Part shown: piece after piece, positions 1 through 32,000 of the stretch | How the letters are laid out: each line of letters opens with the position of its first letter | Numbering within the stretch: position 1 is the stretch's first letter | NCBI RefSeq assembly: GCF_001735745.1 | Contig: NZ_CP017260.1 | Location: 1,290,001 to 1,322,000, forward strand | Direction of reading: 5' to 3' | Source: Formosa sp. Hel1_33_131 | GTDB taxonomy: Bacteria; Bacteroidota; Bacteroidia; Flavobacteriales; Flavobacteriaceae | Length of the DNA: 32,000 nt | Translations under genes and position numbers: made by a program | Notes under the pieces: generated by a model | Told to the model about the DNA's origin: nothing | The model's input: the letters and a program-made list of their open reading frames with translations, nothing else | Database searches by the model: none

Positions 1-203
1 AACTTTTTCAAAGGAACTTCCAAAGCTTTAGCGATTTCCAAAAGTGAATAGATTGTTGGGTTGACTTTTCCATTCTCCAACTTTTCTAATGCCTGTCTAT
101 CTTTATTGCAAGCACGAGCCAAATCTGACTGACTCCAGCCCTTCTGACTTCTTAACTCAATAATACGCTGACCGACTTTCTTTTTAAGTTGTTCTTTATC
201 CAC
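1..203 (-). CDS. XRE/Cro-C1 family helix-turn-helix regulator (partial; C-terminus runs off the left edge)
   Basis: Not in the ORF track because it is truncated. Manual reverse translation from GTG (203-201) gives VDKEQLKKKVGQRIIELRSQKGWSQSDLARACNKDRQALEKLENGKVNPTIYSLLEIAKALEVPLKK..., a textbook HTH_3 pattern. The start codon is uncertain because there is no in-frame ATG. Confidence 0.7.
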   Translation of the reverse strand, partial: MDKEQLKKKVGQRIIELRSQKGWSQSDLARACNKDRQALEKLENGKVNPTIYSLLEIAKALEVPLKK

Positions 204-210
204 AAAACAA

Positions 211-298
211 ATGTCATCTAATAATATGACATTTTTGTCATACAAAAGTTTGACAACTCAATTTGAATTACTATGTTTGTCATATAAATAGTTGACAA
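211..298. promoter_or_regulatory. Array of three 22-bp palindromic operator-like sites with core TGTCA-N10-TGACA
   Basis: Read directly from the sequence. The sites are ATGTCA-tctaataata-TGACAT (211-232), TTGTCA-tacaaaagtt-TGACAA (235-256) and TTGTCA-tataaatagt-TGACAA (277-298). All arms are perfect inverted repeats with identical 10-nt spacers. Centre-to-centre distances are 24 and 42 bp. The array fills the spacer between the divergent HTH gene and the SymE-like gene. Confidence 0.6.
249..279 (+). promoter_or_regulatory. Bacteroidota-type promoter (-33 TTTG, -7 TAnnTTTG) for the SymE-like gene
   Basis: TTTG at 249-252 and TATGTTTG at 272-279, with 19 nt between them. The TTG start codon lies 20 nt downstream at 299. 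Operator site 3 (277-298) overlaps the -7 box and the expected transcription start. Confidence 0.45.
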
Positions 299-499
299 TT
301 GAGTAAATTCAGGATTTTAAAAATATACAGTAAGTTCCGTTATCGAACGTGGGACAATACAACTGTACCTGAAATAAGACTTGAAGGAAGATGGCTTGAG
401 AAACTCGGATTTGAGCAAGGAAATGAAGTGTTAATTGAACAGAAAAAGAATAAGTTGATAATAACTGTGAAGAAAGAAAAAGAGCATAACACTGTATAA
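299..499 (+). CDS. SymE-like / AbrB-SpoVT-fold small protein (SymE toxin family homolog)
   Basis: 66 aa. The core VPEIRLEGRWLEKLGFEQGNEVLIEQKKNKLIITV resembles the E. coli SymE core [34 protein letters not shown]. The only usable start is TTG at 299, with an in-frame stop at 293-295. Confidence 0.7.
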   Translation: MSKFRILKIYSKFRYRTWDNTTVPEIRLEGRWLEKLGFEQGNEVLIEQKKNKLIITVKKEKEHNTV

Positions 500-783
500 A
501 AAAACATAGGGCATTTCTGCAAACCCGAAAGGTCAGTGAATAATACTAAGTCCGCCAAATATAAAATTTGACGTTTAAGACAAAAAAGATAAAAGCAAAA
601 TATTATATTTGGCTAAGTACCAATTCGTAACGAAAGTGCTTTTAACCGCCCTACGTTTCTTATACGTAGACGTTGAAAAACAGCTAGTTTATAAATATAA
701 ATTCTGCTATTATTTTTATTTTTTAGTAAACGTTTTTGTTTACTAATTAAATATTTTATATGTTTACATGAAACAGCGGAATC

Positions 784-1293
784 ATGTTACCAAGATTAAA
801 TAAAATTAAAGGAATACACCCAGGCACACTGTTAAGGTGGGAATTAAATAACCGAAATCTAAAAGGCAGTGAATTAGCGGATGCGATTGGCGAGCATAAA
901 CAAACCATAAGTGCTATTCTTAATAAAAGGAGGGCCATAAACCCAAGTCTTTCTATTAAGTTATCAAAAGAGTTTAAAACAGACAACGATTACTTCATGT
1001 TATTACAAGCAAGTTATGACGTAAAATTAGTAGCGGAATCTGAAATAAAAAACACACCAAATCTCAATAATATAAGGAAAGTGCTTTTTTGGGATACTAA
1101 TTTTAATAACATTGATTGGAACAAAAATAAAAAAGCCGTCATACAGAGAATTTTAGAAAGAGGGAATAAAACTGAAATAAATGAACTCATTTTATTCTAT
1201 GGAAGAAAAACGATTTCCAAGGAAATTAAATCAATAAAGAAAAGCCACTTACCTTCTTTTGAGAAGAATATTATAGAGCATAATTTGAAATAA
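784..1293 (+). CDS. HigA-type HTH (antidote-like) protein fused to an extra C-terminal domain (probably the Bacteroidota DUF6922-type domain)
   Basis: 169 aa. The N-terminus GIHPGTLLRWELNNRNLKGSELADAIGEHKQTISAILNKRRAINPSLSIKLSKEFKTDNDYFMLLQASYDV matches the HigA/VapI pattern (HPGe.L.e.l...g.s...LA..lg.....is.il.GkR.it....l.L...f......w..lQ..YDl). Residues from about 75 to 169 are not HTH-like (VLFWDTNFNNIDWNKNKKAVIQRILERGN...). The gene ends 4 nt before the next gene. Confidence 0.8.
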   Translation: MLPRLNKIKGIHPGTLLRWELNNRNLKGSELADAIGEHKQTISAILNKRRAINPSLSIKLSKEFKTDNDYFMLLQASYDVKLVAESEIKNTPNLNNIRKVLFWDTNFNNIDWNKNKKAVIQRILERGNKTEINELILFYGRKTISKEIKSIKKSHLPSFEKNIIEHNLK

Positions 1294-1297
1294 CAAA

Positions 1298-1945
1298 ATG
1301 GAGTTATTCTTAAATACTGTTTCCGATTTGCTTTGGAATTCTCTAAAACAATTAATGTCAATGGAGGTCTTTAATAGTTTTAGAATTGTTGGAGGCACCT
1401 CATTAAGTCTTCAACTAGGTCATAGAGAGTCCGTTGACATCGATTTATTTACAGATGCTGATTATGATAGTATCGCGTTTTCTTTACTTGAAACTAAATT
1501 GACTAAAACCTTTCCTTATGTAGATATATCACCCGTTGATTTGGTAGGAATGGGCAAGTCGTATTTTATTGGCAACAATGAAAATGAATGTGTAAAATTA
1601 GATTTATTTTACACAGATCCTTTTGTTTTCCCTTGTATTCTGGAACAAGGAGTTAGGTTTGCAAGTATTGAAGAAGTTGCGGCAATGAAATTTGAAGTAA
1701 TTGCTAATGGTGGCAGGAAAAAAGATTTTTGGGATGTCCACGAACTATTAGAAACTTACACGTTAGATGAAATGATAGACTTTTATCTCAAAAGAAGTCC
1801 ATATGGTTATTCAAAAGATGAATTACTCCTGAAAGTCGTTGATTTTTCTGATGCAGAAGACGATTTTACACCAAACTGCCTTAGAGGAAAAGTCTGGGAA
1901 TTAATTAAGTTAGATTTTGAAGTTAAAACCGATAAAATTATATGA
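1298..1945 (+). CDS. AbiEii/AbiGii-family (DUF1814) nucleotidyltransferase toxin
   Basis: 215 aa. It carries the NTase signature IVGGTSLSLQLGHRESVDIDLF (GG at aa 32-33, DxD at aa 47-49). It also has the family-typical downstream KFEVIANGGRKKDFWDVHELL motif (K...R...D.-D). Confidence 0.85.
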   Translation: MELFLNTVSDLLWNSLKQLMSMEVFNSFRIVGGTSLSLQLGHRESVDIDLFTDADYDSIAFSLLETKLTKTFPYVDISPVDLVGMGKSYFIGNNENECVKLDLFYTDPFVFPCILEQGVRFASIEEVAAMKFEVIANGGRKKDFWDVHELLETYTLDEMIDFYLKRSPYGYSKDELLLKVVDFSDAEDDFTPNCLRGKVWELIKLDFEVKTDKII

Positions 1946-1988
1946 ATCAAAGTCAATAAATTAGAGATTTGGTGGAACCAAAACACTC

Positions 1989-3128
1989 CTAACTATACTT
2001 CGCCTTCCTCAAGATCCGCATACTTTCTTTATAAAGCGCATACACTTCGTCGCTGTGTTTATACAACAACGACTTTGCGGCTTGGAGTTGTGTCAGTGCT
2101 TCTTCAAAACCATTAAAATAACAGATTAAATAGGTCGCAGGAACATTTTTTAAATCTTTGAGCTGCGCCGCTGTTAGCTCAGTCCCTTGTTTAAGTCGGT
2201 CCATAAGTGCGTTGTTCGCATTAAAAATATGGTGTAGAATCTTTTTATCGTATTGAGGCGGCTTAAAAAGCAATTGAGAGTCAATGTTATAAATCGCATT
2301 GTTTCCAAAAGTAATCGTGGTTTCTTCTAATTCATAATACGTATTTTGACCGTTTAGACCAAGATTCACATACTCAATAATCTTAAAAGAATCATTGTCA
2401 TAGGAAATCTCAACGGCATCCAAAGTCGAATAAAACAAGCGCACCTGCTCGTTAATCAACTCAATATCCACTCGCGAATAAAAGGTTTGGGTTTTAAGTG
2501 TCTTTTTCTGTCCAGACCAACACATCACAAAATATTCTTTAAAAACCTTGTATTTTGGATCGTAATCGTTCCGTTTCGCCATAAAATCAAACACCCCGTC
2601 CAACGTATATTGAATGTTGTTTTGAGAATGTGCCTCAATAGACGACACAATTTCAGAATTAGAATCCGTCAATTCAATGTCAAACACTTTGGGCATACTC
2701 ATACTGCCTTCTCTAAAAAACACATTGCCGCCATAATACTTCCAAATATTTTTACGAAGCGAGGTAATCTCTTGGGGGTCTTTGGGGCGAATCGTTACCA
2801 ACCCCACCACCTTATCATCGTTCAAATGCGGAAACGGAATGTTTTCATACTGAATAATTGGTGGGTGACTTAGATAGGCATTAACCAAGTTTTGAATTTT
2901 ACTATCATCAAAAAAATCAACCCCAATAATGTGACTGTACTGATCGTCCACCCCAATCACGATGTATGAATTGTTATTCGGATTGCTATTGGATAGCGCA
3001 CAAATATGTTTCAAAAACTTCGCTTTACCCTCTTTACTGCTAATATTAATTTTTAACTTTTTATCATAAAAACTACTCTCGTCATTATGCGCAAGAAGGT
3101 TTTTGATAAGCAGTCGTTTATTAATCAT
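1989..3128 (-). CDS. AlbA_2 (Schlafen-type, 'divergent AAA') domain protein with an unassigned C-terminal half
   Basis: 379 aa. Residues from about 15 to 150 fit the AlbA_2 pattern: ESSFYDKK...KFLKHICALSNSNPNNNSYIVIGVDDQYSHIIGV...VVGLVTIRP...VFFREGSMSMP. The remaining roughly 230 aa carry no motif I recognise. The start lies only 11 nt downstream of the aldo/keto reductase stop on the same strand. Confidence 0.7.
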   Translation of the reverse strand: MINKRLLIKNLLAHNDESSFYDKKLKINISSKEGKAKFLKHICALSNSNPNNNSYIVIGVDDQYSHIIGVDFFDDSKIQNLVNAYLSHPPIIQYENIPFPHLNDDKVVGLVTIRPKDPQEITSLRKNIWKYYGGNVFFREGSMSMPKVFDIELTDSNSEIVSSIEAHSQNNIQYTLDGVFDFMAKRNDYDPKYKVFKEYFVMCWSGQKKTLKTQTFYSRVDIELINEQVRLFYSTLDAVEISYDNDSFKIIEYVNLGLNGQNTYYELEETTITFGNNAIYNIDSQLLFKPPQYDKKILHHIFNANNALMDRLKQGTELTAAQLKDLKNVPATYLICYFNGFEEALTQLQAAKSLLYKHSDEVYALYKESMRILRKAKYS

Positions 3129-3139
3129 TTTTCAGAGTT

Positions 3140-4015
3140 TTAGAGGACTTCGTAACCTTGGCTGGCCTCTAATATTTTAAACCAATCTTGGATTGTTAAA
3201 TGTATAGAAACAGCTTTCGAAGCTGCTTTGATGTGTTTTAAATTTGTACTCCCGATCACAGGGTGAATCCCCGAAGGATGTTTTAAAATCCAAGCCAATA
3301 ACAACTGACCTGGAGAGGCGTTGTATTTGGTTGTCAACTTTTGTGTTTGGTCTAAAATACGTTTTTTTTGAGATGTCGTTTTAGTACTAAAAACAGCTCC
3401 TAAAGGCGCCCAGGCCATCGGAGTAATTTTATGTGTTAGCATCTGCTCCAAACGTCCATCAAACAGTGCTTGATGTTGCACTGCCGAAAACTCAATTTGA
3501 TTCACATCAACCACCACTTCGCTTGACAAAAGATCAACCTGTGAAGGTGTAAAATTAGACACCCCAAAGCTAATGATTTTACCTTCTTTTTTTAATTGCT
3601 CAACAGCTTCCATAACCTCATAAGGATGCATCAACGGACTGGGGCGGTGAAGTAAAAGCAAATCTAAATACTCCGTGTTCAAATGCTTCAACGACGCCTC
3701 CGCAGAAAAAATGATATAGTCTTTTGAACAATCGTAATGTTTGAGTTCGTTTGGGCGGTTTGAACCCATCAATTGAATTCCGCATTTAGAAATAAATTGA
3801 ACTTTTGAGCGTTCAATCGCCGTTTTAGAAAACGCCGTTCCAAAAGCAGACTCCGTCGTATAGCCTCCATAAATATCTGCATGGTCAAAAGTGCTGATGC
3901 CTAAATCGACTATAGTTTCAATCATGCGTTGCATCTGATTTGGATTGAACTTTTTGCCCCAAGCACCCCAAGACATGGTGCCTGCAATAATTTTTGAAAA
4001 GTTACTTTTATTCAT
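3140..4015 (-). CDS. Aldo/keto reductase, YdhF-like oxidoreductase
   Basis: Alignable by eye with E. coli YdhF (DHADIYGGY..E..FG, LDLLLLHRP.PLM, FGVSNFTPSQ, MAW.PLG). I prefer the ATG at 4015 (MNKSNFSKIIAGTMSWG) over the track start at 4048. Confidence 0.9.
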   Translation of the reverse strand: MNKSNFSKIIAGTMSWGAWGKKFNPNQMQRMIETIVDLGISTFDHADIYGGYTTESAFGTAFSKTAIERSKVQFISKCGIQLMGSNRPNELKHYDCSKDYIIFSAEASLKHLNTEYLDLLLLHRPSPLMHPYEVMEAVEQLKKEGKIISFGVSNFTPSQVDLLSSEVVVDVNQIEFSAVQHQALFDGRLEQMLTHKITPMAWAPLGAVFSTKTTSQKKRILDQTQKLTTKYNASPGQLLLAWILKHPSGIHPVIGSTNLKHIKAASKAVSIHLTIQDWFKILEASQGYEVL

Positions 4016-4172
4016 TTTTATAGTTTGGGATCTAAAATTAACAAACAATCATTCAATATCCTATAAAATGAACTTAAGTTTTAACCAATTATTAACAAGG
4101 AGAACGAAAATATTTTAACAAATTGCGTAACATAATTTTTTGAACCCAAATACAATTTTTTAAATTATCACA

Positions 4173-5177
4173 ATGGAAGAAAATAATACCACTGTTGACA
4201 TTGCGTCAATAAATAAAAAAATTGAAAAAGAGAGTGCTTTTGTAGATTTACTTACACTAGAAATGGGCAAAGTAATCGTCGGGCAAAAACACATGGTTGA
4301 ACGTTTACTTATTGGGCTTTTAGGTCAAGGTCACATTCTTTTAGAAGGTGTTCCTGGGCTAGCCAAAACACTCGCCATCAACACCTTATCACAAGCGGTT
4401 GCGGGAAGTTTCAGTCGGATTCAATTCACACCCGACCTCCTACCTGCCGATGTGGTAGGAACCATGATTTACAACATCAAGGCCAATGATTTTACCATTA
4501 AAAAAGGACCAATTTTTGCCAACTTTGTACTGGCGGATGAAATCAACCGTGCGCCTGCTAAAGTGCAGTCTGCACTCCTAGAGGCCATGCAAGAAAAACA
4601 AGTCACCATTGGCGATGAAACCTTTATTTTGGACAAACCATTCCTTGTGATGGCAACCCAAAATCCTGTGGAACAAGAAGGAACCTATCCTCTTCCTGAA
4701 GCACAAGTAGATCGTTTCATGTTAAAAACAATCATTGATTATCCAAAAATTGAAGACGAACAGCAAATTGTGAGAGCAAATCTAAAAGGCGCGTTCGAAA
4801 AAATAAAACCCGTCGTCACTGTCGCTCAAATTTTGAGTGCACAGGCCGCCGTCAGAGAGGTTTATATGGATGAAAAAATTGAAAAATATATTTTAGACAT
4901 CGTATTTGCGACGCGTTATCCTGAAAAATACCGCTTGGCGGAACTCAAACCCTTAATTTCTTTTGGGGCTTCTCCAAGGGGAAGTATTAACTTGGCAACG
5001 GCAGCCAAATGCTATGCATTTATCAAACATCGTGGCTATGTCATCCCCGAAGATGTGCGTGCAATCGTCTATGATGTACTGCGTCATCGTATCGGAATCA
5101 CCTATGAAGCGGAAGCGGAAAATGTAACATCCGAAGACATTATTAGTAAAATTGTCAATGTCATTAAGGTGCCTTAA
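4173..5177 (+). CDS. MoxR-family AAA+ ATPase (first gene of the Bat-type operon)
   Basis: 334 aa. Walker A is GVPGLAKT and Walker B is FVLADEINRA. The C-terminal lid region GASPRGS is typical of MoxR. Confidence 0.95.
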   Translation: MEENNTTVDIASINKKIEKESAFVDLLTLEMGKVIVGQKHMVERLLIGLLGQGHILLEGVPGLAKTLAINTLSQAVAGSFSRIQFTPDLLPADVVGTMIYNIKANDFTIKKGPIFANFVLADEINRAPAKVQSALLEAMQEKQVTIGDETFILDKPFLVMATQNPVEQEGTYPLPEAQVDRFMLKTIIDYPKIEDEQQIVRANLKGAFEKIKPVVTVAQILSAQAAVREVYMDEKIEKYILDIVFATRYPEKYRLAELKPLISFGASPRGSINLATAAKCYAFIKHRGYVIPEDVRAIVYDVLRHRIGITYEAEAENVTSEDIISKIVNVIKVP

Positions 5178-5237
5178 TTCGTAGTGACTTTATTGTTTGA
5201 TTTACAAATCACACACAACTAACAGCACACTTATCAA

Positions 5238-6104
5238 ATGGATACCAAGGAATTACTTAAAAAAGTTCGGAAAATAGAGATCAAAACACGGCGGTTGTCC
5301 GACCATGTGTTTGGGGGTGAGTACCACTCGACTTTCAAAGGCCGTGGAATGACCTTTTCTGAAGTAAGGCCCTATCAATATGGTGATGATGTAAGAAATA
5401 TTGACTGGAATGTCACAGCCCGCTGCAACGAACCGCACATTAAGGTGTTTGAAGAAGAGCGTGAACTGACCATGATGTTAATGGTGGATGTGTCGGGATC
5501 CAAATTATTTGGAACTGAAGCGCAATTTAAAAATGAAATTGTAACTGAAATTGCTGCAACGCTGGCCTTTTCAGCCACACAAAATAATGATAAAATTGGA
5601 TTGATTTTATTCTCGGATGGAATTGAATTGTACATCCCTCCTAAAAAAGGACGTTCTCATGTATTGAGGATTATTAGAGAATTGATTGAGTTTGAACCTA
5701 AAAGTAAACTTACGAACATCGCGGAAGCTTTAAAGTTTTTGTCGAATGTGATGAAAAAGAAAGCCATTGTCTTTTTACTTTCTGATTTTATGACGGAAGA
5801 ATATCAACACAATTTAAAAATCGCTTCTGGAAAACACGACATCACCGGGATCCGCGTTTATGACAAATACGAAGCTGAAATTCCGAATTTAGGAATGGTA
5901 CAAATGGAAGATCAAGAAACGGGCGCCTCATTTTTAGTCAATACCGCCTCAAAAACGGTGCGTAAAAACTACCAAGCGAATTACCAAACCAAGCTTCATT
6001 ATTTCTCAGATAGCTTTAAAAAATCGGGCGCAGGCGCTCTCGACTGCAGAGTGGATGAAAGTTATGTGAAAAAATTATTAGGCTATTTTAAACAACGTGG
6101 ATAA
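5238..6104 (+). CDS. DUF58 family protein (VWA-like, MoxR partner)
   Basis: 288 aa. It has the signature YQYGDDVRNIDWNVTAR followed by MLMVDVSGS. This is the standard gene after moxR in these operons. Confidence 0.9.
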   Translation: MDTKELLKKVRKIEIKTRRLSDHVFGGEYHSTFKGRGMTFSEVRPYQYGDDVRNIDWNVTARCNEPHIKVFEEERELTMMLMVDVSGSKLFGTEAQFKNEIVTEIAATLAFSATQNNDKIGLILFSDGIELYIPPKKGRSHVLRIIRELIEFEPKSKLTNIAEALKFLSNVMKKKAIVFLLSDFMTEEYQHNLKIASGKHDITGIRVYDKYEAEIPNLGMVQMEDQETGASFLVNTASKTVRKNYQANYQTKLHYFSDSFKKSGAGALDCRVDESYVKKLLGYFKQRG

Positions 6105-6111
6105 GCAATAC

Positions 6112-7782
6112 ATGAAGATAGATATCACCATAAAACACCGCTCCATTCAAAATTTACTTTTGAGTGTTTGCTGTATGCTCTTTTCTCTTGTGGGCTATGG
6201 GCAAGTGTACTCTAGTATCGATTCGACTGCTATAAAAATTGGTGCTGAATTATTTTATAAAATACAAGTAAAAACAGACTCCACCACACTCGTGGTATTC
6301 TCAGAAGAACAAACGTTTCAGCCCCTTGAAATGATCAACAGTTACGCAATTGATACTACCAAAAAAGAGGGGTATTATCAACTGACAAAGACTTATGGTC
6401 TGACTCAATTTGATTCTGGAGTTTATACCATTCCAAAACAAAAAATCATTATTGGAGACAAGGTCTTTTTTACAGATTCTTTACAAGTACAAGTAAATAC
6501 GGTGATAGTCGATACGACTAAGCAAAAGCTTTTTGATATCAAACCACTTATCGCAGTTGAAAAACATCGCTCGGGTATATGGGGGACGCTTGCGCTTATT
6601 CTACTTATATTATCACTCGTCGGCGGTGTATTATACTGGTTTATTTGGCGCAAAAAACCATTGACCGAAGCCGAAAAAATTGCAGCGCTCCCACCTTATG
6701 AGCGTGCCAAACTAGCCCTTGAAAAATTAGATGAAGAGCGTTATTTTGAAAATGAAGAGGTTAAAACGTACTATTCCGATCTGACTTTAATTTTGAGACA
6801 GTACCTCGATGAAAAGGTGTACGAACAATCACTTGAAAGTACAACAGACGAATTGGTGACACGTTTAAAAACACTGGAGGCCGCCAATCAAATCACGCTA
6901 AGTAAAGATACCATTCGGAATATAGAAACCATTTTGAAACGTGCCGATTTGGTGAAATTCGCCAAATCCAAACCCGATTTTCAACTCGCAAAACTCGACA
7001 AAAGTACCATCGAACTAGAAATTGATCATGTAAAAGACGGGCTTCCGGAGCCTACCGAAGAAGAGTTACTGAAAGATTTGGAATACCGTGAGGCACTCGC
7101 GCGTCAACAAAAGCGCAAAAGAATCAAACAAATTGTAGCCATCGTTGTTGGAGTCCTTTTAATCACACTAACAGCACTTGTGATCCGCTCTGGTTTTACA
7201 AAAGTCAAAGACACGGTCTTGAGAAATCCTAGTAAACTATTGTTAGAAAAAACTCCTTGGGTAACCAGTGAATATGGCGCGCCAGGTATTACCCTTTCAA
7301 CACCCGAAGTTTTAGAACGTCAGACTGTTGAACTGCCTGAAGAAATGAAAGGTAAAGTTCAAATGATCGCCTTTGCATACGCTGGAATCGACAAACCGAT
7401 AGATGTGGTTGTAAACAGTTCTAAGTTTGCTGCAAAACCAGATGAAAACGGCGAAGAAAAAGAAGTTCCCATTGATGTCCTAAAAGTGGCAGAAGGGGTC
7501 TTGGATACCTTTGAAGAAAAGGGCACGAAAAACATAACCACACGCAACGAACAGTTTATAACACCCAACGGGCAGGAGGGAGTTAAAACCTTTGGAACCG
7601 CAGAGTTTCTTATAGAGGACAAACTGATAAAAGGGGAATACATCATTTTAGGATTTTCGACACCCAATTTATTACAACAAGTGATATTGACTTGGAAAGA
7701 GGAGGATGTATATGCTGATCAAATGATAGAGCGTATTCTAAATTCTATCGAACTAATTAAACTAACAGAAGACGAAAAGTAA
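6112..7782 (+). CDS. Bat-operon membrane protein (BatD-like N-domain, two TM helices, DUF4381-like helical module, unknown C-domain)
   Basis: The ORF opens at GTG 6097, overlapping the DUF58 stop. ATG 6112 gives a signal-like N-terminus (MKIDITIKHRSIQNLLLSVCCMLFSLVGYGQ). TM helices lie at about aa 160-184 and 345-366 in track numbering. The stop overlaps the batA start (TAATG at 7780-7784). Confidence 0.7.
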   Translation: MKIDITIKHRSIQNLLLSVCCMLFSLVGYGQVYSSIDSTAIKIGAELFYKIQVKTDSTTLVVFSEEQTFQPLEMINSYAIDTTKKEGYYQLTKTYGLTQFDSGVYTIPKQKIIIGDKVFFTDSLQVQVNTVIVDTTKQKLFDIKPLIAVEKHRSGIWGTLALILLILSLVGGVLYWFIWRKKPLTEAEKIAALPPYERAKLALEKLDEERYFENEEVKTYYSDLTLILRQYLDEKVYEQSLESTTDELVTRLKTLEAANQITLSKDTIRNIETILKRADLVKFAKSKPDFQLAKLDKSTIELEIDHVKDGLPEPTEEELLKDLEYREALARQQKRKRIKQIVAIVVGVLLITLTALVIRSGFTKVKDTVLRNPSKLLLEKTPWVTSEYGAPGITLSTPEVLERQTVELPEEMKGKVQMIAFAYAGIDKPIDVVVNSSKFAAKPDENGEEKEVPIDVLKVAEGVLDTFEEKGTKNITTRNEQFITPNGQEGVKTFGTAEFLIEDKLIKGEYIILGFSTPNLLQQVILTWKEEDVYADQMIERILNSIELIKLTEDEK

Positions 7783-8780
7783 TGTTTAACGGAATCGATT
7801 TTACTCAAAAAGAATTTTTATGGCTGCTGCTATTAGTCCCTGTCTTGGTCTTTTGGTATGTACTGAAACTCAAAAAACAGACGGCTCAATTAAGCATTTC
7901 AAGTGTGCAGGGTTTTCAAAGAAATACCATTTGGAGTACGCTAAAACATACTTTATTTGGACTCAGAATGGCAGCGATTGTTTTGGTGGTTTTGGGCCTT
8001 GCGCGACCTCAAACGGTTGATGTGTCTTCCAAAACAAAAACAACCCGAGGCATTGACATCGTCATGGCGATAGATGTTTCTGCGAGTATGTTGGCAAAAG
8101 ATTTAAAGCCCAATCGGCTTGAAGCCCTAAAAAATGTGGCTGCTGACTTTATCAAAGGGCGTCCCAACGACCGAATTGGGCTTGTAGAATATGCGGGTGA
8201 AAGCTACACAAAAACACCGATTACTAGCGACAAGAGTATTGTGCTTCAATCGTTAAGAGATATAAAATACAATACCATAATCACGGGGGGGACCGCCATT
8301 GGAATGGGGCTTGCAACCGCCGTAAATCGCATCAAAGACAGCAAGGCAAAAAGTAAAATAATCATTCTTTTGACAGATGGCGTGAACAACGCTGGGTTTA
8401 TAGACCCTCAAACGGCCAGTGAATTAGCGGTTGAATATGGCATTAAAACATACACCATCGGATTGGGAACTAATGGGATGGCGTTGTCTCCAATTGCCAT
8501 TCGAAATGGGGTGTTTCAGTACGGAAAAGTTCAAGTGGAAATTGATGAAGAACTCTTAAAAGAAATTGCGGAGGTCACTGGCGGAAAATACTTTAGAGCA
8601 AACAACAATCGGAAATTAAAGGAAATTTATAAAGAGATTGACAAGCTCGAAAAAACGGAAGTAGAAGAATTTAAGTTTTATAATTATGAAGAAAAATTTA
8701 GACCTTTAATTTGGATCGCCCTAGGTGTATTGTTGTTTGAGTTTTTATTGCGATTTACAATATTTAGAAGTTTTATTTAG
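7782..8780 (+). CDS. batA: VWA-domain membrane protein BatA
   Basis: 332 aa. It has N-terminal TM helices, a VWA MIDAS motif (DIVMAIDVSASM) and a C-terminal TM. Its operon position matches Bacteroides batA. Confidence 0.88.
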   Translation: MFNGIDFTQKEFLWLLLLVPVLVFWYVLKLKKQTAQLSISSVQGFQRNTIWSTLKHTLFGLRMAAIVLVVLGLARPQTVDVSSKTKTTRGIDIVMAIDVSASMLAKDLKPNRLEALKNVAADFIKGRPNDRIGLVEYAGESYTKTPITSDKSIVLQSLRDIKYNTIITGGTAIGMGLATAVNRIKDSKAKSKIIILLTDGVNNAGFIDPQTASELAVEYGIKTYTIGLGTNGMALSPIAIRNGVFQYGKVQVEIDEELLKEIAEVTGGKYFRANNNRKLKEIYKEIDKLEKTEVEEFKFYNYEEKFRPLIWIALGVLLFEFLLRFTIFRSFI

Positions 8781-9818
8781 ATGTATCAATTAGAAGAAAA
8801 AATATGGTTTTGGCTGCTGCTCATCATCCCCGTGATGGTGGTGGTATTTCTGTGGACACTTCTCTGGAAAAAACGCGTTCAGAAAAAGTTTGGAAACACA
8901 AGTACCCTCAAACGGCTCAGTCCAGATCAGTCCGTATTTAAATCGGTACTTAAATTTTGTGTACTGTCCCTTTCTATAGGGTGTTTTGTGATTGCTTTGG
9001 TAAATCCAAAAATTGGCACAAAACTTGAGACCATCAAACGCGAAGGCGTCGATATTGTTTTTGCTATTGACGTTTCAAAAAGTATGCTTGCGGAAGATGT
9101 GGCACCCAATCGATTGGAAAAATCCAAACAGTTGGTTACACAAATTATAAATAATTTGGCAAGTGATCGCATTGGGATTATTGCATACGCTGGAAAAGCA
9201 TTCCCGCAACTGCCGATTACAACAGATTATGGCACGGCAAAAATGTTTTTGCAAAGCATGAATACCGATATGCTCTCCTCGCAAGGAACTGCGATTGATG
9301 AAGCCATTCAGTTGTCGCGAAATTATTTTGATGATGAAGAACAAACCAATAGAGTATTGGTCATCATTTCTGATGGAGAGGATCATAACGACCTCAGCGT
9401 AGAGGTTGCTGAAGCAGCTTCTGAAGAAGGTATCAAAATATACACCATTGGAGTTGGAAGTGAAAAAGGAGGGCCAATTCCACTGAAACGAAATGGGGTG
9501 GTAATGAGTTATAAAAAGGATAAAAATAACGAGACAGTTATTACAAAACTTAATACGGAAACCTTGAAGCTAGTTGCTGCAGAGGCAAAAGGAGAATATA
9601 TAGACGGCAACACCACTGCGGCAGTGGTGGAACAAATTCGTGACATTTTGAATAAGATGGACAAAAAAGAGTTTGAAGCCAAAGAATTTGCTGAATACAA
9701 AGATCAATTTCAATGGTTTTTAGGATTTGGCTTGTTTTTTTTAATTTTGGATATTTTATTTTTAGAACGAAAAACAGCTTGGCTGAAACGCCTCAATTTA
9801 TTTAACGAAAACCTATGA
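8781..9818 (+). CDS. batB: VWA-domain membrane protein BatB
   Basis: 345 aa. The MIDAS motif is DIVFAIDVSKSM and it has N- and C-terminal TM helices. It abuts the batA stop directly (TAG|ATG). Confidence 0.88.
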   Translation: MYQLEEKIWFWLLLIIPVMVVVFLWTLLWKKRVQKKFGNTSTLKRLSPDQSVFKSVLKFCVLSLSIGCFVIALVNPKIGTKLETIKREGVDIVFAIDVSKSMLAEDVAPNRLEKSKQLVTQIINNLASDRIGIIAYAGKAFPQLPITTDYGTAKMFLQSMNTDMLSSQGTAIDEAIQLSRNYFDDEEQTNRVLVIISDGEDHNDLSVEVAEAASEEGIKIYTIGVGSEKGGPIPLKRNGVVMSYKKDKNNETVITKLNTETLKLVAAEAKGEYIDGNTTAAVVEQIRDILNKMDKKEFEAKEFAEYKDQFQWFLGFGLFFLILDILFLERKTAWLKRLNLFNENL

Positions 9819-10693
9819 AGTACTTAAATAACATACTGAAAAATCTGGGGTTTGAACCCCGTCAATCGATGCCCGTTTTGAGTTCTTACGCCTTCGTATT
9901 ATTGTTTTTTCTGTTGACATTTACCGGTTCTGCTCAAGAAGTAGATCTTCAATTGTCTGAATCCAATGATTATGTATTTGAAGGAAATTCAATCGTGGAG
10001 GAAGATTTTATAGAAGCCGAAAAAAAATACCGCTTGGCAGTTTCAACAAAACAAAATAACGCCACAGGCTCTTTTAACTTAGGAAATGCCTATTACAATT
10101 CTGAGCTTTATGACGAAGCACTGCTGCGCCATTTAGAAGCTGTAGAGAACAGCAGTTCAAAAACTGAAAAACACAAGGCGTATCATAATATTGGTAATAT
10201 TTTAATGCAACAAAAACAATGCAAAGAAGCCGTTTCAGCTTTTAAAAATGCCTTAAGAAATAACCCTTCAGACGATGAAAGTCGCTATAATTTAGCGCTT
10301 GCTCAAGAATGTGCCAAAGAACAAGGCGACGGCGATGGTGACGACGAGGACAAGGATAAAGATAAGGACGAGAACAAAGACGAGAAAGACGACAGCGACG
10401 AGAAAAAAGATAAGGACGAGAAAAACAAAGACAAAGGGGGCGAAGACGAAGACAAAAACGAAGGAGACGATAAGGAAGATGAAGACGGAAAACCCAAAGA
10501 CGACAAAGGAGATCAGAAAAATAAAGACCCTAAAGATGACAAGGGTCAACCGCAGCAACAGCCTGGAAAACTATCTCCACAACAAGTAAAAAATTTACTT
10601 GAAGCGATGAATAATGAAGAGAAAAAAGTGCAAGAAAAAATGAATGCTTCTAAAACAAAAGGCGTTAAAGTTAAAACAGAAAAAGACTGGTAA
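9815..10693 (+). CDS. batC: TPR-repeat protein BatC with a D/E/K low-complexity tail
   Basis: 292 aa. It has a signal/TM segment, then TPR-like repeats (NLGNAYYNSELYDEALLRH, YHNIGNILMQQKQCKEAVSAFKNALR), then an acidic-lysine tract. ATGA overlap with batB at 9815-9818. Confidence 0.8.
   Translation: MKYLNNILKNLGFEPRQSMPVLSSYAFVLLFFLLTFTGSAQEVDLQLSESNDYVFEGNSIVEEDFIEAEKKYRLAVSTKQNNATGSFNLGNAYYNSELYDEALLRHLEAVENSSSKTEKHKAYHNIGNILMQQKQCKEAVSAFKNALRNNPSDDESRYNLALAQECAKEQGDGDGDDEDKDKDKDENKDEKDDSDEKKDKDEKNKDKGGEDEDKNEGDDKEDEDGKPKDDKGDQKNKDPKDDKGQPQQQPGKLSPQQVKNLLEAMNNEEKKVQEKMNASKTKGVKVKTEKDW
10322..10565 (+). repeat. Purine-rich low-complexity coding tract (GAC/GAT/GAA/AAA/AAG codons) inside batC
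   Basis: Encodes GDGDGDDEDKDKDKDENKDEKDDSDEKKDKDEKNKDKGGEDEDKNEGDDKEDEDGKPKDDKGDQKNKDPKDDKGQPQQQP. It generates three overlapping shadow ORFs in the track. Confidence 0.85.
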
Positions 10694-10696
10694 GGA

Positions 10697-12451
10697 ATGA
10701 AACTGAAACTATTTTTACTTACATTTTTCGTGTCCGGAATACTTTCGGCACAGGTATCCTTTGATGCAAAAGTGAGTAAAAAACAACTCGGGATCAATGA
10801 GCGTCTTCGAGTCGATTTTACTATGAACACAGACGGGGATGATTTTGAACCGCCCAGTTTTCAAAACTTTACAGTGGTTGGTGGGCCCAGTCAATCCATC
10901 AATAATTCTTGGATAAATGGAACGCGGTCGTTTTCAAAAAGTTATAGTTATTTTTTAGCACCCAAAAAACGAGGAGATTTTACTATTGGTCAGGCCACCA
11001 TTGAAATTGATGGAAAAATCTATAAAACCCTTCCAATAAAAATTACGGTCACCGCCGCAATTGACAAGCCTAAGGATCCCAACGACCCTGACTATATTGC
11101 TTCAGAAAAAATTCACTTGGTCGCTGAGGTTTCAAACACAAATCCGTATTTAAACGAAGCAATAACGGTGGTTTACAAACTTTATGTCGCTCAGAACACT
11201 GGTGTAAGAAACTGGCGAGAAATAGACAATCCGAGGTACGGTGATTTTTGGAGTCAAAACATTGATGTGAAGAGCGTGAACATTCAGAACGGCACTTATA
11301 AAGGGGAGGAGTACCGCTATGTGATCCTTAGAAAAACCGTTTTGTACCCTCAAAAAACAGGAAAATTAACTATTGAGCCGTTACCTCTTGATGTAACTGT
11401 TGAAGTTCCATCACAAAGGCGTGATGTTTTTGGAAGAAGTTTTATGAGCACGGTGAATAGAACCGTCGCAAGTGGGAATCGAACGATTAATGTAAAACCC
11501 CTCCCTGAAAATGGAAAACCAGAAGATTTTTCTGGAGCCGTTGGAAGTTTTAATTTTAAACTAACAACCAATAAACAAACACTAAAGGCTACCGAAGCGC
11601 TTGAATTAAAAGTTAGTGTCTCAGGAAAAGGCAATTTAAAACTCTTCAGACTTCCAAAATTGGTACTTCCTAGCGCACTAGAAGTCTATGAGCCTGAGCA
11701 TTCCGAAAACGTAAAAACGAGAACCTCGGGCATGCAAGGAAGCATTAGCGACACCTATACGGTCGTACCCAACTATCAAGGAAGTTATCCGATTCCTAAC
11801 GTCTCTTTTTCTTATTTTGATTTAAAAACAAAACGCTATAAAACATTAACTTCAGAACGGCTCATTATAGAGGTCAATGAAGGCCCAGTGAGCGCAAATA
11901 ATAATACTTCAGGAGTCGTCACAGAAAATGTCATTACTCAAAATTTGAATCAATTTAGTTCCTTCAAAACAACGACCACTTTGCTGCCGATTCAGTCCAA
12001 GCCTTTTTTTAACTCCAACTTGTTTTGGCTCTTATTGTTAGCCCCTTTCTTATTAATTCCACTTATTATGTTATTGGTTAGAAACCGAATGACACGCGCC
12101 TTGGATGTGAGTGGAAATAAAATTCGGAAAACAAATCGATTGGCACGAAAATATTTAAGTGCCGCAAAAAAATCCTTAGGTAAAAAAGAACAGTTTTATA
12201 ACGCACTTGAACGGGCGCTTCACAATTATTTGAAATCAAAATTACGCTTAGAAACCAGTGAGTTTAATAAAGAAAAGATCGAAGAATTGCTGGGAGATAA
12301 AAGTGTAAACAGTGACACCTTAGAGGGGTTTATGTCTCTTTTAACTTCTTGCGAGCTGGCAAGATACACCCCGCTTTCTACGGTTGACATGCAAAATGAT
12401 TATGGAAAAGCCGCCAGTGTAATTAATGCTTTAGACAAACAATTAAATTAA
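10697..12451 (+). CDS. batD: BatD (oxygen-tolerance family) protein
   Basis: 584 aa. It has a signal peptide (MKLKLFLLTFFVSGILSAQ), repeated beta-rich modules, and a single TM near aa 445-470. A cytoplasmic helical tail ends ...CELARYTP. It starts 3 nt after the batC stop. Confidence 0.85.
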   Translation: MKLKLFLLTFFVSGILSAQVSFDAKVSKKQLGINERLRVDFTMNTDGDDFEPPSFQNFTVVGGPSQSINNSWINGTRSFSKSYSYFLAPKKRGDFTIGQATIEIDGKIYKTLPIKITVTAAIDKPKDPNDPDYIASEKIHLVAEVSNTNPYLNEAITVVYKLYVAQNTGVRNWREIDNPRYGDFWSQNIDVKSVNIQNGTYKGEEYRYVILRKTVLYPQKTGKLTIEPLPLDVTVEVPSQRRDVFGRSFMSTVNRTVASGNRTINVKPLPENGKPEDFSGAVGSFNFKLTTNKQTLKATEALELKVSVSGKGNLKLFRLPKLVLPSALEVYEPEHSENVKTRTSGMQGSISDTYTVVPNYQGSYPIPNVSFSYFDLKTKRYKTLTSERLIIEVNEGPVSANNNTSGVVTENVITQNLNQFSSFKTTTTLLPIQSKPFFNSNLFWLLLLAPFLLIPLIMLLVRNRMTRALDVSGNKIRKTNRLARKYLSAAKKSLGKKEQFYNALERALHNYLKSKLRLETSEFNKEKIEELLGDKSVNSDTLEGFMSLLTSCELARYTPLSTVDMQNDYGKAASVINALDKQLN

Positions 12452-12455
12452 ACAG

Positions 12456-13202
12456 ATGAAGAAATTTCTTATTTTTTGGTTGATGTGTTTCGTTGGTTTT
12501 TCACAAACTACAGAGTCGTTTAAGCAAGCCAATGACCTTTACAATTCTGGCTACTATAAAGAAGCCATCGATCGGTATGACTCTATATTAGAATCGAATC
12601 AGCATTCTGCGGAGCTCTATTTTAATCTTGCCAACTGTTATTATAAATTAAATGAAATTGGCCCGAGTATCTTTTATTATGAAAAAGCGCTACAGCTGTC
12701 TCCAGACGATACGGACATTATAAACAACTTGGGCTATGCGCAAAAAATGTCCATTGACGCCATTCAAGAAGTTCCTGAAAGTGGGGTTTCAAAATTTTTA
12801 AATAAAACCCTCAACAGCTTAAGTGTGGACGGTTGGGCTACCCGAAGCGTAGGCTTGGTCTTTCTTTTTGTGTTTTTATTTTTAGGGTACTACCTTTCTC
12901 ACTCAGAGGCTAAAAAACGTGTATTTTTTATTTCAAGCAGTCTGGTTTTAATCTTACTATTTATATCTCTAAGTTTATTATTTAAAAAAGACAGCTTTGA
13001 CAACAGCACCCATCCAGCGATTGTTTTTGCCAAGGAGACAGAAGTGAGAGCGGAGCCAAACCTTAGAGCAGAAACGTCCTTTACTCTCCATGAAGGCACC
13101 AAGGTTTTGGTGATTGAGGATTATAATGAAGACTGGTCAAAAATAAAATTACTCAATGGCGAAACGGGTTGGATGGCGAGTTCGGAGTTAAAAGCGCTCT
13201 AA
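12456..13202 (+). CDS. batE: BatE-like TPR + SH3b protein
   Basis: 248 aa. TPR repeats are present (YNSGYYKEAIDRYDSIL, FNLANCYYKLNEIGPSIFYYEKALQLSP) along with TM segments. The C-terminus is SH3b-like (VRAEPNLRAETSFTLHEGTKVLVIEDYNEDWSKIKLLNGETGWMASSEL). Confidence 0.8.
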   Translation: MKKFLIFWLMCFVGFSQTTESFKQANDLYNSGYYKEAIDRYDSILESNQHSAELYFNLANCYYKLNEIGPSIFYYEKALQLSPDDTDIINNLGYAQKMSIDAIQEVPESGVSKFLNKTLNSLSVDGWATRSVGLVFLFVFLFLGYYLSHSEAKKRVFFISSSLVLILLFISLSLLFKKDSFDNSTHPAIVFAKETEVRAEPNLRAETSFTLHEGTKVLVIEDYNEDWSKIKLLNGETGWMASSELKAL

Positions 13203-13252
13203 TAAAAATATAAAATTTCATTTCATTTTTTATTCTATCTTTACAATTATCT

Positions 13253-13567
13253 ATGAAATTAATGAATATCACAAAATATTTTTCTTTTTTCTGTTCTCTG
13301 TTTTTTCTACTTAATATCATAGGTCCAACACTTGTACTTCTGAATTCAAATGATGAGGTGTCAACGGTTGTCATTTCACTAGAACAAGAAACTGAAACAA
13401 AAGACATCGAAGATGTTAAGGAGTTTACGGAGCTTGATTTTAATAAAACGCACTCTCAAGATGCGCATTCATTTATAACACAGCAATCGTTATCCTTTGT
13501 ATTTTATAATAAGGCTCTAAGAGAAACTCATTTAGAAAACACATCACCCCCTCCAAAATTTATATAG
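13253..13567 (+). CDS. Hypothetical small membrane-anchored or secreted protein
   Basis: 104 aa. It has an N-terminal hydrophobic segment (YFSFFCSLFFLLNIIGPTLVLL) and an acidic middle, with no recognised family. It lies 50 nt after batE and is followed by an 8-bp hairpin at 13588-13606. Confidence 0.4.
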   Translation: MKLMNITKYFSFFCSLFFLLNIIGPTLVLLNSNDEVSTVVISLEQETETKDIEDVKEFTELDFNKTHSQDAHSFITQQSLSFVFYNKALRETHLENTSPPPKFI

Positions 13568-13630
13568 ATTACATTCTGTATCTACAAACAAAGAGCTTCT
13601 CTTTGTGAATTTCAATCTAATATTATTACA

Positions 13631-15472
13631 ATGAAACAATTTTTTTCAAACATAAAAGGCGATGCTTTTGGTGGCATCACCGCAGGAGTCGTCGCATTAC
13701 CATTAGCATTAGCTTTTGGAGTCTCTTCTGGATTAGGTCCTAGCGCAGGTCTTTACGGCGCAATTTTTATTAGCTTTTTTGCAGCCCTTTTTGGCGGTAC
13801 CAACACTCAAATATCAGGCCCTACGGCACCAATGACCGCCGTGAGTATGGTCGTCATTTCTGGAATTATCGCCGCGAATGATGGCGATTTATCAATTGCT
13901 CTCCCTGCCATATTAACTGTGTTTTTAATCGCGGGACTTTCTCAAATTGGCCTAGGAGTTTTGGGATTAGGGAAGTACATTAAATACATTCCTTACCCCG
14001 TAGTTTCTGGCTTCATGACGGCCATTGGGGTTATTATTTTACTAACTCAAATTTTACCCTCGCTTGGTTACAACCCAAAAGAAGACTTGCAATATGTGAA
14101 TCAATTTAAGGCACAAGCCGAAGAAGTGATTCTTGAAAATATTTTAAAAGATGAAGCTGGAGACGGCATCTTAGTGTTAGAAGATTTCACAGAAACCATC
14201 GATCGTGCTTCTTTAATATCGCAAGACGATATCCAAAAAGAATCTGAAATATTAGCTGCTAAGAGTGCCTCGGGAACAATCGGTGCGCTAAAATTAATGC
14301 CAAGAGCACTTCAGGATATCAATTGGTTGGAGCTGTTGCTGGCTTTGGGTACGATTCTTATTATTTATGGCTTTAAACGCATTACAACCGTAGTCCCTAG
14401 TACGCTGGTCGCTTTGGTGGTCATGTCTGGAATCGCCATCGTCTTTGGATTGAATTATAAACCCATCGAAGAAATTCCTAGCGGATTGCCCATTCTTCAA
14501 TATGAAATTTTTACTAAATTTAAATTAGCGACCATTACGCCTTATATTTTCACAGGGTTTACGCTCGCGCTGTTAGGTGCTATTGACTCCTTACTTACTA
14601 GTATCGTAGCGGATAATATGACCAAAACAAAGCACAACCCAAACAAGGAGCTTATTGGGCAGGGAATTGGAAACAGTATTGCGTCTATGTTTGGAGGGAT
14701 TCCAGGCGCAGGAGCCACCATCAGAACGGTTGTAAACATAAACTCTGGGGGGAAAACAAAACTCTCTGGTATGATCGCCGGCGTAATGTTGTTATTTGTT
14801 TTATTGGCCTTAGGTCCTATCGCTTCCAAAATTCCTACCGCAGTACTCTCTGGGATTTTAATAACCGTAGGGATTGGTGTGATGGACTATAAAGGTCTGA
14901 AAGCAATTCCTTCCTTACCAAGAGACCTGTCGTTTGGGCCGTTCAAATTAAGTTCTGAGGTATTAATCATGCTCGTAGTATTGTTACTCTCTACGTTTTG
15001 GGATTTGATTTTCGCTGTGGGAATTGGCTTGATTATCGCTTGTTTAATGTTTATGAAAAAAATTGGCGATTTGACTTCGGAGTATTCCGATGTGAAGGTC
15101 TTAAAAGAAAAATCGTGGCCAGATGAGAAAAACTTTCCAGAGCACTTAAAAGAGTCTGTGTTTATCAAACACATCAAAGGACCTTTGTTTTTTGGATCGA
15201 CCTCTGATTTTCAGCAATTGTACAAACAGATTCCAGACTCTGCAAGGACTGTAATTTTGCGTTTGGAACGTATGCAGTATATGGATCAATCTGGGCTTTA
15301 TGCCATGGAGGACATGATTCAGGAGCTGCAAACAAAGAAGGTAGAAGTACTGTTTGTAAACCTATTAAAACAACCTCGCTATATGATGGAACGGATTGAC
15401 ATCATCCCAGATTTTATTCCGGAAGCACATATTTATGATAGTTTTGAAGCCTGTATTAACGAGTTGTCTTAG
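13631..15472 (+). CDS. SulP-family anion transporter with C-terminal STAS domain
   Basis: 613 aa. The N-terminus is typical SulP (GDAFGGITAGVVALPLALAFGVSSGLGP..GLY). It has a multi-TM core and a STAS-like tail (FIKHIKGPLFFGSTSDF...VILRLERMQYMDQSGL). Confidence 0.93.
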   Translation: MKQFFSNIKGDAFGGITAGVVALPLALAFGVSSGLGPSAGLYGAIFISFFAALFGGTNTQISGPTAPMTAVSMVVISGIIAANDGDLSIALPAILTVFLIAGLSQIGLGVLGLGKYIKYIPYPVVSGFMTAIGVIILLTQILPSLGYNPKEDLQYVNQFKAQAEEVILENILKDEAGDGILVLEDFTETIDRASLISQDDIQKESEILAAKSASGTIGALKLMPRALQDINWLELLLALGTILIIYGFKRITTVVPSTLVALVVMSGIAIVFGLNYKPIEEIPSGLPILQYEIFTKFKLATITPYIFTGFTLALLGAIDSLLTSIVADNMTKTKHNPNKELIGQGIGNSIASMFGGIPGAGATIRTVVNINSGGKTKLSGMIAGVMLLFVLLALGPIASKIPTAVLSGILITVGIGVMDYKGLKAIPSLPRDLSFGPFKLSSEVLIMLVVLLLSTFWDLIFAVGIGLIIACLMFMKKIGDLTSEYSDVKVLKEKSWPDEKNFPEHLKESVFIKHIKGPLFFGSTSDFQQLYKQIPDSARTVILRLERMQYMDQSGLYAMEDMIQELQTKKVEVLFVNLLKQPRYMMERIDIIPDFIPEAHIYDSFEACINELS

Positions 15473-15480
15473 GCTTAAAA

Positions 15481-16014
15481 TCACTTCGCCTCTTCAGGAG
15501 AATTAAGAATATTCGGGAGCTCTAGTGGTATTTCTTCATTTATAAAATTTGGAAAAATCATGGGAGCTAACGACTTTACTGGGTTGTAAAGTATGGACGT
15601 TTCGATCTCTTCATCGGAGACAAAAGGTATGGTTTTATTTAAAGTGTTAAAAATCAACAAAAGGATGCTGAGGATTAAAGCAATTTTTAAACCTCCAAAA
15701 AGGCCTCCTAGTAATTTGTTTAGAATTCCTAAGGATGCAAAATCGGCAAGCTTGGTCAGTGCTTTACCTGCAAGTGAGATCACCAATACAATCACCACAA
15801 ATGTAATCGCGAAAGCTGTGATGTTTATTGTTTTTTCGCCCCATTCAAAACGGTCAGATAAAAATTCCGCTGCATAATTACTAAAATGTACGGCACCATA
15901 CACCCCCACTAATAATGCGAGTAAAGAAGTGACCTCCACAAAAAAACCTTTAGAGAGCCCTTTGATTAATCCGTAAAGAATAAATGCGCCTAAAATAATA
16001 TCAATGATCGCCAT
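15481..16014 (-). CDS. cvpA: CvpA-family membrane protein
   Basis: 177 aa with four hydrophobic helices. The N-terminus IDIILGAFILYGLIKGLSKGFFVEV is typical of CvpA. Confidence 0.8.
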   Translation of the reverse strand: MAIIDIILGAFILYGLIKGLSKGFFVEVTSLLALLVGVYGAVHFSNYAAEFLSDRFEWGEKTINITAFAITFVVIVLVISLAGKALTKLADFASLGILNKLLGGLFGGLKIALILSILLLIFNTLNKTIPFVSDEEIETSILYNPVKSLAPMIFPNFINEEIPLELPNILNSPEEAK

Positions 16015-16037
16015 GGTGTTTAATTTAATTGATTTTT

Positions 16038-16045
16038 CAAAATTA
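16038..16045 (-). promoter_or_regulatory. -7 box TAATTTTG (TAnnTTTG) for cvpA
   Basis: The plus strand reads CAAAATTA at 16038-16045, which is TAATTTTG on the minus strand. It lies 23 nt upstream of the cvpA ATG. Confidence 0.4.
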
Positions 16046-16117
16046 ACAATGATTCCTAACTTAACAACTCAAATGTTTCGTTTCTATTTTAATACACCCT
16101 AAATTTACGAAATAATT

Positions 16118-16474
16118 ATGGCTCGAGACGAAGAACTTAAAAAACGATGGGAAGAGGTGGTTGAAAAACTGTCCTCTCAATTTGCGGATGGCGATCCTTT
16201 AGACCTAGATGGGATTATCTATCTCATTGGTGTACAGGAACTTGGGCAGCTACACCGAACCTTTAAAAAAGATGAAAAACTCAACCTGATGCACATTGCA
16301 ATCTGTCGACTTTTAGAGCCCTACGGCTACTATGTGTTTGACTATTTCGATGAACAAGGTTGGCCACATTATACCATAAAAGAAGCCTTGCCAAATCTAA
16401 AGGCTGGCGAACAAAGTATTCTGATGAAGGATGCGATTGTAAACTATTTTATTGAGGCGGAGTTTATTAGTTAA
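16118..16474 (+). CDS. Hypothetical protein (soluble, no family recognised)
   Basis: 118-aa ORF with an ATG start and compositionally normal coding sequence. I recognise no motif. Confidence 0.55.
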   Translation: MARDEELKKRWEEVVEKLSSQFADGDPLDLDGIIYLIGVQELGQLHRTFKKDEKLNLMHIAICRLLEPYGYYVFDYFDEQGWPHYTIKEALPNLKAGEQSILMKDAIVNYFIEAEFIS

Positions 16475-16481
16475 GTTTTCT

Positions 16482-16489
16482 TAAATTTG
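16482..16489 (+). promoter_or_regulatory. -7 box TAAATTTG (TAnnTTTG) for pheS
   Basis: Exact TAnnTTTG match 20 nt upstream of the pheS ATG (16509). Confidence 0.4.
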
Positions 16490-16508
16490 GCCATTATTTA
16501 ATTTTATC

Positions 16509-17528
16509 ATGATAGAAAAGATCCATAAACTTATAGAAGAGGCTGAAGCGTTTTCGACACAATCTTTAGAAGAACTAGAAGTATTTCGTATTAAGTTTCT
16601 TGGGAAAAAAGGACTTTTGAATGATTTGTTTGCAAGCTTTAAAGAGGTTCCAAATGAACAAAAAAAGGACTTTGGACAGGCCATCAATAAATTAAAGAGT
16701 GCTGCACAAGAAAAGGTAAATTCCTTAAAGGCGTCCTTAGAAAACACCACAAGTGATGCATCTCTTTTTGGCGATTTGTCACGTCCCGGCGAGCCTTTTA
16801 ATATTGGTGCTAGACATCCAATTTCATTGGTAAAAAATCAAATTATTGATATTTTCTCGAGAGTTGGATTTAATGTAAGTGAGGGACCAGAAGTTGAAGA
16901 TGATTGGCATAATTTTACAGCACTAAACTTACCGGAGCATCATCCCGCAAGAGATATGCAGGACACGTTTTTTATACAAACAGATCCAGATGTATTATTA
17001 CGAACGCATACCAGTTCGGTACAAGTGCGTTATATGGAAAATAACCAACCGCCCATTCGTACCATTTCTCCGGGAAGGGTCTATAGAAATGAAGCTATTT
17101 CGGGGCGTTCACACTGTTTTTTCCACCAAGTAGAGGGCTTGTATATTGACAAAAATGTCAGCTTTGCAGACCTGAAGCAAACACTCCAATATTTTACAAC
17201 GGAGCTTTTTGGGAAATCAAAAATCAGACTACGACCTTCTTATTTTCCGTTTACAGAACCGAGTGCAGAGGTGGATGTGTACTGGGGGTTAGAAACCGAA
17301 ACAGACTACAAAATGACCAAAGGAACTGGCTGGTTAGAAATTATGGGCTGTGGAATGGTAGATCCGAATGTGCTTGAAAATTGTGGCATTGACTCCAAAG
17401 AATATTCTGGTTTTGCCTTTGGTATGGGAATCGATAGAATCGCATTGCTCTTACACCAAATTAGCGATATCCGATTGTTAAGTGAAAATAATATGCGCTT
17501 TTTAGAGCAATTTAAAAGTGCTTTGTAA
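16509..17528 (+). CDS. pheS: Phenylalanine--tRNA ligase alpha subunit
   Basis: 339 aa with class II aaRS motifs ([53 protein letters not shown]). Confidence 0.97.
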
Positions 17529-17537
17529 ACTTTTATT

Positions 17538-17933
17538 TTGAAAAAAGATATCCTGATTCCAGAAGTAAAAGACGTATATATCGCCGTTGTGCATGAGTAT
17601 AATGACACCTACAAGGTCTATGATTGGAATGCGTACATCATCAACGATAAATCCGTAGATTTAGAAATGGTGATTATTGTAACCAAAGGTTATTCTGAAG
17701 ACAAAAAAACGGCCACTTTTAGAAAAAAAATTGAGGCACTTCCCGCTAAAAGTTACACAAAAATTGAGATGCTTCTAGAAGATGTTTTGTCAATAAACAA
17801 CCTTTTTAATGTCTCATTTTTTGAAGATAATAAACTGTTTGAAAAAGCATTTGAATTCAGAAAAAACACGATTAACGAAAACGCACTTCAACAAATTCCA
17901 CTCATGAAGCTAAAAGGGGTTTTAAAATCTTAA
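17538..17933 (+). CDS. Hypothetical protein
   Basis: 131-aa ORF starting at TTG, 10 nt after the pheS stop. There is no early in-frame ATG and I recognise no family. Confidence 0.5.
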   Translation: MKKDILIPEVKDVYIAVVHEYNDTYKVYDWNAYIINDKSVDLEMVIIVTKGYSEDKKTATFRKKIEALPAKSYTKIEMLLEDVLSINNLFNVSFFEDNKLFEKAFEFRKNTINENALQQIPLMKLKGVLKS

Positions 17934-17935
17934 AC

Positions 17936-18937
17936 CTAACTCAGTTTTTCTGTTAGTTTTTTAAACGCTTTTTTGGGGTTTTTGTGCATGTATAAGACTT
18001 CATAAACGGTATCAATAATTGGGGTTTGAGCCGGTGTTTCCTTACCTTGATTGATCTCATAAGCACTTTTTGTAGCATAATACCCTTCGGCAATCATGCT
18101 CATTTCCATTTGTGCAGATTTTACGGTGTAGCCTTTGCCGATCATGTTTCCAAACATTCTATTTCTAGAAAACAAGGAGTAGCACGTCACCAATAGATCC
18201 CCCAAATAAACCGTCTCATTAATGTTCCGTTTCATTTTATGGGCTTTTTTAATGAATCGTTTCATCTCGCGTGTGGCGTTGCTCATTAATACACTTTGAA
18301 AATTATCTCCGTATCCTAAGCCGTGCGCCATTCCAGCGGCAATGGCATAAATATTTTTGAGCATGGCCGCAAATTCTGCGCCCACAACATCGTCATTTGT
18401 ACTCGTTCTTATGTAGTTACTCGAAAACTGATCGGCAATAGTACTCGCGATGTCAAGGTCTGCGCAAGCAATTGTAATGTAAGAAAGACGCTCTAAAGCA
18501 ACTTCCTCAGCATGGCAGGGCCCTGCTAAAACAACAATATTATTTAAATCAACACCGTGTTTCCGATGAAAATGTTCGCCTACTAAAAGTCCAGATTCCG
18601 GAATAATTCCCTTGACGGCTGACATAATTATTTTAGAAGAAATATCAATCGTTAATTTTTGAAGTTCACTTTCTATAAATGCGGATGGAATCGCAAAGAT
18701 TAATACATCGGCATAGTCGGCCATTTTATTGATATCGGCATCAATATAAAGTTGATCGGTATTAAATTCGACAGAGCTCAAATAAGAAGGATTGTGCTCT
18801 TCGGAGAGAATATGGTCAATGGTTTGTTGTTTTCGTACATACCACCCTACTTGCTCACGGTTTTCACAAAGCATTTTCACAATTGCTGTGGCCCAACTTC
18901 CACTTCCAAAAACTGCGTATTTTAAATCTGAAGACAT
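17936..18937 (-). CDS. gpsA: NAD(P)H-dependent glycerol-3-phosphate dehydrogenase
   Basis: 333 aa. It has an N-terminal Rossmann motif (AVFGSGSWATAI) and GpsA-typical GPCHAEEVA and NVVGAE-like (DVVGAEFAAMLKN) segments. Confidence 0.93.
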   Translation of the reverse strand: MSSDLKYAVFGSGSWATAIVKMLCENREQVGWYVRKQQTIDHILSEEHNPSYLSSVEFNTDQLYIDADINKMADYADVLIFAIPSAFIESELQKLTIDISSKIIMSAVKGIIPESGLLVGEHFHRKHGVDLNNIVVLAGPCHAEEVALERLSYITIACADLDIASTIADQFSSNYIRTSTNDDVVGAEFAAMLKNIYAIAAGMAHGLGYGDNFQSVLMSNATREMKRFIKKAHKMKRNINETVYLGDLLVTCYSLFSRNRMFGNMIGKGYTVKSAQMEMSMIAEGYYATKSAYEINQGKETPAQTPIIDTVYEVLYMHKNPKKAFKKLTEKLS

Positions 18938-18957
18938 TTAGATAGTGTTTTAGCGGT

Positions 18958-18965
18958 CAAAAGTA
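18958..18965 (-). promoter_or_regulatory. -7 box TACTTTTG (TAnnTTTG) for gpsA
   Basis: The plus strand reads CAAAAGTA at 18958-18965, 20 nt upstream of the gpsA ATG on the minus strand. Confidence 0.4.
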
Positions 18966-19003
18966 CTAAAAATAATACGTTCTCAGCTGTGATGCGATAA
19001 GGC

Positions 19004-19780
19004 TTACTTAAATTTATTTTCTATAATTTCCAAAAATCGGGCTTCCATTTCTTCTTGGTCCTCCCAGTTCTTATAGTCTGGCTTGATGATGGAGTCTAAT
19101 AAGTGTGTTGCCTCCTCATACGAATCTAAGGTGCTCAATTGAGACAACACCCGCTCATAATCTTCATTGCTATTTTCAAATAAATTTTTAACAAAGGCGA
19201 GTCGGTCGTTTAAACCGATTTGAAATCCTTGTGTTTTTAGTTGATCATTTAAAGAGGCTTGTGCTGGCTCGGGCTCCACAGCATCAAAAATTGGAAGCTG
19301 CGCATAACTTGGTGACAACTCATTTAGATCGAATTCAATCGCTTCTTGCGGATCTTCTGGTTCTGGTTCCTGTACTTCTTCCTCTGGCTCCTTTGGTTCA
19401 TTTATAGCGTCTATAATTGTGTCAACTTCTATGGTTTCTTCTGGCATTTGAGCGACCATGTCTTTAATTTTTTCGATCGCTGGCTCCATAATAGACTCCT
19501 CTTCCTCGGTATCTATGTTCACAAATGTTTTGTCGGCAACCTCAACTGAATCTGTAACGGTATTATTAAACGCCCCTTCAAGTGAGTTGAAAAATGAAGC
19601 GTCCATTCCAACCAAATCTGGTGCTTCACCATCATGATTATTTTCTATAAACTTTAAAATGGTGATTTTTTGATACAACAACGCAATTTCAGATTGCATT
19701 TTTTCAAGGTCTTCTCTCCCTGTAAGTTTAAGGATTCTATGAGCGATACTTATTAATTCCGACTCTAGTTTCTTTTTCAT
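19004..19780 (-). CDS. Hypothetical acidic protein
   Basis: 258 aa. It has a helical N-terminus, a very acidic E/P/D-rich centre (EPKEPEEEVQEPEPEDPQEAIEFD) and a helical C-terminus. I recognise no family. Confidence 0.55.
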   Translation of the reverse strand: MKKKLESELISIAHRILKLTGREDLEKMQSEIALLYQKITILKFIENNHDGEAPDLVGMDASFFNSLEGAFNNTVTDSVEVADKTFVNIDTEEEESIMEPAIEKIKDMVAQMPEETIEVDTIIDAINEPKEPEEEVQEPEPEDPQEAIEFDLNELSPSYAQLPIFDAVEPEPAQASLNDQLKTQGFQIGLNDRLAFVKNLFENSNEDYERVLSQLSTLDSYEEATHLLDSIIKPDYKNWEDQEEMEARFLEIIENKFK

Positions 19781-19937
19781 GATGTTCTATTAATTTGTTT
19801 ATACCCGTTTTTAAGTGCTTGTAAACTCTATATTAATGACATTTTATAACTTTTAAATTTATACTTTTGATTTTTAATAAATTTATGTCACCTTTATAAA
19901 AACGAAAGTAAATTTCGTTTGGTGTTAAAATTACAAA

Positions 19938-20585
19938 ATGTTTCTCGAAAATACAGTAAACCCTAAAGAACAATTTGGTTGGATCGAAGTCATCTGCGGA
20001 TCGATGTTTTCTGGAAAGACTGAAGAATTAATTCGTCGCTTACGACGGGCTCAATTTGCCAAGCAAAAAGTTGAGATTTTTAAGCCTGCCATTGATGTGC
20101 GTTACGACGATGAAATGGTGGTGTCTCACGATGCCAATGAAATTCGTTCTACGCCCGTACCTTCCGCTTCCAACATCCCGCTTTTAGCAGATGGATGCGA
20201 TGTGGTTGGTATTGATGAAGCGCAATTTTTTGATGATGAAATTGTAAACGTGTGTAACGCCCTTGCCAATAAAGGCATTCGGGTGATTGTTGCGGGTCTG
20301 GATATGGACTTTAAAGGAAACCCTTTTGGGCCGATGCCAAATTTGATGGCAACCGCAGAATATGTTACCAAAGTGCACGCTGTGTGTACGCATACAGGAA
20401 ATTTAGCCCAGTACAGCCATCGTAAATCTAAAAATGACAATCTGGTTCTTTTGGGCGAAGTTGATGAATATGAGCCACTCAGTCGAGCCGCTTACTATAA
20501 AGCACTCCTAAAAGAAAAGTTGCAAGACATGGATGTTGTAAACCCAACCGATGTTGACACCAACAAAAATAACTCAAATGCCTAA
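19938..20585 (+). CDS. tdk: Thymidine kinase
   Basis: 215 aa. It has the P-loop [14 protein letters not shown], the GIDEAQFF motif and a C-terminal Cys-containing lasso region ([14 protein letters not shown]). Confidence 0.94.
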
Positions 20586-21687
20586 AGTCACAGAAACCAC
20601 TTTAGAAATTAACTTGGCTGCTTTAAAGCATAATTTTGAATTCCTAAAATCAAAACTCCAAAATAACACACTATTTTTGGCAGTCGTCAAAGCATTTGCT
20701 TACGGCAGTGACGCTGTGGTGGTCGCTAAGTGTCTTCAAAAATTGGAGGTAGATTATTTTGCAGTCGCCTATATCAATGAAGGAGTTGCGCTGAGAAAAG
20801 CAGGAATCACAACCCCTATTTTAGTGCTGCATCCTCAGGTGAGTAATCTGAATCTCGCTATAGAACATTGTTTAGAGCCTAGCTTATATACCTTAAAAAT
20901 ACTGCAAGCGTTTGAGCGTGTGGCGCATCAACGCAATCAAAAAAATTATCCTGTTCATATTAAATTTAATACCGGTTTAAATCGTCTCGGGTTTGAAGCA
21001 AATGAACTCGATTTGGTTGTAGAAGAGTTATCGAAAACCAGCACTTTAAAAGTGAAATCCGTATTTTCTCATTTAGCGGCAAGTGAAGATTTAGAAGAAA
21101 AGGCATTTACTTTAGGTCAGATTAATCTTTATAAATCCCTTTCTACAAGCTTTATTGAAAAGCTAGGATGCCCCGTTATCCGGCATTTGTGTAATACCTC
21201 GGGGGTACTCAATTATCCCGAAGCACATTTTGACATGGTGCGTTGTGGAATTGGCTTATATGGGTATGGCAACACTGATAAAGAGGCTCAAAATTTCCAA
21301 CCAATAGCGACCTTAAAATCTGTGATTTCACAAATACACCTTGTTACAAAAGGGAAAAGTGTGGGATATAACCGAGGCTTTATAAGTCCTGAAGGTTCAA
21401 AAATTGCAACCATTCCTATTGGTCATGCCGACGGAATTGGAAGGCATTTTGGTCATGGCGTAGGCATTGTGGAGATTGGTTCTAAAAAAGCGCCTATTGT
21501 GGGAAATGTGTGTATGGATATGATTATGGTGGATGTGTCAGATATTGAGTGTAACGAAGGGGATGAGGTGGTGTTCTTTGGCCCTGAATTCTCAGCGGAA
21601 ACAAGTGCCGCGGCAGCAAACACCATTTCTTACGAACTCATTACAGGAATCTCTCAGCGTGTGAAGCGTGAGGTCTTGGACGTATAA
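20578..21687 (+). CDS. alr: Alanine racemase
   Basis: PLP-lysine motif [11 protein letters not shown] and the C-terminal VGYNRGF...PIGHADG...CMDMIMVD motifs. I prefer the ATG at 20578 ([13 protein letters not shown]), which overlaps the tdk stop by 8 nt, over the track start at 20551. Confidence 0.92.
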
Positions 21688-21705
21688 GAAGTACGGAATC
21701 GTTTT

Positions 21706-22008
21706 TTATTTCAATCGTTTCTTTACATCCATTCTTTGATGTAGAATTCTGACGATTTCAACAATTTCATTTTCAAATTTTCTGTAAAAAATTAGATGGG
21801 ATTTAATTTTCGTCACTCTGTAATTTTTTCTGGTTTGCTCCGACGGTTTTCCAATCAAATAGTTATCAGCAATAAATTCAATCTCTTCGATTATCAAGTC
21901 ATAATATCGATCCGCTTGCTTTTTAGACCATTTACGAAGTGTATAAATCCATCTCGCATTCAAATCCTCAATGGCTTGTTTGCTAATTCGGTATTTGGTA
22001 GTGCTCAT
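21706..22008 (-). CDS. parE: ParE/RelE-family type II toxin
   Basis: 100 aa. YRISKQAIEDLNARWIYTLRKWSKKQADRYYDLIIEEIEFIADN...YRVTKIKSHLIFYRKFENEIVEIVRILHQRMD is the ParE pattern. ATGA overlap with the upstream antitoxin gene. Confidence 0.9.
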   Translation of the reverse strand: MSTTKYRISKQAIEDLNARWIYTLRKWSKKQADRYYDLIIEEIEFIADNYLIGKPSEQTRKNYRVTKIKSHLIFYRKFENEIVEIVRILHQRMDVKKRLK

Positions 22009-22247
22009 AAATGTTGCCGATGTAATTCGGTTAAATTTTGATTTGAATCAAAATCATCTACAAACCCACTTTGTTCTCCTATTTCAAGAGCCTTAATCAA
22101 TTCTCTTTCTTTTCTATCTTCTGATTCCAACATTCGTAATGCGGAACGAATAACCTCGCTTACAGAACTGTACCTGCCAGATTTTACTTCACCATTTATA
22201 AATTCTTCAAAATGATTTCCGAGTGATATGGATGTGTTTTTTCCCAT
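22005..22247 (-). CDS. parD: ParD-family (CopG/RHH) antitoxin
   Basis: 80 aa. NTSISLGNHFEEFINGEVKSGRYSSVSEVIRSALRMLE is the ParD/COG3609 signature. Confidence 0.9.
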   Translation of the reverse strand: MGKNTSISLGNHFEEFINGEVKSGRYSSVSEVIRSALRMLESEDRKERELIKALEIGEQSGFVDDFDSNQNLTELHRQHL

Positions 22248-22460
22248 TTGACTTATAATTTAATTAAATATACCTAATCTTGGTAACACCGCCAAATTGC
22301 AAATAGTTTTAATCTACAATGCATTAGGGATTTACTAAAAAAATAGACCTTTTTAACGAAATTCACAAAGACAAATAAATTCGTTCTTCTTTTTTAATTT
22401 TACTTCTTTTATTCTCGGTTTATTTACTAATTTTATCGTCTTAATTAAAGACCTGAAATT

Positions 22461-23447
22461 ATGAAAATTGCAGTTGTAGGAGCTACCGGAATGGTAGGTG
22501 CCGTTATGTTAAAATTACTCGAAGAACGTCAGTTTCCACTTACGGAACTTATTCTTGTAGCTTCGGAGCGTAGTGTTGGTAAAAAAATAAGCTATAAAGG
22601 AGTTGACCACACGATTGTGGGGCTTGCGACGGCTGTTGAAATGCGTCCGGACATCGCTATTTTTTCTGCAGGTGGAGAGACTTCTCTTGAATGGGCTCCA
22701 AAATTTGCTGAGGCTGGAACGATGGTTATCGATAACTCTTCTGCCTGGCGAATGGATCCCACAAAAAAATTAATTGTTCCAGAAATTAACGCCTCCATTT
22801 TAACAGCGGACGATAAAATTATAGCCAACCCAAACTGTTCAACAATTCAATTGGTGATGGCATTATCGCCACTCCATGATAAATATAAAATGAAACGCGT
22901 GGTTATTTCTACCTACCAATCTGTTTCTGGGTCGGGTGCCAAAGCTGTTCAGCAGTTAGAAAACGAAATCAATGGTGTTAAAGGCGAAATGGCATATCCT
23001 TACCCCATAGGAAGAAATGCCTTGCCACACTGTGATGTGTTCCTTGAAAATGGATATACAAAAGAAGAAATGAAATTGGCAATGGAGCCACAAAAAATAT
23101 TAGACGATCACTCCTTTGCAATTACAGCCACAGCGGTTCGAATTCCTACCGCAGGTGGGCACTCTGAATCTGTAAATGTGCAGTTTGAAACCGATTTTGA
23201 ACTTCAAGAAGTCCGCGCCATTCTGAGTCAATCAGACGGGGTGACGGTTCAAGATAATACCGATACAAATACGTACCCAATGCCTATATACGCAAACGGA
23301 AAAGATGATGTTTTTGTGGGACGTATCCGACGTGATGAAACACAAGAAAACTCCTTGAATCTATGGATTGTTTCAGACAATTTACGAAAAGGTGCTGCGA
23401 CAAATACCATTCAAATTGCAGAATATTTAGTGGCTCATATTTTATAG
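22461..23447 (+). CDS. asd: Aspartate-semialdehyde dehydrogenase
   Basis: 328 aa. It has the NAD(P)-binding motif VVGATGMVG, the active-site motif NPNCSTIQ and the motif VRIPTAGGHSESV. Confidence 0.95.
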   Translation: MKIAVVGATGMVGAVMLKLLEERQFPLTELILVASERSVGKKISYKGVDHTIVGLATAVEMRPDIAIFSAGGETSLEWAPKFAEAGTMVIDNSSAWRMDPTKKLIVPEINASILTADDKIIANPNCSTIQLVMALSPLHDKYKMKRVVISTYQSVSGSGAKAVQQLENEINGVKGEMAYPYPIGRNALPHCDVFLENGYTKEEMKLAMEPQKILDDHSFAITATAVRIPTAGGHSESVNVQFETDFELQEVRAILSQSDGVTVQDNTDTNTYPMPIYANGKDDVFVGRIRRDETQENSLNLWIVSDNLRKGAATNTIQIAEYLVAHIL

Positions 23448-23455
23448 CGACTTAG

Positions 23456-24367
23456 ATGCTTTCAATCACCAATGTCTCTTTTCGGTATAATGAACGTGCG
23501 GTCTTAAATGCCGTTTCTGCCCGCGTTCATAGCGGAGATTGTTTGGCTATTGTAGGAGAAAGTGGCTCTGGAAAAAGTACGCTTCTTAAGCTTATCTTTG
23601 GTCAAATGGATGTCGATGGTGGTACAATCTTCTGGAAAGACCAAGCTATTTTAGGGCCTAAAAACAAACTTGTTGTAGGGCATGATTTTATGAAGTATGT
23701 GGCACAGGAATTTGACTTGATGCCCTATACAAGTGTTTTCGAAAACATCGGCGATCATCTTTCTAATTTTTATCCAGATGAAAAAAAAGCACGGGTCAAA
23801 GAATTGATTGAGGTGGTAGAATTAGAAGGGTTTGAAAACACAAAAGTGCAGTTTTTGAGTGGAGGTCAAAAACAACGTGTTGCCTTGGCAAGGGCTATTG
23901 CAAAACGCCCTGAAATTATTCTTTTGGACGAACCTTTTAGTCATATCGATAATTTCAAAAAACAATCGTTAAGGCGTAATTTATTTGACTATTTAAAAAC
24001 AAATAATATCGCTTGTGTGTTGGCAACACATGATAAAAATGATGTGCTTTCGTTTGCAGATCAAATGATGGTACTTCATGGCGGGAGTGTTTTGGTCACA
24101 GAGAGCCCAAGCAATATCTATTCCGACCCAAGGCATCCGCTAGTTGCTGCTTTTTTTGGCGAATACAGCAACATTAACGGCGAATTCTATTATGCACATC
24201 AAATCACTTTGGTGGACGATAGTCTTCTTAAAGCAACTGTCAAACACAGCTTCTATAAGGGGCATTATTACTTGATTGAAGCAGACCTCAACGGAGTGCT
24301 CGTTTGTTTTAAAAATGCGACCGCTCTCAAAGAAGGTTCGGTGGTTTCATTAACGTTAAAGCGTTAA
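23456..24367 (+). CDS. ABC transporter ATP-binding protein (orphan, no adjacent permease) with a C-terminal TOBE-like domain
   Basis: 303 aa. Walker A is GESGSGKST, the signature is LSGGQKQRVALARA, Walker B is ILLDEPFS and the H-loop is ATHD. It starts 8 nt after the asd stop. Confidence 0.9.
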   Translation: MLSITNVSFRYNERAVLNAVSARVHSGDCLAIVGESGSGKSTLLKLIFGQMDVDGGTIFWKDQAILGPKNKLVVGHDFMKYVAQEFDLMPYTSVFENIGDHLSNFYPDEKKARVKELIEVVELEGFENTKVQFLSGGQKQRVALARAIAKRPEIILLDEPFSHIDNFKKQSLRRNLFDYLKTNNIACVLATHDKNDVLSFADQMMVLHGGSVLVTESPSNIYSDPRHPLVAAFFGEYSNINGEFYYAHQITLVDDSLLKATVKHSFYKGHYYLIEADLNGVLVCFKNATALKEGSVVSLTLKR

Positions 24368-24430
24368 GGAGGTTATTTTAACTCTGGAACATTTCGGTTT
24401 ATCAATTTAAAATATTAAATTACAACTCTA

Positions 24431-24450
24431 AGTCTAATTAAGTCTAATTA
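24431..24450. repeat. Perfect 2 x 10-bp tandem duplication (agtctaatta)
   Basis: Read directly from the sequence, in the leader region 13 nt upstream of the SPFH gene start. Confidence 0.9.
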
Positions 24451-24462
24451 AAATTTTAAACT

Positions 24463-25392
24463 ATGTCATTCTTTTTACTCCCCTTTGTTATTTTAGGATT
24501 AATTATTTTGTTTGCCGCATTTTTCACGGTCAAGCAACAAACCGCTGCCATTATTGAACGTTTTGGAAAATTTCACAGCATTCGACAATCTGGTCTCCAT
24601 TTAAAAATTCCTTTAATTGACCGTATTTCTGGTCGTTTAAGTTTAAAAATCCAACAGCTGGATGTCTTAATTGAAACCAAAACATTGGATGACGTATTTG
24701 TGCGCCTCAAGGTTTCTGTTCAATTTAAAGTAATTCGTGAAAAAGTATATGATGCTTTTTATAAGTTAGATTATGCCCACGATCAAATCACTTCGTATGT
24801 ATTTGATGTGGTAAGAGCAGAAGTGCCAAAAATGAAGCTCGATGATGTCTTTGTTAAAAAAGATGATATTGCCATTGCTGTCAAATCAGAGCTAAACCAA
24901 GCCATGATGGATTATGGGTATGACATCATAAAAACCTTGGTAACGGACATTGATCCAGATGCTCAAGTTAAGGAAGCGATGAACCGAATTAATGCCTCTG
25001 AACGTGAAAAAATAGCCGCTCAATTTGAAGGAGATGCCGCCCGTATTTTGATTGTTGAAAAAGCAAAAGCGGAAGCTGAAAGCAAACGTCTTCAAGGTCA
25101 AGGAATTGCTGATCAGCGTCGTGAAATTGCACGTGGTTTAGAAGAGTCTGTTGAGGTCTTAAATAAAGTGGGAATCAATTCTCAAGAAGCATCTGCTTTA
25201 ATTGTTGTAACACAGCATTATGACACCCTTCAATCAATCGGACAAGAAACAAACAGTAACCTTATATTATTACCAAATTCTCCACAAGCAGGCAGTAATA
25301 TGTTGAACGATATGGTAGCGAGTTTTACGGCAAGCAACCAAATTGGTGAAGCCATGAAAAATGGACCTAAGAAAATTCTTCCTAAGAAATAA
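24463..25392 (+). CDS. SPFH/band-7 (stomatin/prohibitin-like) membrane protein
   Basis: 309 aa. It has an N-terminal TM, then the SPFH pattern (VKQQTAAIIERFGKF...GLHLKIPLIDRI...D.V.V.V.V.F.V). A coiled-coil A/E/K/R-rich region follows. Confidence 0.9.
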   Translation: MSFFLLPFVILGLIILFAAFFTVKQQTAAIIERFGKFHSIRQSGLHLKIPLIDRISGRLSLKIQQLDVLIETKTLDDVFVRLKVSVQFKVIREKVYDAFYKLDYAHDQITSYVFDVVRAEVPKMKLDDVFVKKDDIAIAVKSELNQAMMDYGYDIIKTLVTDIDPDAQVKEAMNRINASEREKIAAQFEGDAARILIVEKAKAEAESKRLQGQGIADQRREIARGLEESVEVLNKVGINSQEASALIVVTQHYDTLQSIGQETNSNLILLPNSPQAGSNMLNDMVASFTASNQIGEAMKNGPKKILPKK

Positions 25393-25409
25393 TTTGTCTT
25401 TTAGATATT

Positions 25410-25516
25410 AAAAAGAGGCTGTCTAAAAAGCTACATTTTGTCAATCTGAACTAGTTTCAGATTCTGAAATAAATTCAGAATGACAGGTTTTCATACTTTT
25501 TAGACAGCCTCTTTTT
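25410..25516. terminator. Bidirectional terminator formed by a 107-bp nested palindromic element
   Basis: There are 21-bp perfect inverted arms, AAAAAGAGGCTGTCTAAAAAG (25410-25430) and CTTTTTAGACAGCCTCTTTTT (25496-25516), followed by one further T at 25517. They enclose two 7-bp hairpins, ATCTGAA/TTCAGAT (25444-25462) and TTCTGAA/TTCAGAA (25462-25480). The element lies between convergent genes. Confidence 0.65.
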
Positions 25517-25543
25517 TATTAGGAATAAATCGCTCTAACGCAT

Positions 25544-26437
25544 TTATCTCATCACTGAACCACTAGGGTTAGATGCTGCAGCATTGTTTCCCATTGAAAG
25601 TGAGGTGTGTTGCATTGCATTAGCCGGAATCATTGCGACTAACGGTTTTAGCAAAAATGGATTTGGACTGTTATCTGGGTCAGGCTCTACAGAAATGACC
25701 ACTTTTTGTCCTGACAAATCTGTAGGAAACGTAAGTCCTGCGGGGGCTCCTATTAAAAAATCTTCTCCTGGAACTGGAGGCGCTGTCTCCATTCCACTAA
25801 AGCCACTAAAATCATCTGCTCCCGTAACAGTGGTGAACTTTCCTGTAGAAACAGGTGTTGTTCCGATAACTGCCCAACCTTCATATTTCCAGCCTGTTGG
25901 CAAAGTTGGAAGTGTTAGTCCTGGCGCTGGCATCATTGGGGCTGGAAATTGTACCCACCAAACACCACTTTTCTCATTTGTGGAATCCATATCCGTTGGT
26001 GAGGCAAGGAAATATTTTCCTGTTGCCCCTGTAAAGTCAGTCCCCAATGCTGACTGGTGATTTGTAGAAACAGTCGCCGAAGTGGCGTTATTGGTGAAAT
26101 CGCCTGCTAAAATATGCACACTACTTGGAGCTGTATTTGGATCGGGATTTGGCTCAATTGTAAGTACATAAGAAAGGGCATTAGAAAGCGTGTTTGTGTT
26201 CACAGAAAAGCTTGTTTTGGATAATACACCAGAAGCATTTACAGAAAACGTGCCTGCTGAAACAGGTCCACTTTCCAAAATAAGCCAGCTTTCGTAAACA
26301 TAACCAGATCCTAAATCTTCAAGGCCTGTAAGGTTTAGTGTCAAATTTTTGGTGTCGTCATCATCGTTAGAACTACAACTAATTACGGTTGTAAATCCGA
26401 AGATGAGCATTAAAAAATAAAGTGTCTTGTTTCTCAT
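25544..26437 (-). CDS. Lipoprotein with two RskA-like (anti-sigma-K C-terminal type) domains
   Basis: 297 aa. The signal peptide and lipobox are LIFGFTTVIS-C21, followed by SSNDDDD. Two internal repeats are present: GYVYESWLILESGPVSAGTF...VLTIEPNPDPNTAP and GWKYEGWAVIGTTPVSTGKF...VISVEPDPDNSPNP. The Y/W-E-x-W-hh...P-V-S-x-G-x-F motif is characteristic of RskA C-terminal domains. Confidence 0.65.
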   Translation of the reverse strand: MRNKTLYFLMLIFGFTTVISCSSNDDDDTKNLTLNLTGLEDLGSGYVYESWLILESGPVSAGTFSVNASGVLSKTSFSVNTNTLSNALSYVLTIEPNPDPNTAPSSVHILAGDFTNNATSATVSTNHQSALGTDFTGATGKYFLASPTDMDSTNEKSGVWWVQFPAPMMPAPGLTLPTLPTGWKYEGWAVIGTTPVSTGKFTTVTGADDFSGFSGMETAPPVPGEDFLIGAPAGLTFPTDLSGQKVVISVEPDPDNSPNPFLLKPLVAMIPANAMQHTSLSMGNNAAASNPSGSVMR

Positions 26438-26647
26438 AAGTATTAAGTATTAAGTTAAGTAATGCCTACTCCTGTTTAATCGTCTTTTTTCGGCTTGGTT
26501 CGACGGAACTATTTGGTTTAAAATGAATAAATTTAGAGCACGTTTAATTAAACGTTTCACTACTAAATCAATTACCGTGCCAAAAACCTTTATTTAGAGA
26601 AAATCAGATAGATCTTATTATTTAAAACAATGGTGAGTAGAATTGAC

Positions 26648-26675
26648 AAAACACAACCGAAGAGGGTTGTGTTTT
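26648..26675 (-). terminator. Rho-independent terminator of glnS
   Basis: AAAACACAACC-gaagag-GGTTGTGTTTT, an 11-bp stem counting the A/T extension. On the minus strand the hairpin is followed by TTTTG. It lies 37 nt downstream of the glnS stop. Confidence 0.65.
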
Positions 26676-26711
26676 ATGAAATTAGAAAATAGGGGTATTA
26701 AAAATAGATAT

Positions 26712-28742
26712 TTAAATTTGGCCTGCAGCCTCGCTTAACAAGGGATGAGCGTCTGTCTTTGAGGTCGCTATAAAAGTGTTTATTTGATCATTTTTTTCTA
26801 GGCCGTTATCTAAAAGTACTTTTAACGTAAGTGCTACCGCTATGCGGGTTCCTACTTTTTTGGCTGCTGTATTAAATAAAGGCTCTAAATCTTCATAAGA
26901 CACTTCTTTAGCTAGCAATTGAATCTCTGCTTTTACTTTTGGTTGTTTCGCTTCTGGAAGGTTTGTGTACTTTTTTCCGAGCTGTTTAATAACATCAATT
27001 GCTTTTCGTTTTGGAGCTTGGGAGGTCGGTTGCAGATTGGTGGATTGGGTTTGCTTTGGTTCTTTTTTGGTCCAGGCGTCTCTTAAGCCTACCGTTTTAT
27101 TAAACACCAAGTTTGTTTCCGTGCTGTCTTTATCTACATTGAAATAGCCAATGCGTTGAAATTGAAATTGTTCTCCAACAGTTGCATTTTTAATATGTGG
27201 TTCGATAAATGCTTTTCTAACTTTTAAGGATTCTGGATTCACAAAAGTTGAAAAATCTTCTGTTTGGCCGTCGGGTGCTTCGTGCAAAAACAAACGGTCA
27301 TATTCTCGTACTTCTGCTTCCACAGCATGCGCAGTGGACACCCAGTGCAAGGTTCCTTTAACCTTACGGAGACTTTCGGGGGTTCCGCTGCCGCTTAAAC
27401 TTTTTGGATCATAAGTACAGTGGATTTCTAAGATTGCGCCATTAGCGTCTTTTACAACGCTTTCTGCTTTTATAATAAAGGCGTTTTTGAGTCGCACTTC
27501 TTTTCCAAGGGAAAGTCTAAAATATTTACTGTTGGCTTCTTCTTTAAAATCATCACGTTCTATATAGAGCGTTCTTGAAAAGGGTACCGTTCGAGAGCCT
27601 GTGCCTTCATCTTCTGGATTGTTTTCTGCCTCCAACCATTCTTCTTTTCCTTCGGTGTAGTTTTGAATTACCAATTTGATCGGGTCTAAAACAGCCATAA
27701 TTCGAGCTGCTTTTTTGTTGAGGTCTTCCCGTACACAAAACTCTAAAAGGGATACATCGATTATGTTATCGCGTTTGGCAACACCAACCTTATCTACAAA
27801 ATTACGAATGGACGTTGGTGTGTAACCGCGACGTCTTAATCCTGAAATGGTAGGCATTCGCGGGTCATCCCACCCGTTTACTGTATTATCCTCAACCAGT
27901 TTTAATAACTTTCGCTTACTCATAATGGTGTAGCTTAAGTTTAAGCGTGCAAACTCACGTTGCTTTGGAACTAAAGGCAAAGAGTTGTTTTTATAATTAG
28001 AGACGATGTTTTTAAACCAATCGTATAAATCTCTGTGAGGCTTGAATTCTAATGAACATAAGGAGTGTGAAATCTGTTCTAAATAGTCGCTTTCTCCGTG
28101 GGTCCAATCATACATGGGATAAATACACCAAGTGGATCCTGTGCGGTGGTGATCGGCGTGTAGTATGCGATACATTAAAGGATCACGCATTAGCATATTG
28201 ACATGTTTCATGTCTATTTTAGCTCTTAACACATGGGTTCCTGCTTTAAATTCGCCATTTTTCATTTGGTTAAAAAGCGCTAAATTTTCTTCGACAGAGC
28301 GGTTTCTAAACGGGCCATCTTCTCCGGGTTGGGTGGGCGTTCCTTTTTGAGTCGCCATGTCTTCACTGGATTGCGAATCGACATAGGCTTTACCGTCTTT
28401 GATCATTTCTATCGCCCAGGCGTGTAATTGCTCAAAGTAGTCTGACGAGTATACTTCTTTATCCCATTTGTAACCCAGCCAAGAAATATCTTCTTTGATG
28501 GCGTCTACATATTCCTGATCTTCCTTTGTGGGGTTGGTATCATCAAAACGTAAATTGACAGGTGCCTTATAGGTTTCACCCAAACCAAAACTAATTCCGA
28601 TGGCTTTTGTGTGTCCTATGTGGAGGTAGCCGTTGGGTTCTGGTGGAAACCGAAAGCGCAGCTTGTTTTGTGGCAAGCCATTTTTTAAATCTTCTTCTAC
28701 TATTTGCTCTAAAAAGTTAAGCGGTTTGTGCGTTTCTGACAT
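26712..28742 (-). CDS. glnS: Glutamine--tRNA ligase with a roughly 116-aa C-terminal appended domain
   Basis: 676 aa. It has the class I motifs HIGH (aa 41-44) and IMSKR (aa 273-277). The body is alignable by eye to the E. coli GlnRS C-terminus (LVFNKTVGLRDAWTKKE versus the E. coli ending, recalled as ...FNRTVGLRDTWAKVGE). It then continues for about 116 more residues. Confidence 0.95.
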   Translation of the reverse strand: MSETHKPLNFLEQIVEEDLKNGLPQNKLRFRFPPEPNGYLHIGHTKAIGISFGLGETYKAPVNLRFDDTNPTKEDQEYVDAIKEDISWLGYKWDKEVYSSDYFEQLHAWAIEMIKDGKAYVDSQSSEDMATQKGTPTQPGEDGPFRNRSVEENLALFNQMKNGEFKAGTHVLRAKIDMKHVNMLMRDPLMYRILHADHHRTGSTWCIYPMYDWTHGESDYLEQISHSLCSLEFKPHRDLYDWFKNIVSNYKNNSLPLVPKQREFARLNLSYTIMSKRKLLKLVEDNTVNGWDDPRMPTISGLRRRGYTPTSIRNFVDKVGVAKRDNIIDVSLLEFCVREDLNKKAARIMAVLDPIKLVIQNYTEGKEEWLEAENNPEDEGTGSRTVPFSRTLYIERDDFKEEANSKYFRLSLGKEVRLKNAFIIKAESVVKDANGAILEIHCTYDPKSLSGSGTPESLRKVKGTLHWVSTAHAVEAEVREYDRLFLHEAPDGQTEDFSTFVNPESLKVRKAFIEPHIKNATVGEQFQFQRIGYFNVDKDSTETNLVFNKTVGLRDAWTKKEPKQTQSTNLQPTSQAPKRKAIDVIKQLGKKYTNLPEAKQPKVKAEIQLLAKEVSYEDLEPLFNTAAKKVGTRIAVALTLKVLLDNGLEKNDQINTFIATSKTDAHPLLSEAAGQI

Positions 28743-28773
28743 AATAAAGTGTATTTCTTGGATAAATACATAG

Positions 28774-28781
28774 CAAAATTA
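28774..28781 (-). promoter_or_regulatory. -7 box TAATTTTG (TAnnTTTG) for glnS
   Basis: The plus strand reads CAAAATTA at 28774-28781, 31 nt upstream of the glnS ATG on the minus strand. Confidence 0.35.
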
Positions 28782-28850
28782 ATCAAATAAAAAGTTTATA
28801 GATATATCTTCGGTATAATTATTATTTTTATCGAAATAAAAAAAGAGAAC

Positions 28851-29207
28851 ATGGGAGTTATTAAGGTTGAAAACATAAGAGTGTATGCGTATCATGGATG
28901 TCTGAGTGAGGAGACCACGATTGGCAGTGATTACAGAGTTGATGTGAGTGTAGAGGCGGATTTAGAAAAATCGTCTGTGACAGACGCTTTAAACGACACG
29001 GTTGACTATGTCACTTTAAACGCTATTGTGGTAGAAGAAATGCGTATTCCTGCAAAATTATTGGAAGCGGTAGCGAAGCGCATCATCAATCGGGTGTTTG
29101 AAAATTGTAAAACAGTGGTGTCGGTATCGGCGTCGGTTTCTAAAATTAACCCTCCAATTGGCGGTGATGTAGAAAAAGTAACGATTGTTCTGAGCGAATC
29201 ACGTTAA
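28851..29207 (+). CDS. folB: Dihydroneopterin aldolase
   Basis: 118 aa. IKVENIRVYAYHGCLSEETTIGSDYRVDVSVEADL...DALNDTVDYVTLNAIV...LLEAVAKRI...V.KINPPIGG is the FolB pattern. Confidence 0.9.
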   Translation: MGVIKVENIRVYAYHGCLSEETTIGSDYRVDVSVEADLEKSSVTDALNDTVDYVTLNAIVVEEMRIPAKLLEAVAKRIINRVFENCKTVVSVSASVSKINPPIGGDVEKVTIVLSESR

Positions 29208-29313
29208 AATAATTTTTTATAGATAATGGAATTTATATTTTAGGGGTGGTAATTACAGGGATTGTTAAGAGCCTCTTTTTGATGGATTCTTTTCTTTTAT
29301 CTTGTGTAACGTT

Positions 29314-29331
29314 TAAATTTGCTTAAATTTG
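29314..29331 (+). promoter_or_regulatory. Tandem pair of -7 boxes (TAAATTTG x 2) upstream of tRNA-Cys
   Basis: ttTAAATTTGc is repeated back to back, with boxes at 29314-29321 and 29324-29331. The second box ends 12 nt before the mature tRNA 5' end. Confidence 0.45.
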
Positions 29332-29343
29332 CATTCCTTTTTA

Positions 29344-29414
29344 GGCGTCTTGGCCGAGTGGCTAGGCAGAGGTCTGCAAAACCTTCTACAGCGGTTCGAA
29401 TCCGCTAGACGCCT
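29344..29414 (+). tRNA. tRNA-Cys (anticodon GCA)
   Basis: Folded manually into a 71-nt cloverleaf. The acceptor stem is GGCGTCT/AGACGCC (7 bp) and the D-arm is GCC/GGC. The anticodon stem GAGGT/ACCTT carries the loop CTGCAAA. The T-arm is AGCGG-TTCGAAT-CCGCT, the variable loop is 4 nt, and the discriminator is U73, as expected for Cys. CCA is not encoded. Confidence 0.93.
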
Positions 29415-29426
29415 CAAGTTATGAAG

Positions 29427-29456
29427 ACCACAACGTTTATCGGTTGTGGTTTTTTA
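29427..29456. terminator. Rho-independent terminator after tRNA-Cys, shared with the convergent LysE gene
   Basis: ACCACAAC-gtttatcg-GTTGTGGT followed by TTTTT at 29451-29455. It overlaps the last codons and stop of the minus-strand LysE gene. Confidence 0.7.
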
Positions 29457-30125
29457 TTGCCCTATTTCTTCAATGATGGTTTGTGGGTTTAATTTGTCTT
29501 TTGGCAAAAAGCCTTTCGTAATTAGAACCAATCCACAAATAATTAAAATAATTCCAAGTAGTTTTTTAATTTTTAAAATGATCACAGGAGTCAATTGTTT
29601 TTTTAGCTGCTTGGCTAACACTATTTTAAATAAATCTGTTATAAAATACGCTAAGATCAGTGATCCAAAAAATACATAAAATCGATTGATGTCATTTTCT
29701 AAACTTGGTCCTGTAACGATGATAATGCCCAACCAAAAAATCAGTACGCCAACATTTATAAAGTTGAGTAAAAAACCTTTAATAAATAGTTCGATGTAAT
29801 TCACCTTAAATGCGTTGGATAGCTGTGCTTTAAGGTCGTTTCGGTTTGGTTTTTTTAGAAAAACAATTAGACCGTAAACCGTTAAAATGGTACCTCCAAA
29901 CACATACAAACCAGGTTGGTTGCTTAAGTTTTCTAAGAGTTGAAAGCTGCTAAAATAGGCCAATCCAATAAAAATAATATCTGCAATTATAACGCCCGCA
30001 TCAAAAGCAACTGCAGCGCGAAATCCTTTGGTAACGCTCGTTTCTATCAACACAAAAAAGACGGGGCCAATCATAAAAGCTAAGAAAAAACCAAGTGGTA
30101 TGGCAGCCTGGATATCATCTATCAT
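29454..30125 (-). CDS. LysE/RhtB-family amino-acid exporter
   Basis: 223 aa with six hydrophobic helices. The N-terminus GFFLAFMIGPVFFVLIETSVTKGFRAAVAFDAGVIIADIIFI is the LysE-family signature. Confidence 0.88.
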   Translation of the reverse strand: MIDDIQAAIPLGFFLAFMIGPVFFVLIETSVTKGFRAAVAFDAGVIIADIIFIGLAYFSSFQLLENLSNQPGLYVFGGTILTVYGLIVFLKKPNRNDLKAQLSNAFKVNYIELFIKGFLLNFINVGVLIFWLGIIIVTGPSLENDINRFYVFFGSLILAYFITDLFKIVLAKQLKKQLTPVIILKIKKLLGIILIICGLVLITKGFLPKDKLNPQTIIEEIGQ

Positions 30126-30152
30126 AGTACTTTAATTTTAAGGAGATGGATG

Positions 30153-30824
30153 TTAATCTTTATAAATAACTCTTCCACCAATCATATTAATTTGTTTTAC
30201 GGTTTTGGGGTTCCCGTGAATTATCAAATCTCCGCCAGCAACTATTCTAACTTCAATAACCTCAGAACTTTTTACTTCCGCTTCGCCTCCGGCCTTTATT
30301 TTTATTTCGGAATTTATTGCTTGTAATGAAGCACCTTCATAAATACCGCCTGTTCTTATCTTTATATTCTGGGATTCAGTGGTACCGCTTACTTTGATAA
30401 TACCACCTGTCACACTTTTAATTGATAATAGTTTTGTGTCGGTAATGACAGAAATTTCGCCACCCTCTTGGGCTTTTAATTCCAGCTCGTATTGTTTAAA
30501 TGTTGATTGTGAAGCTACTTTGGCACCTTCATTAACATCGATAATATCGATTTTGGTATAAAAGAGTTTTACAAACGTTTTATTGCCATTAAAGGACTTA
30601 TTAAGATCCATTTTAATTTTAAGAAGATCATTCTTTTGAACGATAAAAACGTTGGAAGTGTCCTCCCCTGTAATTTCAATTTTATTTTCAGTAGACTGAA
30701 CAAGCTCAATATTTATGAGGTCGTAAACTTTGAGTTCTGAAAATTCGCCTAAAGTTTTACTAATTGGAGTTTGAGAGCTTACTAAAAAACTAGAAAAGAG
30801 GAAAAATAAAATGTACGGTTTCAT
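30153..30824 (-). CDS. DUF2807 / head GIN-domain (putative beta-helical adhesin-like) secreted protein
   Basis: 223 aa. It has a signal peptide (MKPYILFFLFSSFLVSSQ) and F.EL.V....N.EL.Q..E.KIEI.G.E. The C-terminus has repeated G-G/A-x-(I/V)-x-V beta-strand motifs. Confidence 0.8.
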   Translation of the reverse strand: MKPYILFFLFSSFLVSSQTPISKTLGEFSELKVYDLINIELVQSTENKIEITGEDTSNVFIVQKNDLLKIKMDLNKSFNGNKTFVKLFYTKIDIIDVNEGAKVASQSTFKQYELELKAQEGGEISVITDTKLLSIKSVTGGIIKVSGTTESQNIKIRTGGIYEGASLQAINSEIKIKAGGEAEVKSSEVIEVRIVAGGDLIIHGNPKTVKQINMIGGRVIYKD

Positions 30825-30936
30825 TTGTTGATATTTATTGATTTTTATAGGTCACATGCGATATCCATTTAATCATTTACTTGAGTATCAAGTTAGAGTT
30901 ATGGTTGTGTCATGTGTTGGTATTTAAAAATATAAT

Positions 30937-32000
30937 TTAAGTTAATATAAAGTCTAAATGTTTTTTGACTAAATCCGCTTTTTTGACACGAACCTCAACT
31001 TCATCACCTAACTGGTATTTGGTTTTAGTTCTTTCGCCAATTAAAGCAAACTCTTCAGCATCAAATCTATAAAAATCTCCTTTGATATCTCTGATTCTGA
31101 TCATACCTTCGCATTTATTTTCTATGATTTCGACATACATGCCCCATTCAGTCACACCAGAAATAACGCCTAAAAAAGTGTCTTCTTTGTGGTCTTGCAT
31201 GTATTTAACTTGCATGTATTTTATAGAATCGCGCTCTGCTTTTGTTGCAAGATATTCCATATTAGAAGAATGTTTACATTTTTCTTCATAAACACCTTCA
31301 CTTGTTGATTTGTTGCCGTCCAAATAATATTGTAGCAAACGGTGTGCCATAACATCTGGGTAGCGACGAATAGGTGATGTAAAGTGGCTATAATGGTTAA
31401 AGGCAAGTCCGTAATGTCCTATATTTTTGGTGGTATAAACTGCTTTACTCATACAACGAATGGTGAGTGTATCTACAAGATTTTGTTCTTTGGTCCCTTT
31501 TACATTTTTTAGTAGGGTATTTAAAGAATGTGTGGTGGTTTCTCTACTTTTAAAATTTAATTGATGCCCAAATTGAGAAACAATTCTTTGAAGCCCAGCT
31601 AATTTTTGATCGTCTGGTTCATCATGAACTCTGTAGATAAATGTTTTTTGTGGTGATTGTTTTCCAATAAACTCAGAAACTTTTCTGTTCGCTAATAACA
31701 TAAACTCTTCAATAAGTTTATTTGCATCTTTAGATGTTTTAAAAAATACGCCTACAGGGTTATTAGATTCATCAAGGTTAAATTTAACTTCAGCTTTATC
31801 AAAAGAGATGGCACCATCTTTCATGCGTTTTGAACGCATTATTTTTGCCAATTCATCTAATTTTAAAATAGCGTCTTTGATGGCTTTATCAGCAGTGTAG
31901 GCTTCGTCGGTAATGGATATTTCTGCAGGAATGGCACAGTCTTTAGTTTCTATCATATGCTGTGCTTCTTCATAAGCAAAACGTGCATCGCTATAAGTTA
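30937..32000 (-). CDS. rnr: Ribonuclease R (C-terminal part; gene continues past the right edge)
   Basis: It has RNB-domain motifs (HYGLAFNHYSHFTSPIRRYPDVMAHRLL) and a C-terminal S1 domain (FLGVISGVTEWGMYVEIIENKCEGMIRIRD). The frame stays open upstream of the track's Met at 31956 (..TYSDARFAYEEAQHMIETKD). Confidence 0.93.
   Translation of the reverse strand, partial: TYSDARFAYEEAQHMIETKDCAIPAEISITDEAYTADKAIKDAILKLDELAKIMRSKRMKDGAISFDKAEVKFNLDESNNPVGVFFKTSKDANKLIEEFMLLANRKVSEFIGKQSPQKTFIYRVHDEPDDQKLAGLQRIVSQFGHQLNFKSRETTTHSLNTLLKNVKGTKEQNLVDTLTIRCMSKAVYTTKNIGHYGLAFNHYSHFTSPIRRYPDVMAHRLLQYYLDGNKSTSEGVYEEKCKHSSNMEYLATKAERDSIKYMQVKYMQDHKEDTFLGVISGVTEWGMYVEIIENKCEGMIRIRDIKGDFYRFDAEEFALIGERTKTKYQLGDEVEVRVKKADLVKKHLDFILT

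Follow-up and report, generated by a model that had tools for sequence, protein, structure and literature searches.

Do three toxin- or defense-type modules that lie side by side within 3.1 kb belong to a single system, or are they neighbors by circumstance? This question is raised by the left end of a 32,000-nt stretch of the Formosa sp. Hel1_33_131 genome (here called the window), in which a sequence-only reading had placed a conflict island composed of a divergent XRE/SymE-like pair, a HigA-fusion/AbiEii pair, and an AlbA_2 (Schlafen-type) protein. The open reading frame (ORF) positions given in that reading agree with the ORF list and translations, and its domain calls are confirmed by Pfam searches. 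The modules do exist, but they are unrelated to one another and do not form one system. Taken as a whole, the explanation that we consider probable is that these 3.1 kb are the junction of three independent units: positions 1–674 are the end of a mobile cassette, the last of a strain-variable, integron-like array; positions 675–1945 are a fixed two-gene toxin–antitoxin (TA)-like operon that lies outside the cassette logic; and the AlbA_2-DUF5929 gene is a vertically inherited, syntenic core gene of the Flavobacteriaceae rather than island cargo. The features are as follows.

1–245, minus strand: XRE-family HTH repressor gene (translation; Pfam HTH_3; whole gene seen in loci L008, L095 and L097)
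209–298, no strand: divergent promoter and putative operator region, three palindromes with TGTCA half-sites (repeat search)
299–499, plus strand: SymE-like small protein, 66 aa, AbrB/MazE-type fold family (Pfam SymE_toxin)
482–674, plus strand: putative recombination site (attC-like) closing the XRE/SymE cassette, ~190 nt (covariation, folding, strain comparison)
675–783, plus strand: constant leader/promoter region of the TA operon, beginning right after the crossover point
784–1293, plus strand: putative antitoxin, HigA-type HTH (residues ~10–85) and DUF6922 (~95–169, five helices) (Pfam, NCBIfam)
1298–1945, plus strand: putative toxin, AbiEii/DUF1814-family nucleotidyltransferase, 215 aa (Pfam AbiEii; motif)
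1911–1921, no strand: secondary insertion point in L003-type strains (blastn breakpoints and sequences)
1989–3128, minus strand: Schlafen-type (AlbA_2) nuclease domain and DUF5929, core flank (Pfam; synteny)

The AlbA_2-DUF5929 gene and the right boundary

A single defense island of all three modules, in which the unassigned domains would supply new and possibly joint defense functions, is in keeping with several observations. Defense genes do co-localize at this place in sister strains, the DUF6922 and DUF5929 domains are functionally uncharacterized, and the AlbA_2 N-terminus matches the PADLOC candidate PDC-S50 (E 2e-9). In addition, the AlbA_2 domain (Pfam SLFN_AlbA_2, E 3e-12, followed by DUF5929, E 2e-103) retains the Schlafen catalytic motif, Ex4(E/D)xK as PMC13056530 defines it, in the intact form E17-SSFY-D22-K-K24, invariant in 38 orthologues. 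However, relatives of this protein are found in more than 579 genome hits, and each of the 80 best, from many genera, is full length and 70–92% identical; in every one of these 80 loci long enough to show it, the gene is syntenic with the MoxR/Bat and Aldedh (aldehyde dehydrogenase) genes, and none of the loci has the XRE/SymE or HigA-DUF6922/AbiEii modules. Likewise, the HigA-DUF6922/AbiEii pair is found alone in unrelated contexts, XRE/SymE is found beside other neighbors, and G+C content shifts at about 2000. The single island is largely refuted already, by synteny, and we regard it as highly improbable.

Several parts of the sequence-only reading fall with it. The AlbA_2 protein does not belong to the island, its full-length orthologues adjoining the Bat operon in relatives that are without the other two modules; the independent distributions of all three leave nothing to suggest that they act together; and the “residual unknown parts” of the 784 and 1989 ORFs are the catalogued, although uncharacterized, Pfam families DUF6922 and DUF5929, respectively. 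What does stand is the existence of a strain-variable, defense-rich segment, as sister strains bear Mrr, type II/III-like restriction–modification (RM) and CBASS genes here, and the placement of its left boundary beyond the window, which leftward extension (locus L008) bears out. Of two suggested right boundaries, the convergent junction at ~1945/1989 holds, and the alternative at 3128/3140 does not, the AlbA_2-DUF5929 gene being core. G+C is 31–32% over positions 1–2000 and 38% beyond, a change consistent with foreign DNA that stops near 1989.

Orthologues of the AlbA_2-DUF5929 protein have a mean column identity of 85%, with residues 1–24 nearly invariant, and in other genera the gap beside the gene holds DUF1800, DUF1501, OmpA and DUF2200 genes. 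The protein shares the AlbA_2/Slfn domain and motif with the pSlfn defense nucleases, but its gene behaves here as a single-copy syntenic core gene on which purifying selection is strong in genus after genus, and defense is not necessarily its role. The bacterial Schlafen survey, in the portion bearing on this point, already lists fusions of pSlfn to DUF5929, which account for 5.1% of the pSlfn proteins in its catalogue, and the tested pSlfn proteins that it names there are enterobacterial (PMC13056530).

An attC-like site and a strain-variable cassette array

Of most interest at this locus are a ~190-nt site at 482–674 and the cassette architecture to which it belongs; this site is non-coding, and it and the architecture had been missed by the sequence-only reading. 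The window alone contains one site and no integrase, and in the window's own strain an IS interrupts the array and the contig stops there. The arrangement is seen in sister strains of the Formosa sp. Hel1_33_131 population, where a Xer/IntI-like recombinase gene directly follows the core Aldedh gene, then comes a conserved attI-like sequence ending ...ATATAAC(T/C/G)AG|TT, and next lie between one and three cassettes in the same orientation, with an imperfect hairpin site of 65–190 nt ending ...ACG|TT to close each of them. Eleven contigs, representing three integrase variants, have common sequence up to ...ATATAAC(T/C/G)AG, and it is past G|TT that they part. Between strains the cargo (Mrr, RM systems, CBASS, a TonB/Fur module, the XRE/SymE-like module) is swapped and reordered, and PADLOC recognizes mREase_IV (E 2e-80) and a CBASS cyclase, E2 and 2TM effector. 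In three species or more, the platform lies behind an Aldedh gene that is orthologous (92% identity). A second species has eight contigs with a common integrase and common sequence as far as ...ATATAACCAG|TT, beyond which all differ, and one 1.37-Mb contig has at least nine co-oriented sites within 10 kb, ~1 kb apart. Cassettes are 1–6 kb, multi-gene and equipped with their own HTH regulators in Formosa, and 0.3–1.2 kb in the second species.

The site at 482–674 consists of an R''-like box, GAGCATAAC (482–490), an outer stem in which ~495–512 pairs with ~648–665, and a conserved inner hairpin, with a putative crossover point, G|TT, at 672|673; only GTTR of the GTTRRRY consensus is retained in the attC-like sites. 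Breakpoints between strains all lie at or before 672. Diverged copies of the site (78–84% identity) terminate different cassettes in sister strains, and in one locus (L097) the ~190-nt element occurs three times, between integrase plus Mrr, XRE/SymE and Dcm/HNH genes. The structure is supported by covariation: of 37 conserved pairs, 10 show compensatory changes, and 96.7% of cells are paired, whereas none of 500 shuffles was as good and slid controls gave at most four pairs. Folding of the site as single-stranded DNA gave z = -3.0 and -2.6, and with the same kind of folding the bottom strand was more stable than the top by 0.7–4.3 kcal/mol in 18 of 18 sites, which are homologous and do not count as 18 independent observations.

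Strong covariation in a hairpin is also what would be expected if the element were mainly a structured RNA, that is, a 3′-UTR or terminator, a small RNA, or a SymR-like antisense of the SymE-like gene. The SymE protein of E. coli is controlled by an antisense RNA, SymR, giving a precedent for such control, and the element takes in the final codons of the SymE-like ORF (482–499). Yet unrelated cargo (Mrr, HNH, DUF1295 and RM helicase genes) precedes the element too, an Rfam search of 1–4200 gave no family match, and no T-tract terminator was found at the element. Furthermore, the A/C mismatches sit on the coding-strand side, so that folding would be worse for a sense RNA than for the antisense DNA strand, and the G|TT junctions are left unexplained. 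We therefore see only a very slim chance, slimmer still than for the single island, that RNA is the element's main role; it may have a secondary one.

It is informative to compare the two ends of each cassette. In 14 of ~20 cassettes the first 6–9 nt are complementary to R'', the left end, of the cassette's own site, perfectly so in thirteen. In the XRE/SymE cassette, R'' is complementary at 9/9 positions to the bases that open this cassette, G|TTATGCTC; the match is 10/10 in the TonB and Mrr cassettes, 9/9 in the RM and CBASS cassettes, the first cassette of L006 and those of L104, L105 and L108, 9/9, 10/10 and 7/7 in L102, 7/7 in a mini-cassette and 6/7 in L005. The complementarity is clearly absent in the Dcm/HNH cassette, and it is not apparent at 4–5 junctions in L102.

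These missing matches would be less surprising if the array were instead a tandem of ordinary integrative islands at one att site, or the product of homologous recombination between repeated intergenic elements (REP-, MITE- or terminator-like), or both. The recombinase is Xer-like and without the additional domain specific to IntI, the cassettes are large and have their own regulation, CCAACGC motifs that recur close to cassette ends look to us like arm-type sites, and 78–84% identity among site copies could sustain homologous exchange. Nonetheless, homologous recombination fails to explain a cassette-specific complementarity, over 9–10 nt, of first bases to the far end of the same cassette's site in 14 cassettes. 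Nor does it account for breakpoints exactly at G|TT in 11 attI-like junctions, for compensatory evolution of the hairpin, for cassettes that lack an integrase, or for the run of co-oriented sites ~1 kb apart. In addition, the element is not dispersed: the 32-kb window contains it once, and 80 other genome loci gave a single match. We consider this alternative unlikely, if less so than the previous two, and favor an integron-like array, in which cassettes would be cut out as circles and inserted again at G|TT, with cargo being swapped and reordered between strains as a result; the evidence that points to this mechanism is comparative throughout.

Likeness to integrons and the recombinase

The closest parallel is provided by sedentary chromosomal integrons such as the Vibrio cholerae superintegron. 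In both, a tyrosine recombinase gene has a set position on the chromosome and is followed by an insertion site and by co-oriented cassettes, each with a terminal imperfect palindrome whose outer boxes (..AAC and GTT..) are complementary; the crossover is at G|TT, putatively so in Formosa, the sites are alike within a host, and cassette content depends on the strain. The cargo is likewise rich in defense and TA genes, as is reported for integrons (bioRxiv 10.1101/2024.07.02.601686).

The differences are just as clear. The Formosa recombinase is co-oriented with its cassettes, the sites are up to 190 nt long with an inner hairpin that is conserved, and each cassette combines several genes with regulators of its own, in contrast to the classical promoterless cassettes. 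The recombinase itself passes the NCBIfam model NF040815, “site-specific tyrosine recombinase/integron integrase” (221 bits, cut-off 220), and matches the integron integrase model TIGR02249 with E 7e-62 but below its cut-off (209.5 versus 265). Its catalytic HxLRH...GH...Y region aligns with XerA and IntI4; it is closest to XerA and has an N-terminal extension of ~95 aa without an assigned domain. Where IntI4 has the 66 residues of the additional domain the Formosa protein has 23 (~43 missing), and the alignment with VchIntIA (2a3v) splits in two. Because it lacks this domain and falls below the integron-integrase cut-off, the recombinase may use a different, double-stranded mechanism. At the sequence level, an attI-like G|TT junction and attC-like sites are present, and the IntI additional domain is not. 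The host phylum also differs, this kind of platform being barely known there: IntegronFinder 2.0 reported nothing from it beyond In0 elements and one complete integron (PMC9024848).

The two gene pairs

Within the last cassette, the SymE-like gene ends a set of four genes encoding a 108-aa protein, a 78-aa zinc-ribbon protein, the XRE protein and the SymE-like protein (L097, L095, L100), and what follows differs by strain: HigA in the window, Dcm/HNH in L097 and CBASS in L098 and L120. The 3′ end of the XRE gene (Pfam HTH_3, E 9e-14) passes the left end of the window by ~13 nt; its start is either GTG at 203, giving a 71-aa form as in homologues, or TTG at 245, as gene callers have it, and is probably the former. 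The three palindromes, at 209–234 (AAATGTCAT-N8-ATGACATTT), 235–256 (TTGTCATAC-N4-GTTTGACAA) and 277–298 (TTGTCA-N10-TGACAA), are candidate operators through which the XRE protein would repress its own gene and the SymE-like gene. The latter's product scores 41.6 bits with Pfam SymE_toxin (cut-off 29), matches MazE_antitoxin (E 8e-5), and falls far below the NCBIfam SymE equivalog cut-off (27.8 versus 132); it is a putative toxin. It shares the SymE_toxin domain (AbrB-type fold family) with SymE of the E. coli type I SymE/SymR system but has 66 rather than 113 aa, and instead of a known antisense RNA its partner is a divergent XRE repressor, which adjoins it in 20 of 26 metagenome loci.

To the right of ~672–706, contigs are 98.6–100% identical to the window, and an identical HigA-DUF6922 protein is found on contigs with differing upstream cargo. 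The leader at 675–783 is ~97–100% identical among strains with different upstream cassettes; in L003/L010-type strains the common sequence begins at 706. The 784 ORF matches Pfam HTH_3 and DUF6922 (E 2e-23) and, at its N-terminus, NCBIfam HigA TIGR02607 (50.7 bits, cut-off 47.7); 746 homologues share this architecture. Its AlphaFold2 model (pLDDT 89) finds only HigA antitoxins in Foldseek, over ~80 residues at a TM-score of 0.8. It thus has the sequence and fold of HigA in its N-terminal 80 residues, but differs from HigBA type II systems in bearing DUF6922 and in being followed by a nucleotidyltransferase rather than a HigB/RelE-type toxin; the ORF list and Pfam reveal no HigB-like ORF adjacent to it.

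The AbiEii gene starts 4 nt past the antitoxin stop codon and is probably translationally coupled to that of its DNA-binding partner. Its product scores 62.3 bits with Pfam PF08843 (cut-off 22.5), and a GG...DxD motif (GGTSLSLQLGHRESVDID) can be read from the translation. As in AbiE and MenAT, an AbiEii (DUF1814) nucleotidyltransferase gene comes right after one for a DNA-binding protein with an extra C-terminal domain, although here that partner is HigA-type HTH_3 plus DUF6922 and not AbiEi (COG5340), to which the 784 ORF has no match in Pfam, NCBIfam or PADLOC, and the PADLOC AbiEii profiles match weakly (E ~3e-4). By analogy, the nucleotidyltransferase would be a growth-arresting toxin, and the upstream protein may autoregulate through its HigA-type HTH and neutralize the toxin through DUF6922. 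In this species, retrieval by way of the neighboring AlbA_2 gene gave 10 places, all of which have the pair, and an AbiEii gene follows a HigA-DUF6922 gene in three unrelated genomes (Crocinitomicaceae, Tamlana, Salinivirga). L003-type strains vary at this locus without attC-like sites, and in them a 6.5-kb insertion at 1911–1921 is flanked by the direct repeat AGATTTTGAA.

Boundaries of the variable segment

The most unusual feature of this locus is an integron-like cassette platform, the last site of which lies at window positions 482–674. The features at this end of the window are the following:

1–245, minus strand: XRE-type HTH gene, leaving the window
299–499, plus strand: SymE-like gene
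482–674: attC-like hairpin site ending the XRE/SymE cassette, with an inferred crossover G|TT at 672|673
675–783: leader of the HigA/AbiEii operon
784–1293, plus strand: HigA-DUF6922 gene
1298–1945, plus strand: AbiEii nucleotidyltransferase gene
1989–3128, minus strand: AlbA_2-DUF5929 gene

All five ORFs lie where the sequence-only reading had placed them, the leftmost being the minus-strand XRE-type HTH gene that leaves the window, and Pfam bore out every one of its domain calls. The two halves that it had left unassigned belong to catalogued Pfam families, the C-terminal part of the 784 ORF to DUF6922 (E 2e-23) and the C-terminal half of the 1989 ORF to DUF5929 (E 2e-103); the N-terminus of the 784 ORF is HigA, above the NCBIfam cut-off. 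PADLOC, run on the window proteins, returned weak AbiEii matches, a match of the AlbA_2 N-terminus to the candidate system PDC-S50, and nothing else. G+C content is 31–32% in 1–2000 and ~38% beyond.

The HigA-DUF6922 protein, which is identical to FORMB_12150 of Formosa sp. Hel1_33_131, was used as an exact query to retrieve ten marine-metagenome contigs for strain comparison. To the right, all ten share AbiEii, AlbA_2-DUF5929, an aldo/keto reductase and the Bat operon, with the sole exception of one contig (L003) in which a 6.5-kb insertion separates AbiEii from AlbA_2-DUF5929. The left side has a core aldehyde dehydrogenase gene (Aldedh), and the content between it and HigA/AbiEii varies by contig: integrase with TonB receptor/Fur/DUF1295; integrase with methyltransferases and a helicase-nuclease; integrase with HTH/Dcm/NgoPII; Dcm with HNH; hypothetical genes; or, in the contig matching the window (L008), an IS, two small genes, XRE and SymE-like. 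Every left breakpoint falls within window 472–706 (blastn), and identity to the right of it is 98.6–100%; therefore the variable island is real and its left end lies beyond the window. The earlier idea of a variable defence island is correct for 1–1945, as was the expectation, upheld by the strain breakpoints, that its left boundary would be found outside.

The same reading had counted AlbA_2-DUF5929 as an island member, and here the comparison points elsewhere. A scan that took one genome for each species gave more than 579 relatives; the best 80 of these are full length, share 70–92% identity and represent many genera of Flavobacteriaceae (Winogradskyella, Psychroserpens, Algibacter, Gaetbulibacter, Mariniflexile, Polaribacter and others). 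Wherever the contig is long enough, the gene in these 80 loci is flanked by MoxR/Bat and, on the opposite side, by Aldedh, and in none of them does the Aldedh–AlbA_2 interval hold a homologue of HigA-DUF6922, AbiEii, SymE, XRE or the integrase. AlbA_2-DUF5929 is hence a core, syntenic gene that occurs without the other modules, and a single system of three modules is unsupported. The gap measures 56–6239 bp (64 genomes) and holds mostly recurrent DUF1800/DUF1501, OmpA-type, helicase or DUF2200 genes, so that the notion of a family-wide defence hot spot was toned down; in the closest species (AlbA_2-DUF5929 92% identical) it is 657 bp long and carries a DUF2200 gene. Because AlbA_2-DUF5929 is core and the gap elsewhere holds such other genes, the right boundary of the island is 1945/1989, the first of the two options originally offered. 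A tRNA-targeting island or a known RNA was also considered and rejected, as Rfam gave no match in window 1–4200 at E ≤ 1 and tRNA searches of eight loci were empty.

Across 38 orthologues, the mean column identity of AlbA_2-DUF5929 is 85%, and residues 1–24 are nearly invariant. These include E17, D22 and K24, which make up the motif Ex4(E/D)xK, given as the Schlafen nuclease motif in a Nat Microbiol 2026 study (PMC13056530); the same study puts DUF5929 fusions at 5.1% of 5,930 prokaryotic Schlafens. A structure model built from close homologues was poor (pLDDT 51). The core-like, syntenic position of this pSlfn-DUF5929 invites the question whether certain bacterial Schlafens serve housekeeping functions.

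Hairpin sites, cassette ends and the recombinase

The element at 482–674 lies directly left of the constant region, and diverged versions of it (78–84% identity) are present in strains with different cargo. A profile search of one sister strain (L097) found three copies of this ~190-nt element, located after integrase and Mrr, after the 108-aa/78-aa/XRE/SymE genes, and after HTH/Dcm/Dcm/HNH. What comes next after the XRE/SymE unit differs: HigA in the window, the Dcm/HNH unit in L097, and in two further sister strains (L098, L120) a CBASS operon with cyclase (E 8e-65), E2 and 2TM effector by PADLOC, which is closed by a shorter, 135-nt relative of the element. Ten variants align as a long hairpin of 37 pairs, with 96.7% of cells paired and compensatory double changes in 10 of the 37; none of 500 shuffles did as well, and slid controls reached at most 4 such pairs. 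Folded as single-stranded DNA, the window copy has z = -3.0 for the bottom strand and -2.6 for the top. The bottom strand is the more stable in 18/18 sites, which, because the sites are related to one another, are not 18 independent observations.

Two other identities for the element were weighed. A dispersed MITE was rejected, given a single copy in the 32-kb window and one match among 80 other genome loci. The locus contains a TGTATA motif that we take to resemble E. coli dif, which would suit a dif/Xer site of the IMEX or pdif-module kind; this reading was dropped, since each locus has the motif once and the arms on either side of it do not form dif-like palindromes. One 190-nt-type copy lies in the genome of a different uncultured Flavobacteriaceae (L023, 7727–7914), outside the Aldedh–AlbA_2 gap, and so the site family is not confined to Formosa. 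Short GCCAACGC / CCCAACGC motifs, which may be accessory binding sites, occur near cassette starts and just before the left boxes (R'') of sites in three contigs (L002 5740–5850, L004 2990–3080, L005 7270–7340).

Reverse-complementing the opening bases of a cassette (G + TTxxxxxx) gives the box that adjoins its own terminal hairpin on the left.

Complementarity between cassette starts and terminal boxes (cassette; start; box; match)
TonB; GTTGTGCATA; TATGCACAAC; 10/10
RM (contig L004); GTTACCTGC; GCAGGTAAC; 9/9
Mrr; GTTGCCAGTA; TACTGGCAAC; 10/10
XRE/SymE; GTTATGCTC; GAGCATAAC; 9/9
CBASS; GTTGGCGTT; AACGCCAAC; 9/9
First cassette of contig L006; GTTACAAAT; ATTTGTAAC; 9/9
Contigs L104, L105 and L108; 9/9 each
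Contig L102, three cassettes; 9/9, 10/10 and 7/7
Mini-cassette of L008 (~75 nt); GTTGTGC; GCACAAC; 7/7
Cassette of contig L005; GTTGTAT; ACACAAC; 6/7

The complementarity is absent from the Dcm/HNH cassette and from 4–5 junctions in L102. It can be likened to the pattern in integrons, where cassette recombination uses R'' and R', and as far as sequence can tell it is the signature of cassettes that would circularise and recombine at G|TT. The mini-cassette of L008 (1700–1768) is "empty", reading G|TTGTGC...GCACAAC...ACCG|TT, and abuts an IS with a DDE_Tnp_1 transposase (L008 72–1646, left of the window); metagenome contigs of the window's strain type end at this IS, short of any integrase position.

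The gene of the recombinase (387 aa) directly follows Aldedh. With 221 bits against a cut-off of 220, the protein passes the NCBIfam model "site-specific tyrosine recombinase/integron integrase"; it matches the integron-integrase model at E 7e-62, under that model's cut-off. It differs from IntI in several respects: its closest solved structure is archaeal XerA (E 8e-46); it bears an N-terminal extension of ~95 aa with no domain assigned; its gene is co-oriented with the cassettes; and it is without the integron-specific additional domain, aligning with VchIntIA in two pieces, with 23 residues where IntI4 has 66, a stretch that we take to be the site of that domain. The integrase and Dcm genes are broken into several ORFs in some ERZ106466xx assemblies (L001, L005, L006, L110, L118), and identical regions are intact in others; the splits are probably assembly frameshifts rather than pseudogenes.

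Beyond the recombinase stop lies a conserved, attI-like stretch ending ...ATATAACTAG|TT, directly after which the strains part. A second integrase variant has the end ...ATATAACGAG|TT, and in the second species (integrase 83% identical) ...ATATAACCAG|TT is common to eight contigs that all differ beyond it. In one contig of 1.37 Mb, the integrase is followed within 10 kb by at least 9 sites, all in the same orientation. The Aldedh gene before the integrase is orthologous between species (92% identity) and a third species has the same arrangement, which makes the platform look sedentary.

Standing relative to integrons

Beyond the recombinase, the sites and cassettes also depart from those of integrons. 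The sites are up to 190 nt long, with a conserved inner hairpin that sets them apart from integron attC; of the integron core consensus GTTRRRY, GTTR alone is conserved; and the Formosa cassettes are 1–6 kb, multi-gene and self-regulated. For the Bacteroidetes, IntegronFinder 2.0 reported In0 elements only and one complete integron, in Salinibacter (PMC9024848), and a preprint on defence systems in integrons lists Bacteroidota among clades earlier found without them (bioRxiv 10.1101/2024.07.02.601686). Our literature searches on flavobacterial integrons or arrays and on the Hel1_33_131 integrase found no description. Given these departures and this silence of the literature on flavobacterial arrays, the platform is filed as integron-like, outside the integron family proper.

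A broader proposal, for and against which we find the case evenly balanced, is that marine Flavobacteriaceae harbour an unrecognised class of sedentary chromosomal integron. In it, a XerA/IntI-like recombinase with a new N-terminal extension and no additional domain, encoded downstream of a core Aldedh gene, would shuffle cassettes bounded by 65–190-nt attC-like hairpins at G|TT, and the arrays would serve whole populations as stores of anti-phage systems: Mrr, RM and CBASS, along with candidate new ones, among them the 108-aa/zinc-ribbon/XRE/SymE-like cassette that lies partly in the window. If this were true, integron-type gene capture would reach an abundant marine phylum deemed almost integron-free, run by a recombinase that does not have the domain considered indispensable for recombining attC. 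It would also explain in concrete terms how phage defence turns over at the strain level in bloom-associated Flavobacteriaceae, and the attC-like sites could be used to gather uncharacterised cassettes from metagenomes.

The carried and flanking modules

The XRE/SymE cassette comprises four genes, encoding a 108-aa protein, a 78-aa double zinc-ribbon protein, XRE and the SymE-like protein. For the first two, Pfam gave zinc-ribbon matches of the 78-aa protein and nothing else, and PADLOC matched neither. The SymE-like, AbrB-fold protein, a possible toxin, scores far below threshold against NCBIfam SymE, and the module is not assigned to the type I system SymE/SymR. Of 26 metagenome loci with relatives (61–98% identity), 20 show an XRE gene in divergent orientation directly upstream, and most of the remaining 6 are too short upstream to judge. 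Three palindromes with TGTCA half-sites lie between XRE and the SymE-like gene, and XRE would likely repress both promoters. At four other loci (L130, L131, L132, L144), SymE-like/XRE pairs adjoin homologues or fragments of the same recombinase family (35–70% identity), and so the module may travel with such platforms generally.

The G|TT of the last site is precisely where the HigA/AbiEii operon starts; the operon has no site of its own, which suggests that it is either a fixed flank or a terminal cassette that has decayed. An intact cassette was rejected: there is no downstream complement of the start GTTGAAAAAC, and just 43 nt lie between AbiEii and the next gene. The 169-aa HigA-DUF6922 architecture has 746 homologues, up to 88% identical and as distant as Crocinitomicaceae and Salinivirga. 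AbiEii is the next gene in 3/3 unrelated genomic contexts, and the pair is present in 10/10 places in this species retrieved via the neighbouring AlbA_2 protein. DUF6922 itself forms 388 representative clusters, both stand-alone (60–140 aa) and HTH-fused (160–195 aa). The AlphaFold2 model of HigA-DUF6922 is all-helical (pLDDT 89), and its Foldseek matches to known structures cover the first ~80 residues alone and are all HigA antitoxins; PDB sequence searches with DUF6922 and with AbiEii gave nothing significant, and a literature search on DUF6922 found nothing relevant. By analogy with AbiE/MenAT, the two proteins would form a toxin-antitoxin pair with a putative toxin and a new antitoxin type, a distinct and widespread variant for nucleotidyltransferase toxins.

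A further such pair in Tamlana agarivorans (L092, 1–7148) is also downstream of an Aldedh gene and is preceded by an error-prone polymerase pair, namely DnaE-type Pol III alpha-subunit and Y-family (IMS-domain) polymerase genes. The L003 insertion (11138–17662, at window 1911–1921) sits in the 3′ end of AbiEii, is flanked by a 10-nt direct repeat AGATTTTGAA, carries AhpC, lipocalin, two DUF7151 proteins, Fic and others, and alters the AbiEii C-terminus (216 aa vs 215 aa). In L003 (6397, 7999, 12094, 13519, 15087, 16457), and also in L010, L117 and L119, a different repeat of ~115–160 nt precedes each gene group; it is found in integrase-less strains, on both sides of HigA/AbiEii, has a 9-bp inverted repeat GTTAAAATC...GATTTTAAC, and may mark a second cassette-type array in L003-type strains. 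Finally, the aldo/keto reductase ORF at window 3140–4048 is 302 aa from a TTG start, vs 279–291 aa in most sister-contig calls, and its true start is probably an internal ATG (MNKSNF...).

Follow-up and report, generated by a model that had tools for sequence, protein, structure and literature searches.

A conserved gene pair of a HigA-type HTH-DUF6922 protein and a compact AbiEii/DUF1814 nucleotidyltransferase in Bacteroidota: a predicted toxin-antitoxin module

DUF1814 nucleotidyltransferases (NTases; i.e. AbiEii and the MenT proteins) form a major family of translation-blocking toxins, for which the question is how diverse antitoxins switch them off. In published surveys, the only partners of AbiEii are AbiEi/COG5340, COG4861, MenA1, DUF6088 and proteins listed as 'hypothetical'. 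In the 32-kb stretch of Formosa sp. Hel1_33_131 DNA analysed here (hereafter: the window), a DUF1814 NTase gene (gene 2) directly follows a gene for a protein with a HigA-type helix-turn-helix (HTH) and an extra domain (gene 1), which raises the question whether this first protein controls the NTase, and if so, how.

Domain identity of the two proteins

The features of the locus are given in Table 1. Genes 1 and 2 are read in the same orientation with 4 nt between them, as described in a preliminary description of this DNA, and their products are 100% identical to FORMB_12150 of Formosa sp. Hel1_33_131 and to a Formosa protein annotated as 'conserved hypothetical protein (DUF1814)', respectively.

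Table 1 Features of the gene pair and its upstream region (positions in the window)
Feature	Position	Strand	Basis
Predicted operator, perfect palindrome TTAGTAAAC-N6-GTTTACTAA	723..746	.	Inverted-repeat search
Predicted Bacteroidota-type promoter, -33 TTTG (735-738) and -7-like TATGTTTA (759-766)	735..766	+	Read from sequence
Gene 1, HigA-type HTH + DUF6922 protein, 169 aa, predicted antitoxin/autorepressor	784..1293	+	
HigA/XRE helix-turn-helix domain, aa 9-83	808..1032	+	TIGR02607, HTH_3, Foldseek
DUF6922 domain, aa 90-165 (structural), aa 97-148 (Pfam)	1051..1278	+	PF21956, AF2 domain model
Gene 2, compact AbiEii/DUF1814 nucleotidyltransferase, 215 aa, predicted toxin	1298..1945	+	
NTase motif I, G32-G33	1391..1396	+	Invariant in homologue alignment
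NTase motif II and candidate phosphoacceptor, R43-E-S45-V-D47-I-D49	1424..1444	+	R43, S45 and D47 invariant
NTase motif III lysine, K131 in AAMKFEV	1688..1690	+	Invariant
NTase motif IV, +DxxD, K142-D143-F-W-D146	1721..1735	+	Invariant GRKKDFWD block

At its N-terminus, gene 1 carries a genuine HigA-family HTH, in agreement with the HigA/VapI-type assignment made earlier: it matches Pfam HTH_3 (aa 17-67, E 8.8e-9) and, above the cut-off of 47.7 bits, NCBIfam HigA (TIGR02607, 50.7 bits), while the best 40 Foldseek matches are all of the HigA/GraA/PA4674/VapI type, with a TM of about 0.8 across 80 residues for HigA, GraA and PA4674. The extra C-terminal domain that had been noticed is real as well, and is already named in Pfam. 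It is DUF6922 (PF21956), one of the families proposed for checking, and the match (E 1.9e-23, 82.1 bits versus a cut-off of 27) spans the whole profile (1-52/52), with LFWDTD..IDW...K.AVI.RVFERGN..E..EI.RFYG as the conserved core. Modelled on its own with AF2, the domain gives a confident all-alpha fold (pLDDT 93.7, pTM 0.84), and the full-length model has two domains (pLDDT 91.2, pTM 0.59). Foldseek searches with the domain model found no significant structural match in the PDB (best E 3.4) and no match among viral structures. DUF6922 (or PF21956) is not mentioned in the literature searched.

Whether DUF6922 is the C-terminal domain of AbiEi under another name can be answered in the negative, considering the lack of Pfam signal, the all-alpha fold and the absence of a PDB match. 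None of the AbiEi Pfam families matches gene 1 at E<=1, nor are they among the best 25 of the 43 Pfam families matched (E<=1) by 66 diverse gene 1 homologues, where each family outside these 25 matched at most one member; the PADLOC models, AbiEi included, do not match gene 1 either. The combination of a winged HTH with the AbiEi C-terminal domain that defines AbiEi/COG5340 is thus not found in gene 1, and the claim that a different HTH class with a different C-terminal domain takes the place of AbiEi stands. DUF6922 as a stand-alone small antitoxin was also considered, as an exhaustive search returned many DUF6922 proteins of 60-110 aa. One of these lies upstream of a complete gene 1-NTase pair (P0491), another is alone at its locus (P0258), and a third is actually an ORF of 151 aa that has the operator and lacks the NTase (P0423). 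Since the short proteins that could be placed are orphans, remnants or mis-called starts, this candidate was rejected, and the HTH fusion is the canonical form.

Gene 2 belongs to Pfam AbiEii (PF08843, E 8.3e-17), which is present in all of 27 gene 2 homologues, although it aligns to positions 10-176 only of the 238-position profile. The AbiEii models of PADLOC match it weakly (E 3e-4), and the gene 2 family has weak matches to other NTase families (DUF2204, DUF6036). The NTase signature recognised in the preliminary description is complete, comprising all four motifs as defined by Dy et al. (2014). Among 27 gene 2 sequences (45-84% identity), these motifs are invariant or nearly so and Ser45 is invariant, down to homologues of 45% identity; D49 of motif II is conserved in at least 90%. 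A broad family profile reaches JHP933 of Helicobacter pylori (PDB 4O8S, E 5e-6), in which R-F-S-E-D-L-D aligns with the motif II stretch of gene 2. Single-sequence and narrow-profile searches of the PDB matched no MenT or AbiEii structure (MenT1 included), so that gene 2 is tied to these structures via Pfam and JHP933 only. With all DUF1814 toxin motifs kept, motif IV included, gene 2 is probably catalytically competent.

Conservation of the pair and its predicted operator

Some 2,900 protein clusters make up DUF6922, and species-representative genomes have the domain at 535 or more loci, which are almost all from Bacteroidota, with marine Flavobacteriia among the carriers of the module family. 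Co-occurrence of the two genes is widespread outside this genome. Starting from DUF6922, an NTase lies directly downstream in 70 of 79 genome loci, the distance between the two mostly being -4 to +15 nt; starting from the NTase, an HTH-DUF6922 gene lies directly upstream of the intact NTase in all 62 metagenome loci that could be assessed and on all 10 viral contigs. The features of the locus exceed chance by far, and the pairing is met at well over 100 independent loci. The flanking genes are wholly different from locus to locus. Neither neighbour of the pair in the window recurs in about 170 related loci. This holds for the Schlafen/AlbA_2-DUF5929 gene as well as for the SymE/AbrB-like ORF 299-499, which was considered because it is of the class that TASmania gives MenA1, and which was rejected as part of the system on these grounds. 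The module is found on Bacteroidota plasmids (including those of gut Bacteroides and Phocaeicola) and on viral or prophage contigs, and in several loci it adjoins Abi_2, RM, TIR, Fic or HEPN/MNT genes. The opening 2 kb of the window are low in GC (0.30-0.32, versus 0.37-0.41). Genes 1 and 2 are one conserved mobile unit that is not peculiar to Formosa sp. Hel1_33_131, and rather than a rarity, the pair is a large family already present in databases (as 'HigA family antitoxin' and 'AbiEii/AbiGii toxin').

The pair decays in one direction. Gene 1 is intact next to a truncated NTase in eight loci and intact without an adjacent NTase in seven, versus not a single locus with an intact NTase and a broken gene 1, with the intactness of gene 1 judged by ORF length (L034, L043, L055, L066, L098 and L100 being counted as full-length). 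The DUF6922-seeded sample is biased toward loci with an intact gene 1, and the asymmetry therefore rests mainly on the NTase-seeded sets. NTase pseudogenes are frequent. Fifteen loci in which only gene 1 is intact, with the reverse never seen, are what a toxin-antitoxin pair would be expected to leave behind, and it is highly probable, judging from these genomic patterns, that the two genes constitute a self-contained module of this type, in which gene 1 would be the antidote.

The region upstream of gene 1 points to regulation by its own product. The palindrome core TAAAC-N6-GTTTA precedes the gene 1 homologues in 70 of 70 loci (0.06 expected by chance), its centre mostly being located 41-53 nt ahead of the gene 1 ATG, and it occurs only once in the 32-kb window. 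It is absent from the most divergent loci (5 of 10 viral and 22 of 61 metagenome loci). The -33 TTTG lies within the palindrome, and in 40 of the 70 related loci a TAnnTTTG box begins 20-21 nt past the G of the right arm; in the window, this -7 box has an A instead of the final G. The -33/-7 reading follows the Bacteroidota promoter consensus, a sigma-70 promoter scan being uninformative for this phylum. A palindrome that overlaps the predicted -33 box in all 70 loci suggests autorepression, which the HTH would in all likelihood exert at this site.

Possible control of the nucleotidyltransferase

Following these results, the pair can be pictured as a bicistronic, autoregulated toxin-antitoxin module with an abortive-infection-like role. 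The gene 1 product would dimerise through its HigA-type HTH on TAAAC-N6-GTTTA and repress the operon, while its DUF6922 domain would bind the NTase and thereby neutralise it. MenT1, MenT3 and AbiEii nucleotidylate tRNA 3' ends, as a result of which aminoacylation is blocked, and by analogy with this family function the NTase would add nucleotides to tRNA 3'-CCA ends and halt translation. Loss or degradation of the gene 1 product (for example upon phage infection or when a mobile element is lost) would then set the active toxin free. Direct contact between DUF6922 and the NTase is likely, and the tRNA 3'-end is probably the target, if somewhat less surely so. The complete model, with direct neutralisation by DUF6922 as its last step, is slightly more likely than not. 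Alternatively, DUF6922 could be a dimerisation or sensor domain.

How binding would silence the NTase is a separate matter. Despite having no structural relationship to each other, MenA1, MenA3 and AbiEi each cause their toxin to phosphorylate itself, on a Thr or Ser two residues ahead of the DxD (PMC11375011; bioRxiv 10.64898/2026.01.19.700257). Gene 2 has a serine at exactly this position, with an arginine ahead of it (R43-E-S45-V-D47), and the invariance of Ser45 at the phosphoacceptor position of MenT1, MenT3 and AbiEii makes auto-phosphorylation plausible here. The likeliest route of neutralisation would accordingly be that of type VII systems, in which binding of the antitoxin shifts an active-site loop, upon which the NTase phosphorylates its own Ser45. 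In MenT1, however, the residue at this position (Ser/Thr) has a part in NTase activity as well, so that its invariance is no proof of a phosphoacceptor role, and MenT4 remains unphosphorylated although its partner is a COG5340 protein (bioRxiv 10.64898/2026.01.19.700257). Auto-phosphorylation of Ser45, as opposed to plain sequestration, is therefore put forward as a possibility that falls somewhat short of even chances.

The main competitor is a classical type II system, in which DUF6922 would sterically block the active site in a stable complex, without covalent modification, and turnover of the labile antitoxin would release the toxin. HigA-type antitoxins, like other XRE antitoxins, work in this way by default, the close coupling within the operon and the decay asymmetry are explained just as well, and the MenA1-MenT1 and AbiEi-AbiEii complexes are indeed stable, with an occluded active site (PMC11375011; bioRxiv 10.64898/2026.01.19.700257). 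However, when the phosphoacceptor of AbiEii or MenT1 is mutated, the complex alone is reportedly insufficient for neutralisation in vivo (bioRxiv 10.64898/2026.01.19.700257), which, together with the invariance of Ser45 in the gene 2 family, makes the purely steric explanation rather unlikely.

Control could also be transcriptional only, with gene 1 acting as no more than a repressor, DUF6922 serving oligomerisation or the sensing of a ligand or phage, and the NTase doing no harm because it is weakly expressed. The conserved operator over the promoter, the persistence of orphan HTH-DUF6922 genes without an NTase (L021, L040, L087) and the independence of the DUF6922 domain in the full-length AF2 model (pTM 0.59) would all agree with this. 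Yet DUF6922 is essentially confined to the loci of this NTase subfamily, which is hard to explain by a generic oligomerisation role, the C-terminal domain of the AbiE antitoxin is by itself fully antitoxic (Dy et al. 2014), and repression alone is rarely enough against a potent translation toxin. Control by repression only is thus considered improbable.

Still less probable is that there is no toxin at all, and that the NTase serves as a modifying enzyme without toxicity (for example in nucleotidylation of small molecules or antibiotics, or in RNA repair) accompanied by a dedicated transcription factor. The weak matches to DUF2204 and DUF6036 would allow for this, as would JHP933, which of all solved structures lies nearest to gene 2 in the profile search. 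JHP933 is of similar size (232 versus 215 aa), shares the motifs and sits in the H. pylori plasticity zone; it has no known DUF6922 partner, and its partner, function and toxin role are not established in a published account. A harmless enzyme is, however, at odds with a decay asymmetry that never leaves the toxin alone, with the frequent NTase pseudogenes, with the patchy and mobile occurrence of the module on plasmids and in defence islands, and with the presence of every DUF1814 toxin motif. Finally, a type IV mode without toxin contact, in which DUF6922 would be a PUF-like helical RNA-binding module guarding the RNA target of the toxin or competing for it, is very remote: the PUF/Pumilio-like matches (profile versus PDB at E 0.05-0.6 and Foldseek 3h3d at E 5, neither significant; Pfam PUF below threshold in 10 of 66 members) are weak and inconsistent, vanish with another DUF6922 alignment, are equalled by those to the unrelated Tricorn_C1 and ACAS_N, and involve just one unit (about 70 aa), far below the size of a functional PUF array, and were therefore rejected as noise.

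Relation to known systems and implications

The pair can be compared with three known systems. With AbiE (S. agalactiae/L. lactis) it shares the bicistronic order of regulator/antitoxin first and DUF1814 NTase second, NTase motifs I-IV, a bipartite first protein (a DNA-binding domain followed by a C-terminal one), promoter-borne inverted repeats, and an association with mobile elements and defence islands. It differs in that the AbiE antitoxin has a winged HTH and the AbiEi C-terminal domain, whereas gene 1 has an XRE/HigA-type HTH and an all-alpha domain of about 70 aa, in the shorter NTase, and in the operator, which is a single 5+6+5 palindrome instead of two long repeats. MenAT1 of M. tuberculosis (MenA1-MenT1, Rv0078B/Rv0078A) likewise combines a compact DUF1814 NTase with a non-AbiEi antitoxin, and the active-site pattern (R-x-[ST]-x-D-x-D, K, +DxxD) is common to MenT1 and gene 2: motif II corresponds to R37-x-T39-x-D41-x-D43 of MenT1 (and R76-x-S78 of MenT3), K131 to K137 by position and spacing, and D143/D146 to D149/D152, the lysine and motif IV having a 12-residue spacing in both. 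MenA1, in contrast, is small, without an HTH, and SymE/AbrB-like according to TASmania, whereas gene 1 joins a DNA-binding domain to DUF6922. With HigBA/GraTA, the pair shares the HigA-family HTH (P. vulgaris HigA, P. aeruginosa PA4674/HigA, GraA), from which gene 1 is expected to bind its palindromic operator as a dimer. HigA proteins lack DUF6922, HigB is usually encoded upstream (versus antitoxin-first here), and the HigBA toxin is a ribonuclease of the RelE/HigB fold, whereas the partner of gene 1 is the downstream AbiEii NTase; an ORF and Pfam scan of positions 1-3200 revealed no HigB-like ORF.

The module is a candidate fourth way of controlling the DUF1814 toxin family, through which DUF6922 gains a concrete candidate role and Ser45 becomes an independent test case for the auto-phosphorylation model. 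Because PADLOC has only a weak match for gene 2 and none for gene 1, defence finders based on AbiEi plus AbiEii probably miss it. The conserved operator, in turn, would offer a ready repressor/operator pair for Bacteroidota genetics. A bolder and more doubtful proposal is that HTH-DUF6922 represents a fourth, structurally new class of DUF1814 antitoxins, which has independently converged on triggering auto-phosphorylation of Ser45. If true, induced auto-phosphorylation would be inherent to the toxin fold in general, whatever the partner, and the module would be an abortive-infection system that is widespread in marine and gut Bacteroidota and so far without annotation.

Domain composition and structure of the gene pair

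The two co-oriented genes of the preliminary description are real ORFs, gene 1 being identical (100%) to FORMB_12150 of Formosa sp. Hel1_33_131 and gene 2 (the NTase), also at 100% identity, to a protein of this organism annotated 'conserved hypothetical protein (DUF1814)'. The HigA-type helix-turn-helix (HTH) noticed in gene 1 is matched by both Pfam and NCBIfam, the extra domain that follows it is Pfam DUF6922, and gene 2 is indeed an AbiEii/DUF1814 nucleotidyltransferase (Pfam PF08843, E 8.3e-17).

Positions of features of the module and its surroundings (window coordinates unless stated otherwise)
Feature	Position	Strand	Details
Gene 1	784-1293	+	169 aa; co-oriented with gene 2
Gene 2 (NTase)	1298-1945	+	215 aa; 4 nt after gene 1
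Pfam HTH_3	gene 1 aa 17-67		XRE helix-turn-helix, HigA type
NCBIfam HigA TIGR02607	gene 1 aa 9-83		above curated cut-off
Pfam DUF6922	gene 1 aa 97-148		full-length match, E 1.9e-23
PUF/Pumilio likeness	gene 1 aa 108-140 (~1105-1203)		sub-threshold
NTase motif I	gene 2 G32-G33		
NTase motif II	gene 2 R43..D47-x-D49		
NTase motif III	gene 2 K131		
NTase motif IV	gene 2 K142-D143-x-x-D146		
Predicted operator	723-746		perfect palindrome TTAGTAAAC-N6-GTTTACTAA, upstream of gene 1
Predicted -33 element	735-738		TTTG
Predicted -7-like element	759-766		TATGTTTA
Imperfect inverted repeat	761-771 / 782-792		TGTTTACATGA / TCATGTTACCA, 82% complementary
XRE-type HTH gene, partial	1-203	-	continues past left window end
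Repeated motifs	~205-298		intergenic; many TTGACA/TGTCAT
SymE_toxin/AbrB(MazE)-like ORF	299-499	+	66 aa; Pfam SymE_toxin E 1.4e-10; divergent from 1-203
Schlafen/AlbA_2 + DUF5929 gene	1989-3128	-	379 aa; E 3e-12 and 2e-103; convergent with gene 2

The AlphaFold2 model of gene 1 (pLDDT 91.2, with 66 diverse homologues in the alignment) is confident: five helices make up the HTH domain, a long helix follows at aa 70-88, and a small helical domain stands apart. Its top 40 structural matches in the PDB are all HigA-type antitoxins (P. vulgaris HigA, P. aeruginosa HigA/PA4674, GraA, VapI and YbaQ; TM ~0.8 over ~80 residues). Modelled in isolation, DUF6922 is all-alpha (pLDDT 93.7, pTM 0.84); its best hit in 350,000 PDB chains (E 3.4) is not significant, nor is any hit to predicted viral structures, and profile searches against PDB sequences gave no match either. 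Since no AbiEi family was found for gene 1 in Pfam at E<=1, or among the matches listed for the 66 homologues, its C-terminal part is distinct from the AbiEi antitoxin domain, in line with the earlier proposal that AbiEi has been replaced.

Linkage, mobility and decay of the pair

DUF6922 comprises 400 representatives at 50% identity and ~2,900 clusters at 90% identity, mainly proteins of 150-180 aa annotated at source as 'HigA/VapI antidote', with 535 or more loci across 185,579 species-representative genomes, nearly all Bacteroidota. The pairing, described at first from this genome, recurs elsewhere: among the best 80 genome loci seeded with DUF6922 (ORF callable in 79), the NTase lies directly downstream in 70/79 (usual gap -4 to +15 nt), the others being contig ends, orphans or loci where an insertion separates both genes. 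In the reverse test, seeded with the NTase, an HTH-DUF6922 gene lies directly upstream in all ten viral contigs (47-61% identity) and likewise in 62/62 metagenome contigs with sufficient upstream sequence (76 intact NTases at 51-89% identity, of which the remaining 14 are cut by contig ends).

The flanking genes are unrelated from one locus to another, neither window neighbour of the module was found again at related loci, plasmid-borne copies occur in Microscilla, Phocaeicola, Bacteroides and Hymenobacter, and the GC content of the window's first 2 kb (0.30-0.32) is lower than that of the following 10 kb (0.37-0.41); therefore, the two genes form a self-contained mobile unit.

Both genes are intact in 68 of the 94 non-redundant loci scored (DUF6922-seeded and viral sets), while an intact gene 1 is accompanied by a truncated NTase in eight and has no adjacent NTase in seven; an intact NTase with a broken gene 1 occurs in none, and the rest are contig-edge cases or fragments. 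Because DUF6922-seeded sampling is biased towards intact gene 1, the NTase-seeded sets carry most weight; the metagenome set added three loci with intact gene 1 and truncated NTase, and again none of the reverse. Addiction logic predicts such an asymmetry, in which the toxin can be lost but the antidote never is. NTase pseudogenes (i.e. truncated ORFs) follow intact HTH-DUF6922 genes at eleven related loci (L018, L029, L036, L038, L045, L062, L066, L071, L109, L110 and L164), and toxin decay therefore appears common in the family.

As to the surroundings, the low GC of window 1-2000 would fit a small toxin-antitoxin (TA)/defence islet that was acquired horizontally and lies beside core genes (by eye from translations, an aldo-keto-reductase-like ORF and an operon of MoxR/DUF58/Bat type). 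The partial HTH gene and the SymE-like ORF at its left end are possibly a separate small TA-like pair (in TASmania, MenA1, the antitoxin of MenT1, is SymE-like); the SymE-like ORF was not found again beside the module at related loci. The Schlafen protein, a candidate defence gene with a weak PADLOC PDC-S50 match, showed no linkage to the module in other loci. Elsewhere, an inserted restriction-modification cassette with a C5 cytosine methyltransferase, a putative endonuclease and an HTH controller separates an intact HTH-DUF6922 gene from the NTase remnant that lies at the end of the locus (L048, 3250-6209), and in L057 the two homologues are split by another insertion, which includes a HigB/HigA-like pair. 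In Flavobacterium genomes (L083/L084, 1-4777), a 1,384-aa LRR-Roc-COR-TIR protein, which is a candidate defence NTPase, is immediately followed by a DUF6922-only remnant of 78 aa and, after that, by a complete HTH-DUF6922/AbiEii pair. Other toxin or defence genes come after orphan or truncated homologues of gene 1 and encode, judging by eye from translations, a Fic-motif protein (HIFGEGNTR; L043, 3617-4639), an Abi_2/AbiD-F-like protein (L064, 3320-4225) or a 219-aa AbiEi-like protein (L082, 3536-4195), and an Abi_2 gene (Pfam) precedes a Bacteroides pair (L089, 807-1745), which suggests defence-island hotspots.

Predicted operator and promoter

The palindrome core TAAAC-N6-GTTTA, which occurs once in the 32-kb window, precedes gene 1 homologues in 70/70 loci (0.06 expected from shuffled controls) in otherwise unrelated DNA, its centre usually 41-53 nt ahead of the start codon. 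TTTG falls within the spacer and right arm, and in 40/70 loci a TAnnTTTG box starts 20-21 nt further on, which matches the Bacteroidota -33/-7 promoter layout. The predicted operator overlaps the predicted promoter, to which an HTH dimer on the palindrome would block access, and autorepression by gene 1 is therefore probable. A second, slightly degenerate copy (e.g. AGTAAACAAAATTGTTTAT) precedes the main palindrome by ~20-25 nt in nine loci (given as L003-L012, L019 and L030) and suggests that repression may be cooperative and two-sited in one subclade. The palindrome is absent from the most divergent loci, which presumably use another operator. The imperfect inverted repeat in the window extends across the -7-like box and the start codon of gene 1, and includes a third GTTTAC half-site.

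Catalytic motifs and proposed mechanism

All four DUF1814 motifs defined by Dy et al. 2014 are found in gene 2 and are invariant or nearly so in 27 homologues, to 45% identity. The nearest solved relative in profile searches is H. pylori JHP933 (PDB 4O8S, E 5e-6), likewise a compact NTase of similar size, and there was no direct sequence match to MenT or AbiEii structures. In gene 2, R43-x-S45-x-D47-x-D49, K131 and D143/D146 parallel R37-x-T39-R40-D41-x-D43, K137 and D149/D152 of MenT1 and R76-x-S78 of MenT3, which places the invariant Ser45 at the phosphoacceptor position.

The DUF1814 toxins MenT1, MenT3, MenT4 and AbiEii nucleotidylate tRNA 3' ends and thereby block translation, and the structurally unrelated MenA1, MenA3 and AbiEi each neutralise the partner toxin by causing it to auto-phosphorylate an active-site Thr/Ser (PMC11375011; bioRxiv 10.64898/2026.01.19.700257). 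By analogy, in the best-supported model for a module of which anatomy, linkage and operator conservation were observed, and each biochemical step of which we infer, the HTH domain would repress the operon and DUF6922 would contact and neutralise the NTase, possibly through auto-phosphorylation of Ser45, while loss of the gene 1 product would release the toxin. That the NTase is plainly sequestered instead is a rather less likely reading, purely transcriptional control is improbable, and a non-toxic enzyme accompanied by its regulator is more improbable still. An RNA-binding role of DUF6922 is very improbable, as the PUF/Pumilio likeness seen in three different searches was lost with a tighter alignment and is probably noise.

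The module would work like AbiE/MenAT, although it differs from AbiE in its antitoxin (gene 1 is not AbiEi) and from HigBA in its toxin (gene 2 is not HigB); the PADLOC AbiE models give a weak match to gene 2 and none to gene 1. Databases already list its components, and TA modules are well known to swap partners. In the literature surveyed, the partners of DUF1814 toxins are COG5340 (AbiEi), COG4861 and MenA1, to which a marine survey adds DUF6088 or 'hypothetical', and a literature search for DUF6922 or PF21956 found no mention. The value of the module lies in a widespread, predicted antitoxin class with a fold that has no assignment, and in the independent test that it offers of the auto-phosphorylation model.
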